Positions 1-64,000 of a stretch of 64,000 bases of DNA are shown in pieces. How positions within the stretch are numbered: position 1 is the stretch's first letter; each line of letters starts with the position of its first letter. Origin of the DNA: Microcystaceae cyanobacterium (lineage in GTDB: Bacteria > Cyanobacteriota > Cyanobacteriia > Cyanobacteriales > Microcystaceae); NCBI GenBank assembly GCA_041746575.1, contig JBGTGT010000101.1:43859-107858 (forward strand), in the 5' to 3' direction. The translations under genes were made by a program, and so were the position numbers. The notes under the pieces are model-generated. The model was given only the letters and a program-made list of their open reading frames with translations, was not told the DNA's origin and made no database searches.

Positions 1-2
1 TT

Positions 3-2552
3 TCCCCTAGTAATCATCAACATAAATATTATTTAGTCAAAGCAGAAAAATATCGCTTATTGGGCAAAATAGAAAAAGCAATTGATTACTATGATAAAGC
101 AATTGAAGCGGCAGATCGCCATCAGTACATTCAAGAGAAAGCTTTAGCGAATGAACTAGCAGCTAAATTTTATTTAGGACAAAATCGCTGGCGTATTGCT
201 CAAAGTTATATGCTTGAAGCTCAATATAATTATATTAAGTGGGGGGCAATTTATAAAGCTAAACAACTAGAAAATACTTACCCTGAGTTACTGTCTCTGC
301 AAAAAGAAGCCTGTTTAAAGCTGGCTCAAAAATCGTCTTTTGCGAGAACGAGCCGTTCAAACAACACAAATACCCTCGATTTACAAACGGTTTTTAAAGC
401 ATCTCAAATTTTGGCTGAAGAGATTGTCTTAGATAAATTGTTAGAAAAGTTAATGAAAGTTGTTTTAGAAAATGCTGGTGCGCAAAAAGGGTTTTTAATT
501 TTAGAAAAAGGAGGCAAGCTATTAATTGAAGCCTCAGGAACAATTGATCCTTTCGCGATTGCTGTTCGTCAATCTCTGCCGCTCAAATCAGTTGCAGGTT
601 TATCTTTTTCTATTATTAACTATGTCAAACGAACTCAGAAAACGCTAGTGTTGGGGGATACAACGCCAGAAATTTTTTCAAGTACTGCTCCTATTATTCC
701 CGAATCTACGGCAAAATCTTTGTTATGTACACCCATTCTTAAACAAGGCGAACTCATCGGTCTTTTATATTTAGAAAATAATCTAACAACACGTGCCTTT
801 ACACCCGATAGAATAGAAGTTTTAGAGATTCTTTCGACACAAATTGCGATTTCTTTAGAGAACGCCTCTTATTATGAAAAAATGGCGAATTTGAATCAGT
901 CTTTAACTCAAGAAATTACTGTTCGACGAGCCGCAGAAAACCGCTTACGCGAAAGTGAAGAACGCTTTCGGATTATTGCAGAAACATCTCCTGTTCCCAT
1001 TTTAATTGCTCGCTTGGATGATGGAGAGATGGTTTACGTAAATCAAGCGTGTAGTTCACTGGTAGAATGGCCAATTGAATCTTTATTAGGGCAGAAATCG
1101 GCAGATTTTTATGTGAATCCTCAAGAACGAGAGCATTATATTCAGCAAATGCTAACAGAAGGAAAAGTTGATAATTATGAGATTTTAGTTAAAAAGAAGG
1201 ATGGAACTCCTTTTTGGATTAGTAGCTCATCGCGTCCGATTCTATTTAACGGGGAAACGATGTTATTAACGGCCTTCTTCGATTTAACGGAAAGAAAGCG
1301 TATTGAGCAATTTCAAGCCAATTATAGCCTCAAATTAGAGAAAGACGTCCAAGAACGCACTAAAGAACTGAGTCACACTCTAGAAGTCTTAAAAGCGACG
1401 CAAGCGGAATTAGTCTTTGAAAATTCCCTTCTTCGAGAAACAGAACAAGTGATCGCCTATAATTATCAAGTGGGGGGAAGTCTGCCGTTGGATGCGCCGA
1501 CTTATGTGGTTCGTTCTGCTGACCGAGAGCTTTATAAAGCGTTAAAATTAGGAGAATTTTGCTATATTCTTAATCCTCGGCAGATGGGAAAGTCTAGTTT
1601 GCGGGTACAAATGATGAGACGCTTACAATTAGAAGGATACCTCTGCGCGGCGGTGGATTTATCGGCGATTGGCAACCGTCAGATTACCCTCGAACAATGG
1701 TACGCTGGCTTTGTCTATTCGTTAGTGAGTCAGTTTTCAGTCATGGATCCAGTAGAATTAAGGACTTGGTGGCAAGAAAATATGTTCATTTCCCCTGTAC
1801 AGCGTTTAGGAGAGTTTATTCAGACAATTTTGTTGGCGAGAATTCCTGAAAAGCTGGTGATTTTTATTGATGAAATTGATAGTGTGTTAAATTTAGACAT
1901 TGAACTGGATGATTTTTTCATTTTATTACGTAATTGTTTTAATAAAAGAGCAGATAATGCTGAATATAAACGATTATCTTTTGTTTTTTTGGGTGTTGCG
2001 ACGCCCTCTCAATTATTACAAGATAAAACCCGTACTCCCTTCAATATCGGTACGTTTATTCAACTAAGAGGATTTCAAGTCCATGAAGCACAACCCTTAA
2101 TTCAAGGATTAAAAGAGAAAGTAAGCAATCCGCAGGCATTCTTAAAGGAAATTATTGACTGGACTCATGGACAACCCTTTTTGACTCAAAAAATCTGTCA
2201 GTTACTGCGAAATTCTAAAGAAACTATCCCTCTCAATCAAGAAGCAGACTGGGTTAGACAATTAGTGGAAACCCGCATTATTGAAAATTGGGAAAGTCAG
2301 GACGAACCTGAACACCTGAAAACGATTAGAGACCGTTTATTAGCGAATTATTCTAAGTTACCTCATTTATTTGATTTATATCGTCAAATTTATCAAACAG
2401 ATGCCGTAATCGCTAACGATAGTCTAGAAGAACGAGAATTAATCCTCTCTGGACTAATTGTTAAAGAACAGGGCAAACTTAAGGTTTACAATCCTATTTA
2501 TCGCCGAATTTTTACGGACTCTTGGCTCAATTCTCTCCTTGATAACTCGTAA
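3..2552 (+). CDS. 5'-truncated multidomain sensor: TPR-like tail of a Ser/Thr kinase-AAA protein, then GAF, PAS, coiled coil and an AAA_35-like ATPase
   Basis: Frame is open from base 3. [11 protein letters not shown]...WGA..K segment, GAF (LYLENNL..AFTPDR), PAS (SEERFR...KKDGTPFW), then [20 protein letters not shown], Walker A RQMGKSS and Walker B VIFIDEID. Confidence 0.85.
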
Positions 2553-2628
2553 ATCGTCATCCATTTTATAATTAATATTTGATCAATCTAAAAATTCTTT
2601 TTTTCTAATTGATTATCCGTTTACTTTA

Positions 2629-3162
2629 ATGCCTAAAATTCTATTAACCTCTTTTCAACCTTGGTTATCTCATCATTGTTCTAATAGCTCTGATGATTTA
2701 TTAGAAAAATTGGAAAATCAACAGCTTAATGACCTTTCTCTTCTTTTCTTACGTCAACTTCCAGTGAACATCTCTCAAGCTCACCAAAGGGTTTTAGTTG
2801 CTTTAGAATGTCATCAACCCCATGGTGTTATCTGTTGTGGAATGGCCGAAAAACGCACTCACTTGAGTATCGAATCTTGTGCCATTTGGGAATCTAAAAA
2901 AGTACAAACTTCGGTCAATTTATCTCAATTAATGCTATCATTATGTCACACCCACTTGAGTCATGATGCCGGTAAATTTGTCTGTGAAGGACTTTATTAT
3001 CATGTCTTGAAATATTGTCAGTCTCTTAGCCCCTCTCTGCCGTGCTTATTTGTTCATGTTCCTTTATTTACACCATCCAATACGTCTCAAATTTTAGGGG
3101 ATTTTTGTTTAATTTTAGAACACTTTAAAGCTTCTCAATGTCTAAAGGATTATTTTGCCTAA
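2629..3162 (+). CDS. pyroglutamyl-peptidase I family (C15)
   Basis: KILLTSFQPW, SIES, DAGKFVCEGLYY, FVHVP (E/C/H triad motifs). Confidence 0.85.
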   Translation: MPKILLTSFQPWLSHHCSNSSDDLLEKLENQQLNDLSLLFLRQLPVNISQAHQRVLVALECHQPHGVICCGMAEKRTHLSIESCAIWESKKVQTSVNLSQLMLSLCHTHLSHDAGKFVCEGLYYHVLKYCQSLSPSLPCLFVHVPLFTPSNTSQILGDFCLILEHFKASQCLKDYFA

Positions 3163-5368
3163 CAAAATCTAACAAAATTTTTCGTTCTGCTGTTGCGATC
3201 GCTTGATAAACCCCTTCTACACTGGCAGATTCAACAGAAATAGCATCAATCCCCCAACGGATAAATTTTTCAATTAAATCGGGAGAATGAACGGGTAATT
3301 GTCCACAAATTGAACAGGGAATTTGATGTTTTTTGGCTTGCTTAATTATTTGTTCTAATGCCTTCATTAATGCGGGATGGTGACTAATTTTCGGGTCGCT
3401 TTCCCAAGACGTTTCTCGATTAATTCCTAACAAAAATTGGGTTAAATCATTTGTCCCTATGGCTATTCCTTGAAGCCCTGCTTGAATATAATCCTCTAAT
3501 AAGAAAATCGCTGAAGGAACTTCTGCCATAATCCATAACTGAAAGGTTTCTATTTGATCTAAACCTACCTTTTTTACCCAATTTTGACAAAAACAAAACT
3601 CCTCAACTCCCCGCACCAAAGGTAAAATTAAATGGATCTGATGATACCCTCGAGCTTGCCAGTATCGTAATGCCTGTAATTCAATCTCGAAAAAACGAGA
3701 ATCTACTAAATAAGCAGAGGTTCCTTGACTAAAAGGGAATGAGTTTTCTTTTTTTAGGTCTAAAGATCGGTAAAAAACGGGACTATCCTTAAAATGCACG
3801 ACAAATTGCCCAATCAATTCAATTAGATGAGCTTTCAATTGTTCCGCATGATACGTTAGCCATTGATCCAGCGATTTCTCTTGAAATAAATCGAGTAACA
3901 TTAATTCTGAGCGAATTAAACCGATTCCATCAATCGGTAGCCTTTTGATCTCTGTGAGGAAGGTGGGTTGACTCATATTAACCCGTAGCTGAGTGGCAAT
4001 GACAGGAGACGCAATTGTCTTCTGGATGAAAGCGGGATCAGTCAATTCTTGTTTCACCCCTTTAAATGGATAAATTTGCCCTTTATTGCCATCAATCGTC
4101 ATGATATCCCCTGAGTGAAGTCGTTGTCTTGCTGCTTGAACCCCTACCAGAGCAGGAATTCCGACTTCTCGTGCTAAAATTGCAGCATGACTGGTCATTC
4201 CTCCTTCCTCTAATACGATTCCCGCCGCATTCCTAAGCCAAGTTAACAATTGTGGAGAAATTCGATCTGCTACCAAAATATGCTGAGGAGGAATCGCTTG
4301 ATAATCATTAGATAAATGATAAATAGGTGCGTTTGCCAGACCTCTTGAGGCAGAAATCCCTTTTATAACTTTATTGTCCTTTATTTCAATGCTTAAATCG
4401 GTGAGATGGACAACAAAAGCGGGATGAAGGCGATGGATAGAGATAGAGGAAGAAAGCGTCGTGTCAATGTCGGGAATTGTCCACTCAAACAGAAGAGGTT
4501 CATCAGAAAAAGAGGTTAATTTTTGTCCTAATTCACTAAATTGTTGTAAAAAAAGATCATTTAATACAAAATTCTCTTGCTCAGTTTGAGATAAAACATA
4601 TCCTTCTAAAAAAGTGGTATGATGGGCAGTTGATAAGCGATAGCCATAGCGTTTATGACCCAATTTTCGTAAATTTAGACATGAGTGAACCAAATTAAGG
4701 TGATATTCATCAGGATCAACTTCTCCTTTTAAAATACTAAGATCTTCTCCCCATGTCGCCTTTAGGGTCAAGTGATCGCCCGCTAAATAGGCCGTTCCAG
4801 AAGCGATCGCCGGATTAAGGGGATGAACCAAGACAGTAAACGGAATTTTTTCTAGTTTAATGCCGCTTCGATCGCAAAATAGAAGGCTTTTCGCACTAAA
4901 TACAGATGACCACACCTTCTTGATCGCCCATTCTAACGATTCAGGCGAATTTGAGCAAATCTGAGCGGGAAAAATGCCCCCCATATCCTGTGAAGCCATC
5001 AGGGATAAAGGGGAAGCTCTAACCATCAAAGTAGAGGATGCCAAGGTTTGACTTGCTTGCCAACAGTCATCCCACACCAATGATTGAAAAGGCGTTTCCA
5101 TAATTGCTTGGCGACTTTGCAGGGCAACAAATTGGAGTGAGCGAGGATTATCTACATCTAAATACAAAGAAGAACTGGGAAAATCAGCTAACAAAGAAGA
5201 TGTTTTAGCAACTGATGCCAAAAATTCCTGAAAAATTTGATTATTAATGACAAATCCCTCGACGACAGGATATCCTCCTCGATAAAGCTGACTAAGGTGG
5301 AAAGCCTCATCACCCACCCAAGAACGATCAAGCGTTTCAATCTGATTGAACCAATAAAGCGTGGTCAC
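3125..5368 (-). CDS. PEP synthase-like (PEP-utilising) protein with a divergent N-terminal domain
   Basis: Phospho-His motif GGMTSHAAILARE; C-terminal GIGLIRSE, MAEVPS, IGTNDLTQ, SICGQ. Confidence 0.8.
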   Translation of the reverse strand: MTTLYWFNQIETLDRSWVGDEAFHLSQLYRGGYPVVEGFVINNQIFQEFLASVAKTSSLLADFPSSSLYLDVDNPRSLQFVALQSRQAIMETPFQSLVWDDCWQASQTLASSTLMVRASPLSLMASQDMGGIFPAQICSNSPESLEWAIKKVWSSVFSAKSLLFCDRSGIKLEKIPFTVLVHPLNPAIASGTAYLAGDHLTLKATWGEDLSILKGEVDPDEYHLNLVHSCLNLRKLGHKRYGYRLSTAHHTTFLEGYVLSQTEQENFVLNDLFLQQFSELGQKLTSFSDEPLLFEWTIPDIDTTLSSSISIHRLHPAFVVHLTDLSIEIKDNKVIKGISASRGLANAPIYHLSNDYQAIPPQHILVADRISPQLLTWLRNAAGIVLEEGGMTSHAAILAREVGIPALVGVQAARQRLHSGDIMTIDGNKGQIYPFKGVKQELTDPAFIQKTIASPVIATQLRVNMSQPTFLTEIKRLPIDGIGLIRSELMLLDLFQEKSLDQWLTYHAEQLKAHLIELIGQFVVHFKDSPVFYRSLDLKKENSFPFSQGTSAYLVDSRFFEIELQALRYWQARGYHQIHLILPLVRGVEEFCFCQNWVKKVGLDQIETFQLWIMAEVPSAIFLLEDYIQAGLQGIAIGTNDLTQFLLGINRETSWESDPKISHHPALMKALEQIIKQAKKHQIPCSICGQLPVHSPDLIEKFIRWGIDAISVESASVEGVYQAIATAERKILLDFVRQNNPLDIEKL

Positions 5369-5635
5369 AGCCTGTAACCTCTAAAGGATGAAAATCTATT
5401 AGCAACAAATTCCTTAGACATTAGTTGTGTGTTTATCGTCAAAAAAGTTGAACGTTTTAAATTTTCCTGTCCTCTTTTCTGACTCCTCATTTTCTCGTCT
5501 TGATTGTTCAATTGAGTATGTCCGACGATTTCTCATAGATAGGGATTGAGCGATGGGACGGAAGGGTTCAACTTTTTTTATCTTAAGCAATTTGTCAATA
5601 AGCTGTGATATATCTTAACATCAATTAATTATACT

Positions 5636-5663
5636 GAAAAAAGACAGACGCAACGCCTGTCTC
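5636..5663 (-). terminator. intrinsic terminator of petCA
   Basis: Minus strand GAGACAGGCG-TTG-CGTCTGTC followed by a T run, about 30 nt after the petA stop. Confidence 0.65.
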
Positions 5664-5691
5664 TCAGAAATTTAACAAACCGCTCAAGATT

Positions 5692-6675
5692 TTAGAAGTT
5701 AGCTTCTGCGGCTTGAACCCGTTCGATTTGTTTTTTCTTAAGAACGAGGAAGATTTGAGCTAACATAATAACCCCTAAGAAGACAACCAGAGCGACAATC
5801 CGACGCGGGTCCTGGAGAACCACTTCCGTATCTTTTTGACCAAATCCGCCAACATTGGGGTTTTTATTCAAGACCTCTCCTGCCGTCACTGCTTGTCCTT
5901 CTGTGACAGTCAATTCTAGGCCATTGGGAATGTTATCCACCACGTCTCCGTCCTCTGTGGCAAGGGTTATCTGATAACCGCTATCTCCTTGGCTAATTTG
6001 GCTGATAGTGCCACTAGCTGAGGCTTTATAAGCATTATTATTGCTCAGTTCCCCAGTGGGATAGATTTGACCACGACCACGGTTTGCCCCCAAATGAACG
6101 GAATATTTACCAAAATGTAAGTTTTTGTCAGTTTTGGGATCGGGCGAGAGAACCGGAACGACGATTTCTTGATATTGATCCCCCGGTAGCGGTCCTGCAA
6201 TAATCACGTTCTCTTGATCTTCCCGATAGGGTTGAAAATAAACGCCCCCGACTTCTTCGTTTAATTCATCAGAAATGCGTTCGGGGGGTGCAACCTTAAA
6301 GCCTTCTGGTAACATTAACACAAAACCCACATTGAGACCCCCTTTTGAACCATCCCCTAACACCTGTTGACTGTTCGTGTCGTAGGGAATTTTAACCACT
6401 GCCTTAAAGACAGAATCGGGTAAAACCGCTTGCGGAATTTCGATTTCGGCAGGTTTTTGGGCTAAATGGCAGTTAGCACATACAATGCGCCCAGTGGCTT
6501 CACGAGGGGTTTCTGGGGCAGTTTGTTGCGCCCAAAAAGGATAGGCGGAGGCAGATTGCGGGAGATACAGATCACTCAAAACCCATAGGGTAACCGTGGC
6601 TAAAAACAGTAAGAGTCCTTGGGTAATAACTTGCTGAAAAATTCGTCTAATTGCCGTAAAATCAACTTTTTTCAT
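5692..6675 (-). CDS. petA: apocytochrome f
   Basis: SASA|YPFWAQ, CANCH heme motif, C-terminal TM and KKKQIERVQAAE; start moved to ATG at 6675 so it lies downstream of petC. Confidence 0.97.
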   Translation of the reverse strand: MKKVDFTAIRRIFQQVITQGLLLFLATVTLWVLSDLYLPQSASAYPFWAQQTAPETPREATGRIVCANCHLAQKPAEIEIPQAVLPDSVFKAVVKIPYDTNSQQVLGDGSKGGLNVGFVLMLPEGFKVAPPERISDELNEEVGGVYFQPYREDQENVIIAGPLPGDQYQEIVVPVLSPDPKTDKNLHFGKYSVHLGANRGRGQIYPTGELSNNNAYKASASGTISQISQGDSGYQITLATEDGDVVDNIPNGLELTVTEGQAVTAGEVLNKNPNVGGFGQKDTEVVLQDPRRIVALVVFLGVIMLAQIFLVLKKKQIERVQAAEANF

Positions 6676-6728
6676 TGTAATGGTCGTAAAAATGGAAACT
6701 ATGCGCTGAAAATAACAATTGAAAAGGA

Positions 6729-7271
6729 TTAAGCCCACCAAGGCTTCTCATCCGTCCGAAAATCGGTTTCTGTCCATTGAGTAAAGACCACTTTATCATT
6801 CTCATCAACGGTGGTGTGGACAAGGGCTAAAGACAAAGGAGCAGGCCCACGAACGACTTTACCCGCTGTATTGTATTGAGAACCATGACAAGGACAGATA
6901 AATTTATTTTCACTGGCATTCCAAGGGACAACACAACCCAAGTGGGTACAAACGGCGTTAATGCCATAATTGGCAATGGTGTCATCGCCTTGAATAACGA
7001 TATAGGTAGGATCTCCCTTTAACCCTTGAGCTAAAACGCGATCGCCGGTATTGTGACTGGCTAAAAATTCAGTAGCCACAACATCATTGCCTAACGCATC
7101 TTTAGCCGTGATACCGCCTCCTGAACCGCCACTAGAAGGGGGAATGAAGTATTTAACAACAGGATATAATGCTCCTGCTGCAACGCCGGTAATCGTGCCG
7201 AAGGTTAGTAAATTCATGAATTGACGTCGCCCCAGATCGGGGACATCAGATGAACCAGAAAGTTGAGCCAT
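6729..7271 (-). CDS. petC: cytochrome b6f Rieske Fe-S subunit
   Basis: Tat-like [15 protein letters not shown] and CPCHGS. Confidence 0.98.
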
Positions 7272-7549
7272 AATAACAATGTCTTGATCAATAACTGAGT
7301 GTAATCGCTAGTCTGGTTAACCTCCAGACGAGGCAGCCCCAAAGCTGAAAAATCGCCATTTGGCTGGTCATAATTATTCAGTTTAGTCCCATAGGGCATC
7401 GATCACAACTGCTTCAATGCGTCTAGTCATACCTTATCCACTTTACTGTGACCTGTTCCCTGTTATGGTTTCCCTTTCCTTTGGAAAATCCCTCAAAGAT
7501 TCACTATCATAAAGGTGGCACTCATTCATTTTGTTCATTTAAAAGTCTT

Positions 7550-7945
7550 ATGGAAAAGGTCAAAAAAACAGAAAAAGAGTGGAAAGAGATTTTAACGCCT
7601 GAACAATTTCGGGTCGCTCGCAAAAAAGGGACAGAACAAGCATTTACAGGTAAATATCACGACAATAAACAAGCAGGGATTTATCAATGCGTTTGCTGTG
7701 GTCAAGACCTATTTTCCTCAGAAAGCAAGTATGATTCAGGTACAGGATGGCCGAGCTTTTGGCAACCGATTGCTGAAAATCGCATCAAAACCGAAAATGA
7801 CTTTAGCTTGTTCATGCGTCGCACTGAAGTGTTATGTTCCGCCTGTGATGCCCACTTAGGTCACATTTTCAACGACGGACCCCCACCCACAGGTCAACGT
7901 TACTGCTTAAACTCTGCCGCTTTAGATTTTGCAGAAACGCCTTAA
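7550..7945 (+). CDS. msrB: peptide-methionine (R)-S-oxide reductase
   Basis: KYDSGTGWPSF, HLGHIFNDGP, RYCLNS; ATG at 7550 preferred. Confidence 0.95.
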   Translation: MEKVKKTEKEWKEILTPEQFRVARKKGTEQAFTGKYHDNKQAGIYQCVCCGQDLFSSESKYDSGTGWPSFWQPIAENRIKTENDFSLFMRRTEVLCSACDAHLGHIFNDGPPPTGQRYCLNSAALDFAETP

Positions 7946-8080
7946 ATAGGGGACTCAGGCACAAAATTTACAGAATAAAAGGGGAGAAAGGCAAACGGCA
8001 AAAAAATCGAGCAAAATTTCAATACCCTCAGCAGTGTATTGAGATCTCCCCTTATTCTGATATGATAAGGGCGCACCAGC

Positions 8081-8515
8081 TTGCAAAAACGACTTGAGAC
8101 AACCCGAAAAACCGTGTCCACCCTAGAACGCATTGAATCAATTAAGGCGGGTATACTGGGAATGAGCAGTTTTACCTTTTGTCATTGCTTTTTTTTAGTT
8201 ATAAAAGGCCATTTGACCCTATTTTGGTTCTTTTCTCCCGATCTGATATTCAAGATTCTCATTGCTTTAATTACGGGGGGATTATTTGGACTGACTTATC
8301 GTTACATTATTCGAGGGGAAGATAATACGCATCTCAAGGATGGGGCAGTCTTAGCTTTTGGTTTAGTGAGGGGTTTAGCTTCCTTGGAATCAACTCCCCA
8401 TTTTCTGGAAACGTGGCAACAATCGAGCTTAATTCTCGGAGAAAGCTGTCTATGTTTCTTCATCGCCCGTTTGACTTTAGATTGGGCTTTTATGCAAGGA
8501 TGGGTTAGTCCTTAA
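8081..8515 (+). CDS. conserved cyanobacterial membrane protein
   Basis: ERIESIKAG, LFGLTYRYIIR, LKDGAVLAFGLVRGLA; start uncertain. Confidence 0.7.
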   Translation: MQKRLETTRKTVSTLERIESIKAGILGMSSFTFCHCFFLVIKGHLTLFWFFSPDLIFKILIALITGGLFGLTYRYIIRGEDNTHLKDGAVLAFGLVRGLASLESTPHFLETWQQSSLILGESCLCFFIARLTLDWAFMQGWVSP

Positions 8516-8601
8516 TTTTGTCCTTTTCTCTACATCGTTCAGAATCGTCAGGCAGGTTGCTTGTTAAACTGAAGTCATCCTTTTAAGATTTCGCGCTCCT
8601 C

Positions 8602-9174
8602 ATGATGACTTATAATCATTCATCGAATAAAAAGATATTTTCCGTTTTCTCTGTCTTGATTTTAGGGATAATTTCGTCAGCAGTCGGGTTAACCGTTTCT
8701 GCAGAACCAGTAATGACGTTTAGCTCGTCCCCTCGACTCATTCGTTCTATGACCACCTATCGCAATCCAAGCGTTTTAGCAAACTACCAATTTACCCTTG
8801 AAATTCCCTCAGATGCGGGAACTCCTTTGAAAAAAGTCAAAATCACGCAACAGTCTAATTTAGAAATCATTCGGTTCTTTCCTGAGCAAACCAAAGCGTT
8901 TATCGGCCAAAAATTCATCAATAAAGACGATCAAATCATTCCAATCGAAAGTGCTATTTTTGAAAAAAATACAGAAAATTCTCTACTGATAACTTTTACT
9001 CAAGGATTAGAACCCGGAACGACCCTGACTCTTTCTTTACGCGGAAAAAACCCTCGATATGGTGGAATTTATCAATTTGGAATTACGGTTTTTCCAGCAG
9101 GAAATCAAGCTCAACCGCTTTATCTAGGGGTTGGCCGAATTCATTTTTCTCAACCCGGAGGAATGGGGAGTTAA
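8602..9174 (+). CDS. DUF2808 family secreted protein
   Basis: Signal peptide, YQFTLEIP..AG.PL..V.I.Q, NPRYGGIYQFGITVFPAG. Confidence 0.8.
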   Translation: MMTYNHSSNKKIFSVFSVLILGIISSAVGLTVSAEPVMTFSSSPRLIRSMTTYRNPSVLANYQFTLEIPSDAGTPLKKVKITQQSNLEIIRFFPEQTKAFIGQKFINKDDQIIPIESAIFEKNTENSLLITFTQGLEPGTTLTLSLRGKNPRYGGIYQFGITVFPAGNQAQPLYLGVGRIHFSQPGGMGS

Positions 9175-9330
9175 AGAAATGCACCCTTAATCCCTAACAA
9201 GATTTGAGGTTAATCGTTCAGGGCAAATCTGAGAAAATTCTGCAACTTTCCGCTTCTTCGTCGAGATCATACTAACCTAAAAAGGGAAAACAATCCTTAT
9301 CCCTCACTATGATCAGGAGAAATTCTACTT

Positions 9331-9951
9331 ATGTCAGAAGCATCTATTATTGAAAATCGAGACTATACGCTGATGATCGACAAAAGCAGTAGTATGGCTA
9401 TCTCTGATGGAGCAGATGGTAAAACGCGCTGGGAAATTGCTCAAGAATCTACCCTAGCCCTCGCAAAACAGTGCGAACAAATTGACCCCGATGGCATTAC
9501 CGTTTATCTGTTTTCAGGACGCTTTAGACGCTACGATAACGTCACCTCGGATAAGGTCTCCCAAATCTATGCCGAGAATGAACCGATGGGCAAAACCGAT
9601 TTAGCCACTGTACTACAGGATGGATTAAAAAATTATTTTCAGCGCAAAGCGACCGGAGAAACTAAAGAAAATGGTGAAACATTTTTGATTATTACTGATG
9701 GTGAACCTACCGATCGTAAAGCGGTAATGCGAACCATTATTGAAGCGACTAATCTGATTGAGCGAGATGAAGAATTAGCAATTTCCTTAATTCAAGTCGG
9801 TCGTGACAAGAAAGCGACGGTTTTTTTTAAAGCTCTTGATGACGAATTACAACAAGCCGGTGCAAAATTTGATATTGTTGATACCGTAACCGTTGAAGAT
9901 ATGCGAAATATGTCTTTAACTGAAATTTTACTCAAGGCAATTACCGACTAA
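9331..9951 (+). CDS. stand-alone vWA domain protein
   Basis: MIDAS DKSSSM, T, ITDGEP; AGGAG RBS. Confidence 0.9.
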   Translation: MSEASIIENRDYTLMIDKSSSMAISDGADGKTRWEIAQESTLALAKQCEQIDPDGITVYLFSGRFRRYDNVTSDKVSQIYAENEPMGKTDLATVLQDGLKNYFQRKATGETKENGETFLIITDGEPTDRKAVMRTIIEATNLIERDEELAISLIQVGRDKKATVFFKALDDELQQAGAKFDIVDTVTVEDMRNMSLTEILLKAITD

Positions 9952-10360
9952 GTTTAAAGGAAAAAATCAGCCATCAAGGGGAGTTTAGAACCCCTCCCCC
10001 TCTAAGCAGAGGGATGATCTATGTCTCCCCGCTCGTCTCCTATATTATTGTGAGCCATAAGATTAAGGTTTTCTTAATATAAAAAGTCTGCTTTTGTCCG
10101 ATTTGCCAAGGGACTAAAACTTATGCTACATTAACCACCAACTAAGCGATCGCGTCTGTCAATGATTGAGGTTAAATCCCCTTCTAACAGGTAAAAAACC
10201 CTAAAGCCTGATCTCCAATAGACAGGGCTAAACAGTCTTCGCTTAGGAAAGAAAACAAAGTTAAGGCATCCATTCCTTTGACTTAGAATTTTTTGAGTCA
10301 AAAGGCAATCTTCACTTAACCCAATCTTATAAGTCATCTTTCTACAATACGGAGGACAAA

Positions 10361-10765
10361 ATGCGTCAACTCAAAACCTTTGTAATTATCCTGTTCTGTA
10401 CTTTATCCTTCACTTTTGTAATCTTTGCTCCTGCCAGTCAAGCCGACCCTTTTCAAGCAGAGGTTACATTGAGCCAATCCTATTATTTTATGGGATTCTT
10501 TGACCGTTTTAAGGCAAAAAGTAAGCAATTAGAAGGACAAGCTCAAGAAGCAAAAGGAAAGCTCACCAATGATAAAGCAGAGCAACTGAAAGGCAAATCA
10601 AAACAGCTTCAAGGAGACACAATGGAAGCGTCCGAAAATACGGGCGATGCTGTCAAGAAAACGGGCAAAACAGTCGAAAACACGATTGACGAAACCTCTG
10701 AAAACCTCTCAGAATCCTTTAACGCCTTAGGGGAAAAACTCCAAAAAGCGATGGAAGCGCAATAA
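10361..10765 (+). CDS. CsbD-like stress protein with signal peptide
   Basis: KQLEGQAQEAKGKLTNDK..QLKGKSKQLQG CsbD pattern; GGAGG RBS. Confidence 0.8.
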   Translation: MRQLKTFVIILFCTLSFTFVIFAPASQADPFQAEVTLSQSYYFMGFFDRFKAKSKQLEGQAQEAKGKLTNDKAEQLKGKSKQLQGDTMEASENTGDAVKKTGKTVENTIDETSENLSESFNALGEKLQKAMEAQ

Positions 10766-10889
10766 GTTAAATTCTTTTTCCTCATTCAAGCGGAATTAGA
10801 ATTTGAGATCCGTAGGGCGAAGTGCGATCGCCTTTTATTGATAGAAAAAGACGAAAATAGATCGTTCGCCCCAAATTCTAGGAGAATTC

Positions 10890-12806
10890 ATGATGATTGC
10901 AACGAAGACAGTCTTTCCCATTGATTTAAGTACCTATCAAACCGTAACTTTAGATCCTAGCCAACCTGAATTAACCCAATCCCAAAAAGAAGCCCTCAAA
11001 GCGAATATTCAACTTTGTCGGGATGTTATCGTCTTTTTCACGGCAACCGGCGCGGCCAGAGGTGTCGGCGGACATACGGGTGGACCCTATGATACTATCC
11101 CCGAAGTGATGATTCTTGATGCTTTCTTCAGAGGTGCGCCTGATCAATTTGTCCCCATTTTCTTCGATGAAGCCGGACATCGAGTCGCGACTCAATATCT
11201 AATGGCTGTGTTACGGGGGCATTTACCTGCCGAAAACCTGCTCCACTATCGAGAAGCTCACTCTAAACTGCCCGGCCACCCTGAATTAGGACTAACCCCC
11301 GGTGTGGAATTTAGTTCAGGACGCTTAGGCCATCTCTGGCCTTACATAAACGGGGTTGCCAAAGCGAATCCCCATAAAGTGGTCTTCTGTTTAGGGTCGG
11401 ATGGAGCGCAACAAGAAGGAGATGATGCAGAGGCGGCCCGTTTTGCCGTTGCTAATGGTTTGAATGTTAAATTACTGATTGACGACAATGATGTAACCAT
11501 TGCGGGTCATCCCTCCCAATATCTCCTCGGTTATGATCTGAGTCGTACGTTAGGTGGTCATGGTTTAGCCATTTTATCGGGCAAAGGTGAAGACTTAGAT
11601 GACCTCTACCGTCGGATGTGTCAGGCAGTGACGACAGAAGGTCCCGTTGCCGTGATTAACTCGCGGAAAATGTGTGTTGGCATCGAGGGATTAGAAGGGT
11701 CAACCCATGGCCACGATGTTATTTCCCTTGATTTGGCGATCGCTTATTTAGAAGAGCGCGGTCATGATGAGGCGATCGCTTATCTTAAGAGTATTCCCAA
11801 AGGGAAAAATCCCAATACCTATCTGGGTTCAGGCAGTGAAATGGGGTCAAACCGTAATATTTTCGGAGATACGGTAGTTTCGATTTTGTCCGAAATGAGT
11901 CAAACAGATCGCAAAGAGAAGATTCTTTGTGTCGATAGTGACTTAGAAGGATCTTGTGGACTGCAACAAATTCGCAAAGCCTATCCTGACATCTTCGTCA
12001 GTGGGGGAATTATGGAACGAGGGAATTTCTCGGCGGCGGCCGGTTTTGGCATGGAAAAAGGAAAGCAGGGCATTTTTGCGACCTTTAGTGCCTTTCTAGA
12101 GATGTGTATCTCGGAAATTACCATGGCACGACTAAACTACTCTAATGTTCTTTGTCACTTTTCCCATGCAGGGATTGATGACATGGCAGATAATACCTGT
12201 CACTTTGGCTTAAATAATATGTTCGCTGACAATGGCCTAGAGGACGGTTATGAAACGCGTTTGTATTTTCCGGCCGATGCAGGACAAATGAAGGCCTGTG
12301 TGAAAGCCGTATTTGATGACCCTGGCTTACGGTTCATCTTTTCAACCCGCTCTAAAGTGCCAAATTTGTTGGATTCATCGGGAAATAACCTTTATGGCGA
12401 GGGTTATACCTTCACACCGGGCAAAGATGAAGTGGTACGAGAAGGGACAGCCGGTTATATTGTTACCTTCGGCGATAGTGTGTATCGTGCCTTAGATGCG
12501 GTGGAGCGATTGAATCAGGAAGGCATCGAAGTGGGATTAATCAACAAATCAACCTTAAATGTCGTAGATGAAGAGATGATGCGGAAAATCGGTCAATCTC
12601 CCTTTGTGATGGTGGTAGAAGCCTTTAATCGTCGTACGGGATTAGGCAGTCGTTTCGGGTCTTGGTTATTGGAACGGGGTTACACACCCAAGTATGCTTA
12701 CCTAGGAACCTATAAAGAAGGTTGTGGGGGACTGTGGGAACAATATCCCCATCAAGGAATTGATTCGGAGGGAATTATCAGTCATGCTCGTAATTTATTA
12801 GGTTAA
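10890..12806 (+). CDS. divergent transketolase-family ThDP enzyme
   Basis: GGHTGG, LPGHPE, SSGRLG, GSDGAQQEG...DDN, ERGNFSAAAG, TFSAF. Confidence 0.85.
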   Translation: MMIATKTVFPIDLSTYQTVTLDPSQPELTQSQKEALKANIQLCRDVIVFFTATGAARGVGGHTGGPYDTIPEVMILDAFFRGAPDQFVPIFFDEAGHRVATQYLMAVLRGHLPAENLLHYREAHSKLPGHPELGLTPGVEFSSGRLGHLWPYINGVAKANPHKVVFCLGSDGAQQEGDDAEAARFAVANGLNVKLLIDDNDVTIAGHPSQYLLGYDLSRTLGGHGLAILSGKGEDLDDLYRRMCQAVTTEGPVAVINSRKMCVGIEGLEGSTHGHDVISLDLAIAYLEERGHDEAIAYLKSIPKGKNPNTYLGSGSEMGSNRNIFGDTVVSILSEMSQTDRKEKILCVDSDLEGSCGLQQIRKAYPDIFVSGGIMERGNFSAAAGFGMEKGKQGIFATFSAFLEMCISEITMARLNYSNVLCHFSHAGIDDMADNTCHFGLNNMFADNGLEDGYETRLYFPADAGQMKACVKAVFDDPGLRFIFSTRSKVPNLLDSSGNNLYGEGYTFTPGKDEVVREGTAGYIVTFGDSVYRALDAVERLNQEGIEVGLINKSTLNVVDEEMMRKIGQSPFVMVVEAFNRRTGLGSRFGSWLLERGYTPKYAYLGTYKEGCGGLWEQYPHQGIDSEGIISHARNLLG

Positions 12807-13143
12807 CCCTCAAATAGATTCGTTTTGAGAGGAGGGGATACCGTTTCTTAGGTTGGGTTTTATTTGACCTATACATTGACATTTGCTGATCAACGTGAGT
12901 TCGACCATCAGAAAATCTACGAGACTTCTTTATTTAATTTTTTTGTGCAGGGGTTTTGGGGGGCTAGTACCCCAATCAAGAATTTGTTTTTCCTTATCCC
13001 AATGAGAACGGACAAAAAAATTGAGATAATTGCCCTCGTCGAACTCACGTCGATAAGATCAAAAAGGCAAGAAAACTCGGTCAAAAATTGAATTTTAAGT
13101 TTTTGTGGCAAATTTTGAGCAGAATCCCTTTTCAACCTATCTC

Positions 13144-13194
13144 ATCTATCTTAAGATAGATTTTTTATGACTTAACGATCTATATTTAGACAGA
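13144..13194. promoter_or_regulatory. candidate operator: perfect 18-bp palindrome ATCTATCTTAAGATAGAT plus a degenerate copy
   Basis: 13144-13161 and TCTATATTTAGACAGA at 13179-13194, upstream of the CmpX-like gene. Confidence 0.5.
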
Positions 13195-13318
13195 ATCCGT
13201 AAAAAATAGTAAGAATTATTCTACTATCAGTCTTGATTAGATTTAGAATTATTTAACAGAAAATTTCAAAATTTCGACTTAACCTTTAATTGTTGTCAAT
13301 ACAAGGAAAAAATTCATC

Positions 13319-14947
13319 ATGCCCATTTTGACAAATATTAGTAACCTAATAGCGTTACCACTACCCATTGCTCAGCTGGATGTCAGAACAACACCTCCTT
13401 GGCTAGATTTTTATGGAGACAGTGCAGGAGACGAGCTCATAAGATTTGGTAAAGCCTTTCTTATTCTGATAATTGGCTGGATTGTCGCTATTATCATTAA
13501 AAATGTGGTGCGAGGACTGCTAAAACGCACCAGCATTGATAATCAAATCGCCAGTTGGATTGGCGGCGAATCAGCTAGAGAAATCCCGATCGAAAGCTGG
13601 ATTGCGGAAGTTGTTTTTTGGTTGATTTTTCTGTTTGCCGTGGTGGCCTTCCTCAACATCCTGCAATTAGAATCGGTTTCTCAACCTCTCAATAGTTTAC
13701 TGGGGCAAATCACCGTTTTTATCCCTCGTATCCTCGGTGCAGCTGCCTTATTAGGTCTTGCTTGGGTGTTAGCGACATTAGTCAAATTGATTGTCACTCG
13801 CAGTTTTGAGCGATTTAACCTCGATCAACGACTAGGACAGGTCGATGAAGGGAGTAATCAGATCCCTTTAAGTTCAACCATCGGCAATGCTTTATATTGG
13901 TTCATTTTTCTGCTCTTTTTACCCGCTATCCTTAGCACTCTCAGCTTAGAAGGGACACTCGTTCCTGTTCAAAGTCTGCTCAATAAGATTTTAGACATCT
14001 TACCCAATGTCTTTGCGGCCATTATTTTAGGGGGTGTTGGTTGGATTATTGCTCAAATTGTTCGACGGGTGGTGACGAATCTCTTAGCGGCCACGGGAAT
14101 TGATCAAGCGGGTAGTCGCTTTGGTTTTACTCGTAACTTGGGGGTTGGTCGTCAATCGCTCTCTTACATTTTAGGAACGGTCGTTTATGTCCTTATTTTA
14201 ATTCCCACCGCTATTATTGCCCTAGATGCGTTGAAAATTAGAGCTATTTCAGATCCTGCCACGGAAATGCTCAATCAGGTACTGGCTCTCTTACCTAAAC
14301 TCTTTGCCGCAACGGTGATTCTTGGATTGGCTTACATTGCCGGACAATATTTATCTCAACTGGTTGCCAGTATTCTCGCCAGTATCGGGTTTAATAACCT
14401 ATTTCAATGGTTAGGTCTTGCCTCGGCGACACCCACACCCACTCGGACGATGGTTGTCGACACGGATATCAATGAAATTGTTGAGACGACGCCGACGCGA
14501 ACCCCTTCGCAAATTGCAGGGGTTATTGTCCTTGTCACAGTAATGTTGATTGCCACCTTAACGGCGGTAGATATTCTGGAAATTGAAGCCCTAAAAACCG
14601 TAGTGGGCGTAATTTTGGCGATCGCCGGCCAAGTCTTTGTCGGCCTCGTCGTCTTTGCCATTGGACTTTATTTATCTAATTTGGCTTTTAACTTGATTAC
14701 CAGTTCCCATACTCGTCAGTCAAGAATTCTAGGACATACGGCTCGAATTGCGATTCTTGTGCTTGTTTCAGCTATGGCATTACAACAGATGGGAATTGCA
14801 CCCAATATCGTCAATTTAGCCTTTGGCTTATTAGTGGGTGGCATTGCCGTAGCGATCGCCCTTGCTTTTGGTTTAGGGGGTCGAGAAGTGGCTGGTGAAC
14901 AGTTACGCAGTTGGTTAAATACCTTTAAAAACAGTAATGATAGATAA
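13319..14947 (+). CDS. CmpX-like / mechanosensitive-channel-associated TM-helix repeat protein
   Basis: Repeated 'LP.I..A.IL...GW.IA' units; C-terminal IVNLAFGLLVGGIAVAIALAFGLGGRE. Confidence 0.85.
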   Translation: MPILTNISNLIALPLPIAQLDVRTTPPWLDFYGDSAGDELIRFGKAFLILIIGWIVAIIIKNVVRGLLKRTSIDNQIASWIGGESAREIPIESWIAEVVFWLIFLFAVVAFLNILQLESVSQPLNSLLGQITVFIPRILGAAALLGLAWVLATLVKLIVTRSFERFNLDQRLGQVDEGSNQIPLSSTIGNALYWFIFLLFLPAILSTLSLEGTLVPVQSLLNKILDILPNVFAAIILGGVGWIIAQIVRRVVTNLLAATGIDQAGSRFGFTRNLGVGRQSLSYILGTVVYVLILIPTAIIALDALKIRAISDPATEMLNQVLALLPKLFAATVILGLAYIAGQYLSQLVASILASIGFNNLFQWLGLASATPTPTRTMVVDTDINEIVETTPTRTPSQIAGVIVLVTVMLIATLTAVDILEIEALKTVVGVILAIAGQVFVGLVVFAIGLYLSNLAFNLITSSHTRQSRILGHTARIAILVLVSAMALQQMGIAPNIVNLAFGLLVGGIAVAIALAFGLGGREVAGEQLRSWLNTFKNSNDR

Positions 14948-15016
14948 TTAGAAAGGATTCACGGGTAACTGGTTAAGGGTAACGGGTTACCCATCAGCGA
15001 TTACTGAAATAAAACC

Positions 15017-16375
15017 ATGGATTACGATTTTGATTTGTTTGTTATCGGCGGTGGCTCGGGAGGAATTGCTACCGCTAGACGGGCGGCTGAGTATGGTGCA
15101 AAAGTAGGACTGGCAGAAGGGGGGCGTTTAGGGGGAACGTGTGTAAATAAGGGCTGTATCCCCAAAAAATTGATGGTATATGCCTCCCGATTTCCCGATC
15201 AATTTGCCGAATCCCAAGGTTACGGATGGAGCGCGGTAGAAAGTCATCTTGATTGGCCAAAAATGATTAAGGCGGTTAATCAAGAGGTAGAGCGGCTCAA
15301 TGGCATTTACTTAGGAATGTTAGAGAAAGCAAAGGTTCAGCTTTTTCGTGCTTATGCTCAATTTCTAGATCCTCACACTCTTAGGATCGGCGAGCAAACC
15401 GTCACTGCCGCTAAAATTTTAATCGCTGTAGGAGGTCACCCTGTAATACCAGATATTGCAGGAATTGAACACGCTGTCGTTTCGGATGCTATGTTTACCC
15501 TACCCCAACAACCGAAAAACATCGTCATTATCGGAGCAGGTTATATTGGTGTAGAATTTGCGTGCATGATGCAAAAATTAGGTACGAAAGTGACCCAATT
15601 AGTCCGTAGGGATAAGATTTTGCAGGGATTTGACGATGATCTCCGCACAACGCTTCAAGAAGAACTGGAAAGACAGGGTATCACCCTTTTCACTCAGACA
15701 AATCTGATCACCATTGAAAAGACCTCAGAGGGGCTAAAAGTTTATATTGAGCAAGAAAAAAGCAAAAAATCAACAATCTTGCTCACAGATGCTGTCGGAC
15801 TGGCGGCAACGGGACGAAATCCCCAGATAAATTCGTTAGGTTTAGAAAAGGCCGGCGTCGTCGTTACTAAAGGGGCGATCGCTGTTGATCAATATAGTTG
15901 TACCTCCCAACCCCATATCTACGCGGTAGGAGACTGTACTGATCGGCTCAATTTAACGCCAGTGGCGATTAATGAAGGCAGAGCCTTTGCAGATACAGAA
16001 TTCGGCGGAAAACCCCGCATAATGAGCCACGAAAATGTTCCCTCGGCGGTCTTTACCACGCCAGAAGCAGCCACAGTGGGGCTAACGGAAGCAGAAGCCA
16101 AAGAAAAATACGGAGAAAATGCTATTTCTGTTTATCGAACGAAGTTTCGCTCAATGTACTATATTTTGCCGAATAAAGACCAAAAAACCCTGATGAAGTT
16201 GGTGGTAGAAAAAGCAAGCGATCGCGTATTGGGGGCGCACATGGTGGGAGATCATGGAGCGGAAATTATTCAAGGAATCGCAATTGCCGTAAAAATGGGC
16301 GCAAAAAAAGCAGATTTTGATGCAACCGTTGGTCTTCATCCCAGTTCAGCCGAAGAATTTGTCACTCTACGGTAA
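15017..16375 (+). CDS. gor: glutathione-disulfide reductase
   Basis: GGGSGG, GGTCVNKGCIPKK, HPSSAEEFVT. Confidence 0.95.
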   Translation: MDYDFDLFVIGGGSGGIATARRAAEYGAKVGLAEGGRLGGTCVNKGCIPKKLMVYASRFPDQFAESQGYGWSAVESHLDWPKMIKAVNQEVERLNGIYLGMLEKAKVQLFRAYAQFLDPHTLRIGEQTVTAAKILIAVGGHPVIPDIAGIEHAVVSDAMFTLPQQPKNIVIIGAGYIGVEFACMMQKLGTKVTQLVRRDKILQGFDDDLRTTLQEELERQGITLFTQTNLITIEKTSEGLKVYIEQEKSKKSTILLTDAVGLAATGRNPQINSLGLEKAGVVVTKGAIAVDQYSCTSQPHIYAVGDCTDRLNLTPVAINEGRAFADTEFGGKPRIMSHENVPSAVFTTPEAATVGLTEAEAKEKYGENAISVYRTKFRSMYYILPNKDQKTLMKLVVEKASDRVLGAHMVGDHGAEIIQGIAIAVKMGAKKADFDATVGLHPSSAEEFVTLR

Positions 16376-16384
16376 TTATTCAAG

Positions 16385-18706
16385 TTAAATCAATAAATGT
16401 TCCGCTTTTTCTATTTTGTGGGGTTCTGACTGACGCACTGCTTCGATGGTGTGTAAAATAGCTTCTGGTGTCGCAGGAGAAGGTAAGGGAATGTAATCGG
16501 GATTGCCAAAGGCAGAAATGGCTTCTCGGATCGCTTCTCGGACGGAAATCGCCAACATAAAGGGGGGTTCACCCACCGCTTTTGAGCCATAAATCACACC
16601 GGATTGAGGGGCATTTTCTAAGAAATTAACAGTAAATGCCTCAGGAATCTCGCTAATGGTGGGAATTTTATAAGTACTCGGTGCAAACGTGCGTAATCTG
16701 CCCTGTTCATCCCAAACTAATTCTTCCATCGTTAACCATCCCATCCCTTGCACAAATCCGCCTTCAATTTGACCTTTATCTATTAAAGGATTGAGAGATG
16801 CCCCAACATCATGGACAATATTGACTTGACGGAGTTTAAAAGTCCCTGTGAATCCGTCTATCTCGACCTCACTGACTGCCGCACCAAAGGCATAATAATG
16901 AAAGGGTCGTCCTTTGCCAATTTCGGGATCATAATACAGATTGGGGGTGCGATAATAACCTGTTGCCGCTAAGCTGACTCTATCTAAATAAGCTTGTCCG
17001 ATCACCTCGTCAAAACTTACTCTCTGGCGGGGATTTTCTGAGCAATAAATCCAATCATCACTGAAAATTAATGCTTCTGGGGCATAAAGCTCTAATAATT
17101 TAGCCGCAACGGGGGCAAGTCTTTCTTTTAACGCTTCACAAGCATTTTTCACCGCTTGTCCGTTTAAATCTGACCCACTGGAGGCGGCCGTTGGTGAGGT
17201 ATTGGGAACTTTATCGGTACTGGTTGGCATCAGACGAAAACGGTTAATATTAACGCCTAAGGATTTCGCGGCTACTTGTAACATTTTAGTATGCAATCCT
17301 TGACCCATTTCAGTCCCCCCATGATTAAGCTGAATACTGCCATCAAGGTAAATTAAAATTAATGATCCGGCTTGATTATATTCATTTTTAGTAAACGAAA
17401 TGCCAAATTTGACGGGCGTAATAGCCAAGCCTCGTTTTTTGTAAGTATTGTGCTGATTGAATTGTTGAATCTGCGTTTTTCTTTCGATAAAATGAGCTTG
17501 CTCTTTGAGTTGTTGCCAGACCGTTTGTAGGCGATTATCCCAAATTTCTTGTCCATAATGGGTTGTATTGGTTTCTCCTTCGCTATGGTAAAAGTTGCGT
17601 TGGCGAATATCTTCAGGAGATACTTTGAGATGACGGGCAATGTGGTCTATGATGTCCTCTATGACGACCATTCCCTGTGGCCCCCCAAATCCCCGAAAAG
17701 CCGTATTAGAAACGGTGTGGGTTTTCGTAATCCGTCCCCGAACCGCTAAATTAGGGATATAGTAAGCATTATCAATGTGAAATAGAGCGCGTCCCATTAC
17801 GGGTGGGGATAAATCTAAACTCCATCCACCATGGGAATATAAATCAACGTCTAAGGCGGTAATTGCGCCTTTTGAGGTAAATCCAACGCGATAACAGCCT
17901 AAGAAGCCATGACGCTTTCCAGTCATCAACATATCGTCGTGACGCTTTAAGTGAACTCGGACAGGTTGCCCCGTTTTTTGTGCCGCTAAGGCTGCCACTG
18001 CCGCGCTAGGATTGGCTTGGGTTTCTTTGCCGCCAAATCCCCCTCCCATTCGTAAACACGTCACCACCACTTGATTGCGAGAAATGCCTAACACCCGCGC
18101 AATGATAATCTGGGTTTCGGTGGGATGTTGAGTAGAGCAATAGACTTGATAATGACCTTCAGTGTCGGGAATCACCCAAGTTGCTTGTGTTTCGAGGTAA
18201 AAGTGGTCTTGTCCTCCCATTTCCACTTCTCCTTCTAATGTGTATTCTGATTTTTCTAAAGCAGTGATGGGATTGCCTCTCGTAATACTTTGAGTGTTTC
18301 CTTGAAAACTTTCGGCTTGTATTGCATCTTTGATGGTGATAATTGGGTTCAAAGGATCATATTCAATCTTGACTCGCTTTGTGCCTTCTCTAGCGGCATT
18401 TTCTGTCTCGGCAACAACCCAGACTACCGCCTGTCCATAATAACTGACTTCATCAGTTGGCAGTAAAATTTCATCTTGAGTAATTGTCCCTGTGTCATTA
18501 ATGCCTGTCACATCGGCGGCAGTGATCACGGTGACGACGCCTGCTACCTCATAAGCAGAGGTCAAATCGATCTTTTGTATTTTAGCGTGAGCATAGGGAG
18601 ATAAAACGGGATAAATTGATAGCATATCGCTGGGAATACGCTGATCATCGGTATAAGTGGCCTGCCCTGTAACGTGGTATTCTGCGCTTTCGTGATTTCT
18701 TTTCAT
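16385..18706 (-). CDS. xdhB: xanthine dehydrogenase molybdopterin subunit
   Basis: GGQDHFYLE, RMGGGFGGKE, AFRGFGGPQG, KFGISF, SKAVGEPP. Confidence 0.93.
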   Translation of the reverse strand: MKRNHESAEYHVTGQATYTDDQRIPSDMLSIYPVLSPYAHAKIQKIDLTSAYEVAGVVTVITAADVTGINDTGTITQDEILLPTDEVSYYGQAVVWVVAETENAAREGTKRVKIEYDPLNPIITIKDAIQAESFQGNTQSITRGNPITALEKSEYTLEGEVEMGGQDHFYLETQATWVIPDTEGHYQVYCSTQHPTETQIIIARVLGISRNQVVVTCLRMGGGFGGKETQANPSAAVAALAAQKTGQPVRVHLKRHDDMLMTGKRHGFLGCYRVGFTSKGAITALDVDLYSHGGWSLDLSPPVMGRALFHIDNAYYIPNLAVRGRITKTHTVSNTAFRGFGGPQGMVVIEDIIDHIARHLKVSPEDIRQRNFYHSEGETNTTHYGQEIWDNRLQTVWQQLKEQAHFIERKTQIQQFNQHNTYKKRGLAITPVKFGISFTKNEYNQAGSLILIYLDGSIQLNHGGTEMGQGLHTKMLQVAAKSLGVNINRFRLMPTSTDKVPNTSPTAASSGSDLNGQAVKNACEALKERLAPVAAKLLELYAPEALIFSDDWIYCSENPRQRVSFDEVIGQAYLDRVSLAATGYYRTPNLYYDPEIGKGRPFHYYAFGAAVSEVEIDGFTGTFKLRQVNIVHDVGASLNPLIDKGQIEGGFVQGMGWLTMEELVWDEQGRLRTFAPSTYKIPTISEIPEAFTVNFLENAPQSGVIYGSKAVGEPPFMLAISVREAIREAISAFGNPDYIPLPSPATPEAILHTIEAVRQSEPHKIEKAEHLLI

Positions 18707-18848
18707 TGTGTATGTGTATTAGAAGGGTTAATCGTCAACAATCTTTTACGATTATTAAAAAGTGAGAATTCTAGGGAAATTAATGTCTTTGTTAATTAGA
18801 AATACCCTATTATTTCTTTAATAAGCATTAATGATTATGGATAATAAT

Positions 18849-20267
18849 TCATTGTCGATTCTCCATTTCTACAAAAAACTTTTCAAATAGATTTGCCACT
18901 AACATCTTGCGATATTCGGCACTTCCTCGTAAATCAGTCAAAGGGGTAAAAGTATCTTTCAAAAGGGATTTAATCTTTTGTATGGTATGAATATGCCAAG
19001 GTTTACCCTCTAAAATAGATTCTATTTCATAAGCTCGAATGGGTATCGCCGCTACCCCTCCATAACCGAGCCTTGCTTGAATAATAGATTGCTTCTCGTC
19101 TAAATCTACTGTAAATCCTGCCGCCACAATACTAATATCATCCGTTCCCCGTTTACCGATTTTATACGATTGACTGAGGCGACGCACCGTACCTAGCGGT
19201 AAGGTTTTGGGAATCTGGACAGAAACAATCACTTCTCCTTTTTTTAGGTCAGTTTGACGATATCCTTTAAAGAAATCGCCTAAAGGTAAAATCCGTTCTC
19301 CCTCAATCCCCGCAATACGTAACTTTGCATCTAAAGACAATAAAATGGGTGGCATATCGCCAATGGGTGATGCTGTACCGATATTTCCGCCTAAAGTCGC
19401 TCGATTTCGGACTTGACGTGCAGCAAACCAATGAATCATTTCATCTATACTGGGGAAGACGCCTTTTAATCGTTCTTCAATATGACTGAGGGTGACTGCT
19501 GCACCAATTTCTACTAATTCGCTGTTTTGTTCTAAAATATGCAACTCTGTTACGGATTCTAAGGAAATTAAGAGGGGATAATCTTGGCGATGATGACTCA
19601 ATTCTAGGCCTAAATCCGTTCCTCCCGCGATTAAAGTTGCTTCTGGGTGGTGTTGTAAAAGGTGTAAAACCGTTTCTAAGTCAGTAGGACGATAAAATTG
19701 ATGATTTTCGTCTTGATAAATGAATTCTTGAGGGTTTGAAGTATATTGTTTTAATTTTTCACTAAAATGGTCTTGAGGACAACTATCCGTCACCATTTTG
19801 GCCGCTTGACGAATGGGTATATAACCAGTGCATCGACATAGATTGCCTTCTACGGAGATATCATCTACTTTTCCATCATAATAGCCAGAAAATAAGCTCA
19901 TTATAAAGCCGGGTGTGCAGTAACCACATTGGGAACCCCCAGTCTTCACCATAGCATTTTGTACGGGATGCAGTTGTCCGTCTTGCACGAGTCCTTCAAC
20001 TGTCACGATTTCTTGGCCTAAAACCGAGCCTAGCGGGATAAGACAGCTATTCATCGCTTGGTAGTGAGGTTTTCCTTCGGTATCTACCCCAATTAGGGCA
20101 ACCGTACACGCACCGCAATCCCCATCACCACATCCTTCTTTTGTTCCTACATATTCTTTTTGTCGTAGATACTCTAATAAGGTTATAATTGGGGAAATAT
20201 TTTTAATATTAATGATTTTTCCATTAATTTTTAGGATGGTCGTGCAGTTTGCTGTTTGAGTCATCAT
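18849..20267 (-). CDS. xdhA: xanthine dehydrogenase Fe-S/FAD subunit
   Basis: GTKEGCGDGDCGAC, QCGYCTPG, GNLCRCTGY, AGGTD, RNRATLGGN. Confidence 0.93.
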   Translation of the reverse strand: MMTQTANCTTILKINGKIINIKNISPIITLLEYLRQKEYVGTKEGCGDGDCGACTVALIGVDTEGKPHYQAMNSCLIPLGSVLGQEIVTVEGLVQDGQLHPVQNAMVKTGGSQCGYCTPGFIMSLFSGYYDGKVDDISVEGNLCRCTGYIPIRQAAKMVTDSCPQDHFSEKLKQYTSNPQEFIYQDENHQFYRPTDLETVLHLLQHHPEATLIAGGTDLGLELSHHRQDYPLLISLESVTELHILEQNSELVEIGAAVTLSHIEERLKGVFPSIDEMIHWFAARQVRNRATLGGNIGTASPIGDMPPILLSLDAKLRIAGIEGERILPLGDFFKGYRQTDLKKGEVIVSVQIPKTLPLGTVRRLSQSYKIGKRGTDDISIVAAGFTVDLDEKQSIIQARLGYGGVAAIPIRAYEIESILEGKPWHIHTIQKIKSLLKDTFTPLTDLRGSAEYRKMLVANLFEKFFVEMENRQ

Positions 20268-20482
20268 ATTGCTATCAGTGAAGGAACAGGAAGGATCGTT
20301 TATTCAACTAGCATAATGGAATTTGAGATTTCCTGCATACTGTATACAATAGCAAGAAGCGAAACTATCTTTGCGAGTTTTTTACTTTATCTTTATAAAA
20401 TTGGTCAAGTGGGGAATGTGAGTTAGTAATTCAGTCATTAAAACGACTGCTCGAGTAAAAAGAAAAGATAACGGTATTTTTT

Positions 20483-20761
20483 ATGAACTCAACTTCTAAT
20501 TTTGTCGCTTACTCTCACCCCATTCGCTCTATTATTCCTCCTCCTAAAGGATGGAATTACCAGCTTTCTCAAAATTCTTCTGGCAAGTGGTTGATTAAAA
20601 TGTATTATCCTCCTCACAACAATACTAAAATATGGATTTTGCAACAAGTTACTGCCCAAAAGTGGTTACTTAGTATTGATGATATTCCTCAATTTTTTCT
20701 ATCGCCTGAAAACGTTTTACACTTATTGAATCTTTTGCAACAAGAGCTTTGTTTTGAATAA
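20483..20761 (+). CDS. hypothetical protein
   Basis: 92-aa ATG ORF divergent from xdhA; no recognised motif. Confidence 0.5.
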   Translation: MNSTSNFVAYSHPIRSIIPPPKGWNYQLSQNSSGKWLIKMYYPPHNNTKIWILQQVTAQKWLLSIDDIPQFFLSPENVLHLLNLLQQELCFE

Positions 20762-21092
20762 TATTCAATTAAAAAACAGGAACTGACACTTAAATAATTT
20801 TTGGTAACGCTATTGATTATCAAAAAACGCAATTTTGTATTAAACATGAAAACGCTAGTTTTTGGGTAGATTGAGATGCTAGACAAGAAAGAATAAGAGA
20901 AATATTAGAAAGTGATTCTCAGGATAATTGAATTGATGGTCTTAGGAGTGATGGCAAAATCATTAAATTACCAGTGACAAAATTATGCAATTAATGATAA
21001 TAATAATTGTCTCGATTTATGAGTTTCTGAATAATTAGATAACTTCCCCTCAAATTATTGTATAAATAATCTTACGCTTTAAAATAAACCTG

Positions 21093-23510
21093 ATGAAGAA
21101 CCTGATTTCTCTTCCCCAAATTCCTGACTGTGCATGGCAACGTCTCATTGGCAAAGACTGGGATAACCCCTACACTGTGCGCTATGCTAGTAATCTTGAT
21201 GATGGCCCCTCTCATGGAATGCCGTTGGGGGGGTTTGGTGCAGGTTGCATTGGACGCTCTCCGAATGGGGATTTTAACCTCTGGCACATCGACGGGGGTG
21301 AACATACCTTTAAATCCGTTCCCAGCTGTCAATTTAGCGTATTTGAGCAAACAGAAGACGGTAATGCTCAAGCTTACGCCATGAGTACAGAAACGCCAAC
21401 TGATGGTACATTGTCAGCGTGGACATGGTATCCCAAAGAAAAAGGGACATATTCAGCATTGTATCCCCGTAGTTGGTACCAATATGAAGGAATTTTTAAA
21501 ACAAAGCTAATTTGTGAGCAATATTCTCCCATTTGGTCGGGAAATTATCAAGAAAGCAGTTATCCCCTTGCACTTTTTGAGTGGACAGTCCACAACCCCA
21601 GCGATGAACCGATAACCCTGAGTATCATGCTCACATGGCAAAATATGGTGGGATGGTTTACCAATGCAATCAAATCGCCGGAAGTTAAAGTCAGAGATGA
21701 TGGCAGTCCTGTTTACGAGTATCATCCTAAATGGGGGGATAGTACAGGCAATTTTAACCAATGGATACAAGATAACTCCAGAATCGGATATATTCTTAAT
21801 CGTATTCAATTGCGCGATCAAATCGAAGAAGGAGAAGGACAAATTGCGATCGCAAGTATTACTAATCCCAGCCTAGAAGTATTTTACCTTGGTAAATGGA
21901 ATCCTAACGGTGACGGTTCAGAAATTTGGGATACCTTCGCTCATAATGGTTCATTACCCGACAAAGAAGACGAAACACCCGCAGAACCTGAAGAACAATT
22001 AGCGGCGGCTTTTGCGATTCGTTTCACGATACGTCCGGGCAAAACTCGCAAAATTCCTTTTATTGTGGCGTGGGACTTTCCTATTACAACGTTTAAGCAA
22101 GATGTTAACGCTTATCGTCGTTATACGGACTTTTTTGGTCGTAATGGCCAGAACGTTTGGTCAATGGTACGAACGGCCTTGAAACATGGAGATGTGTGGC
22201 GCGATTACATCACAGAATGGCAATCACCGATTATCAATCGCAAAGATTTACCAAATTGGTTTAAAATGGCTCTTTTTAATGAGCTTTACTTACTTGCAGA
22301 TGGAGGAACACTTTGGACGGCGGCGACAGAAAATGATCCTATCGGACAATTTGGGGTTTTGGAATGTATAGATTATCGTTGGTATGAAAGCTTAGATGTG
22401 CGTCTTTATGGTTCATTTGGTTTGTTAATGAACTGGCCTCGCTTAGATAAGGCGGTTTTAGAGGCATTTGCCAGAGCAATTCCTACGACAGACGATACCC
22501 CTCGTATTATCGGTTATAATCGTGCTTCAGCGATTCGTAAAGCGAAAGGGGCAACTCCTCACGACTTAGGTGCGCCGAATGAACATCCTTGGGTACAAAC
22601 AAATTATACTTCCTATCAAGACTGTAATCTTTGGAAAGACTTGAGTAGCGATTTTGTCCTACAAGTTTATCGGGATTATGTCTTAACGGGAGCAACAGAT
22701 CAAGATTTTTTGTGGGAATGTTGGAATGCTATTACGGAAACTTTAGCCTATTTAAAGGAATTTGACTTAGATAACGACGGAATACCGGAAAACGCCGGCG
22801 CACCCGATCAGACGTATGACGACTGGGAATTACGGGGAATTAGTGCCTATTGTGGGGGATTGTGGATAGCGGCATTGGAGGCGGCGATCAAGATAGGGGA
22901 TATTTTATTAAAACGTCCTCCGATGAATCCTCAATTGCAACCCGAAAATTACCCTGATTGTATTGAAAAGTATCTCGCCGTTTATCAAGGTTGGTTAGCC
23001 CAATCTCGTGCTATTTATCATGATACTTTATGGAATGGAGAATACTATCGTTTAGACAGTGAAAGTGGTTCAGATGTGGTGATGGCTGATCAATTATGTG
23101 GTCAATTTTATGCGAGATTATTAAAGTTACCCGACGTGGTCGAAAATCAGTATGTGGAATCGGCGTTGGGCAAGGTTTATGAGGCGTGTTTTCTAAAGTT
23201 TTATAACGGAAAATATGGAGCGGCAAATGGAATGAAACCCGATGGAAAACCGGAAGATCCCAATTCAACCCATCCCCAAGAAGTTTGGCTGGGAATTAAT
23301 TATGGTTTGGCGGCATTTCTGTTACAAATAGGACGGAAAGATGAAGCATTTCAATTAACCGAGGCAGTGATTAAACAGGTTTATGAAAATGGCTTGCAAT
23401 TTCGGACTCCTGAAGCAATTACGGCAGTGGGAACTTTTCGTGCTTGTCATTATTTACGAGCAATGGCTATCTGGGCAATTTATGGAGTTTTAACGGGGTT
23501 TAAGTCTTAG
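21093..23510 (+). CDS. GH116 beta-glucosidase (non-lysosomal glucosylceramidase-like)
   Basis: GMPLGGFGAG, LECIDYRWYESLDV, PHDLGAP, DQTYDDW, FRTPEA. Confidence 0.93.
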   Translation: MKNLISLPQIPDCAWQRLIGKDWDNPYTVRYASNLDDGPSHGMPLGGFGAGCIGRSPNGDFNLWHIDGGEHTFKSVPSCQFSVFEQTEDGNAQAYAMSTETPTDGTLSAWTWYPKEKGTYSALYPRSWYQYEGIFKTKLICEQYSPIWSGNYQESSYPLALFEWTVHNPSDEPITLSIMLTWQNMVGWFTNAIKSPEVKVRDDGSPVYEYHPKWGDSTGNFNQWIQDNSRIGYILNRIQLRDQIEEGEGQIAIASITNPSLEVFYLGKWNPNGDGSEIWDTFAHNGSLPDKEDETPAEPEEQLAAAFAIRFTIRPGKTRKIPFIVAWDFPITTFKQDVNAYRRYTDFFGRNGQNVWSMVRTALKHGDVWRDYITEWQSPIINRKDLPNWFKMALFNELYLLADGGTLWTAATENDPIGQFGVLECIDYRWYESLDVRLYGSFGLLMNWPRLDKAVLEAFARAIPTTDDTPRIIGYNRASAIRKAKGATPHDLGAPNEHPWVQTNYTSYQDCNLWKDLSSDFVLQVYRDYVLTGATDQDFLWECWNAITETLAYLKEFDLDNDGIPENAGAPDQTYDDWELRGISAYCGGLWIAALEAAIKIGDILLKRPPMNPQLQPENYPDCIEKYLAVYQGWLAQSRAIYHDTLWNGEYYRLDSESGSDVVMADQLCGQFYARLLKLPDVVENQYVESALGKVYEACFLKFYNGKYGAANGMKPDGKPEDPNSTHPQEVWLGINYGLAAFLLQIGRKDEAFQLTEAVIKQVYENGLQFRTPEAITAVGTFRACHYLRAMAIWAIYGVLTGFKS

Positions 23511-23580
23511 TAATTTCGTCTGTGCATTTTAAGCTAAACTGTACGGATATTACTTATCCCTGTTTTCGGAAAGATTTACC

Positions 23581-23787
23581 ATGCCGTACGTCAATATTCA
23601 AATTACCCAAGGTGCAACTAGAGAACAGAAAGCTGAATTAGTCAAAGATGTGACACAATCTTTAGTTCGCATATTGGCTAAAAAACCTGAACATATTCAT
23701 ATCGTTATTCAAGAAATTAATGAAGAGGATTGGGGATTTTCTGGATTATTGACTGATGAATGGAAAAAACAACAAACGGAAGCTTAA
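23581..23787 (+). CDS. 4-oxalocrotonate tautomerase family protein
   Basis: Pro-1 (MPYVNI), EQKAELVKDVT, WGFSG. Confidence 0.9.
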   Translation: MPYVNIQITQGATREQKAELVKDVTQSLVRILAKKPEHIHIVIQEINEEDWGFSGLLTDEWKKQQTEA

Positions 23788-23898
23788 CAGCGATCGCACA
23801 GTAATTTGCATTGCGGCGTGCCTTTAAGTTGATATAATCTAAAATTAGGATAAGGGATAGATTAGGGGAACTTCATTACCCATCACCCGTAGATTTAA

Positions 23899-24172
23899 TT
23901 AGTTATTGATGTTGCTATGCCGACAATTATTCTCATTTCTTTTCATCGTTTGGGGCATGAATATCGAGGTTTATTAGATTGCTCTGCTTGTGCTTATCAC
24001 AAAAATAATACTGAAGATAATAGCTATAACATTAGTGATATTCAATCTCTGACAGATTTACCTTTTAAGTTTTCTATCTGCTGACGAAGAAAATGCACTG
24101 ATAGATCGTTTTAATAAGTGGTTAGAGGAGGTTATTGTCACAGGTTTAGAATATCGGAATAGCAGCATTTAA
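23899..24172 (+). pseudogene. frameshifted C-terminal gene fragment, possibly of a Fic-family protein
   Basis: LVIDVAMPTIILISFHRLGHEYRGLL...LPFKFS, then in the +1 frame ADEENALIDRFNKWLEEVIVTGLEY*; family assignment from memory only. Confidence 0.5.
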
Positions 24173-24213
24173 AGATAAAAATAAGGTAGGAGCGATCCCA
24201 CCCTAAAATTAAG

Positions 24214-26775
24214 TTACTTCGCTTCTAATTTCGCCAAACGGCTCTTTAATTCCTGATTGTCTTGCTTAATCTTATCTAAATCTTCCCGCAATGATTTAAG
24301 CTCTTTATCCGATCCTAATTTCTTGCGAACTTTCTCCATTGCTTCTTCTGCCATGCGTCGCACTCGTCCATCTGGCGTTTGATCGGCTAAACTTTGAAGA
24401 ATAGGAATAGCTTTGGGTGTTTCCATTTGTCCTAATGCGCTAGAAACTGCTACTTGGGTTAAAAAGAAACTTTCTTGGGAAATTGCCTCCAGCTGCTCTA
24501 AAATTGTCTGTAACTTGTCGGGAGTTTGTCCGCTTGAAACAGTCCCTAACGCACGAATCGCAGATAATCTTAAAGGTTGAGGAATACCCGATTTAGTGTA
24601 TTCTGCAATAACGCCAACTGCCACGGGAGAAGTAGTCAACTTACTTAAACCGCCAATTGCACCCGATCGCACGACTTCATTCCATCCTTCTCGCTCTTTT
24701 AACACTTTTTGCAAAATTTCAATCACTTCTGCTTCTTTTTCTTTCAAATTCCCTGACACCATACTCCCCAACCCTCGCGCCGCGGATGCTTCCACTGTGT
24801 AACTTTCATCGCCATTTTCTAAGGTATTTTTGACACTTTCGTAACATTGTAGAGTTTTAATCTGACTTAATCCTTCTACCACCGCACGACGGACTTTTGC
24901 ATCTTGATCTTCTAATCCTTCCCTTAAAGCTTCCCCAGCTTGATTTAGTTTAATCGTTGCAAGCTGTTTGGCAGACTCTAGCCGAACTCCCCAGAAAGGA
25001 TCTTGAGTTAAACTGTTTTTTATCGCTTCTATTGCCTCTAAACTGCCTTTTTTAGCAATTGCTTTAATTGCATAGATGCGAGAAATGGGATCGGGATCAT
25101 ATTTTAATTGTGCCTTTAATTCGGCGATAGGATAGTCTAATTCGACGGTTTTCAGCCAATTATTTCCTATATCAAAGCTGATGAAGTGGGGTTTCTTCTC
25201 CAGAGGGAAATAAAAACTCTGTTCATATTCGTAGATACGCAAGGTAAAAGACTTCTGAGTAACGCTACCGTTAGTATAGCCAAAAGCAATGGGTATTTTT
25301 AGATCAAATAACTCTTTTTCATTGTCTTTCGCTTGCTTTTGAGTAACGGTTAACTTAGTAAGGTTACTGTCACCATCCCAACTATAGGCGATTTTGTAGT
25401 CAGGATGCCCCCCGCGGAAAACATATTGATCAAAAAGAAATAAAAGGTTATATCCCGTCGCTTTATCTATGGCTCTCAATAAATCCACTGTTTCAACAGT
25501 TTTATGAGCGTTATCCTGCACAAAGGTAGAAATTGCTTTATCAAATAACTCATCCCCCAAAATTGTGCGAATCATGTGATAAACACAAGCACCCTTTTCA
25601 TACAGATGACGATCATACAACTCGATCGCTTCTCGGTAAACATGAGTGACAATGGGACGGCGATAACGGCTAGAATCTTCCTGTAAATACCTTTTTGCTT
25701 CTCCTAAAAGGTAATATGCAGCATCATCTTTTCCGTACTCCTTCTCAACCCATAATACCTCTGAATAAGAAGCCATTCCTTCTTTAATCCAAGCGTGTGA
25801 CCAATGTTTGATTACCACCAAGTCACCAAACCACTGATGCGCCAACTCATGCGCCACCAAACTTTCAGTCCGCATATTATCAATCATAGCCCGTTCGTCG
25901 AGCAAACAGCGATCGGTTAGCAACGTGGTTGAAGTGTTTTCCATCCCCCCAAAAATAAAGTCATCTACGCACACTTGAGCATATTTAGGGTAAGGATAGG
26001 GATAACCAAACTTTTCGCTAAAAAAGGCAATCATTTGCGGCGTTTTTCCCATACTACGCTTGCCGTCTTCTTCCCGTCCTTTTTCAACATAATAGGTGAC
26101 AGGAATATTATTCCAACTGTCTTTGATCTCTGCAAAGTCACCGACTGCTAATGTCATCAAATAGGTAGGATGAACCTGTTTTTGCGTCCATTGATAAATA
26201 ATAGCGTCTCCTTTATCTTCTGTAGCGATTAGCTCTCCGTTAGAGATCGCTAAATAAGGTTTAGGCAGTTTTACACGGATTTCTGAGGTTGCCAATTGGC
26301 CAGGGTAGTCAAAGCAAGGAAACCAAAAACGGGAGTCTTCGTCTTCTCCCTGTGTCCATACTTGCACGGGTTTGTCTGGATAATGTTCATCGGGTGCAAT
26401 AAAGTATAAGCCCCTCTGAGGATGAGAAACGTGGTAAGCAATCGAAAGAATGCAGGTTTGTTCAGTGGTGGGTTTTAGAAGCTGAATAACGAGCTTTTCG
26501 CCGTCATAATCAAAGGGTTGACTGACACCATCCATTAACACCGAGGTAATATTAAGGTTGACTGCATCTAGAGTTAATTGGGTGATTCCTCGACGTACTG
26601 GAGTTAAAGTGATATTACAGTGACCCTGAAAGGATTTATTGGAGATATCTAAGCTCAAATCAAGGAATATATGATTAACCTGTCCAGGGCGATCAGGGTT
26701 ATAGTGAGGTTTAGCACCGGGAAGTTCAAAGGATTTACGATTGTTGTTTTCGGTGTCAAAATATAGGTTAGGCAT
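24214..26775 (-). CDS. pepN: M1 aminopeptidase with C-terminal HEAT repeats
   Basis: GGMEN, HELAHQWFG...E, YEKGA; HEAT-like repeats and a coiled-coil tail. Confidence 0.92.
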   Translation of the reverse strand: MPNLYFDTENNNRKSFELPGAKPHYNPDRPGQVNHIFLDLSLDISNKSFQGHCNITLTPVRRGITQLTLDAVNLNITSVLMDGVSQPFDYDGEKLVIQLLKPTTEQTCILSIAYHVSHPQRGLYFIAPDEHYPDKPVQVWTQGEDEDSRFWFPCFDYPGQLATSEIRVKLPKPYLAISNGELIATEDKGDAIIYQWTQKQVHPTYLMTLAVGDFAEIKDSWNNIPVTYYVEKGREEDGKRSMGKTPQMIAFFSEKFGYPYPYPKYAQVCVDDFIFGGMENTSTTLLTDRCLLDERAMIDNMRTESLVAHELAHQWFGDLVVIKHWSHAWIKEGMASYSEVLWVEKEYGKDDAAYYLLGEAKRYLQEDSSRYRRPIVTHVYREAIELYDRHLYEKGACVYHMIRTILGDELFDKAISTFVQDNAHKTVETVDLLRAIDKATGYNLLFLFDQYVFRGGHPDYKIAYSWDGDSNLTKLTVTQKQAKDNEKELFDLKIPIAFGYTNGSVTQKSFTLRIYEYEQSFYFPLEKKPHFISFDIGNNWLKTVELDYPIAELKAQLKYDPDPISRIYAIKAIAKKGSLEAIEAIKNSLTQDPFWGVRLESAKQLATIKLNQAGEALREGLEDQDAKVRRAVVEGLSQIKTLQCYESVKNTLENGDESYTVEASAARGLGSMVSGNLKEKEAEVIEILQKVLKEREGWNEVVRSGAIGGLSKLTTSPVAVGVIAEYTKSGIPQPLRLSAIRALGTVSSGQTPDKLQTILEQLEAISQESFFLTQVAVSSALGQMETPKAIPILQSLADQTPDGRVRRMAEEAMEKVRKKLGSDKELKSLREDLDKIKQDNQELKSRLAKLEAK

Positions 26776-26908
26776 TCTGTTGTGATGTCTCGTTAAGGTT
26801 TCTTTTTAGATTTTAAAATAATCTTTCTTTAAATGCCTTGTCTTTATCAGAAAAGAAGATATTCTGAGAATAGTTAAACGAGTTTGAGGTTAATTATTTT
26901 CCCATACA

Positions 26909-27229
26909 ATGACCTTTCTAGATCCTAATGCTATTATTCCCAAAGCTAAATTAACCCAATATTTGTTAATTCAATTATCAAAGAATGACAAATCGCAGTT
27001 TTTAGCAAAAGCAGGTTATACACCAGCAAATTGGCAAGATTTAGAAAGGGATCTGCGACAGCAAATTCTTCCTCTTAATGCGATTCCTACTATCTTAACT
27101 GAATTTGGGCAAAAGTATGAAATCTCTGGACAATTAAGAGGCGTAAATGGTGTTATTTTAAAGGTTGTTACAGTGTGGATAGTGAGTGATTCTGAAACTC
27201 GATTTGTAACCTTAGTTCCCCAAAAGTAA
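26909..27229 (+). CDS. DUF6883-like putative toxin
   Basis: KLTQYLL...DKSQFL...FGQKYEI.G.L.G.NG...V.TVWI....RFVTLVP. Confidence 0.7.
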   Translation: MTFLDPNAIIPKAKLTQYLLIQLSKNDKSQFLAKAGYTPANWQDLERDLRQQILPLNAIPTILTEFGQKYEISGQLRGVNGVILKVVTVWIVSDSETRFVTLVPQK

Positions 27230-27234
27230 GCAAT

Positions 27235-27483
27235 ATGACTATTAAACTTTATAATCTAGTAGCGTTAATCGTTGATCTTCCTCAATTTGGCTTAAAAAAG
27301 GGAGATACTGCTTATGCTATTGAGCATTATCCGATGCCAGAAGGTCAAGAGGATGGTTATAGTTTAGAAGGGTTTGATATTCCCATTGAAGAAATAACCG
27401 TTGAGGTGAGAGAAAGTCAAATTAGACCTTTAAGTGAAAAGGAATTAAAGGAAGTAGAGAAAAGTTATTCATCAGTTAAGTAA
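27235..27483 (+). CDS. DUF4926-like putative antitoxin
   Basis: VAL.VDLPQFGLKKGD....EHY...EDGYSLE; starts 5 nt after the upstream stop. Confidence 0.7.
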   Translation: MTIKLYNLVALIVDLPQFGLKKGDTAYAIEHYPMPEGQEDGYSLEGFDIPIEEITVEVRESQIRPLSEKELKEVEKSYSSVK

Positions 27484-27498
27484 TCGGAGATTTGACAA

Positions 27499-27777
27499 AT
27501 GAAAACAGATTTATTTAATAAATTTCTCACCTTTTTAAATCAATTAGAACAACAAAAGATTAGTTATCAAATTTCTCATCCTCGAGATAAAGCGGTTATG
27601 ATAACAGTTGCTACTGTGGGAGAACGTTGGGAAATTGAATTTTTAGAAAATGGAGAGATTGAAGTTGAAAAGTTTATTAGTAATGGAGAAATTCAGGGAG
27701 AGGAAGCGTTACAAGAATTATTTAAAAGGGAAAAATTAGAAGATTCTATCATTGAGCAAATATCTGTTTTAACTTAG
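27499..27777 (+). CDS. conserved hypothetical acidic protein
   Basis: GERWEIEFLENGEIEVEKFISNG; GGAG RBS. Confidence 0.7.
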   Translation: MKTDLFNKFLTFLNQLEQQKISYQISHPRDKAVMITVATVGERWEIEFLENGEIEVEKFISNGEIQGEEALQELFKREKLEDSIIEQISVLT

Positions 27778-27832
27778 TAGCGTTAACCGTTGATCTTCCT
27801 CAAGTTGGTTAAAAAAAGGGAGATACTGTTAT
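27775..27832 (+). repeat. imperfect ~58-bp copy of the 5' part of the DUF4926 gene (27257-27315)
   Basis: tagtagcgttaa(t/c)cgttgatcttcctcaa(t/g)ttgg..aaaaaagggagatactg present at both places. Confidence 0.85.
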
Positions 27833-27838
27833 TGTCCT

Positions 27839-28794
27839 TTATTCTGCAAAATAGTCTGTATCTATTTTCTTAATCTCATAAAATTTGACGGGAGAAACAC
27901 CCACATTATAATCAATCAAAAATTCACCCAATACATTGCCATCAATGAGAATAATTTTACTGTCTATCATAGAAATGAGAATAATTTTACTGTCTATCAT
28001 AGATGCGTATTCAACCGCTTCTTTACTGTATTGTGAGGTTGTAATAAAAATTCCTTTTTTTGCTTGTTGTCCTAACAAAGCACCTGCAAACTTTTGTATT
28101 TCTGGTCTTCCCACTTTTCCATCCCATCGTTTAGCTTGAATATAGATAATATCTAATCCTAGTCTATCTTCTTTGATAATACCATCAATACCCCCATCAT
28201 TTGATTTACCAATCGCTTGACCCGCTTCTTTTCTTGAACCACCATAACCCATCTTAATTAAAAGATCAATAACTAATCTTTCAAAAAAGTCAGGTGAACA
28301 TTTTTTAAGAATGTCTAATAACTCATCTTTTAAGTCATTTTTGATTTTCTGAAAAGCCTGTTCTAATTGTTCTTCAGGGGTTTTAGAACCATTTATGATG
28401 CTATGATCTTGAAAATTAGAATCACTCTCATCTTTTTGCTTTTTATTTGTTCTAAAATCCCTAAACTCCTCATATTGACCGAGAAAATCAACATTAATAT
28501 CTTGAGGTAATTTACTTAAAACTTGTAATCCCCTATCTGTTATTTTAGAATATCCTCTTCTTGTTTTTTCTAATAAACCAGCTTTTTTAAGATAAGTAAT
28601 AGCCCAATAGCCCATCCTACTCTATTATCAAAAGTAGGTTGTTGTCCACTGGGTAATAGTTGCCGTCTTTCTTCATCAGTTAAAGTAAAACTATCTGCTA
28701 AATACTCAATGGTTTTTCTTAATGAATGTTCTTGGTTATCCCCTATATATTTTAAAAGAGGAAGCATAATAGTTTGAAAATCTGGAATCGTCAT
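27839..28794 (-). pseudogene. mrr: Mrr type IV restriction endonuclease, frameshifted
   Basis: MTIPDFQTIMLPLL...FDNRVGWA N-domain and DGGIDG/IQAKRW catalytic domain lie in different frames; 8-bp duplication at 28599-28614, 30-bp duplication at 27944-28003. Confidence 0.9.
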
Positions 28795-29003
28795 AATTCT
28801 TACAATAAAGATAAGCATTGTAAATTAACCTTTACTTCTAGAATACCCAGAAATTACCTGTAAGTAACATTTCTCCGCGAAAAACTTAAGACCTTCGCTA
28901 GATAAGCATTTCAGCAGAATTGTATCAAGATTAAATGAGTTTGAGATAATAAGGCGATCGCCTTCAAGACATAATATTCTATAAACCACTTTAGAATAAA
29001 TCT

Positions 29004-29261
29004 ATGTTGCAACCCCAAACCCTTAACATTCAATATATTACTGATGATAACGGCAAAAAAACGGCTGTTATTATTCCTATTGAGCAATTTGAGGAACGAT
29101 TAGAAGATATTGAAGATTTACAAATGATTGCAGAAAGGAAAGGAAAGCAAGCATTTTTCATGAAGATTTAATTAATGAACTTAAACAATATGGACTCTCA
29201 TAAAATTGAAATGATTAGAATAGGTCATCGTCAAGGAATTTATAAAAATAGTTTAAAATAA
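29004..29261 (+). pseudogene. remnant type II TA locus: frameshifted RelB-like antitoxin plus the last ~19 codons of a RelE-like toxin
   Basis: IQYITDDNGKKTAVIIPIEQFEERLEDIEDLQMIAER, then shifted frame HEDLINELKQYGLS*, then KIEMIRIGHRQGIYKN. Confidence 0.7.
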
Positions 29262-29356
29262 AAAAGCGATAGAATGATATCATTATTCAATTCAAATTTT
29301 ACCAATTCAATAGTGAGGAAACTTTCTGCCTTACCCCCCGTCAAAAAGGCATAAGT

Positions 29357-29422
29357 GTGTGTGAGGAGTAAGAACAAAGTTCCGGTAGTCGAAACATGGA
29401 CAGGCTTACGGAACTTTTTTTT
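29357..29422 (+). ncRNA. yfr2: Yfr2 family cyanobacterial sRNA
   Basis: 5' GTGTGAGGAG motif, hairpin AAAGTTCCG...CGGAACTTT with GAAACATGGACA loop, 3' poly-T. Confidence 0.85.
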
Positions 29423-29439
29423 CTTTCATATTTTAACCC

Positions 29440-29466
29440 AAAAATAAGTCCGCCAGAGACGGACTC
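29440..29466 (-). terminator. psbI terminator
   Basis: Minus strand AGTCCG-TCTCTGG-CGGACT-TATTTTT. Confidence 0.6.
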
Positions 29467-29497
29467 ACAGATTATGATAATAATTTAACCATAACGC

Positions 29498-29614
29498 TTA
29501 TTCAAAGTCTTTGCGTCCGGGATTACGAGTAGGATCGCCCGACAGAAAGCCAAAGACAAAGAGGGTGATAAAGAAACCAACCACAATATAAACGGCAATT
29601 TTGAGAGTTAACAT
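29498..29614 (-). CDS. psbI: photosystem II protein I
   Basis: [46 protein letters not shown]. Confidence 0.98.
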
Positions 29615-29695
29615 CTTATTGACTCCTTGTAAAACGGGAATGAGGGCTAAGGTTGTAAAGCTACCTTGCTTACTGTAGCGCATTTCGGGTCTTCA

Positions 29696-30796
29696 TTAAA
29701 ACCCTTTTATCCCCAACTGTTGCGCCGTTTGACTGGCAACAATTACTTGGCGATCGCCATCAAATAATACCGATCCCACTGCTACTTTTTGCCCGATTTG
29801 TCGTTCGATATAATCTTGACAACGGTTATCAATGGTTTCTGCAATATGATAGTAGAGTTTCTGTGACCAAATTTCCCCGTTTTCAAGTGTTTTTAAGTAT
29901 TTTAAAGCTGATTCTAGGGTAGGACAGTTCCCCATCTCCTGTATCACCTTAAGCGGTAATCCCACTTTCACCCCTTGTGCCATGAGAATCTCTTGACGAC
30001 CATCCGCTAAATAATGGTGCGTGTGGAAAATTCCTCCGGCTAACTTAACTAATTTACCATGATATCCTAACAAAACCACAGATTTGACTGAATAAGAGGC
30101 GGCAGTCACTAACATTGAACCGATCCAGTTGGCTGTTTTAACCAATGTTTGAGGATCTATTCCCATTTTTTGCCCTAAATCTAAACCATTTTCCCCGATA
30201 CAAAAGACTAAATGCTTAAATTTATCTGCTTTACTGCGTAAATCTGCTTGATAAGCGTCCAATTGTTCCTTTGCCGTTAAAGGTCGAGAAATTCCCGTTG
30301 TCCCTAATAAAGATAACCCATCTACCACCCCAAACGCCGCATTTGAGGTTCTTAACGCCAGTTGACGGCCTTCTGGCAAAATTAAAGTAACCGTAATTTT
30401 CTGATTTTGATGAAGATAGGGAGTCAAATTATGCTGTAACAGTTCATTGGCATAACGATAAATCGCCACCTTTCCCTCATGATTTTGCTGAATGCCGATT
30501 CCTGCACCTCCCTTGATTTCAATCTCCGATTGATCCCCCATCTGACAGGTGACAAAAGCCCAAATTGGTGTATTTCGGGTTAGATCTAAATTATCCCCCG
30601 GATCACTGCGTGTAATTGCCAAAGCTTGATTTTCCGTTATTTTAGCCCCTTGTTCAATCGGAATCGTTACCGTTTGTTTGGGAGTCACCAAATCAAAAGT
30701 GACTTCCTTAATCTCTGTTTCCCCTCTGAGATACTGTAAAGCAGCGATCGCCGATCCACAAGCAAATACCGGTAATGTATAACCCGAACGAACCAT
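29696..30796 (-). CDS. cbiD: cobalt-precorrin-5B C1-methyltransferase
   Basis: RSGYTLPVFAC, SDPGDNLDLT, TSNAAFGVVDGLSLLGTTG, GYHGKLVKLAGGIFHTH. Confidence 0.95.
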   Translation of the reverse strand: MVRSGYTLPVFACGSAIAALQYLRGETEIKEVTFDLVTPKQTVTIPIEQGAKITENQALAITRSDPGDNLDLTRNTPIWAFVTCQMGDQSEIEIKGGAGIGIQQNHEGKVAIYRYANELLQHNLTPYLHQNQKITVTLILPEGRQLALRTSNAAFGVVDGLSLLGTTGISRPLTAKEQLDAYQADLRSKADKFKHLVFCIGENGLDLGQKMGIDPQTLVKTANWIGSMLVTAASYSVKSVVLLGYHGKLVKLAGGIFHTHHYLADGRQEILMAQGVKVGLPLKVIQEMGNCPTLESALKYLKTLENGEIWSQKLYYHIAETIDNRCQDYIERQIGQKVAVGSVLFDGDRQVIVASQTAQQLGIKGF

Positions 30797-30894
30797 CTTA
30801 CCCCTAATCCCTAAGCCATCATCACCAGTGTAGACACTCACCCATTTTTTCCCTTACAATAACAAAATATTAACAGTTCTTAATATAAAACTCA

Positions 30895-31815
30895 ATGCCA
30901 ACCCCATCCTTGATTGACACCCCCTCTCCTGCTGGACAATATTGGACATGGCGCGGTCATCGGGTTTATTATGCCAAAGCAGGGGAAAATCAGAACAATT
31001 ATCCGCCTCTCTTATTAATTCATGGATTTGGTGCATCTACCGACCATTGGCGCAAAAATATTGCTCAATTGCAAGAAAACTTTCAGGTTTGGGCGCTCGA
31101 TCTCTTAGGTTTTGGGCGATCAGCTAAACCTAATTTACAATATAGTGGTCATCTTTGGCGAGATCAATTAAACGACTTTATCAAGGAAATCATCGGTCAA
31201 CCTGCTGTTTTAGCGGGGAATTCCTTAGGAGGATATGCAAGTCTTTGTGTAGCGGCACAATGCCCCGACTCTGTTTGTGGATTGATTCTTATTAATAGTG
31301 CTGGACCTTTCACCGAAGCGACACCGCCGCCTCAACCCTCGCAGATACAACGTTTGATCAAATCTCTTTTGTTACAATCTTGGGCGAGTTATCTTCTCTT
31401 TCAATATGTGCGCCGCCCTGCCATGATTCGCAAAACCTTAAAAAAAGTTTACTTTGATCAAAGTGCGATCACCGAACAACTCATTCAAGAAATTTATCGT
31501 CCTTCCTGTGATCAAGGTGCCGTACAAGTTTTTGCCTCTGTTTTTCGTTCTCCTCAAGGAGAAAAAGTAGATATTTTGTTACAACAACTTAAGTGTCCTT
31601 TATTGATGTTGTGGGGCGAAAAAGATCCTTGGATAAATGCAAGAGAAAGAGGGGCAAAATTCCGGCAATATTATGTAAATCTAACTGAATATTACCTAAA
31701 TGCAGGTCATTGTCCCCATGATGAAGTTCCTGAGCAGATTAACGAACTAATCCGTCACTGGGTACAACATAAATGTTATTCAGGTTCAGTAGATCAAGAA
31801 ACTCAAAAACATTAA
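30895..31815 (+). CDS. alpha/beta hydrolase (pheophytinase-like)
   Basis: LIHGFGAS, GNSLGG, WGEKDPW, AGHCPHDE. Confidence 0.9.
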   Translation: MPTPSLIDTPSPAGQYWTWRGHRVYYAKAGENQNNYPPLLLIHGFGASTDHWRKNIAQLQENFQVWALDLLGFGRSAKPNLQYSGHLWRDQLNDFIKEIIGQPAVLAGNSLGGYASLCVAAQCPDSVCGLILINSAGPFTEATPPPQPSQIQRLIKSLLLQSWASYLLFQYVRRPAMIRKTLKKVYFDQSAITEQLIQEIYRPSCDQGAVQVFASVFRSPQGEKVDILLQQLKCPLLMLWGEKDPWINARERGAKFRQYYVNLTEYYLNAGHCPHDEVPEQINELIRHWVQHKCYSGSVDQETQKH

Positions 31816-32157
31816 ATATCTGCCTGAATTAAGACAACTTAATGATTATTTTACATAAATTTTTTTAAATAAAATATCAGTGAACCCACGGGCAAAAAAA
31901 TGATTACTTAGGAGCAATAGATTAAGGATCCTTCTTTGCTCAACAAGCTAAATCACGGATATGTTTTCTAGAGAAAATTGTGATTTCAGTTATTTCACGG
32001 ATCTCTTAACTCAGTACCAGCGTTATGTTAAACATAATAATGATCAGCACCTTTATAGACTTAATATCTGGAATTAGGCTTGATCTTTTCTGCTTATTCC
32101 TCAATAAAATAGCAGGGTTTTTCCCATAATTAACCGTCGAAATTGCAGGAGACAAAA

Positions 32158-34971
32158 ATGGAAACTCAACTTCAAATTACTATCAATAATGACGATGATT
32201 TTAGGAGCATTTTAGATTTAAATTTAATGCCTACCGCCCTAACAAATGATCCTATCTCATTATGGGGTATTAATAAAATCAATGCCCCTGAAGTATGGAA
32301 TAAAATCACGAATCTAACGACGGTTGTTGTGGGAGTTTTAGATACGGGAGTAGATTATCGTCACGAAGATTTAATACAAAATATGTGGACGAATTCCCAA
32401 GAAATTGCTGGCAATGGAATTGATGATGATAATAATGGTTATATTGATGATTTTTATGGTTATGATTTTTATAAATCAAATGATAGCGATCCCAGGGACG
32501 GTAATTCTCATGGTACTCATGTTGCTGGGATAATTGCAGCAGTAGGTAATAATAATCTTGGCGTTGTTGGTGTTAATCCCAATGCTCAAATTATGGCTTT
32601 AAAATTTTTTAGTGATAGCGGCGACAATGGAAGCTACTATGATGCCGCTGAAGGCATTTATTACGCTGTCAAATTAAAACAACAATACGATCTAGATCAT
32701 CGAACAGGTGCTAATATTCGAGTGATTAATGCCAGTTTTGGAGGAACCGGTGGGGATAGCTCATTTAATAATGCGATTAAAGCGGCTGAAAATGCGGGCA
32801 TTTTGATTGTAGCGGCAGCCGGTAATAATAGTCGCGATACCGATATTAATCCTTTTTATCCCGCCAGTGCTAACTATAGTAATGTGATTGCTGTAGGAGC
32901 GAGTAATAATAATGATAGGCGGGCAAGTTTTAGTAATTATGGGGAAACATCCGTTGATGTTTTTGCCCCCGGACAGAGCATCATTAGCACACTACCCAAG
33001 AATAAATATGGAACAAAAAGCGGCACTTCAATGGCGGCTCCCCATGTCGCAGGTATTGCGTCTTTACTATTTAGTATTAATAATAATTTAACCCCAGAAC
33101 AAGTCAAAGAAGCCTTAATTTCTTCTTCCGTTTACATTAGCAAATTAAATAATCTTTCCGTATCTGATGGTGTTGTTAATGCAAATGCTGCTGTTCAGTA
33201 TGTCATTGATCATTTTGGGGTTTCTAATACGAATAATATCCCTGTTACAGGTGATGATTACTATACAATTGATCAGAATTCTTATCTCAGTATTAATACT
33301 ATTAACGGGGTTTTAGCGAACGATTACGATTTAGACAATAACCCGCTAACTGTTTCCTTAGTTAATGACGTTAGCCAGGGGATATTAAAGCTTAATAGTG
33401 ACGGCTCATTTGACTATACTCCCAATAGCAATATTTTGGGTACAGATAGCTTCATATATCGTGTTAATGATGGTCAAGGGGGAACAAAAACGGGTCTTGT
33501 CACCCTAACTACTGCGCCGCTTAATCATGCACCTATCGCTAATAATGATAATTATACTCTCTCAGAAGATCAAACCCTTATTATTAGTGTTGAAAATGGA
33601 GTTCTCAATAATGATAGTGATGTTGATGGTGATTCCTTAACGGTTTTCTTAGTCAATAATGTCACAAAAGGAACTTTAGTTCTGAGCAATAATGGTTCAT
33701 TCAATTACACACCTAACGCCGATATTAATGGGATAGATAGCTTTACCTATCAAGCCAGTGATGGTAGGGGCAACTTTAGAAATGCCACTGTTACCCTAAA
33801 CATTAATCCCATTAACGACGCACCCATTTTGGTACAACCGATTAATGATGTAATGGCAAGCGTTGGCACAACTTTCAATTATGAAATTCCCATTAACACC
33901 TTTACTGATATTGACGGAGATAACTTAACCTATACAGCAAGACTGGGCAATGGCGATAATTTACCAAATTGGTTGAGCTTTGATGCTTCTAGTCGTACGT
34001 TTAGCGGAAATATTCCTAATAATAGCCCCAAAAGTCTCGATATTAAAGTGACTGCCAGTGATGGAAACTTGTCTGCCACCGATCAATTTACCTTGAATGT
34101 TAAGCTATCCACCCCGCCCCCCGTCATCGGAGAATTTGGCCGACTGAATCTTTCTTCTAATAATCAAAGCGTTCAATTACAAGGGAATTATATTAACCCT
34201 GTTGTGTTTGTTTTAACCCCTTCCTTCAATGAGTCTGATTCCGTCGCTCCTCGCTTAACAAATATATCTAGTAATCAATTTACTGTTTCTTTAAAAGAAA
34301 CAACGGGATTTTTAAAAAATAATAATTTTAATTCTAACCACGCCACAGAAAACGTAAGCTATCTTGTGTTAGAAACAGGTAACTATATTTTAGCTAGTGG
34401 AGCGCAATTAAAAGTCGGAGAAATTAAAGCTAATGGTAATATTTTAAAAGCATCTAAAAATAGTAATTGGAGTGATATTAAGTTTTCTGATTCATTTGAG
34501 GCAAATCCAGTCGTTCTGAGCCAAATTCAAACCAATAACGAAGCCGGTTATCTAGTAACCCGTCAACGGAATATTACGCCGACAGGGGTACAAATTGGAC
34601 TACAAAAAGAGGAATTACTCAATGAAACGATTCCTTCCTCTGAAACCATTGGCTATCTAGCGATTTCTCAAGGGGATGGATATTGGGGCAATAATCCTTA
34701 TCTAGCCCAAAATACAACCAATGCCGCTAATAGTAACTGGTTGACAGAGAAGTTTACTGGTTTTAGTCAAACCCCAGAACTTTTTGCTTCCTTATCAACC
34801 TTTAATGGTCCCGATACCGTCAATCTTCGCTATACTCATCTTGGCAATAGTAGTGTTCAATTTTTAGCACAAGAAGAACAAAGTTTAGGAAGTGAGCTAA
34901 GTCATGCGAATGAAGGACTTAACTATCTTTTACTGCAAGGAAGCGGTGTTCTAACAGGATTAGCTGTATAA
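32158..34971 (+). CDS. S8 subtilase with cadherin/Ig-like (tandem-95, He_PIG) repeats and repeated beta-rich C-terminal domains
   Basis: VLDTG / HGTHVAG / GTSMAAPH triad; GVL.ND.D.D...L and DSF.Y...DG.G units; LPNWLSFD...RTFSG; AGGAG RBS before ATG 32158. Confidence 0.9.
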   Translation: METQLQITINNDDDFRSILDLNLMPTALTNDPISLWGINKINAPEVWNKITNLTTVVVGVLDTGVDYRHEDLIQNMWTNSQEIAGNGIDDDNNGYIDDFYGYDFYKSNDSDPRDGNSHGTHVAGIIAAVGNNNLGVVGVNPNAQIMALKFFSDSGDNGSYYDAAEGIYYAVKLKQQYDLDHRTGANIRVINASFGGTGGDSSFNNAIKAAENAGILIVAAAGNNSRDTDINPFYPASANYSNVIAVGASNNNDRRASFSNYGETSVDVFAPGQSIISTLPKNKYGTKSGTSMAAPHVAGIASLLFSINNNLTPEQVKEALISSSVYISKLNNLSVSDGVVNANAAVQYVIDHFGVSNTNNIPVTGDDYYTIDQNSYLSINTINGVLANDYDLDNNPLTVSLVNDVSQGILKLNSDGSFDYTPNSNILGTDSFIYRVNDGQGGTKTGLVTLTTAPLNHAPIANNDNYTLSEDQTLIISVENGVLNNDSDVDGDSLTVFLVNNVTKGTLVLSNNGSFNYTPNADINGIDSFTYQASDGRGNFRNATVTLNINPINDAPILVQPINDVMASVGTTFNYEIPINTFTDIDGDNLTYTARLGNGDNLPNWLSFDASSRTFSGNIPNNSPKSLDIKVTASDGNLSATDQFTLNVKLSTPPPVIGEFGRLNLSSNNQSVQLQGNYINPVVFVLTPSFNESDSVAPRLTNISSNQFTVSLKETTGFLKNNNFNSNHATENVSYLVLETGNYILASGAQLKVGEIKANGNILKASKNSNWSDIKFSDSFEANPVVLSQIQTNNEAGYLVTRQRNITPTGVQIGLQKEELLNETIPSSETIGYLAISQGDGYWGNNPYLAQNTTNAANSNWLTEKFTGFSQTPELFASLSTFNGPDTVNLRYTHLGNSSVQFLAQEEQSLGSELSHANEGLNYLLLQGSGVLTGLAV

Positions 34972-34985
34972 AAACCCATTGATCC

Positions 34986-36038
34986 TTATTTAGCTAAACT
35001 ATCCTTGATCAATTGCTGAATTTGAGCGGCACTATCCACCACAGCTAAGGTTTTTGCCCGATTGGACATCTCCTGTAAACGCTCTGGTGATCGCAATAAA
35101 TAGAGAACACTTGCACTTAATTGGTCAGCAGTCAAGGTCTCTTGCGCATAACATTCTGCCGCTCCAGCAGTGACAAAAACCTCAGCATTATAGGTTTGAT
35201 GATCTTCAGCCGCATACGGATAGGGAATCAGGATTGAAGGCGTATGAGTGACCGCTAATTCCGTCAAAGTCCCCGCTCCTGAACGACTAATGGCTAAATT
35301 TGCCCGTTGAAACAAACCAGCCATATTTTCGTAAAAAGGAAAAGAAAAATAGTGAGAATGGCTGATGATTTGTGATTCTGGGTCATTTTCTCCTGTTAAA
35401 TGCACCATATAAGCTCCTTCGTTGAGCCATTCCCTAACCCCTTGACGAACGAGCCGATTCACGGCGATCGCCCCTTGAGAGCCTCCCACCACGACGATTA
35501 AAGGTGCATTCTCAGGAATCGGTAAATCTAAGGGCTGAGGAGCATAAAATTGAGATCTAACAGGGGTACTCACCCAAATCGTCCGACAATCAGCCAAATA
35601 CTGGGCTGTTCCCTCAAAGCCTAGGGCAACCGTTTGACACCATCGGCCGAAGAGGCGAGTGACCTTGCCCGGAATATAGTTAGATTCGTGTAAAATAACA
35701 GGAATTCCTTGCCAACGAGCGGCTAAAATAGCAGGGGCGGCAATATAACCACCTGTTGTAAAAATGGCTTTAATTTTCTCTCGTTGTAGTAATTGTTTGA
35801 CCTTAAAGACTGAAGAAGTCAATCCCGTCGCCACCGTCAGGGTTTTCCAACTCAAGCTCGTTTGGAAACCTTCCACGTTAACGGTATGTAGCGGATAGCA
35901 CTGAGGAACAAGAGTTTGTTCTAGACGATTAGGCACACCTAACCACTGAATTTCCGTATTTTCTAGTTTTTCTGCGACAGCAAGGGCAGGAAACAGATGT
36001 CCTCCCGTACCACTGGCCGCTATCAGTAATCGAACCAT
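34986..36038 (-). CDS. murG: undecaprenyl-PP-MurNAc-pentapeptide GlcNAc transferase
   Basis: SGTGGHLFPA, GGY, HESN..PG, GGSQGA, RSGAGTLTE, DHQ.YNA. Confidence 0.96.
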   Translation of the reverse strand: MVRLLIAASGTGGHLFPALAVAEKLENTEIQWLGVPNRLEQTLVPQCYPLHTVNVEGFQTSLSWKTLTVATGLTSSVFKVKQLLQREKIKAIFTTGGYIAAPAILAARWQGIPVILHESNYIPGKVTRLFGRWCQTVALGFEGTAQYLADCRTIWVSTPVRSQFYAPQPLDLPIPENAPLIVVVGGSQGAIAVNRLVRQGVREWLNEGAYMVHLTGENDPESQIISHSHYFSFPFYENMAGLFQRANLAISRSGAGTLTELAVTHTPSILIPYPYAAEDHQTYNAEVFVTAGAAECYAQETLTADQLSASVLYLLRSPERLQEMSNRAKTLAVVDSAAQIQQLIKDSLAK

Positions 36039-36253
36039 GTCCCCTCTTTCCGTCACTTTTCCTAATAATATAGCCGAATTATGACGACGACTGAACACCA
36101 AAGGTTGATCGCAGATGAAGGGAAAAAATAACTTAAAATTTGAGGAATTCCGTTCAAAAAGTTTGAGTTCGTCAAGATAAATTAAATCTTTAATCAGATT
36201 AAAGTCCAAAGCAGGAAAAATAAAGGGAAATCACGCCAAATTTTGGCATATTT

Positions 36254-36691
36254 CTAGGCATTACGATTTTTTTCAGACGCTCCTTGAGGTCTTGATAATC
36301 GCGATTGCGTTTTCGTCGGTTGAGAGACGTGAGGGGTTCGTTTTGGAGCGACGGCTTTCCGGTTTCCGCTTTGAGGAACTTGCGCCACGATAAGAATTGT
36401 CCGCTCAATCCGAATAAGATCATTCATTACTAGCAAATGAGGCTGATTTTCCTCAATAACTTGATCATTCATTTGAATAGCATCAGAAGAAATTAAGACA
36501 ATGAATTGATACTGATTTTCAATCCGTTTAATTTGCGCTGGAATTGATTTTTTTTGCAGATTGCTGAGATAAATGTGGCACGTTTCTTGATTACCAATCA
36601 AATATTCCTCTTGTTGGCTCTCTCCCTTATTTAGGGTAATCGTTTGACAGTCAAGGGGAGAGTATGAATCGAAAAGCTTAAGAATCAACAT
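36254..36691 (-). CDS. small degenerate FHA-like protein
   Basis: YLIGNQETCHIYL...AQI...NDQVI...L..NDLIRI spacing is FHA-like, but the G-R, S..H and NG residues are lost. Confidence 0.55.
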   Translation of the reverse strand: MLILKLFDSYSPLDCQTITLNKGESQQEEYLIGNQETCHIYLSNLQKKSIPAQIKRIENQYQFIVLISSDAIQMNDQVIEENQPHLLVMNDLIRIERTILIVAQVPQSGNRKAVAPKRTPHVSQPTKTQSRLSRPQGASEKNRNA

Positions 36692-36981
36692 AAAGATTTA
36701 ATCTAAATACGCCAAGATTTCATTCTAAGACTGCCCAAATTCACCGATTCATTAACCATCCTAATACTTTAACTTTAATTTCTACCCTCTGATAGGCCGC
36801 ACCCCATTTCAAATTTTCTAAAATTGAGGAGTTGATTCATCACCCTTTACGTCAAAATCTTCAAGAAGTCATAGACTGTCCATTATTTTTAATCACGTTT
36901 TTAGGTGTTTCAGGAGAGACACACCATGATTCCTCTTGTTCCATCTTGAGCTAAATAAACGATGTTAAAAAGGAGAAAACC

Positions 36982-37527
36982 ATGATGGATACTGAATTTC
37001 AGCAAGATCCTGATACCAATCAAGTTCCCTATCCCCATCTACCCCCCTTAATTGAAAGTCGAACAACTGAATATCACGGTAGTGGCGTGACCAGTTCGGT
37101 TAATATTTTAGGTCATCCTATTCATCCTATTATCGTCATCTTTCCCGTTGCTTTTCTGAGTAGTGCGGCAGGGACTGACTTAGGGTACTGGCTGACTCGA
37201 GATCCCTTTTGGGTGCGGGCTTCAATGTGGCTAATCGGTTTAGGCGCATTAGCTGGAATTCTGGCAGGATTAGTGGGAATGGTAGATTTTGTTCGGATTC
37301 CGCGTGTTCGTCACCGCACCGCCGGATGGGCGCACATGATCGCCAATATTACAGCACTGGTACTGTCGCTGGTGAACTTTGGTTTACGCTTAAATGAGCC
37401 GACAACGGCTATATTGCCGATTGGTTTAACGCTATCGTTAGTGGTGGCAACCTTGCTCTTAGTAGGGGGATGGTTTGGGGGCGAACTGACGTTTCGTCAC
37501 AAAATTGGCGTGATTGGTAGGGAATAA
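36982..37527 (+). CDS. DUF2231 membrane protein
   Basis: GHPIHPIIVIFP, GWAH, GGWFGGELTFRH. Confidence 0.85.
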   Translation: MMDTEFQQDPDTNQVPYPHLPPLIESRTTEYHGSGVTSSVNILGHPIHPIIVIFPVAFLSSAAGTDLGYWLTRDPFWVRASMWLIGLGALAGILAGLVGMVDFVRIPRVRHRTAGWAHMIANITALVLSLVNFGLRLNEPTTAILPIGLTLSLVVATLLLVGGWFGGELTFRHKIGVIGRE

Positions 37528-37627
37528 CCTGATAAGGGTTAGTCGCTAATATTTATACTAATAGAGGGGTTAAACAGAAACATTCAAAGATTGATGCTAA
37601 GAATGCCCAAACTAACCCCCCAATGCA

Positions 37628-37852
37628 CTAACCTAGCACCTCAAAAGAGCTAACCTCTAAGACGGGACCGATCATGGCCATCGTCATGATATCATCCCGA
37701 ATATTGCCTTCTACTTTGACTTTTCCGGTAGAGTGGGTTAAATCCGCAGACGGGTTGTGTAATTCGTAGGTCTCTCCGTCATCGCTGACAAAAGACCATG
37801 CACCCATGTCCACATCTTGCCACTTTACCTGTCCTGTTAGTTTTACTTTCAT
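37628..37852 (-). CDS. small OB-fold-like hypothetical protein
   Basis: MGAWSFVSDDGETYEL...DIMTMAMIGPVLEV; 4-nt overlap with the S8 gene. Confidence 0.7.
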   Translation of the reverse strand: MKVKLTGQVKWQDVDMGAWSFVSDDGETYELHNPSADLTHSTGKVKVEGNIRDDIMTMAMIGPVLEVSSFEVLG

Positions 37853-39618
37853 ACCCGTCTTCTCTCTCCTTTACCGACTAAACAGACTAATCCAATACAG
37901 AGTAACCCATTGACTATTAAAAAGACACGCGCCCAAGGCAGAGAACTCACTCCCCATACAGACGGATGAATCGCTGAATAAACCAGTAAACAGGAGGCAA
38001 CTCCTAAGGATGTCCCAACAGCAAACCATTTTCCTTGAGGATGCCCCAATAATAAGGCCATTAAGCCAAAAGGAATTAACACACTGGCAAAGACAGGATT
38101 AAGTAAAGAGGTTCCCTGTAAAGTATTACCCAACTCTGGCAGAGAACTACCCATCATCCGAAAGGGCCACTGAGGAAGATCGAAAATATATAATCCTTTC
38201 AGGAAAAATAAGCCAGAACTGCCAAAAATCAAACCATTCACCAAAGACCAGCCCCACTGCATGGGAAAATAATTACGTAAGAACCAAGCAAGTAAGTAAG
38301 ATCCCAAAACCATGGCAATTTTCGGCACTAAAGAGACAACGCCGCCATCTATCCAGAAACGGGGGTTTAAATAGCCACTATCCCGTAACCAACGGAAGAA
38401 ATCGCGGAAGGTAATTTGTCCTTTCACTGCCATCGCCACCGCTTGTCCAGCATCTAATTGTCCCGATCCAAAATGATTGAAGGGATCTTCGGCAATTTTA
38501 CGAGAAGATTGCTTTAGAATTTGGGTAATCTCTTCTGGATCGCTGATTCCTGCCCCTTTAACCAGTGCCGCAACGCCTGCTACATGAGGAGCCGCCATAC
38601 TCGTTCCCTTTAACCCCTTAAATACCGCATTGCCCGTCGTTGCATCGATGGTTTCTTGCAAAATTAACCCTTGATCACTGCCACCAGGAGCCGAAATATC
38701 AACCCCTGCGCCAAAATTGGAATAAGGAGCTTTTAAACCCGATGAATCTAAGGCAGAAACGCTGATAACGTTGGGATAGCGAGCAGGATAGGCCGCCGCA
38801 TTTTGATTGGCATTGCCTGCCGCCGCAATAATGACGACTCCTTTTTGATGAGCATAATTAATCGCCTCCTTCATCACTTGATTTTCGCCCCCACCTCCTA
38901 AACTCATATTGATGATATCTGCTCCATTATCCGCCGCAAAACGAATAGATTCGGCAATATCTGCTACATCGCCGCCCCCTGTCGCCGAAAGCACCTTCAG
39001 GGGCATAATTTTCGCCTCGTAAGCAACCCCTGCAACCCCATAATTGTTATTCGTAGATTCGGCAATTGTTCCCGCCACATGAGTACCATGACCATTATCA
39101 TCAGAGGCATCGGTGCGATCATTAACAAAATCGTAGCCGTCGACAAATTCGGTTTGTTGTAAGTCAGTCACCCGACTCACCCCAGTATCAATGACAGCGA
39201 CGGTTATCCCTTCCCCTTTCGATTCTTCCCACGCTTTTTCGACGTTAATGCTACGGAAGTTCCATTGTTTAGGATAATCAGGATCATTAGGGGCTTCTAG
39301 GGTGTGATAAATGTAATTGGGTTCAATATTATTCAGGTACTTTCTTAAAGAAGATTTTTTGAGAGATTTTAGCAGATTTTTATCTCCCTCTACGGTGTAA
39401 AGCCGTTGGTCGGCAGAAAAGATACTATTTAAGGAAGCTTTCGCTTGATAGGTTTGTTCAATATTTTGCAGTTGTTCATTAAGAACAGAAACGGGTATAT
39501 CTTCCCGAAAATCGAGAATAAGCGACTGGTATTCTCCTTTATTCGCTAATCCTTTGAAATGTGCTAAGGCAAACCAGAGACCGACAACAAATAAACCGAG
39601 TAATAATAATTTTTTCAT
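37849..39618 (-). CDS. membrane-anchored S8 subtilase
   Basis: VIDTG / HGTHVAG / GTSMAAPH; multi-TM C-terminus. Confidence 0.92.
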   Translation of the reverse strand: MKKLLLLGLFVVGLWFALAHFKGLANKGEYQSLILDFREDIPVSVLNEQLQNIEQTYQAKASLNSIFSADQRLYTVEGDKNLLKSLKKSSLRKYLNNIEPNYIYHTLEAPNDPDYPKQWNFRSINVEKAWEESKGEGITVAVIDTGVSRVTDLQQTEFVDGYDFVNDRTDASDDNGHGTHVAGTIAESTNNNYGVAGVAYEAKIMPLKVLSATGGGDVADIAESIRFAADNGADIINMSLGGGGENQVMKEAINYAHQKGVVIIAAAGNANQNAAAYPARYPNVISVSALDSSGLKAPYSNFGAGVDISAPGGSDQGLILQETIDATTGNAVFKGLKGTSMAAPHVAGVAALVKGAGISDPEEITQILKQSSRKIAEDPFNHFGSGQLDAGQAVAMAVKGQITFRDFFRWLRDSGYLNPRFWIDGGVVSLVPKIAMVLGSYLLAWFLRNYFPMQWGWSLVNGLIFGSSGLFFLKGLYIFDLPQWPFRMMGSSLPELGNTLQGTSLLNPVFASVLIPFGLMALLLGHPQGKWFAVGTSLGVASCLLVYSAIHPSVWGVSSLPWARVFLIVNGLLCIGLVCLVGKGERRRV

Positions 39619-39744
39619 CGACATTAACCCCAATTATGCTGGGTGTGAGTGGCTGAATCCATCTTACTTTATAGATTTCAGTTTGGTCGTCAATATTTAC
39701 TGGATTGTTATACCCAACTTGACTAATGATCAAATAGTCTTTAA

Positions 39745-40293
39745 TCAACCCAATAAAAACTGACAGATATAAACCGCACTAAAAATGCCAAAGACATCGG
39801 CAATTAACCCTGCAATCAAAGCATAACGAATCTTTTTAATGCCAACTGAACCAAAATACACCGCCAAGACATAAAAAGTGGTTTCTGTCGAACCGTACAT
39901 GGTTGCGCCAATTTTAGAAATGAGGGAATCCGTACCATGTTCTTTAACCAAATCTGCCAATAAGCCAAAAGATCCCCCCCCTGAAAGCGGACGCATTAAC
40001 GCCAGTAAGATATTCTCTGGTGGAAAGTGAATTAAGCTTAAAATCGGTGAAAGTATGCCAATCAGAATATCTAGCATCCCCGAAGCGCGAAACATGCCGA
40101 TCGCTACCAACATGGCCACCAAAAAAGGGATAATACGAATGGCGATGGTAAACCCTTCTGTTGCTCCTTCAACAAAGACTTCATAGACTTTGACTCGTTT
40201 AACCACTAAACCGTAGAAGGGAATGCCACATAAGAGGAGAGGGATGATATATTTCGCACCTGTATTGAAAACGTCTGCAATAGATTCAATCAT
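39745..40293 (-). CDS. spmB: spore maturation protein B-like (Gate domain)
   Basis: VYEVFVEGA.EG, RPLSGGGS, GSTETTFYVLAVYFGSV. Confidence 0.88.
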   Translation of the reverse strand: MIESIADVFNTGAKYIIPLLLCGIPFYGLVVKRVKVYEVFVEGATEGFTIAIRIIPFLVAMLVAIGMFRASGMLDILIGILSPILSLIHFPPENILLALMRPLSGGGSFGLLADLVKEHGTDSLISKIGATMYGSTETTFYVLAVYFGSVGIKKIRYALIAGLIADVFGIFSAVYICQFLLG

Positions 40294-40891
40294 TGAGCAA
40301 ATTTTCCTCAGTTTTAAGCTCAAAACGCTTCATTTTAGCCAAGAGTTTTGCCGCAATAATGCCAGCGATCGTGGAGCAAGTTGTCGCTAAAATAGTAGAA
40401 AGAAAAATCTGACTGGAGGCTGTCCCCATCAAGCCGACCACAGTAGCAGGTAGAATTAACTGGACACTGGAGGTATTAATAACCAAAAACATACACATCG
40501 CATCGGTTGCTGTGTCTTCTGTTGGGTTTAATTCTTGTAACTCCTGCATTGCCTTTAAACCTAACGGTGTCGCCGCATTCCCTAACCCCAAAACATTAGC
40601 CGACATATTGAGGATAATTGAACCCATAGCAGGATGGTCGGGAGGCACATCAGGAAAGAGTTTGAGGGTGAGCGGACGAACAGCTTGAGCAATTAGGTTA
40701 ATTAAGCCCGATTCTTCGGCAATTTTCAAAATTCCCAGCCACAGTGCCATAATACCAATCAGTCCGATCGCTAATTCAACGGCGGTTTCTGCGCTACTGA
40801 TAGCCGCCTCTGTCACAGCATCAATTTTTCCGGTCACGATTCCGGCAATAACCGAGAGTAAAATAATGGCAAACCAAATATAATTAAGCAT
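40286..40891 (-). CDS. spmA: spore maturation protein A-like (Gate domain)
   Basis: MLNYIW, LFPDVPPDHPA, ANVLGLGNAATPLGLKAM, INTSSVQL; 8-nt overlap with spmB. Confidence 0.88.
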   Translation of the reverse strand: MLNYIWFAIILLSVIAGIVTGKIDAVTEAAISSAETAVELAIGLIGIMALWLGILKIAEESGLINLIAQAVRPLTLKLFPDVPPDHPAMGSIILNMSANVLGLGNAATPLGLKAMQELQELNPTEDTATDAMCMFLVINTSSVQLILPATVVGLMGTASSQIFLSTILATTCSTIAGIIAAKLLAKMKRFELKTEENLLND

Positions 40892-40954
40892 TTCCTTCAC
40901 GATGAATTGATGAGGATTGACGCTGAATTTTCGAGTTTTGTTTCAGAATGAGCA

Positions 40955-41779
40955 TTAATCCTCTCTAAAAAGGCGATCCATTTCTTCCTGCATTTGTGCT
41001 ACTACAAACTGATAGCATTGATTGACATAGGTGCGATCGCGCTCGGCGGTTTTTCCCGTCCATTCAAAGGCAATCGGCGCACAAACTCGTGTATGTAGGG
41101 GAATCGGCAAGGGGATATTCGGTAAAGGACCAAAAGCAATAATCCAAGGTAAACCTAGATAAATTGGAAAAACAACCGGATCAACTCGATAAAGCCAAGG
41201 AAAAAGCCCTTTTTCATGCAAAGGCTTAATATAATCGTAAATATCCGCTAGCACAATTAAAGTATCGTGAGCGCCTTTTGAAATAACAGGAATAATCGGA
41301 ACATTATAGCGTAACGCCAATTTAATAAAGGCTTTATTGCCATTTAATTCAATTTTCGCCCGCTGACTGTAGGGACGGAAGACGTCCTTGGCCCCACCCG
41401 GATAGACTAAGACACTATATCCTTGATTTAAAGCAGCGATCGCCATTTTGGGATGAGCGCGAATTGCTCCTGCCTTAACCCCCCAACGAGACAAAAAGGG
41501 ATCAACCGTCCAGACATTGGGGTGCATGAGTCCATAAAGAGGGCGTTGACTGCCAAAGTGCCGCAACCAATCATAGAGCATCATGGAGGTGTCGGGGGAC
41601 GCTAAGCCGCCATTATGAGATCCAACGAATAAAACGGGTTTATCTGGGGGAATATGATGCCAACCATCCGTCTTTACTCGAAAATAATATCGATAAGAAC
41701 ACTCTAAAACGGCCATTAAACGATTTAAAAATTGGGGATCTCGTTGATCAAGTGACCAGCCATCGTAAGGTTTATTCAT
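40955..41779 (-). CDS. lysophospholipid/DGAT2-like acyltransferase
   Basis: GSHNGG...D, VYPGGA.D, F..LAL...VPIIP. Confidence 0.85.
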   Translation of the reverse strand: MNKPYDGWSLDQRDPQFLNRLMAVLECSYRYYFRVKTDGWHHIPPDKPVLFVGSHNGGLASPDTSMMLYDWLRHFGSQRPLYGLMHPNVWTVDPFLSRWGVKAGAIRAHPKMAIAALNQGYSVLVYPGGAKDVFRPYSQRAKIELNGNKAFIKLALRYNVPIIPVISKGAHDTLIVLADIYDYIKPLHEKGLFPWLYRVDPVVFPIYLGLPWIIAFGPLPNIPLPIPLHTRVCAPIAFEWTGKTAERDRTYVNQCYQFVVAQMQEEMDRLFRED

Positions 41780-41832
41780 TCAGTCCATCGTAAAACGGGG
41801 TCAGATTTCAAATTACTCAATAGTAGATAATT

Positions 41833-41926
41833 CTATCGCAGTGTTACCCCATTTTGAACCATGCCCCAATTTCCCATTAAAATAAAAGCAGCCCAATAAT
41901 AGGGATGGCGATAATCTTCAGTTGAA
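41833..41926 (-). pseudogene. C-terminal scar of a CHAT-domain gene
   Basis: EDYRHPYYWAAFILMGNW, the typical CHAT terminal motif, with none of the rest of the domain. Confidence 0.65.
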
Positions 41927-42073
41927 TCTGATCTTCGAGCCGTAGGACAATGGCCAAAATGCGATCGCACTTTGGCACAAGCCGTTAAAAACATTTTAGA
42001 ATCATATCAAAAATTGACGCAGAATTAAAGAAAACGCCAAGAGCATGATTTCTCTTTTTCTATTTCTTTTTTA

Positions 42074-42223
42074 TTATAGCAATAATTCGCAGAAATCTCA
42101 GAGAGCAGAAAAGAAGAAAAACATCCAGATATTCGAGAAAGAATTTTAATATTGTTATTGCTAAAGGATGAAAAAACTCAAGCTAAGATTGGCTTTATCT
42201 TGTTAAAGATAAAATTAAATTAA
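42074..42223 (+). mobile_element. IS630-family transposase HTH fragment
   Basis: KEEKHPDIRERILILLLLKDEKTQAKI, recalled as the N-terminus of cyanobacterial IS630 transposases; preceded by TATAGCAA. Confidence 0.55.
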
Positions 42224-42360
42224 GAAAAAATAAAGATGAGATGGAGAACTGAATCATTCGACAGGAGAGTATAACATTTTCTAAAGACTTGAAGTTGAAA
42301 GAACAAAAAACTGTTTTAATCACAGTAGAATAATTAAGCTGACGAAGAACAGCGAGAACC

Positions 42361-43341
42361 ATGGTTTCCTTTAAAGTAATGACGTGGAACTTAGAAAATC
42401 TGTTTCAGCCTTCTCAATCGAATCCTGAAACTGCTCAAGAATATCAAGAAAAACTGACCACCTTAGCCCAAGTCATCTTAGACTTAAAATCAGATATCAT
42501 CGGCGTACAGGAAGTGGGTAATCCCTCAGCCTTTGATGATTTACTAGCAAAATTAGACGGACAATATCCCCATCATCAATTATCCACTGAACCCGATACA
42601 AGGGGCATCCGTGTCGGTTTTCTCTCTAAATTACCCATTGAATCCTCAGAAGAGATCGTCGATTTTCCCTGTGAAGGATTAGCCAGTGTGCCGGGAATAG
42701 ATAATAATGGCAACCCTAGCAAAGTGACCCGTCTGAGTCGGGGAGCATTACGCATCACCGTTACCATCTCCTCTGGATTAAAAGTGAACCTGATAACGAC
42801 TCATTGGAAATCGAAATTGTTAACCTTTGCAGGGGGACGGTTTACCACCTCAAATGAAGATGAACGAGCAAGGGTTGCCGGAATTGCTTTGTTAAGGCGT
42901 ACAGCAGAAGCCGTGGCCATCCGTGTTAAAGCTTCGGAGTTATTAGTCGGTAATAAAGACCAAGGATTAATTGTTTTGGGAGATTTGAACGACGTGACTG
43001 AGGCGGCCACCACCCAAATTCTACAGGGGCCGCGGGGGAGCGAACTTGGCACAAAGGGATTTGAACGACCCGATAAAGGAGATGATGCTCGATTGTTTAA
43101 TCTTGCCCCCTTAATGCCAGCAGAAAGACGCTTTTCAAGAGTTTTTCAAGGCAACGGTGAATTAATTGACCATATTTTTGTTAGTGAGGAGCTATTACCG
43201 GGGCAACCCCGTCAACGTCCCGTGGTAGATAGTCATATTGATGCTTTGGGGTCACTGCCGTCTATCTCGGAACTGCCGAGCGAGCGACGGGGCAAACCAG
43301 GGTCTGACCATGCGCCCGTAACGGCTACGTTTGATTGGTAA
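42361..43341 (+). CDS. endonuclease/exonuclease/phosphatase (EEP) family protein
   Basis: MTWNLENL, GVQEV, HWKSK, LGDLND, IDHIFVS, SDHAPV; no signal peptide. Confidence 0.92.
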   Translation: MVSFKVMTWNLENLFQPSQSNPETAQEYQEKLTTLAQVILDLKSDIIGVQEVGNPSAFDDLLAKLDGQYPHHQLSTEPDTRGIRVGFLSKLPIESSEEIVDFPCEGLASVPGIDNNGNPSKVTRLSRGALRITVTISSGLKVNLITTHWKSKLLTFAGGRFTTSNEDERARVAGIALLRRTAEAVAIRVKASELLVGNKDQGLIVLGDLNDVTEAATTQILQGPRGSELGTKGFERPDKGDDARLFNLAPLMPAERRFSRVFQGNGELIDHIFVSEELLPGQPRQRPVVDSHIDALGSLPSISELPSERRGKPGSDHAPVTATFDW

Positions 43342-43371
43342 ATCGTTGAATTTAAACAGGAGGAAACGATT

Positions 43372-44427
43372 ATGTCTTTAAGTGAAGGTTATGGCATTCT
43401 TAAAGGGACAGCCCTTGAGGGAAAGGCTGAAAGAGAGGACAAAAAAAGTCCTCATTATCAAATTTTAGTTGAAGCGAATTTAGAAAAATTTCGAGTTCCC
43501 GTTAATGTTAAATCCGTCAAAGAACCCCCAGATTTATTGGTCAAAATCGTTCTCGACTTCGACCATCCGATAACCCAACAATTAACCCAACTGTCTCCTG
43601 GTTTTACGGAGATTTCCCTCGCCGAACGAAAAGCCGGTGGGGTTGCCTTAGATTATATCCGTATGAATCTAGCTAATCAAGCAGAAATGCGCGTCGTTAG
43701 GGCATATTTAGACGGAAGAGATAATGATTTAAACGATTTATTAGAAGGGATTATTTTGCCCATCTTGAACGATTCTCAAGTAGAGGTGTATGCCTTTGGT
43801 GAGCCGTGGGGGCCGGAGAGCAAAAGAGATAAAATTTTTAGTTTTCAACCCGGTCGCGGTGTTCATAATATTCACATGAATCAAGGCAACCGAGAAGCGC
43901 AATTTGCCAAAGAAAACAGCGTATATCAAGATGGAGGGTTATTAATCCATCTCAAAGATGAAAATCGTTGGATGGCTTTTTTCTCGGCCTTTCAGTCTCA
44001 ATCTTTCCATACAGATGATGCAACGGGAAATCCCTTGGATAATCAAGGTCAACCCGTCCAACCTCGTCCTGATGTTGAAGAACCGCTTCCCTCTGTTCCT
44101 TTGGATATCAAGATTATTGCCGCCCTAGTCAATCCCCTAGGCGATGATGTCGGACTAGAAACGGTTACAGTAATCAATACCACCGCGAATACGATAACGC
44201 TAGAAGGATGGTCACTGGCTGACCGAATTAAGCGAAAAATGCCCCTTTCTGGCTCAATAGAAGCCGGAGAAACCCATCGGATTAAGCTATCGGGGAATGA
44301 TATTCAACTGAGTAATCAAGGAGGAATGATTACGTTGCTCAATCCTCAAGGATTAAAAGTGGATGGGGTATCCTACACCAAGCAGGAGGTCAATACTCAA
44401 GGAAAGACGCTAATTTTTAAAATTTAA
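43372..44427 (+). CDS. DUF2278 (YukJ) protein with C-terminal lamin-tail-like domain
   Basis: YGILKG, PHYQI, LDYIR, GVHNIHMNQGN, YQDGGL, AFQSQSFHTD; then IIAALVNP.G.D...ETV...LSNQGG.ITL. Confidence 0.85.
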   Translation: MSLSEGYGILKGTALEGKAEREDKKSPHYQILVEANLEKFRVPVNVKSVKEPPDLLVKIVLDFDHPITQQLTQLSPGFTEISLAERKAGGVALDYIRMNLANQAEMRVVRAYLDGRDNDLNDLLEGIILPILNDSQVEVYAFGEPWGPESKRDKIFSFQPGRGVHNIHMNQGNREAQFAKENSVYQDGGLLIHLKDENRWMAFFSAFQSQSFHTDDATGNPLDNQGQPVQPRPDVEEPLPSVPLDIKIIAALVNPLGDDVGLETVTVINTTANTITLEGWSLADRIKRKMPLSGSIEAGETHRIKLSGNDIQLSNQGGMITLLNPQGLKVDGVSYTKQEVNTQGKTLIFKI

Positions 44428-44619
44428 TTCCATTTCTCAAAATTATGTCTAGATATGATCAGGTTAAGGGAGTGGCCCAGCCTAGTATCATAGAGAGCAT
44501 GAAATCGTTTAACTTGACAACGCCCTCAGTATAATTCCTGAATATTAATCGTTTCCCACTTGACTGGCGTATCATAGAATGCGGTAAGATACAAAATAGC
44601 GAAAATTAACATAAACCTT

Positions 44620-44709
44620 ATGGATATTCTGGCACTTGGTTGGGTTAGTGTTTTAGTCCTTTTTACGTGGTCAATTGCAATGGTAATTTGGGGTCGTAAC
44701 GGCTTCTAA
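44620..44709 (+). CDS. petN: cytochrome b6f subunit 8
   Basis: [29 protein letters not shown] (not in the ORF track). Confidence 0.97.
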
Positions 44710-44713
44710 GATT

Positions 44714-44857
44714 GTGGATAAGTCATTTCTCTTAAATGGACTTTTTTTGTTATCCTTCATCCTACTTGTTGTCGTGAGTGGGGGGATTCTCTACTTAACG
44801 GCAATGGAGTGGCGCGATCGCCGTCGCCAAGATCGCGATCAAAAACCTCGGCGATAA
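44714..44857 (+). CDS. 47-aa single-TM small protein downstream of petN
   Basis: GTG start 4 nt after the petN stop; MDKSFLLNGLFLLSFILLVVVSGGILYLTAMEWRDRRRQDRDQKPRR. Confidence 0.75.
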   Translation: MDKSFLLNGLFLLSFILLVVVSGGILYLTAMEWRDRRRQDRDQKPRR

Positions 44858-44888
44858 TGACATTTTCATCCTTTTCATCCTTAGATCT

Positions 44889-44924
44889 TCCCCTATTTTA
44901 AGTCTGCTTAGTAGGGGATTTTTT
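44889..44924 (+). terminator. terminator after petN and the small ORF
   Basis: TCCCCTA...TAGGGGA stem followed by TTTTTT. Confidence 0.65.
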
Positions 44925-44943
44925 GAAGTCTATTTTCCGACAA

Positions 44944-45504
44944 TTAAGGCGTATTTTCTTGTCCGTTGCCTAAAGGGGTCGTTATCGTCTCAATACCTCG
45001 ATCATAAATCATTAAATCCCATTGTCCGTTCCGATTATGCTCAAAAGCCACAAAACGACCATTGCCACTTATCGTTGGATGACGCACTTCGCCTAAGTGA
45101 TTTCGGGTGATATTTTGTGAAGCAAAGCTTTGGCGATCATATAACCAAATATCGGGTTTTCCTGACTGCTCTGAGACATAGACAATAGATCGTCCGTCTG
45201 CGCTAATATCGGGTTGATCCTGCATAATTCCACCTAGATTTAACCCCGGTAAAGGGATTAATTGATGGCGTTGGGTATCGTATAATAAAACACGTCGTTG
45301 TGCGGCGCGATCAGAGACAAACACTAGATAACGTCCATCATAAGAAAAGCGAGGTTGTCCTTCTAGCTTCGGCGTATTGAGGCTTGATCCTAAATTTTGA
45401 GTAGGAGGCGTAACAAATCCCGATGTTTGACAACCTATTAAGAAAAAATTGCCGATAATTAGCCCAAAAAGTTGTTTCCCTAATGATTCAGGACATAGCT
45501 TCAT
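44944..45504 (-). CDS. TolB-like (PD40 repeat) lipoprotein
   Basis: Lipobox FLIGC; repeats SYDGRYLVFVS / SADGRSIVYVS / SGNGRFVAF. Confidence 0.85.
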   Translation of the reverse strand: MKLCPESLGKQLFGLIIGNFFLIGCQTSGFVTPPTQNLGSSLNTPKLEGQPRFSYDGRYLVFVSDRAAQRRVLLYDTQRHQLIPLPGLNLGGIMQDQPDISADGRSIVYVSEQSGKPDIWLYDRQSFASQNITRNHLGEVRHPTISGNGRFVAFEHNRNGQWDLMIYDRGIETITTPLGNGQENTP

Positions 45505-45772
45505 TACTAGCGGTTTCTGAAAGGGGTAAGGTGCAACAGTTGACGTCATCTAGACAGACTTTTCCCCATTGCAAAGCCCATCTTACTAATTCTACTCGAT
45601 TATCGGTTTTGGTTTTAGTGAGAATATTACTGATGTGGTTATCTACCGTTCGTTTACTAATCTCTAATCGCTGAGAAATTTCTTGATTAGTTAAGCCACG
45701 AGCCACTAACTCCACGATTTCCACTTCTCGTTCTGATAAAGAGGCGGGATTCTCAAATTTAGCTTTCTTCAT
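45488..45772 (-). CDS. pedR: small LuxR-type redox regulator
   Basis: LSEREVEIVELVARGLTN...RTVDNHISNIL, WGKVCLDDVNCC. Confidence 0.88.
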   Translation of the reverse strand: MKKAKFENPASLSEREVEIVELVARGLTNQEISQRLEISKRTVDNHISNILTKTKTDNRVELVRWALQWGKVCLDDVNCCTLPLSETASNEAMS

Positions 45773-45882
45773 AAGTATTGTTTCCGTCGTATATTTACCT
45801 AAGTCTATCTTTTCTATTGTATAAGCATTAGCAAAGACCGGCCTGTTAATTTACTGAATATAAAATGAAGTTTTCTCTCCTT

Positions 45883-47589
45883 TTAATTTAGCTGGCGATA
45901 AGCTACATAAATCGCCTCTAAAAAAAGACTGGCTGTTACATTATTGGGAATATCGGACAGATGGATAATATCTTTAACTTCATAGGCTAGTTTACGAGCG
46001 ACATCATGACGAGCAGAAAGAAGCATTTCGTCTCGATGTTGTAAATATTCAGACAAAACGGCAAAATTTTCGGAAGAAAGCAAATAAACCTCAGATATCG
46101 TCCCTATTTCCTGAGATAAGACTTCTGCTTCTGAAGAAATTTTAATCTCATCAGGCTTTTGTTTTTGATCTTCTTGAATAACAATTGTTTTTGCCACTAA
46201 ATCGCCTAAGCGTTTTTCTTTTTGCTCAAATAAAATCAATAAAGCCCCAACGAAGAATAATTGATCAATAGGTAAAAGTAAGGCTCTTGGGATTGCCTGT
46301 TGCCAACACATAGGTCGACCATTTTCTTGAATCACTCGAATATTCACCCATTTTTTACCGGGGGTTTGTCCTTGCCATTGGGTTTCAAAAAAGGCAAAAT
46401 AACCGACAAAAATGGCAAAAACGAGCAAGAATTGCATGGCATATATCCATAATATTCCTTGAAATCGTTCGGCTAACCTAAAGAAAATAAATAAGAAAAC
46501 CCAAAGTACTAAAATAAAAATAAGCGTGAAGTTGATAATTAATAAATCAATAAGTAGTGCATAGGTACGATTGCCGATTCCTGCCAAGGTCAAGTTAAAT
46601 TCGATACTTTCGGGGGTGGCTAAGCGAATTTGTTTGAGGGGATTGATATTTTCAAACGATTCTAGGGTGAAATTTAGCCCTTCACGACGACTGCGTAAAT
46701 TATAATAGATAACGGCTTTAATAATTTGCCAAAAAGCACTAATGAAGCAATTCACTGCTAATCCTAAAAGAATAGAAGTAACAAAAATAAAATCGTAAAA
46801 AATAGAGTTTTGAGGTAAGAATCCTAAATAAATTTGCAGAAGAAAGCTCCCATTAATGACAAATGGCAAAGTTACTAAATAGGCAATAAAAATAATTAAT
46901 TGCATAAAAAATACAGTGTTTCTGATTAAATGCCAACTTCTTTGAATACTCTTGCCTCCCGTCATATTTGATTCAACCGCTAGGGGAACTTCCGCGATAA
47001 ACCAATGCGTTGCCAGCCAAAACAAGATCATAATACCTGTGGCAAAAGCGATCGCTTTCATTAAAAATAAGGAAAAATAGGAGAAAATAGCAAAAGTTAA
47101 CCAAGAAATAACCAAAATTGCGCCTGCATACGCAAAAAACTGGAGACAAATCCGCAAAAATGACCATTTGTATCGCAGTAATTCTTGCCTTGCTAAAGGA
47201 ATCGTTTCGGGTTGATGGATTAATTTTGTAAAAGCAAATCGAGAAATTAAGGCAAAATTGACTAACATACGGCTCAAGGCAATTAAGGAAATAATCAATC
47301 CACCGCTAAAAAGGACAAAGGCAATTAAAGAAACAATGGAAGGGGGCAGAGGGATATTAATCAGATTGCCAAAAAAGGGATTATTTAAGATGATCCAAAA
47401 AGCCGCCAATAACACGAGACTGGCAACCGAAATTAAGAAAGTTATTGAAGCGAGAATTTGCCACAACGTTGCTCTCAGGGCAATTCTAAGATAGGATTTG
47501 AAATGAGAATGATACAGACTCACTGCTGTACTGACCACATTACCCGCACTCATAGGGGCTAAGGGTTGATACTGAGACATTAAAGCCAC
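45883..47589 (-). CDS. fused membrane protein + RDD domain
   Basis: N-half PMSAGNVVS...YYNLRSRREG; C-half TPESIEF.LAGIGNR, GQTPGK, KRLGDLVA. Confidence 0.8.
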   Translation of the reverse strand: MALMSQYQPLAPMSAGNVVSTAVSLYHSHFKSYLRIALRATLWQILASITFLISVASLVLLAAFWIILNNPFFGNLINIPLPPSIVSLIAFVLFSGGLIISLIALSRMLVNFALISRFAFTKLIHQPETIPLARQELLRYKWSFLRICLQFFAYAGAILVISWLTFAIFSYFSLFLMKAIAFATGIMILFWLATHWFIAEVPLAVESNMTGGKSIQRSWHLIRNTVFFMQLIIFIAYLVTLPFVINGSFLLQIYLGFLPQNSIFYDFIFVTSILLGLAVNCFISAFWQIIKAVIYYNLRSRREGLNFTLESFENINPLKQIRLATPESIEFNLTLAGIGNRTYALLIDLLIINFTLIFILVLWVFLFIFFRLAERFQGILWIYAMQFLLVFAIFVGYFAFFETQWQGQTPGKKWVNIRVIQENGRPMCWQQAIPRALLLPIDQLFFVGALLILFEQKEKRLGDLVAKTIVIQEDQKQKPDEIKISSEAEVLSQEIGTISEVYLLSSENFAVLSEYLQHRDEMLLSARHDVARKLAYEVKDIIHLSDIPNNVTASLFLEAIYVAYRQLN

Positions 47590-47642
47590 CCTAACGATTT
47601 CTTTGAATTCATCGAGAAGTGCGATCGCAATCGCTGAATCCG

Positions 47643-47939
47643 CTAACCCATGTCTTTGATAATTTGTAACAAAAACTGCGCAAAGGCTTCATCTCCGAGA
47701 CGATTAACGGCTTCCTGCAATAGGTGCGAATGATGTTCATTTTTAGCAGATAAATTACCTGCAATTGGAACTAATAAGCCTAAATGTAGAATCAAATCCT
47801 GCAATTCCTCGCGGAATCTTGCTCGCTTTGCCGCTAAGACTTCAACAGTACGATTGACTGTCTTTTCTTGTAAGGCATGGGAACGCTCTCGAATGATTTC
47901 AGTTAGCACAAGGGTTTCTTGTCGAGTTGGTTCTAGCAT
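47643..47939 (-). CDS. hypothetical protein
   Basis: Helical ORF; ATG with GAGGA upstream. Confidence 0.6.
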   Translation of the reverse strand: MLEPTRQETLVLTEIIRERSHALQEKTVNRTVEVLAAKRARFREELQDLILHLGLLVPIAGNLSAKNEHHSHLLQEAVNRLGDEAFAQFLLQIIKDMG

Positions 47940-48182
47940 GGTTAGTCGAATTCCTCTGACAGAACAATAATCACTGGAGAAAGAGGGTATCAAAAAAATG
48001 CTAAAAATAAAGATAAATAGTTGCTTTTTGGGCAGTTATCATCAATTAATATTTTGCTAAAAGGGATTCATTTACCTCTAATAATAGCAAGGAAACCCAG
48101 ACAGAATTTCTAAAGAAAATGCGTAATTTAGTCTGGAGCAATCCTTGATAACGAGCTTGCCGACCCTTTTTGTAATCTATAT

Positions 48183-48788
48183 TTAATTCGTCGTGTTTCG
48201 AGAACGTTCAACCCTAAAAAGTAGTTGTAAAGCGATAATAATTCCCACTAATCCGGCGGCAATGACATTGAGCGTCGCTTGGATGGCAATTAGACTCGAC
48301 GGGGTAACTAATGCGCCGGGTACAGCTAAGGTTGTCCCGATCTGATTAGGGGCAATTACTGTCGCCCCTTGGGGTAAAGTTAATAACTTGAAGGTCAATT
48401 CACCCACGCGGATGAGGGCAATTAACACAGAAATAGCCATTACCCCAATATTGGTAAACAGCCCTAACTTGAGGTCTCGAACCATTGTAGCGTAAGTGAG
48501 ACGAGAATTTTGACGCTTCAGCCGTCTGGCCAACTTTGTGTAACGAAAACACCAATAAATACTGAAAATGAGCATTATTAAACAGGTAAGGGCTAATCCT
48601 AACCCGACTGATAATCTACCCGCCGCTGGTTGCCCCCATTTTGCTAGGGCATAAATAATCACCACAAGGATGGGAATTAACCCTAAAAGGGTTTGCACAA
48701 AAAAACCAATCCATCCTAAGCGTAAAAAAGCAGGGGAGAGATGTTGAGACGTTGAGGCATTGACTTGAGACTTGGGAGAATTAGACAT
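48183..48788 (-). CDS. DUF3611 (Tic21-like) membrane protein
   Basis: RLGWIGFFVQ.LLG, FSIYWCFRY. Confidence 0.8.
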   Translation of the reverse strand: MSNSPKSQVNASTSQHLSPAFLRLGWIGFFVQTLLGLIPILVVIIYALAKWGQPAAGRLSVGLGLALTCLIMLIFSIYWCFRYTKLARRLKRQNSRLTYATMVRDLKLGLFTNIGVMAISVLIALIRVGELTFKLLTLPQGATVIAPNQIGTTLAVPGALVTPSSLIAIQATLNVIAAGLVGIIIALQLLFRVERSRNTTN

Positions 48789-48872
48789 ATATAAAATAGG
48801 GGAAGAGAAAAGGGAAGCAAAAGCGAATGATTAGCTGAATTCAGTTTTCTGTTGAACTCATTATAATGAGCA

Positions 48873-49367
48873 ATGAGATTATCAGAAAAATTTTTGATTC
48901 ATGAACTTATTTCAATCAATAAAGTAAAAATGACGATTTTATGGACATTATTCTTCTTCACAGCTCAAGCTAATCTTTCAGATCCGGATTTTCAGCGATT
49001 AGCCGAACACTTGGCACAATTAAACATCCCTTTGAAATGGGAGAAACCCCCCGGAACGGGGAATTATGGTGCCTTTGAACCCAAAAGTCAAACGATTTGG
49101 TTAGATCCTATTATTATTGACTTAGGAATTGCAAAACCAACCTTAATTCATGAATCAGTTCACGTTGCTCAAGAATGCAAAGGAAAGGGTAAACTGATAC
49201 CCTTAAACTTGGATCTAGAAACGCCTGCCCTCACCCGACGCTATTTTATGCGTTATAGTGGCGATCGCCGTGATTTAGAGCGGGAAGCCTATACCGTTCA
49301 AGCCCAATCGAATAGTACGGAGATTGCGATCGCTTTATTAGAAAAGTATTGTCAAAATATTCGTTAA
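48873..49367 (+). CDS. small zincin-like (HExxH) protein; start possibly 48930
   Basis: TLIHESVHVAQEC...EREAY. Confidence 0.75.
   Translation: MRLSEKFLIHELISINKVKMTILWTLFFFTAQANLSDPDFQRLAEHLAQLNIPLKWEKPPGTGNYGAFEPKSQTIWLDPIIIDLGIAKPTLIHESVHVAQECKGKGKLIPLNLDLETPALTRRYFMRYSGDRRDLEREAYTVQAQSNSTEIAIALLEKYCQNIR
49294..49357 (+). repeat. left 64-bp direct repeat (3' end of the zincin gene, contains HIP1)
   Basis: 56/64 ungapped identity with 54874-54937; identical 26-mer GGAGATTGCGATCGCTTTATTAGAAA. Confidence 0.93.
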
Positions 49368-49386
49368 GTCTTCAATAATCCTATTG

Positions 49387-50094
49387 CTAAGGACTGTTGG
49401 AATTCCCTGTTTTCCTCTCTAGTTCCCGAATTTTCATTTCTAATACCCTATTTTCGGTTCTCAATTTATTGGCTTGTTCCCGATAATAATTAGCTTGTTG
49501 GAGCGTTAACTTTCTTTGAGCATCTTCGTTCGCCAAATGGGATTGATGAGCCGCTTCACATCTGGCTCTTAAGCCTCCATCTACCGGAATCGATACAGAG
49601 AATAAAGCACCAAATTCTTGAGCATAGCCCGATGCACCTCTAGTATAGCTAGCCGAGTGAATAGTGGTTCCGGGGCAAGAGATGCCTCCCCCCAAACCAA
49701 ATTGAGATAGGGGAGGTGCGTAAATAACAGGGGCATTTGTCCCTAACGCTCTAGGAGAACTGCTGCCTTGACTGGAAGAATTTGAGCGATTGTTCGGCTC
49801 ATCCAAGTTAAATACTCGGTTATCTTGGATAACTCTGCCATCATAATTTTGATCAGAAGCGTTGATGTCTCGATTATCGATAACTGTATCGTTGTCGTAA
49901 ATTATGCGGTCTCCGTCAATCGTAAAATTATTAATGCCGATATCGTTTTCATTGTTGCTTAAGTTCAAATTGTCATTGGTTGTTGTGTTCCGAACCCCAA
50001 TATCAGAATCAACACTGCTAGAAACCTGTGCTTTGGCGGGTATGGGTAGCGAAAGTAACAGAACGATTACTAAAAAACGATAATAGTGGCTCAT
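49387..50094 (-). CDS. secreted Asn/Asp-rich protein with Cys-pair beta-hairpin and C-terminal coiled coil
   Basis: Signal PAKA|Q; N/D-rich stretch; GGGISCPGT...FGALFSVSIPVDGGLRARCEAA; heptad tail. Confidence 0.8.
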   Translation of the reverse strand: MSHYYRFLVIVLLLSLPIPAKAQVSSSVDSDIGVRNTTTNDNLNLSNNENDIGINNFTIDGDRIIYDNDTVIDNRDINASDQNYDGRVIQDNRVFNLDEPNNRSNSSSQGSSSPRALGTNAPVIYAPPLSQFGLGGGISCPGTTIHSASYTRGASGYAQEFGALFSVSIPVDGGLRARCEAAHQSHLANEDAQRKLTLQQANYYREQANKLRTENRVLEMKIRELERKTGNSNSP

Positions 50095-50391
50095 GACTCA
50101 TGGTATTGGAATTTGCCAAAAGTAAAAAATAAAGGGAAAGGACTTTAAAAAGTCAGTTCCTTCCCCTTCCTCAGGATTTGATCAGGGACTTACTTAAGCA
50201 AGGTGTTAACTGTTTTGCTAACTTCAATCGGTTAAGTTCCTAACCTGATCCTGTCAGTTGTCGTTTAATCCCGTTTTTCAAAAATATCGAGAGCATTATC
50301 CTAATCCCCAGCCTCTCTCCCATAAGGCGAGGGAGTCAGATGTGTCTCAGGTATTCAGAAAATTGAGATAGGACGGAAAGAAACAACTTAA

Positions 50392-51954
50392 TTAGTTACT
50401 TTGATCGCCACCACCAACATCTAAATTGCCATCGCCAGATTCTGCACCAAAGTCGATTTGAATTAGGTTCGTGTTGTCGCTGGTGTTGGTATTTTCATTG
50501 GTGATGTTATTAACGTTATCAATAACTGAGTCAATGGTGCTGGTGATGTTTGAAGTCACTTCACCCATGATGTCATTTTCAAGGGTATTAGCTAACTCAG
50601 ACGGTGAACCGATGCCTTCACCAAAGTCAATATTGCCCGTCGTTGCCGCCACATCAGATTCAATGTCGCTCATTAACTCATTTGCGCCTTCAATGGCTGA
50701 ATCTACCGCCGCCTGAGCATCGTTAGCACTATCTAAGGCAGAATCCACTGTACTATCCAATGCGCTTTCAATGGCACTATCTAAATCAGACATTCCCCCT
50801 TCTAAGGCGGCATCTAAAGCATTATCGATTGCAGAATCGACGGCTCCGTCCACCTCACTGGTGACATCAGATCCTTCAAGGCCACCAATGTCAACAGCAC
50901 CACCTTGAGCGTCTGCCGTTGAAGGACCACTTTGAGCGTCTGCTGTTGAGGGACCACTTTGAGCATCTGCTGTTCCACCTGCACCCCCTTCACTGGTGGT
51001 CGTAGAATCCAAAGGGCCGGTTTGAGCGTCTGCTGTTGAAGGACCACTTTGAGCGTCTGCTGTCCCACCTGCACTGGTTGAATCAGAGTTTGAGGCATTT
51101 TCCCCGTCAATCGAGCCTTCAATGTCAGACTCTAACTCAGACAGCGCATCAGAGATCGAATCACCAGAGGCAGAATCACCAGAGGTCGCATTGCCGCCTT
51201 CACCTGTTCCCGTTCCTGCAGAGGTAGAAGATCCCCCATTAGCGGCCGAATCGGACTCAGAAGGACCATTCGTAGCTGATGAGTCGCCGCCATCCGAAGT
51301 AGAAGATCCCCCATTAGCAGCCGAATCACCAGAGGTGGCATTTGAGGGACCGGAGGACGCATCACCAGAGGTGGCAACGCCGCCTTCACCTGTTCCGGTA
51401 GAAGACCCACCATTGGCCGTTGAATCGGACTCAGAAGGACCACTGGTAGCCGTTGAATCACCACTGTCAGAAGTGGCATCACCACTATCAGAGGTGGCAA
51501 CGCCGCCTTCACCTGTTCCGGTAGAAGACCCACCATTGGCTGTTGAATCAGACTCAGAAGGCCCATTAGTGGCCGTTGAATCACCACTATCAGAGGTGGC
51601 AGTACCGCCTTCACCTGTTCCGGTAGAAGACCCACCGTTGGCTGTTGAATCGGAAGTGGAATCTCCTGCTGTGTTGGTAGCGGCAGAATCTCCATCCGAA
51701 GTGGAATCTCCTGCTGTATTGGTAGCGGCAGAATCTCCATCCGAAGTGGAATCAGCCGTATTGTCAGCCGTTGCATCTGAAGTTGCGTCAGCGTTTGAAT
51801 CAGAAGTAACTTCTACATCCTCTACAGCTGAAGTTGCGGGGTCTTGAGGGAAAACTTGAGCGAGGCTACGTAATAAGAAGGCATCAAAACCAATTCCTCC
51901 CACGGCGGCGAGGACAGCAGTCAAGGCTAACGATTTAATTTTTTTCATTTTCAT
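50392..51954 (-). CDS. secreted hyper-acidic S/G/D/T/A repeat protein
   Basis: Basic N-terminus plus hydrophobic core and SLA|Q cleavage site; internal 9-, 15- and ~34-aa repeats with synonymous variation. Confidence 0.85.
   Translation of the reverse strand: MKMKKIKSLALTAVLAAVGGIGFDAFLLRSLAQVFPQDPATSAVEDVEVTSDSNADATSDATADNTADSTSDGDSAATNTAGDSTSDGDSAATNTAGDSTSDSTANGGSSTGTGEGGTATSDSGDSTATNGPSESDSTANGGSSTGTGEGGVATSDSGDATSDSGDSTATSGPSESDSTANGGSSTGTGEGGVATSGDASSGPSNATSGDSAANGGSSTSDGGDSSATNGPSESDSAANGGSSTSAGTGTGEGGNATSGDSASGDSISDALSELESDIEGSIDGENASNSDSTSAGGTADAQSGPSTADAQTGPLDSTTTSEGGAGGTADAQSGPSTADAQSGPSTADAQGGAVDIGGLEGSDVTSEVDGAVDSAIDNALDAALEGGMSDLDSAIESALDSTVDSALDSANDAQAAVDSAIEGANELMSDIESDVAATTGNIDFGEGIGSPSELANTLENDIMGEVTSNITSTIDSVIDNVNNITNENTNTSDNTNLIQIDFGAESGDGNLDVGGGDQSN
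50900..51760 (-). repeat. coding tandem repeats: 27-nt (STADAQSGP), ~102-nt (DSTANGGSSTGTGEGG...), 45-nt (GDSTSDGDSAATNTA)
   Basis: TADAQ x5, DS[TA]ANGGSST x5, DSTSDGDSAATNTAG x2. Confidence 0.9.
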
Positions 51955-52753
51955 TATCTTAGTCAGAACTCAACTTTATTTATAGGAGAACGAGCGCAAC
52001 GAATTTACCCTTTTAATTGACGGCTTCAATCATTAATTTGAGATTAAGCGATCAATAATAATGGCTTTACTCCGTTTTTCTCTGCGTACTCCTAAATTAA
52101 TTTTTAATGCGAAAAATTTTTTTGTCAATACGAACAAAATTAGTTTTTTCAGCACATGATTTGTTTTTAACGACTTATATTTTGTCGATTTTAAACAATG
52201 ATATTTAAGAACGGAAAATGTTTTTTTTGATAACTTGTGTTTTCAATAATCCTTTTTCGTGATTTTCAGAAACCGCGATCGCTCAAACATCCTTTGGGAA
52301 AACCATTTGAGAGATTAGACTCAGATTTTGGTTGCTTCATGGGAAATAGTTAAGCGATTTCCAAAGCTTATTCACTTCACCATTTTACGGAATCACTTTA
52401 TCGTTCCGCTACAGAGATATCGGCAAAAGCATAAATTTTACGCATTTACGATTCAGAGAAAGGCGCAGGGAATTTTATAATTTAGGGAAGGCGACAAAAG
52501 TAGGCAAAGGAGATGTCGCGGGCAGATAAAACAACGGGTAGCACTCTTTACAGTCTTTCAATTTTTTGAGAAAAAATATAAAGCTTTATTTCAATCATAA
52601 GTGGTACAGACGACAACTCATATTGTCGGTCATACTATATAGTAACAACTGCTTATCGAAATATACTTGCTCCGTTATTCCGGAAAACGACAAATTGCAT
52701 CTGTAAATATCGGTAATTGACGGTCTATACTTTAGTATGAGAGGAATGCAATC

Positions 52754-53719
52754 ATGAAAGACGCTGCATCATTTCGGTCTTATCTAGACTCCCTCAATCT
52801 TCAACAACAAAAACAGATTCAACAGATTACCCTAAAAATTAAAAATCGATTGCGTCGTTGCGCTCAAGATATTGTGGAAATTGGCAATGATTTATGCCAA
52901 ATAAAAAAACATTTAAAGCATGGTGAGTTTCGTCAGTGGTTGAAAGTGGAATTTGATTGGAGTGTGTCGACTGCTAATAAATTTATGCAAGTCAGTCAAC
53001 GATTTACGACAAAAGACTTAGTTGATGTCGAAATTGCTCCCTCCGCTCTTTATCTTTTATCAGCCTCTTCGCTTCCAGATACGGTTCGTCAAAATGCGCT
53101 TGAACAAGCGAAACAAGGTAAGCCTATTAGTTTTTCCTTTGCTCAACAATTGATCAATACTCATAAAACCCAAACCTCCGAGGTTTCTATCGAAGAGGAA
53201 GTCAGCCGTCAAGCACATCAGGAACACAACGATGTTGTCTCGTCCGCCTTGCCCGATCAGTGTTCATCTAACATTAATGTCTATCCTTTTGCTAATTTTA
53301 GTATTTGTCTGCAACGGGAATGGCAGCGCATGGCGCGCGAACAAAAAGATTTATCGGTGATCATTGCTCAAATTGATGATACCTCTTTGTTACTTTCTGC
53401 TGAAATACTTGAAATAATGACCAACAAAATGGCGAGTTTGTTGCATCGTCCTGCTGATTTTATTGTTTACGATAGGAATAACCGATGGTTCATTATTCTA
53501 CCAAATACCTCGGCGGAAGGAGCGCATTGGGTGAGGCGTCGTTTTTTAGAATGGTTCTCTGTTTGGCAAAACCAAAATAATTCCTTTCATAATTTAGAAA
53601 TGCCCAAACTTAGTTTAGGGAATGCAACCGTCGTTCCCCAACCGAATTCTGATGCTAAGTCTTTAATTGAACAAGCGCAACGGGCTTTAAAGCAAGAACA
53701 CTACACTAAAATAGACTAG
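52754..53719 (+). CDS. DUF3102 domain fused to a degenerate GGDEF domain
   Basis: IVEIG..L...K..L.HGEF.QWL..EF.WS..TA.KFM; then QREWQRMAREQ..LS...HRPADFIVYDRNNRWFIILPNT..EGA. Confidence 0.85.
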   Translation: MKDAASFRSYLDSLNLQQQKQIQQITLKIKNRLRRCAQDIVEIGNDLCQIKKHLKHGEFRQWLKVEFDWSVSTANKFMQVSQRFTTKDLVDVEIAPSALYLLSASSLPDTVRQNALEQAKQGKPISFSFAQQLINTHKTQTSEVSIEEEVSRQAHQEHNDVVSSALPDQCSSNINVYPFANFSICLQREWQRMAREQKDLSVIIAQIDDTSLLLSAEILEIMTNKMASLLHRPADFIVYDRNNRWFIILPNTSAEGAHWVRRRFLEWFSVWQNQNNSFHNLEMPKLSLGNATVVPQPNSDAKSLIEQAQRALKQEHYTKID

Positions 53720-54096
53720 ATTCTTTTTTCATCAGTTTGAAAGTAAAAGTCAAAATATGATTAATTAATAATTTGACGTTTGGTAATAGGAGCGAGAAAC
53801 GACTCCTAATCGGTCGTAAGGACTAAATCGTCTCTATTATTTTAGTTATTTTTGGACATTTCTATAGCAATAGATTAAGTTAAAAAAAATTAATCTAGAA
53901 AAATGGTAAATTTATATACAAAAACAGAAAAAAATTATATACTTATTCTTGAAAATTTTAATTATAAAACACCGTCTAAATTATCTTTATTTATTTAGAC
54001 AAAAAACTGACTGAATTTTAGCCGTTATATTATTCCTGTTTGCTGATTGTTTCTCTACGAATTATTTGCTCTTCTTTACATTACCTCTTTTTTGAG

Positions 54097-54855
54097 ATGT
54101 CATATATGGCTGTCAATTCCACCGCTCCGTTAGAACTCCCAATGTTCGCCAAGCCGATTAATCGTTTATTGAACACTCTATCCGAACATGAATATGAACG
54201 GCTGTTGTCCTATCTCACCCCCGTCTATCTCAAAGCGGGTAAAACGATTTGGCAACCGTTTGAACCTATTACAATGGTTTATTTTCCGAATAACGCCCTC
54301 ATTTCTCTCGTATCCCACCTAGAAAATGGTGTCACCACGGAAATTGCCCTTATTGGCTATGAAGGTGTCGTCGGACTTCCTGTTATTCTAGGAACTCAAT
54401 ATTGTCCTTATGAAGCGATTGTTCAGATTGAAGGTGTAGCCTTAAGATTAGATGCCAAAATTTTCAAAGAAGAATTTAAACGGGAAGGGAGCTTGTTTCA
54501 CCGACTTTTAGCCTATAGTCAAGCTCGTTTGACTCAGTCGGCTCAAACCTCCGTCTGTAACCGTCAGCATACCATTGAAGCTCGTCTAGCTCGTTGGTTG
54601 TTATCTGTGCGGGATTGCACCCTTTGTAATGAGTTGCCAGTGACTCAAGAATTGATTGCCAATATGTTAGGTGTCCGTCGCTCTGGTGTGACTGTTGCTC
54701 TCGGAAAATTGCAGAAACTCGACATTATTCGCTGTTATCGGGGAAAAATTGTGATCATTGATGCAGTGAAGCTGACAAATGTTTCCTGTGAATGTTATGC
54801 TCTAATTAAAGATGAATTTGCTCGTTTACTTAAACTTGCCAATGCTTTTAACTAG
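54097..54855 (+). CDS. Crp/Fnr family transcriptional regulator
   Basis: NRLL..L, IGYEGVVG, CNRQHTIEARLARWLL, TQE.IANMLGVRRSGVT HTH, CECY. Confidence 0.93.
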   Translation: MSYMAVNSTAPLELPMFAKPINRLLNTLSEHEYERLLSYLTPVYLKAGKTIWQPFEPITMVYFPNNALISLVSHLENGVTTEIALIGYEGVVGLPVILGTQYCPYEAIVQIEGVALRLDAKIFKEEFKREGSLFHRLLAYSQARLTQSAQTSVCNRQHTIEARLARWLLSVRDCTLCNELPVTQELIANMLGVRRSGVTVALGKLQKLDIIRCYRGKIVIIDAVKLTNVSCECYALIKDEFARLLKLANAFN

Positions 54856-54873
54856 TTGCTCTAAGGAATAACG

Positions 54874-54937
54874 CCATTCAAGTACAATTGAATAGGAGGG
54901 AGATTGCGATCGCTTTATTAGAAAGATATTGTCAAAA
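54874..54937 (+). repeat. right direct repeat; orphan C-terminus of the zincin gene (open to 54971)
   Basis: Encodes ...EIAIALLERYCQKKRLAKHLLTK* versus EIAIALLEKYCQNIR* in the left copy. Confidence 0.93.
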
Positions 54938-55002
54938 GAAGCGTTTGGCAAAACATCTCCTAACAAAATAAAAAGGGAACTTAGAACTCGAATTATTAGA
55001 AA

Positions 55003-55767
55003 ATGATCTGTGTTTTTTTTCATCGTTTAACAACTCGTTTTCTATTTTTTCTTAGTCTTATTTTTTGCCTCATCATTGGACAGATAACCGTATTTTCTCA
55101 AACAACTAACCTTCCTTTACCGAATCCTCAAATTCATCCACTGCCGGCTTTCCTTGAACAATGGCAAGATTCAACGGATTCAGGGGATTACTTTGATTAT
55201 ATCGAAGTTTCACCAATGGGGTATTTAATTTGGTCAACTTTGCCAATTACCATTTATGTAGAAACCCCCCTTAATCTTGATGAAAATTCTGCCAGCGATC
55301 GCCGTTTTCAACAATGGTTTAACGCGGTTTTAACAGCGATTCAAGAATGGAATATTTACTTACCTTTGGTAAGGATTACCAGTCCTGAAAAAGCCGATAT
55401 TAAAATCTTAAGAGAAAATCCGCCTTTAGGTTCAACCCGAGATCCCGAAACAGGACAACTGCTCATTCCTCGCGCTCGTTCGGCTCAAACAACCTATCAA
55501 TTTAAAGTCAAAGATGATAGACTGATTCATCAAATGACCTTACAAATTAGTCCCAGATTGAGTGAAATTTCTACTTTATCAGCGACTCGTCATGAGCTAG
55601 GTCATGCGTTGGGTATTTGGGGTCATAGTCCTTTTGAAAACGATGCTCTTTACTTTTCTCAAGTTCCTGTTTCACCTTCAATTTCTCTGAGGGATGTTAA
55701 TACCTTAAAAAGAATTTATCAACAACCGACGCGCTTAGGTTGGACAATTCTTCAACTCTCTTATTAA
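55003..55767 (+). CDS. matrixin-like (M10) metallopeptidase
   Basis: HELGHALGIWGHS; ISLRDVNTL..IY. Confidence 0.88.
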   Translation: MICVFFHRLTTRFLFFLSLIFCLIIGQITVFSQTTNLPLPNPQIHPLPAFLEQWQDSTDSGDYFDYIEVSPMGYLIWSTLPITIYVETPLNLDENSASDRRFQQWFNAVLTAIQEWNIYLPLVRITSPEKADIKILRENPPLGSTRDPETGQLLIPRARSAQTTYQFKVKDDRLIHQMTLQISPRLSEISTLSATRHELGHALGIWGHSPFENDALYFSQVPVSPSISLRDVNTLKRIYQQPTRLGWTILQLSY

Positions 55768-55897
55768 ATCTCGCTAAAACTTTAATAAATAGGCTGATTT
55801 TCAGTCTTTAAATTTTAGTCAAAAATAAATATTTACGCTTTTTACAAATGATTGATATAATTGAGAAAACTGATTTAAATAATTAGAGATTTAACCG

Positions 55898-58594
55898 ATG
55901 TCTTTTGTAGGTTTACATATTCATAGTGATTATAGTCTTTTAGATGGCGCATCCCAATTACCTTCCCTGGTTGAGCGGGCGGTTGAGTTAGGAATGCCAG
56001 CGATCGCTTTAACAGATCACGGGGTAATGTATGGCGCAATTGAACTGATTAAAGTCTGCCGGGATAAAGGCATTAAACCGATTATTGGCAATGAGATGTA
56101 TGTCATTAATGGTGATATTGAAGAGAAAAAAAAATATCGTCGCTATCATCAAGTTGTTTTAGCAAAAAATACGCAAGGGTATAAAAATCTCGTTAAGTTA
56201 ACCACCGTTTCTCACCTAAAAGGAATACAGGGAAAAGGAATTTTTGCTCGTCCTTGCATTAATAAAGACCTCTTAAAATACTACCACGAAGGTTTAATTG
56301 TGACCAGTGCTTGTTTAGGAGGAGAAATTCCCCAAGCCATTTTAGCCAATGATCTCAACCGAGCCGAAGAAGTCGCTAAATGGTATCAAGCTATTTTTGG
56401 AGATGACTATTACTTAGAAATTCAAGATCACGGTTCCCCTGAAGATAGAATGGTCAATGTTGCGATCGTTAATATCGCTAAAGCATTGGGCATTAAAATC
56501 ATAGCGACCAATGATTCTCATTTTATATCTTGTTATGATGTAGAAGCTCATGATGCCCTTTTATGTATTCAAACAGGGAAATTAATTACCGAAGATAAAC
56601 GTCTCAGATATAGCGGCACTGAATATCTTAAATCGGCAGAAGAAATGCGTTTGCTCTTTCGAGATCACTTACCCAATGACATCATCGAAGAAGCGATTAA
56701 CAATACCCTAGAAGTGTCCGAAAAAGTCGAAATTTATAAGATATTAGGAGAGCCTCGTATTCCGAATTACCCCGTTCCTCCCGGTCACACTTCTGATAGT
56801 TATGTTGAAGAAATCGCTTGGAAGGGGTTAATGGAACGCCTAAAATGTAAATCCCACAGCGAACTTGAACCGCACTATAAAGAACGATTAGAATACGAAC
56901 TTAAAATGTTACAAAAGATGGGTTTCTCAACCTATTTTCTGGTTGTGTGGGATTATATTAAATATGCCAGAGATCATCATATTCCAGTTGGCCCCGGACG
57001 AGGTTCGGCGGCGGGATCTTTAGTAGCTTATGCCATGAAAATTACCAATATTGATCCGGTACATCACGGCTTATTGTTTGAGCGATTTCTCAATCCTGAA
57101 CGAAAATCGATGCCCGATATTGATACCGATTTTTGTATTGAAAGACGAGATGAAATGATTCGATATGTCACCGAAAAATACGGGGAAACCAATGTTGCCC
57201 AAATTATTACTTTTAACCGCCTGACTTCTAAAGCGGTGCTTAAAGATGTAGCCAGAGTGTTAAATATTCCCTATTCGGATTCCGATAGAATGGCGAAATT
57301 AATTCCTGTTTTGCGGGGGAAACCGACTAAATTAAAAGTCATGATTTCTGACAAAACCCCAGAACCTGAATTTAAAAAAGCGTATGATCATCAAGACGTT
57401 GACATTAAAGATGACAAGGGCAATGTGAGTGGACAAATTCCTGTTCGTAGTTGGATAGATATGGCCATTCGTATTGAAGGGACGAATAAAACCTTTGGCG
57501 TTCATGCGGCAGGTGTGGTCATTTCTTCCGAACCGTTAGATGAAATTGTTCCTTTACAAAAGAATAATGATGGTGCAGTAATTACCCAATATTTTATGGA
57601 AGATTTAGAGTCGTTAGGTTTATTGAAAATGGACTTTTTAGGCTTAAAAAACTTAACGACTTTAGAAAGAGCCGTAGAACTGATTCAGCAAAATCAAGGG
57701 ATTCAACTGGATTTAGACCAGCTTCCTTTAGACGAACGAAAAGCCTTACAAATTATTGAAAAAGGAAACCTTAAAAAATTACCTCCCGATATTGAGAAAA
57801 CCCATAAATTACTAGAAGCAGGAGATTTAGAAGGGATTTTCCAACTTGAATCATCGGGAATGAAACAAATTGTCAAAGACTTAAAACCTTCAGGGATCGA
57901 AGATATTTCTTCTATTTTAGCCCTCTATCGTCCGGGGCCTTTAGATGCGGGACTAATTCCTAAATTTATTGATCGTAAACATGGTCGAGAACCGATTCAA
58001 TATGAACATAAGTTACTCGAACCCATTCTTAAAGAAACCTATGCTGTGCTCGTTTATCAAGAACAAATTATGAAAATGGCGCAAGATTTGGCAGGATATT
58101 CTTTAGGAGAAGCGGATTTATTGCGTCGTGCGATGGGTAAGAAAAAAGCCTCAGAAATGGCAAAACATCGTGAAATTTTTATTGATGGTTCGACCCGAAA
58201 TGGGGTACCGCCGAGAATTGCAGAAAATTTATTTGAGCAGATGGTCAAATTTGCTGAATATTGTCTCAGTTATGAAACTGAAATTTTAACAATAGAATAT
58301 GGCTTTTTAGCGATCGGTCAAATTGTAGAAGCGGAGATTGAATGTCAGGTTTATACCATAGATAAGAATGGGTTTATTTATACCCAACCCATTGTGCAAT
58401 GGCACGATAGAGGAGAAAGGGAAATTTATCAATATACCCTAGAAGGGGGTTCAGTGATTCAGTCCACGAAAGATCATCAGTTTATGACGATAACAGGGGA
58501 AATGTTCCCCATTGATCAGATTTTTCAACAAGGATTGGAACTTAAGCAAATTCCGGTCAGTATGCCAGAAAAGATTGAACCTTGTTGGGTTTAA
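55898..58594 (+). CDS. dnaE: DNA polymerase III alpha N-terminal half with split-intein N fragment
   Basis: PHP domain [23 protein letters not shown]; ends [12 protein letters not shown]... Confidence 0.97.
58262..58591 (+). other. DnaE split intein, N fragment (110 aa)
   Basis: Cys1 [18 protein letters not shown]; block B TKDH. Confidence 0.95.
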
Positions 58595-58905
58595 GCGATG
58601 GATTTGTTCACTTTTTTACACAGAAATTCCCCAACCCCTTGAGGAGAAAAGGCTGTTTCTTTGCCATATTTCCCTTTTTTTGTTTGGGTTCGACAATTAT
58701 AAACTTGGTCAGGGTAAGTTACGCCATTAACCTTAACTGAAGCGCGATATTCCCAATGATACTTTGCACTGCGCTTAATTGTCAGAATACAAATTTCGGT
58801 ACCTTGATAAGGGTAACAAGATAAAGCGATCGCTGGCAGAGGTAAGAAAATCCCTAGCCATCCTAAGCACAGGATTAAGCCCAGTTTAATCGTTTTCATG
58901 AACAT
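58591..58905 (-). CDS. conserved cyanobacterial secreted hypothetical protein
   Basis: Signal peptide; [22 protein letters not shown]. Confidence 0.75.
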
Positions 58906-59284
58906 ATCGTTATTTTACTGACTAAAAGTAATTAGGTATTTAGGTTTTATCTTTTTTACTTCTTTTTTTGATCCTTTTATCTTCCTCAGATTATTAGGGA
59001 GGGGAATCCGAACCGAGGCTCAAGGCATGGCGGAAATCAGAATTCGCTACAATGAAAAAGGACCATCCTTAATAACTATCATCATAGGTTACACTAAAGC
59101 CTAAGCCCTAAGCTCAAAAGATAACAGAGATAATCTGATCTCTATTGTTTTTCTAAGATTTAGGGATATTTGAGCAAAGGTTAATGATCTTGAGCTAGTA
59201 TTAGTAGACTCAGAGAAATTCATTTAACCCCAATCCCTTATTTTATTTCTGTATAAAAAGCTATTGCATTTAACCTTAACAACA

Positions 59285-60250
59285 ATGACAACTGACAACA
59301 TCCGCCTACGCAACGAATTTATCAATACGCAAGTGATTACCCGCAATACGGGCAAAAAATTAGGTGTCGTTAAAGAAATCTTAGTTGATATTGATCAAAG
59401 AGAAGTGATTGCCTTTGGGTTACGGGATAATATGCTATCTCTGTCGGGAATGTGCCAATATCTCTACTTATCCGAGGTTGGTCAAACGGGAGATGTCATT
59501 CTGGTCGAAAATGAAGACGTCATCGAAAGTATCGACGTGGATTTGTATAGTCCTCTGGTCAATAGCGAAGTCATTACCGAAGCGGGAGAGCCTTTAGGAC
59601 GGGTGCGAGATTTTCAGTTTGATAGTGCCACTGGTAAGGTCATTTCTATCGTGATTGCCTCCCTTGGACTGCCACAGATTCCTGAATCTTTATTGAGTAC
59701 CTACGAGTTATCCATAGAAGAAGTGGTCAGCAGCGGACCCAATCGTCTGATTGTCTTTGAAGGTGCAGAAGAACGGCTTTCTCAAGTGTCTGTCGGCTTA
59801 TTAGAACGCTTAGGCATTGGTCGTCCGCCTTGGGAAAAAGACGCCGCCGATGTTTATTATCCTCCAACGGCCAAACCCGAAAATCAACTCGGCACAGGCA
59901 TCCCCATTCGCACGCCCATTCAAACGAGACAACCTGAACCCGTACTCGAAGAACGCTGGTCAGAAGACGAGTGGGAACAACCGACGGCGCGTCGGGCAGA
60001 AAACCCACGCTACGATACTTATGAAGCCGAATATGAAGAAGATAATTGGGGGGAAAGTCATCAAGAACGGACGATGGACTATGAGCCTCAACCTTACACC
60101 CCTCCTCGCACGGAAAAAGCTCACAAGCCGGCGGAGGATATGTGGGATGACGATGTTGAACCCGACGAACCTTATAATCCCCCACGGGTTAATCTTCCCG
60201 AAAAGCAACGGGAAAAATCCCCTGAATATTACGAAGAAGAAGCAGGTTAA
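59285..60250 (+). CDS. PRC-barrel domain protein with acidic tail
   Basis: TQVITRNTGKKLGVV, EVITEAGEPLGRVRDF. Confidence 0.88.
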   Translation: MTTDNIRLRNEFINTQVITRNTGKKLGVVKEILVDIDQREVIAFGLRDNMLSLSGMCQYLYLSEVGQTGDVILVENEDVIESIDVDLYSPLVNSEVITEAGEPLGRVRDFQFDSATGKVISIVIASLGLPQIPESLLSTYELSIEEVVSSGPNRLIVFEGAEERLSQVSVGLLERLGIGRPPWEKDAADVYYPPTAKPENQLGTGIPIRTPIQTRQPEPVLEERWSEDEWEQPTARRAENPRYDTYEAEYEEDNWGESHQERTMDYEPQPYTPPRTEKAHKPAEDMWDDDVEPDEPYNPPRVNLPEKQREKSPEYYEEEAG

Positions 60251-60272
60251 GTTATATCAAGTCATTAGACTC

Positions 60273-60299
60273 GAAAGGAAGTGAAATTCACCTTCTTTT
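60273..60299. terminator. bidirectional terminator between convergent genes
   Basis: AAAGGAAGTGAA-A-TTCACCTTCTTTT. Confidence 0.55.
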
Positions 60300-60337
60300 G
60301 CAATTTTTTGTCATCTTACTTTTATGGATCGAGAATT

Positions 60338-62503
60338 TTAGCCTCCAGCGGCTTTTAAGGCCATATCCATTAAGGTTTGATGGGTACTTAAATCCTGTTC
60401 GCCTTCCTTGGGAGAACGCTGAATATAAGTGCCGTCCGTCTGCAAATCCCAAGCTTGACGGTTATCTGAAAGCATAATTGCCATAATTTCTTCTAATTCT
60501 TTGGCAATTTTGGGATCTTCAATGGGAGCCACCGCCTCAACACGACGACTGAGGTTACGAGTCATCCAATCGGCACTGCCAATATAAATTTCTTCATGTC
60601 CGCCATTATGAAAGTAAAAAATACGAGAATGCTCTAAATAACGCCCAATAATACTAATTACATTAATATTTTCGCTGACTTTCTCAATTCCGGGTCTTAG
60701 ACAGCAGATACCTCGAATAATTAAATCAATTTTGACCCCCGATTGAGAGGCTTCATAAAGAGCGAAAATAATTTGCGGGTCAACTAAAGCGTTCATTTTA
60801 GCGACAATTCTACCACTTCCCCCGTTACGACAATGTTCAGCTTCTCGTAGAATCATCTCAATCATGCGATCGCGCATATTCACGGGTGCAATCAGCAGTT
60901 TACGATAGGATTTTTGGCGGGAATATCCCGTTAAAAAATTGAATAAATCGGTTAAGTCTGCTCCTAGTTCCTCACGACAACTAAATAACCCTAAATCCGT
61001 GTAAAGTTTAGCGGTTTTCGGATTATAATTGCCTGTGCCAATATGGACATAACGACGAATTCGTTGATTCTCTTTGCGAACGACTAAGATAGTTTTAGTA
61101 TGCGTTTTTAGTCCAACTAAGCCATAAACTACATGAATGCCAAATTGTTCTAGTTTTTTTGCCCAATTGATGTTATTTTCTTCATCGAAGCGCGCTTTTA
61201 ACTCTACTAAGACCGCCACTTGTTTGCCATTTTCTGCGGCCGCTATCAAGGCACCAATAATCGGAGAATCCCCAGACGTGCGATACAAGGTCATTTTAAT
61301 CGCTTGCACTTGAGGATCATAGGCGGCTTGCATGATAAACTGTTGCACTGATGCCGTAAACGATTCATAGGGATGATGTACCAGAATATCCCCTTTGCGA
61401 ATTAGCGTAAAAATATCCTCACCTTCTGTCTGAATCGCCCCGTCTTCGTTGCCGTCGACAAATTCTCTGATATGTTGGAAGGCAGGAGGAACAACGGCAG
61501 TCCAAGGGATATCTTTTAAATGGGGACAGGGCAAACCCATAAAAGAAAAAAGGTCTTTCAAGCCCAATAAACCATCAATATCATAAATATCATCTTCTTT
61601 CAGTCCCAAATCAAAACGAAGTCTTTCCCGAATAGCCGCCGGGGTTGAAGCATGAATCTCTAGACGAACGGCCGGTTTACCAATGCGGCGTTTGCGCACC
61701 TCTTCTTCAATCGCTAACAGTAAATCATCTGCCTCATCTTCTTCAACGGCTAAATCTGCATTACGAGTCACCCGAAAATGATGGCATTCTTGCACAATCA
61801 TGCCCGGAAACAAGGTATCCAGATTATGAGCGATAATTTGTTCGAGGGGAACGCCCGTCCAAATAGCTGTGTGACCATTATAGCGTTGCTGTAGGTCTTT
61901 GGGGAAAGGAACAAAACGGTCAATATTAGATGGAACCTTAACTCTAGCAAAGCTTTCTTGTTGCGTGTCAGGATCTCGTACAACGACGGCTAAATTAAGG
62001 CTTAAATTAGAAATATAGGGGAAAGGATGGCTGGGATCAACAGCCAAAGGTGTTAAAACGGGAAAAATATTCAATTCAAAATAATTCTGCAGATAACTCC
62101 GTTGTTCTTGGTTAAGATCAACATAATCCATTAAATAAATGCCCTGATTGATCAGTTCTTGCCGTAATTCATATTCAAATAAATGGGCTTGACGTTGCAC
62201 ATCGGGTAATAATCGTTCTCGAATGGCAAGCAGTTGTTCTTCGGGTTTACGTCCATCAGGCGGTAATTTGGTCACTTGGGCGGCCACTTGCTGTTTTAAG
62301 GCGGCAACCCGCACCATAAAGAATTCATCAAGGTTAGAGCTAAATATTGCCGTAAATTTGAGTCGTTCGAGCAGGGGGGTTCGTTCATCTAAGGCTTCGT
62401 TGAGAACCCGAGTATTGAATTCTAGCCAACTTAATTCCCGATTAAAATAATATTCAGGGTTTTTTAAATTAATTTCCGTAACGGGGGATTGGATACTGGT
62501 CAT
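60338..62503 (-). CDS. ppk1: polyphosphate kinase 1
   Basis: NRELSWLEFN, NLDEFFMVRVA, HPFPYISNLS, ELKARFDEENN, HIGTGNYN, EHSRI. Confidence 0.97.
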   Translation of the reverse strand: MTSIQSPVTEINLKNPEYYFNRELSWLEFNTRVLNEALDERTPLLERLKFTAIFSSNLDEFFMVRVAALKQQVAAQVTKLPPDGRKPEEQLLAIRERLLPDVQRQAHLFEYELRQELINQGIYLMDYVDLNQEQRSYLQNYFELNIFPVLTPLAVDPSHPFPYISNLSLNLAVVVRDPDTQQESFARVKVPSNIDRFVPFPKDLQQRYNGHTAIWTGVPLEQIIAHNLDTLFPGMIVQECHHFRVTRNADLAVEEDEADDLLLAIEEEVRKRRIGKPAVRLEIHASTPAAIRERLRFDLGLKEDDIYDIDGLLGLKDLFSFMGLPCPHLKDIPWTAVVPPAFQHIREFVDGNEDGAIQTEGEDIFTLIRKGDILVHHPYESFTASVQQFIMQAAYDPQVQAIKMTLYRTSGDSPIIGALIAAAENGKQVAVLVELKARFDEENNINWAKKLEQFGIHVVYGLVGLKTHTKTILVVRKENQRIRRYVHIGTGNYNPKTAKLYTDLGLFSCREELGADLTDLFNFLTGYSRQKSYRKLLIAPVNMRDRMIEMILREAEHCRNGGSGRIVAKMNALVDPQIIFALYEASQSGVKIDLIIRGICCLRPGIEKVSENINVISIIGRYLEHSRIFYFHNGGHEEIYIGSADWMTRNLSRRVEAVAPIEDPKIAKELEEIMAIMLSDNRQAWDLQTDGTYIQRSPKEGEQDLSTHQTLMDMALKAAGG

Positions 62504-62718
62504 AAAGCTTGAATTTTGGGTTGATTAAAGCAGATTGGTCTTATACTATCTTGATCTGTTAGGGGAAAGAATTATCTTAAGGTTAAGAAACGTTTGGATT
62601 TTTGACTTTTGGTTAATTTGCTAATTTCTGGGGCGAGACGCTTTCTTGTCCGTCCATTGTCATTGGTAAAAGAAGAGGGTTAAAGTGGAGAAAACTAAAT
62701 GTATGACGGTGAATCTAT

Positions 62719-63750
62719 ATGAACAAAAAAACCTCAACATGGACAATAACCCCCTTACTGGCTACTTTGTTTTTATCGTCTTGGGGATTTAGCCCTGTTA
62801 ATGCCAAACCCAATCCTACGCCTCCTCCTTCTCAATCTAGCAATCAAGCTCATCCGACTTACGACCAAGCGAAAAAAGATCTGAAAGAAGATGTGTATGT
62901 TATCTACCGTATCACTGAGCGCATTGCCCGGGCGAATAATATTGACCAAACGCCTTGGCGGTTGGTGGCGGTAGATGAATATAATGTCAATGCTTATGCC
63001 TCTGAAATCAATAAAATTTCTCTTTATACGGGTTTATTAGACCAACTAGGTGGTGATTCGTCCGCGATCGCCTGTGTTGTCGGTCACGAAATGGCACACC
63101 ATACAAAACGCCATATTGCGATGGGAGAATCGGAAAAAGCGACCTTAATTGAACAATATCAAAAAGAAGCTGAACAACAGGTATTACAGGAAGCAACCTC
63201 TGCCCAACGAGATGCCACAGGTGCAGCTGTGACAGGGGGAATTTTAGGGACAGTCGGCGGTTTTCTCGGCGGTTGGGGAGGACAAGCGGCCAGAACCGGC
63301 GGTGCGGCGGCCAATGCCCTCGGAAGACAACGATTAAACGATTCTCAAACTCGAATTGAGGCGATTGTTCAGAAAAAACAGCAAGAATTAGAACAAAGAT
63401 TGGCAGAAGAAAGCCGTAACCACGAATTTGAAGCAGATGAAATGGGTTATCAATACATGGCGCAGGCGGGTTTTGATCCCAATGGTTGCCTACGGATGCT
63501 GAGTGTTTTAGGGCGATTAGCGGGGGCTGAATTTGACACGACTCATCCGGCAATTCCTAAGCGGATTGAAAGCATGAAAGGGTTAATGCGACAGTATCCT
63601 TCCCAAACGTTAGCGCAAGAAGGAGACTTAAAATTGCGTACGAGTCAACCGTTAACCTATGAATTGTCGAAAGACCAAGAATCCCTCCGCGTGAATTCTA
63701 GCCATGGGGGGTCAGCGTCTAGCGATATTGAACGAATGTTTGGGCAATAG
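62719..63750 (+). CDS. M48 family metallopeptidase with glycine-zipper insert
   Basis: Signal peptide; NAYA, GHEMAHH, EFEAD, THPA...RI. Confidence 0.9.
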   Translation: MNKKTSTWTITPLLATLFLSSWGFSPVNAKPNPTPPPSQSSNQAHPTYDQAKKDLKEDVYVIYRITERIARANNIDQTPWRLVAVDEYNVNAYASEINKISLYTGLLDQLGGDSSAIACVVGHEMAHHTKRHIAMGESEKATLIEQYQKEAEQQVLQEATSAQRDATGAAVTGGILGTVGGFLGGWGGQAARTGGAAANALGRQRLNDSQTRIEAIVQKKQQELEQRLAEESRNHEFEADEMGYQYMAQAGFDPNGCLRMLSVLGRLAGAEFDTTHPAIPKRIESMKGLMRQYPSQTLAQEGDLKLRTSQPLTYELSKDQESLRVNSSHGGSASSDIERMFGQ

Positions 63751-63945
63751 TTTCACGGCAAGGGGACAGAGGCAAAATTGAAGGTTTCTAGGCTTTTGAA
63801 TTTTCTTCTGTTCCTGTGTAATCGGAGATGATTTTGATAAGTTCTTAAACAAAATTAATTATATAGCAAGTCTAAATCATTTAGATAAATGAGAATGAGA
63901 TGATAAAATCAAAAAAAGATTCACCATCTTGGAGAAAAAAGAAAA

Positions 63946-64000
63946 ATGGAAGACTCTCAGCTATTCAAGTTAGAAGCGATTGCCCAACTACAAGAGTTTG
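63946..64000 (+). CDS. start of an ORF running off the window
   Basis: GGAG upstream; MEDSQLFKLEAIAQLQEF... Confidence 0.45.
   Translation, partial: MEDSQLFKLEAIAQLQEF

Follow-up and report, generated by a model that had tools for sequence, protein, structure and literature searches.

A duplicated gene tail, one copy of which persists as a relic, is the usual scar of an insertion into the end of a gene. Divergent pairs of a regulator and its target are common, and PelD and PopA are degenerate-GGDEF receptors that bind c-di-GMP through the I-site. All three bear on a four-gene cassette in a 64-kb window (the whole stretch of DNA analysed) from a hot-spring cyanobacterium of the Microcystaceae. 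The cassette is probably a lineage-specific genomic islet, inserted at the 3' end of an HExxH-motif gene, and its four genes form a mosaic with separate histories and not a conserved system (Table 1).

Table 1. Features of the cassette and its flanks, in window coordinates
Feature	Position	Strand	Basis or description
HExxH 'zincin-like' gene, 164 aa, 3' end duplicated	48873..49367	+	ORF and HESVH motif
Repeat copy 1	49294..49365	+	final 24 codons of that gene (…VQAQSNSTEIAIALLEKYCQNIR, stop)
sec235, 235 aa, signal-peptide-like N-terminus (by eye)	49387..50094	-	ORF
sec520, 520-aa orphan, signal-peptide-like N-terminus (by eye)	50392..51954	-	ORF
Divergent intergenic region, 799 nt	51955..52753		between sec520 and the DUF3102-GGDEF gene
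DUF3102 (about residues 13-145) and degenerate GGDEF (about 181-315)	52754..53719	+	Pfam
Crp/Fnr-family regulator	54040..54855	+	cNMP_binding and HTH_Crp_2
Repeat copy 2	54874..54945	+	non-coding remnant of the zincin-like gene's end (…AIQVQLNRREIAIALLERYCQKKRLAKHLLTK, stop)
Right-flank metzincin-like peptidase with HELGHALGIWGH	55003..55767	+	Pfam Peptidase_M10 match below gathering score

A duplicated gene end around four genes

The preliminary description reported 64-bp, HIP1-centred direct repeats lying 5580 bp apart around four genes. We recover the same core as a direct repeat of 72 nt, 85% identical between the copies and 5580 nt from start to start; the longest identical run (26 nt) does contain the HIP1 octamer GCGATCGC, and the copies enclose exactly four ORFs. 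The pair is unique in the 4.2-Mb genome: in blastn searches the copies match each other only (best match 53 nt, 90.6% identity, E 1e-11), all remaining genome matches being 20 nt or shorter. The ends of the insert are tight, with 19 nt separating the stop codons of the zincin-like gene and sec235, and 18 nt separating the Crp stop codon from copy 2.

Copy 2 is read in the same frame as copy 1, open from 54858 to a stop at 54969-54971, and along with the frame it retains family-typical residues such as QVQ, NR and YCxKK. The zincin-like gene itself has no match in Pfam or NCBIfam; it matches PHROG 16003 (function unknown, E 7e-7) and has homologues in 16 of 40 relatives, at 41-50% identity. Both copies of the repeat encode EIAIALLE and all 16 relatives have ELxxSLL, and the two copies are therefore each other's closest kin. 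Their 11 differences sit in eight codons, every one of which changes its amino acid, which we read as the expectation if one copy drifts neutrally. Given that the copies differ by 15%, any movement of the segment was not recent.

Before the insertion, the HExxH gene would have stood directly upstream of the metzincin-like gene. A segment of about 5.5 kb (49366-54873) would then have entered its 3' end and left the final ~24 codons in two copies, of which the upstream one would now complete the gene and the downstream one would be a relic drifting without selection. This layout is just what would result if a circular molecule bearing a copy of the gene end had integrated, either site-specifically or by a single crossover of the Campbell type. 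Integrase, recombinase and transposase families of Pfam were found in none of the 48 ORFs scanned in the window (ORFs of at least 90 aa, minus one duplicating a protein already scanned). With no recombinase gene found nearby, the islet is probably fixed and not mobile now.

Decay of a second paralogue of the zincin gene would produce a relic of just this kind. On that view nothing was inserted: a tandem or nearby paralogue once stood before the metzincin gene, a deletion or rearrangement removed its 5' part and left copy 2 as the last remnant, and the four genes simply happened to lie between the two paralogues. Each copy does keep some family-typical residues that the other has lost, so both diverged from a common ancestor, and the highly fluid gene order of the group agrees with such decay, as do the lack of mobility genes and the composition of the cassette. 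Its GC content is 41.6% against 40.3% for the genome, and among 400 random genome segments its tetranucleotide distance ranks at the 86th percentile (the 75th without sec520): the composition is native, and an independent sign of foreign origin is absent. The borders speak against decay, however. Homology gives out at the stop codon of the zincin gene and, at the other border, within about 20 nt of that of the Crp gene, and a clean duplication of the gene end only is the product of gene-end integration. Moreover, each of the 16 relatives' genomes has a single zincin match, and none has two copies in the stretches examined. We regard loss of a paralogue as unlikely.

Insertion predicts an empty site, with the zincin tail directly before the metzincin gene. 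None was found in the relatives examined, as the available relatives all have a scrambled gene order: other tested window genes are absent from the neighbourhood of 16 zincin loci and four metzincin loci, with two exceptions, a 28%-identical DUF3611 paralogue (L020) and a match to the GGDEF domain only (L025). Database scans for closer relatives found none. We therefore infer the insertion from the scar alone.

The locus lies in a metagenome-assembled genome, and the halves of the cassette might have been misjoined inside the tandem repeats of sec520, in which case the bracketing repeats were never on one molecule. Logan contigs of metagenome runs X1 and X3 do break within sec520, at 51253-51366 and 51518-51724, but k=31 contigs are expected to break at exact repeats. 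Depth is equal on both sides of the breaks (29.4 vs 26.4 in X1, 33.8 vs 34.3 in X3), short contigs cover 51366-51518, and a contig from X4 covers 50931-51409 at 100% identity. The frame of sec520 is continuous over its 520 aa, with third-position GC (0.36) like that of other genes of the genome. Independent contigs of X1 and X3 also run across each of the junctions, matching at 100% identity and with equal depth. A misjoin is thus extremely unlikely. No cassette-free variant, skipping joint or circular form was found in the three runs holding the locus (X1, X3 and X4).

Four genes with separate relatives

The DUF3102-degenerate-GGDEF and Crp/Fnr genes were correctly recognised at the outset, with Pfam domains above their gathering scores. 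In the former, DUF3102 (PF11300) scores 43.3 bits against a gathering score of 24.4 (E 5e-11) and GGDEF (PF00990) 29.1 bits against a cut-off of 23.8 (E 1e-6). The protein also matches five PHROG families (E 1e-14 to 4e-9); DUF3102 is an uncharacterised domain, otherwise present in phage families and multi-copy cyanobacterial proteins. The GGDEF domain aligns to WspR chains (E 7e-4), which places the A-site RNNRW (241-245) at the GGEEF of WspR, a degenerate catalytic motif, and the I-site RPAD (232-235), five residues upstream of the A-site, at its RPSD. All seven orthologues have lost GG(D/E)EF and all seven keep RxxD. The role of c-di-GMP effector that had been proposed for this protein is therefore plausible in the form of a receptor, and what is known of the family suggests that it most likely senses c-di-GMP via the retained RxxD site.

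Full-length orthologues of this protein occur in two of 250 other genomes of the order and at five of 44 loci from 185,579 species; elsewhere, the combination of DUF3102 with a receptor-type GGDEF is confined to records under the title Crocosphaera and a single unclassified cyanobacterial MAG. The orthologue in genomes G005 and G022 overlaps a fusion gene of the RluA type. The copy of the fusion gene in the present genome is on a different contig and lacks the DUF3102-GGDEF gene.

The Crp/Fnr regulator has both expected domains (PF00027, 30.2 bits, cut-off 27.5; PF13545, 52.2 bits, cut-off 27) and scores under the equivalog cut-offs for NtcA and FnrL. Its true start is likely ATG 54097 or 54106, since homologues align from ORF residue 33-41. 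Of 88 genomes in the taxonomic family, 27 encode homologues. At the ten loci examined, in ten other genomes, these lie in a conserved cluster unlike the cassette, of the type 'Crp - ~120-170-aa protein - Crp', and six of the ten loci have a second Crp. The cassette protein is 43-58% identical to the Crp proteins of this cluster and is a paralogue in a family whose normal place is the cluster. In this genome's own canonical cluster (C122:12985-14258), the Crp gene is interrupted.

The two minus-strand genes had been described as encoding secreted low-complexity proteins. Both N-termini indeed resemble signal peptides by eye and both proteins are compositionally biased; neither sec235 nor sec520 matches a family in Pfam or NCBIfam, at E up to 0.01 and 0.1, respectively. 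In sec235, an N/D-rich middle is followed by a conserved C-terminal domain of four strands and a 57-residue helix, with conserved Cys residues; residues 19-119, the N/D-rich part, have pLDDT below 50 in a low-confidence structure prediction. Two clear homologues were found among 5.77 billion proteins and three in a profile search of 1.84 billion representatives, and members of its family were found in three out of 88 further genomes from the taxonomic family. The sec235 protein belongs, as a divergent member, to a cyanobacterial family that is rare and unnamed and has no Pfam entry. The sec520 protein consists of acidic S/G/A/D/T-rich tandem repeats (units of 123 nt and 27 nt) and a D-S-A-[IL]-rich C-terminal part. 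No homologue was found for it, nor for its C-terminal part. With 17.5% D+E, 1% aromatic residues, a pI of 4.05 and predicted low complexity, it is a very acidic, probably disordered repeat protein, predicted to be secreted.

Linkage and control of the four genes

The preliminary description took the segment for a transferable, self-contained module, in which the c-di-GMP effector and the Crp protein control a two-protein surface fibre or matrix composed of a repeat subunit and its partner. Its boundaries bear scrutiny, being a genuine duplication that fits one insertion event, and the enclosure of exactly four genes between them suits such a module. So do the receptor-like GGDEF protein and the position of the regulators, divergent to the two genes for proteins with signal-peptide-like N-termini across an intergenic region put at about 800 bp and here measured as 799 nt. 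The only close relatives of sec235, P0002 and P0003, for both of which the longest contig is 3463 nt, may in addition be neighbours.

The idea of a self-contained recurring system is not supported by comparison with relatives, which had been named as a test that could refute it: the genes are unlinked wherever homologues exist. No Crp, sec235 or sec520 relative lies within ~8 kb of DUF3102 at any of 44 loci, five of them with full-length orthologues, or within the fetched stretch around a sixth full-length orthologue (G022); at seven other loci with full-length relatives of the DUF3102-GGDEF gene, none stands beside a relative of Crp or of either secreted gene. Relatives of sec235, sec520 and DUF3102-GGDEF are likewise missing from all ten Crp-homologue loci in other genomes, and an acidic repeat protein from all three loci of distant sec235-family members. 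The proposed surface-fibre or amyloid pair fares no better. Curlin, Fap, TasA and secretion-channel families were not detected in the cassette, and sec520, strongly acidic and poor in aromatic residues, is unlike the known amyloid subunits. The absence of a mobility gene from the window, the lack of a cassette-free or circular form in the runs and the divergence of the repeat copies further argue against a transferable unit, and we consider the module very unlikely.

Control of sec235 and sec520 by the two regulators is a separate matter, which we hold to be doubtful. Co-occurrence cannot test orphan genes, and the scarcity of their relatives says nothing about control by neighbouring regulators. 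An RNA family, a conserved element and a convincing operator were sought in the 799-nt region and none was found. Most far-reaching, and highly improbable in our estimate, would be an integrase-less 5.6-kb cassette moving as a circle through recombination of gene-end repeats with the cyanobacterial HIP1 palindrome at their centre, in a hot-spring cyanobacterium, where a new c-di-GMP-responsive DUF3102-GGDEF protein and a Crp paralogue would switch on two orphan secreted proteins to build an acidic extracellular matrix.

Comparison with known systems

If it is indeed an islet in a gene end, the cassette is an ordinary case of the uptake of small accessory islets by cyanobacterial genomes, and its value lies in a clean, datable insertion scar amid otherwise scrambled gene order. 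Two side results may prove more valuable than the cassette. The combination of DUF3102 with a receptor-type GGDEF could give the phage-associated DUF3102 its first functional handle, and sec235 brings to light an unnamed, Pfam-less family of small, predicted secreted, cysteine-containing cyanobacterial proteins.

The likeness to curli, Fap and TasA is one of outline: two predicted secreted, compositionally biased proteins adjoin regulators. Unlike in those systems, there is no family match and no outer-membrane channel or nucleator gene in the cassette, and the pair is not conserved. The cassette Crp stands alone, whereas in relatives the Crp cluster includes the small gene and a second Crp. 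The resemblance to the I-site receptors PelD and PopA lies in a GGDEF-fold domain that has lost GG(D/E)EF and kept the RxxD five residues upstream in all seven orthologues; the N-terminal partner is DUF3102 in place of a receiver or membrane domain, and c-di-GMP binding is predicted here.

A further comparison is with integrative islands and islets in the 3' ends of tRNA or protein-coding genes, bounded by a duplicated gene end (attL and attR). They differ from this locus, where integrase and excisionase are lacking in the insert and in the window, the composition is unremarkable, the repeats are only 85% identical, and an empty site or circular form was not found. What the locus shares with them is the architecture itself: the direct repeat is the 3' end of the target gene, the copy upstream completes that gene, the one downstream survives as a partial relic, and tight borders enclose an accessory, lineage-specific cargo.

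Repeat pair and composition of the enclosed block

The preliminary description of this region rested on a pair of direct repeats around four genes, and both are real. The repeat copies span 72 nt at 85% identity with their starts 5580 nt apart, and the genes between them, including those assigned as DUF3102-GGDEF and Crp, are as described (table). In the whole 4.2-Mb genome each copy matches only the other (53 nt, 90.6% identity, E 1e-11), and the remaining matches to either copy are all 20 nt or shorter; the copies therefore form a unique pair and not part of a dispersed repeat family. Most likely, the four genes are a lineage-specific islet of mixed origin, chromosomally fixed, whose arrival left the flanking scar.

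Features of the block, its borders and two further window genes
Feature	Position	Strand	Length	Description
Mrr-type restriction endonuclease gene	27839-28615			Mrr_cat, E 4e-34; adjoins a DUF6883 gene, ~21 kb upstream of the block
Zincin-like gene	48873-49367	+	164 aa	HExxH protein without a Pfam family
Repeat copy 1	49294-49365		72 nt	last 24 codons of the zincin-like ORF
sec235	49387-50094	-	235 aa	signal-peptide-like N-terminus
sec520	50392-51954	-	520 aa	signal-peptide-like N-terminus
DUF3102-GGDEF gene		+	321 aa	across a 799-nt gap; DUF3102 and GGDEF, both above Pfam gathering scores
Crp gene		+	271 aa	cNMP_binding and HTH_Crp_2, both above Pfam gathering scores
Repeat copy 2	54874-54945		72 nt	relic of a zincin tail; zincin register open to a stop at 54969-54971
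Metzincin gene	55003-55767	+		peptidase-like
DNA polymerase III alpha, N-terminal part	55898-58594			end sequence (possible intein N-half) read from the translation

Nothing compositional marks the block as foreign. GC content is 41.6% in the block and 40.3% in the genome, the tetranucleotide distance of the block ranks at the 86th percentile among 400 random genome segments (75th without sec520), and one HIP1 site lies strictly within it. A Pfam scan of 48 window ORFs (all those of at least 90 aa, less one duplicating an already scanned protein) found no integrase, recombinase or transposase family. Contigs of two sequencing runs, X1 and X3, span both junctions of the block at 100% identity and equal depth, interrupted only within the tandem repeats of sec520, and a third run, X4, covers the block piecewise at 100% identity; no contig skipping the block was present in the runs searched. 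Run X5, which belongs to a separate study, matches 703 nt (48567-49269) at 100% identity and a depth of 10-24; these cover the 5' part of the DUF3611 gene, most of the zincin-like gene and the intergenic DNA between the two, and the rest of the 10.5 kb searched has no match in this run. The last X5 contig stops 25 nt short of repeat copy 1, an end that could reflect a variant locus or the edge of a recombination event. The end sequence of the polymerase gene on the right may be the N-half of the split DnaE intein known from cyanobacteria.

The four genes and their relatives

In an alignment of the DUF3102-GGDEF protein to WspR, RNNRW stands opposite the catalytic GGEEF, and RPAD (residues 232-235) stands opposite the inhibitory-site RPSD at canonical spacing. 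All seven orthologues keep the RxxD motif and have lost the catalytic one. Degenerate GGDEF receptors such as PelD and PopA bind c-di-GMP without synthesizing it; since the protein shares their combination of a retained RxxD and a lost catalytic motif, it is predicted by analogy to do the same. Full-length orthologues occur in two (G005 and G022) of 250 other genomes of the order, and among 185,579 species at five loci: four in records titled Crocosphaera, the fifth in an unclassified cyanobacterial MAG. The G005 and G022 copies each overlap by 4 nt the start of a gene for an RluA-type pseudouridine-synthase fusion of 557-558 aa (L059, 7820-10551; L060, 7830-10582), an overlap suggestive of translational coupling. 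The pairing is missing from four of the five other full-length orthologue loci, and the genome studied here carries the RluA-type fusion gene on another contig, C129, with no DUF3102-GGDEF gene upstream.

On its own, the DUF3102 part occurs widely across cyanobacteria, often in several copies, and it matches five phage protein families (PHROGs) of unknown function. No account of its function was found in the portions of the literature available to us. Proteins that have only the N-terminal DUF3102 domain in common (loci L108-L146; genomes G099, G243, G221, G237 and G075) share about 125 aa at 35-50% identity, carry varied C-terminal parts and reach five copies per genome; some belong to records titled Deinococcus, others to Chloroflexi-type MAGs. 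With the PHROG matches, this distribution suggests a domain associated with mobile elements. A weak PADLOC match of the GGDEF region to the AbiK defence model (E 2e-4) was discarded as palm-domain resemblance, and that search returned no other defence family.

Homologues of the Crp protein, at 43-58% identity, are found in 27 of 88 genomes of the taxonomic family. Six of the ten homologue loci examined hold a second Crp gene, and four ORF lists give the arrangement Crp, a gene of about 120-170 aa, second Crp. A Crp paralogue in the genome studied here (C122:12985-14258; 50-55% identity to the Crp of the block) is interrupted, lying in two frames with a stop, and adjoins a conserved small gene of 122 aa in a cluster that is intact in relatives; the Crp of the block may compensate for this loss. 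The C122 locus was considered as a second cassette and rejected, its neighbours being unrelated.

The product of sec235 has a signal-peptide-like N-terminus, MSHYYRFLVIVLLLSLPIPAKAQ, an N/D-rich middle and a C-terminal domain predicted as four strands and a 57-residue helix (pLDDT 70-91). The mean pLDDT of the prediction was 47 with three sequences and 59.8 with 35, the C-terminal domain then being confident. Among 5.77 billion proteins only two close relatives were found, P0002 and P0003 (67% and 58% identity), which may both be encoded on one 3463-nt contig, and a profile search of 1.84 billion representatives added two marginal matches. Widening the profile gathered 58 small unnamed proteins or clusters with conserved cysteines, all 'hypothetical' and lacking a Pfam domain; a protein-atlas look-up likewise returned unnamed clusters only. 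Members of this wider family (P0004-P0058) are signal-peptide-bearing proteins of 150-300 aa without a Pfam entry, with a motif close to NP[IV]ATS.GSV.NQAVQINQGG followed by G..C, FS.PLDGG and further conserved Cys. Of the 88 other genomes of the taxonomic family, 3 carry the wider family, against one with the narrow profile. Neither a Foldseek search of the PDB (E up to 0.001) nor a profile search of the PDB gave a match, and in a wide fold search the long helix alone had matches, all of them coiled coils of no relation (Z up to 6.6); no known fold was recognised.

Ser makes up 18% of the sec520 product, Gly 15%, Ala 14%, Asp 12% and Thr 11.5%; Lys+Arg and aromatic residues account for 1% each, and the pI is 4.05. 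The protein is built of tandem units of 123 nt and 27 nt. Third-position GC is 0.36, as in other genes of the genome, which supports the reading frame. No homologue of the less repetitive C-terminal part was detected, and the best score in the protein-atlas look-up was 0.76. We take this profile to be that of an acidic, disordered secreted protein, unlike an amyloid subunit.

The intergenic DNA was searched for regulatory signals. Rfam gave no match between 48000 and 56500 with E values allowed up to 1; promoters (14 found, 13.5 expected) and terminators (3 against 5.5) were at or below chance; the three intergenic regions contain no convincing palindromic operator; and the small ORFs of the 799-nt region are unremarkable. 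The DNA upstream of the DUF3102-GGDEF gene shows no conservation with that of G005 or G022, where the longest similarity is a 17-nt best match (E 3e-4). Control of sec235 and sec520 by the two neighbouring regulators is a possible, rather improbable, candidate link.

Gene order in related genomes

The preliminary description proposed a transferable c-di-GMP/Crp-controlled surface-fibre system. The idea of an inserted unit survives; that of a self-contained system is not supported, the genes being unlinked wherever relatives exist. None of the 44 DUF3102 loci has a relative of Crp, sec235 or sec520 within 8 kb, nor is there one in the G022 stretch; no cassette partner is present at the ten Crp homologue loci; and no acidic sec520-like neighbour is present at three distant sec235-family loci. 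It is very unlikely that this is a surface-fibre system that recurs or moves.

Gene order around the border genes is scrambled. Other window genes lie near the zincin homologue at only 2 of 16 loci, with a DUF3611 paralogue of 28% identity at one (L020) and a match to the GGDEF domain only at the other (L025), and neither a metzincin nor a DnaE gene occurs at any of the 16. None of 24 surrounding window genes lies within about 8 kb of the metzincin homologue at four loci. Searches for a closer relative or an empty site, with the sec235 relative P0002 and the metzincin protein against metagenome contigs and the sec235 alignment against genome contigs, gave no match.

Origin of the repeat

Translated in the register of copy 1, copy 2 reads AIQVQLNRREIAIALLERYCQKKRLAKHLLTK up to its stop. 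We compared both copies with the C-termini of 16 zincin homologues from related genomes. Both conform to the family pattern …EAYTVQ(T/V)QPN..EL..SLL.K(H/Y)C…, and each retains some family-typical residues missing from the other. The peptide EIAIALLE is common to both and present in none of the 16 relatives, and the copies are thus each other's closest relatives. Judged from these alignments, the repeat comes from duplication within the lineage of this genome or from exchange between lineages very close to one another. The HIP1 octamer encodes Ala-Ile-Ala of the shared peptide and lies inside the longest identical run (26 nt); given a genome-wide background of 0.42 HIP1 sites per kb, the simplest view is that it was carried along with the coding sequence when this was duplicated.

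The 11 nucleotide differences between the copies are spread over eight codons and alter the amino acid in all eight, a pattern to be expected from drift of at least one copy in the absence of selection. The mechanism was probably either integration, the likelier of the two, or the decay of a second zincin paralogue, of which copy 2 would be the remnant. Under integration, a circular DNA would have entered the end of the zincin gene, through a site-specific recombinase or a single homologous crossover, leaving a partial copy of the gene end on the far side of the four genes. On the left, homology is limited by the zincin stop codon, and the sec235 stop lies 19 nt past it; on the right, homology starts 18 nt past the Crp stop codon. 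The layout is the same as in the classical gene-end scar of integrated circular DNA: an intact gene, with its end repeated once as a partial copy beyond a compact accessory block.

Follow-up and report, generated by a model that had tools for sequence, protein, structure and literature searches.

A Sec-exported hairpin-helix protein adjacent to an acidic secreted protein in a Microcystaceae genome: a divergent member of an unnamed family of cyanobacteria and marine phages

The ORF at positions 49387..50094 of the analysed window (the whole stretch of 64,000 nucleotides) lies on the minus strand, as does every feature described below. It is complete (stop codon at 49387-49389), encodes 235 amino acids, has two close homologues (P0002 and P0003) and is a real exported protein. 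Residues 1-22 (50029..50094) form a Sec-type signal peptide, judged by eye from the translation (MSHYYRFLVIVLLLSLPIPAKA|QVSS), with likely cleavage after AKA and with a helix at residues 3-14 in the AlphaFold2 model; the lipobox Cys is absent from this N-terminus. The signal peptide is followed by an acidic N/D/I-rich head (residues 23-105, 49780..50028; N 22 %, D 17 %, I 11 %, pI 4.1), which is modelled as disordered and is kept in the three homologues, its sequence being conserved in the alignment with both close relatives. The next S/G/P-rich linker (residues 106-139, 49678..49779), delineated from composition and alignments, ends with APVIYAPPLSQFGLGGGIS, where the family core starts. The family-defining element is the clamped hairpin of residues 140-179 (49558..49677), identified in the alignment and by AlphaFold2, in which Cys140 is followed by strand, turn, strand, the IPVDGG sequence and Cys179. 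Residues 173-230 (49405..49578) form a single long basic helix, a tail specific to the window subfamily; the calculated pI of residues 173-235 is 9.7, and the helix contains 12 K+R and 8 D+E.

AlphaFold2 (33-sequence alignment) places the strands at residues 144-152 and 160-168 and a 58-residue helix at 173-230. The pLDDT values are 75-94 over residues 141-230 and below 50 at residues 22-138, with a mean of 61. Gly137, Cys140, Gly162 and Pro170 are invariant and Cys179 is nearly invariant in the 33-sequence alignment as well as in a 10-sequence one. The two conserved cysteines at the base of the hairpin probably form a disulfide clamp. The translation, composition and AlphaFold2 model thus demonstrate that the anatomy given in the original prediction (a signal peptide, an N/D/I-rich region, a Cys-strand-turn-strand element and a long helix) was right. 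The stretch itself occurs in DNA sequencing runs of hot-spring metagenomes, with no RNA run among those listed.

The gene of the presumed partner, a secreted S/T/D/G/A-rich protein of 520 residues (50392..51954), lies upstream of the target gene and is co-oriented with it. After residue 35 the protein contains 90 D+E and 0 K+R, and its gene is partly built of 27-123-bp DNA repeats. Pfam, NCBIfam, PHROG and PADLOC contain no match to this protein. For its last 199 residues, the sampled genomes of the same order gave no clear relative, the one marginal match being at E 7.9e-4. A gap of 297 nt lies between the two genes. At 50121..50170, i.e. 25-75 nt upstream of the target start codon, this gap harbors a terminator- or attenuator-like stem-loop (GGGGAAGGAAC...GUCCUUUCCC and then a U-run), which is GC-rich and runs into UUUAUUUUUU. 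The stem-loop is weak: a consensus scan does not list it, and the fold of 106 nt does not stand out (z -1.4). It could end the partner transcript or damp read-through. Owing to the 297-nt gap with the terminator-like hairpin, the target and the 520-aa gene may not be co-expressed.

The 235-aa protein is matched by no model of Pfam or NCBIfam. Apart from the query, a word-indexed search returned two proteins, both encoded on a single metagenome contig of 3.5 kb; the close homologues P0002 and P0003 are 67 % and about 57-58 % identical to the target. The phmmer search of 1.84 billion representatives yielded a single relative, namely the 67 % homologue, and two metagenome scans for the context of P0002 and P0003 confirmed nothing. 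The profile of the three sequences produced weak matches in 12 of 401 same-order genomes, the window's own genome among them. Eight of the 11 foreign places were examined (L010-L012 were left out), and seven of these are secreted ORFs of 165-215 aa with the pattern FGPGISC(P/S)TP ... YGA.S..IPLGG....C. The candidate L009 was rejected as a family relative on examination of the place. The alignment-based search with typical members gave 31 clusters among 3,452 candidates, every one unnamed. The hhalign comparison of the window trio (the target, P0002 and P0003) with 30 typical members gave 97.4 % with an E-value of 1.1e-11 over residues 115-182 (68 columns). When the profile of typical members, with the window subfamily left out, was run against the window's genome, the target ORF was the sole match (E 5.2e-8). 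These profile comparisons demonstrate, at the level of sequence, that the hairpin core of the target belongs to an unnamed family with the motif FGPGISCPTP...YGA.S..IPLGG....C.

The named members, all annotated as "hypothetical protein", are SYNPCC7002_A0935 (ACA98939.1), Glo7428_1664, WP_115023527.1 (Synechococcus sp. UW69) and BAZ06837.1 (Calothrix NIES-3974); further family records come from Aliterella and Aerosakkonema. The family is sparse. At E <= 1e-4 it is found in 10 of the 401 genomes of the phylum sample, including 4 of 29 within one family of 2.4-2.7-Mb genomes and one other genome from the taxonomic family of the window (1 of 20). The scan of genome contigs with the family alignment, in which the window protein served as a confirmer, confirmed no place. 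No fused or longer form was seen in a set of 7,996 candidates, although this counts as weak evidence only. In the ESM-Atlas the clusters closest to the family are viral. The search of PDB sequences with the family profile matched only a designed repeat protein (E 2.1), and no paper on the function of the family was found in the literature, supplementary proteomic tables being outside the search. The family is an uncharacterised one, with neither a Pfam or NCBIfam model nor a solved relative or a published function. The genes A0933-A0936 of Synechococcus PCC 7002 appear in the papers found only as borders of neutral integration sites (PMC5458483, PMC5105302, PMC7042703). A marker between A0935 and A0936 has almost no growth cost (PMC5458483); this implies no more than that the locus is dispensable under laboratory conditions.

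Typical members contain four cysteines and a helical part of the form L..EI..QR.LDT......C..F...GV.ID...FP.F..C. The alignments show that the target, P0002 and P0003 keep C1 and C2 only: Cys3, Cys4 and the QRxLDT helix are absent, which makes the window trio a variant subfamily. The place of the Cys3/Cys4 helical part is taken by a long Q/R/E/A-rich helix, and the trio also carries a conserved N/D/I-rich insert of ~80 residues. Thus the target is solidly placed in a divergent, coil-tailed subfamily of a family found both in hosts and in phages.

The phage branch is seen most clearly with the marine-type member P0011, which matches 29 of 50,697 phage records, all annotated as hypothetical. The S-CAM7 protein is 76 % identical to P0011, and the proteins of the T7-like cyanopodoviruses P-SSP2/3, P-RSP2, S-TIP37, S-RIP1/2, KBS-P-1A and S-SBP1 are 26-31 % identical. 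Vibrio phage D274 is also among the matches, and copies similar to that of D274 were found in 28 records of Vibrio phages. The motif is kept in the phage proteins as IPLDGG....C in S-TIP37 and SIPVD....C in D274. Typical members match phrog_1755, to which no function is assigned, with E-values of 1.6e-26 to 5.5e-7. The target matches it over residues 125-156 only (E 0.0048, 17.3 bits). As a direct query against the phage records the target gave six matches at E <= 10, all in cyanophages, with a best E of 0.3; those in S-RIP2 and KBS-P-1A coincide with the places matched by P0011. The scan of viral contigs found the motif at 58 places, and P0020 confirmed none of them. The link between the target and phages is thus transitive and passes through the family profile. 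The pattern GGGISC.G.T...SIP.DGG...C, which the original prediction had likened to cyanophage proteins, proved to be correct, since the family has members in cyanophages and in phrog_1755.

In order to describe the gene neighbourhood, a crude filter was applied, in which a partner has a signal peptide and at least 55 % S/T/N/G/Q/A/D and lies within 3 kb of the family gene. The filter was passed in 13 of 17 non-window loci, which represent roughly ten lineages and not 17 independent cases. It misses L002, L005 and L007, where the adjoining ORF is homologous to a passing partner, as well as L025, where a co-oriented secreted ORF is found by reading. It also misses L020, which is situated at a contig edge with an unreadable upstream side and has only Cys-rich secreted ORFs downstream. 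L015 has only a distant partner candidate on the opposite strand. By eye, all cellular loci but these last two (L015 and L020) have 1-4 adjoining genes for signal-peptide S/T/N/G-rich proteins of 100-260 aa, and some picocyanobacterial loci carry an extra Cys-rich secreted protein. Most of the partner proteins end with ..SVF.Q, ..FSQNF, ..AFSNF or ..HET.AG.R. The partner lies directly upstream in 4 of the 4 phage loci read: in S-TIP37 and P-RSP2 the family gene is overlapped at its start by a T/S-rich secreted ORF of 117-127 aa that has SLSVFSQ as its C-terminus, and in S-CAM7 and D274 a secreted partner immediately precedes it. Partner relatives in PHROG are phrog_564 (for one cellular partner) and phrog_28091 (for the partner of S-CAM7); PADLOC gave no match for the partners of family loci. 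Within the window, no ORFs other than the target and the co-oriented 520-aa neighbour pass the filter; no homology was detected between the 520-aa protein and the partners of other loci. These data show that in cyanobacteria, in cyanophages and in one Vibrio phage lineage the family gene is recurrently paired with a gene for a secreted S/T/N/G-rich protein. The earlier idea that the target is a secreted partner of the neighbouring protein fits this family-wide adjacency (13 of 17 loci, 4 of 4 in phages). No phage genes were found among the ORFs of the window around the target, nor near the other cellular loci read.

The head of the target had also been proposed to resemble the tail of its neighbour. 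The N/D/I/T-rich tail of the 520-aa protein (residues 470-519, 50398..50547) indeed aligns with the mature N-terminus of the target: an ungapped local alignment of target residues 24-62 with residues 470-508 of the neighbour has a score of 70. The corresponding value for shuffles, in which the tail alone was shuffled, is 45.4 +/- 7.4, and 4 of 500 shuffles were as good. The likeness is visible in this test but not in BLASTP, which gave no similarity between the two proteins (best E 1.5), and it would count as a single, modest observation at the level of sequence alignment. Across the family the signal is not general. For 19 cognate pairs of N-region and partner from 12 loci the mean z was 0.30 against -0.02 for 209 non-cognate pairs, with 3 of the 19 above the 95th percentile of the latter; one row of this test is invalid, as the S-TIP37 N-region was taken from a wrong start. 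The putative nucleator role suggested for the target is based on one modest alignment, and the 19 cognate pairs gave no general signal.

The hairpin of typical members has one face made of L/I/V, L/V/I and G/A/V on strand 1 and of Y, A, V/A/F, F/L, I/T and L on strand 2. Opposite to it lie S/E, A/G/S and G/N/S on strand 1 and G, T/S, S/M and T/I on strand 2. Charges are almost absent on both faces, and aromatic residues are located at both ends. The amphipathic hairpin that had been expected is therefore present in the family, with an L/I/V/F/Y/A face opposed to a G/S/T/A/N one and nearly no charge. Such a composition suggests that the typical hairpin is buried on both sides, with lipid or a protein core on one side and tight packing of small residues on the other. 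In the window trio strand 2 is hydrophobic (F, A, F/V, V/I, I/V), and strand 1 is polar, with conserved His146, Tyr150 and Arg152 on one face and Ser147, Ser149 and Thr151 on the other, which makes the trio less membrane-like than typical members. The AlphaFold2 model of a typical member shows a protruding hairpin and helices at a mean pLDDT of 54.6 (~50 in the hairpin). In both models, of the window protein and of the typical member, the hairpin is left unpacked against the helices.

The long helix predicted originally is reproduced by AlphaFold2; a significant heptad signal was not seen along it. The period-3.5 hydrophobic power of the target helix is no better than that of shuffles (a fraction of 0.60 as good over 55 residues and 0.11 over the last 28), and likewise it does not exceed shuffles in P0002 and P0003. 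By eye, Leu211, Asn215, Leu218, Ile222 and Leu225 are zipper-like, i.e. three heptads within the last ~20 residues only, and the term "coiled coil" is justified for this segment alone. Fold searches with the monomer models, which bear on the putative oligomeric pore of the original prediction, matched no solved barrel protein. Foldseek with the window model against the PDB gave nothing at E <= 0.001 (best E 1.7), with stathmin and chains of outer-membrane efflux complexes (9j3d_A, 5azs_B) among the rows at E 1.8-6.5. In a VIA-align comparison with 48,161 chains the long helix alone was matched (Z <= 6.6). The BFVD search had nothing at <= 0.001, and its top row is an uncharacterised S-CAM7 protein (E 0.038).

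Tentatively, and with a probability clearly short of even, the target may be a Sec-exported envelope assembly or anchoring subunit, which would assemble at or within the outer membrane and retain, export or seed the partner. The protein would be unstable as a monomer and would assemble with its own copies and/or with the partner. Both faces of the uncharged amphipathic hairpin would be buried, with the outer membrane or its surface as the most likely site, and the clamp at the hairpin base together with the helix would face the periplasm, much as the strands of TolC pass into helices there. The N/D/I-rich head, resembling the partner tail, might hold, export or seed the acidic 520-aa protein at the cell surface, and the hairpin with the U-run between the genes might keep the accessory subunit below the level of the partner. 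Several observations count against parts of this scheme. The polar strand 1 makes the window subfamily less membrane-like, and the helix, having no significant heptad signal, would provide only a weak coiled-coil drive for assembly. The 520-aa protein has no detectable homology to other partners, the gap with its terminator-like hairpin may keep the two genes from being co-expressed, and the cognate-pair test was negative overall.

Nearly as likely as outer-membrane assembly, although taken by itself it is rather unlikely, is that the target acts in soluble form, in the periplasm or outside the cell, as an adaptor or chaperone, which binds the unfolded S/T-rich or acidic partner by strand addition or along the long polar helix and does not enter the membrane. 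The polar basic helix (K+R 12, D+E 8) facing an extremely acidic partner would suit such a role, as would the insignificant heptad signal, the polar strand 1 of the window subfamily and the two disulfides of typical members, which are appropriate for a small secreted domain. The nearest geometric matches are hairpin-plus-helix binders of the stathmin type, though only at E 1.8-6.5. This explanation is at variance with the typical hairpin, which is uncharged on both faces (unusual for an exposed two-stranded hairpin), and with both AlphaFold2 models, which leave the hairpin unpacked on the helices. It is also conceivable, but has a low probability, that the target is functionally unrelated to the 520-aa gene and that their adjacency is incidental. 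The family-wide adjacency rule contradicts this, and the only two filter-passing ORFs in 64 kb sit side by side in the same orientation, with a head-tail alignment matched by 4 of 500 shuffles only; the 297-nt gap with its terminator-like hairpin, the absence of clear relatives of the 520-aa tail elsewhere in the same-order genomes sampled and the failure of BLASTP to find similarity between the two proteins would be in accord with it.

An improbable but slightly likelier option is a phage-type envelope module kept by cells, which would perforate or remodel the outer membrane from the periplasm, with phage release or superinfection exclusion as its purpose and with domesticated or mobile copies in cells. 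Relatives in 29 of 50,697 phage records and in the further 28 Vibrio phage records, viral nearest clusters in the ESM-Atlas and the patchy occurrence in cells seen in the phylum sample (10 of 401) are consistent with it. In S-TIP37 the pair is located between the tail-fibre and terminase genes, a region that holds the lysis genes in T7, and the Gly/Ser-rich alternating hairpin of the family resembles the stem hairpins of beta-pore-forming toxins. However, neither the target nor the other cellular loci read are surrounded by phage genes, PADLOC gave no match, and the cleavable signal peptides with neither a lipobox nor a signal anchor are unlike those of known spanins. Moreover, as many as four paralogues of the partner are present in cellular loci, a number more in keeping with a structure than with a device for lysis. 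Finally, the target could be a minimal TolC/OEP homologue, i.e. a true relative of the efflux duct reduced to one hairpin and one helix, and this is the most improbable of the explanations considered. The genome of the window has its own TolC, a 524-aa protein with two OEP domains found by the PF02321 scan, whose sequence ..SLQWRLFDGGQAFAQERAA.. (LFDGGQAFAQ) is visibly like ..FSVSIPVDGGLRARCEAA.. of the target. In the hhalign comparison of the family with 26 cyanobacterial TolC homologues the family Pro, the invariant Gly and the GG fall in register on the second hairpin and the DGG junction of TolC, but the probability is 0.2 % at E 0.3. PF02321 matches one of 33 family members (E 0.088; 13 bits, the membership threshold being 22 bits). 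It does not match the window protein at E <= 10, and its scan of the genome missed the target ORF even at E 10. The single hairpin also differs from the two four-element repeats of TolC. The TolC/OEP-like SIP.DGG.RAR junction of the original prediction is thus recognisable by eye but is not supported statistically, and the resemblance would be best regarded as a shared strand-to-helix design, a motif-level analogy and not a demonstrable homology.

If the reading of an outer-membrane assembly or anchoring subunit is extended to the whole family, a much more speculative and rather improbable picture emerges. The family might be a hitherto unrecognised minimal outer-membrane device, in which single clamped hairpins of several protomers form a small beta-barrel with TolC-like transitions that exports or anchors the neighbouring S/T-rich (in the window, hyper-acidic) protein. 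Marine phages might use the pair to breach or redecorate the outer membrane of the host, and in the hot-spring cyanobacterium of the window the device might have acquired a zipper tail and a head that mimics the subunit, so as to tether a Lys/Arg-free acidic surface polymer. Marine picocyanobacteria carry the family, as do T4-like and T7-like phages that infect them, and it is also present in the genetically tractable Synechococcus PCC 7002, whose member A0935 borders a widely used "neutral" integration site. A conserved, exported two-gene module common to hosts and phages offers a direct handle on the surface biology of cyanobacteria and on the outer-membrane strategy of cyanophages. The window copy illustrates diversification of the module: its tail, its head and its extreme partner are all new. 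The literature searched held no description of spanin-type genes of cyanophages and yielded no paper on the gene pair.

Several known systems can be compared with the present one. In curli, a secreted low-complexity subunit (CsgA) is accompanied by exported accessory proteins (CsgB/CsgF/CsgG). The target pair has in common with these sets a small number of genes, the combination of a secreted low-complexity subunit with an accessory protein and an N-terminal part of the accessory protein that, in the single modest head-tail alignment, resembles the subunit. Unlike curli proteins, the target has no Pfam match to them and no lipoprotein signal, and the similarity to the subunit is not general across the family loci. 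Two-component spanins consist of an i-spanin with an inner-membrane signal anchor and an o-spanin with a lipobox Cys. They share with the phage relatives of the target an overlapping pair of exported proteins and the position in the late region of podoviruses. By reading, the target and its phage relatives differ from spanins in having cleavable A-x-A signals and neither an inner-membrane anchor nor a lipobox, and the cellular copies of the family, unlike phage spanins, are located outside prophages. TolC, a trimeric 12-stranded barrel of the outer membrane, and the target share the order Pro, amphipathic strand, loop, xGxx-hydrophobic-x-aromatic strand, (D/G)GG and long helix. In contrast to the two repeats of TolC (430-530 aa, each repeat with two strands and long helices), the target has one hairpin and one helix, a predicted disulfide clamp and no equatorial domain. 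With the phrog_1755-type family the target has in common the signal peptide, the low-complexity N-region, the [FL]G.G[IV][ST]C sequence in front of strand 1, the invariant Gly of strand 2 and P[LV][GD]G followed by Cys ahead of the helix, as well as the neighbouring gene for a secreted S/T-rich protein. The window subfamily (three sequences) is distinguished from typical members by its 58-residue basic helix with a zipper-like end, and the target itself by its pairing with an acidic protein of 520 aa instead of a partner of 100-260 aa.

The partner, a secreted S/T/N/G-rich protein encoded beside the family gene of the clamped-hairpin family, is found in phages as well as in cyanobacteria. Small secreted S/T-rich partner ORFs are present at four phage loci (L027, 3507–3890; L028, 3570–3923; L029, 3632–3937; and the Vibrio phage locus L071, 1896–2390), where the partner ORF overlaps the family gene or sits directly upstream of it. 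One of the cellular partners has a match to phrog_564; that of S-CAM7 is phrog_28091. The unit common to hosts and phages is therefore the pair and not the family gene alone. The module extends outside cyanobacteria to a Vibrio crassostreae/tasmaniensis phage lineage (28 Vibrio phage records, L071 among them), in which it comes after a 1,051-aa late gene.

At some cyanobacterial loci further genes accompany the module. The small-genome (picocyanobacteria-like) loci L019 (814–1317, minus strand), L020 (749–1270, plus) and L021 (2051–2500, plus) add a secreted many-cysteine protein of 150–175 aa (..YCI.N.D.TG.C..), for which no family was matched. At three unrelated loci, L013 (1165–4896), L014 (1466–2983) and L026 (357–755), a divergent gene (minus strand in each) lies ahead of the module and carries a common N-terminal domain of ~100 aa (..GYS.EYIK..G..LW.KL...LG.KV.K.NFR..), which is fused to a WD40-repeat region at one locus and to an AAA_35 ATPase at another and stands alone at the third. 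This gene may regulate the module; a weak winged-helix match is the sole hint at such a role. The only other family member found in the taxonomic family of the window (L017, G322:C204; 1441–2007, minus strand) lies at a contig end, with an in-frame TGA and without a start codon ahead of the motif; it may be a pseudogene or reflect an assembly problem.

In the window, the presumed partner of the 235-aa hairpin-helix protein (the target) is its 520-aa neighbour (50392–51954, minus strand), whose mature form is acidic, with 90 Asp + Glu and no Lys or Arg residues. Part of the gene is made up of tandem DNA repeats of 27, 45 and 123 bp, and the protein contains acidic amphipathic stretches such as DSAIDNALDAALEGG... 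Among the sampled genomes of the same order, its last 199 residues have no relative except for one marginal match (E 7.9e-4). A 164-aa ORF (48873–49367, plus strand) converges with the target gene, the two stop codons lying 19 nt apart; it has an HESVH (HExxH) motif and a possible internal signal peptide, and no family match was obtained. The surroundings also include a DUF3611 membrane protein (48183–48788, minus strand, E 2e-41), a protein in which a DUF3102 domain is joined to a weak GGDEF domain (52754–53719, plus strand, E 1e-6) and an 898-aa DnaE-like ORF (55898–58594, plus strand), the C-terminal end of which looks like the N-half of the cyanobacterial split DnaE intein.
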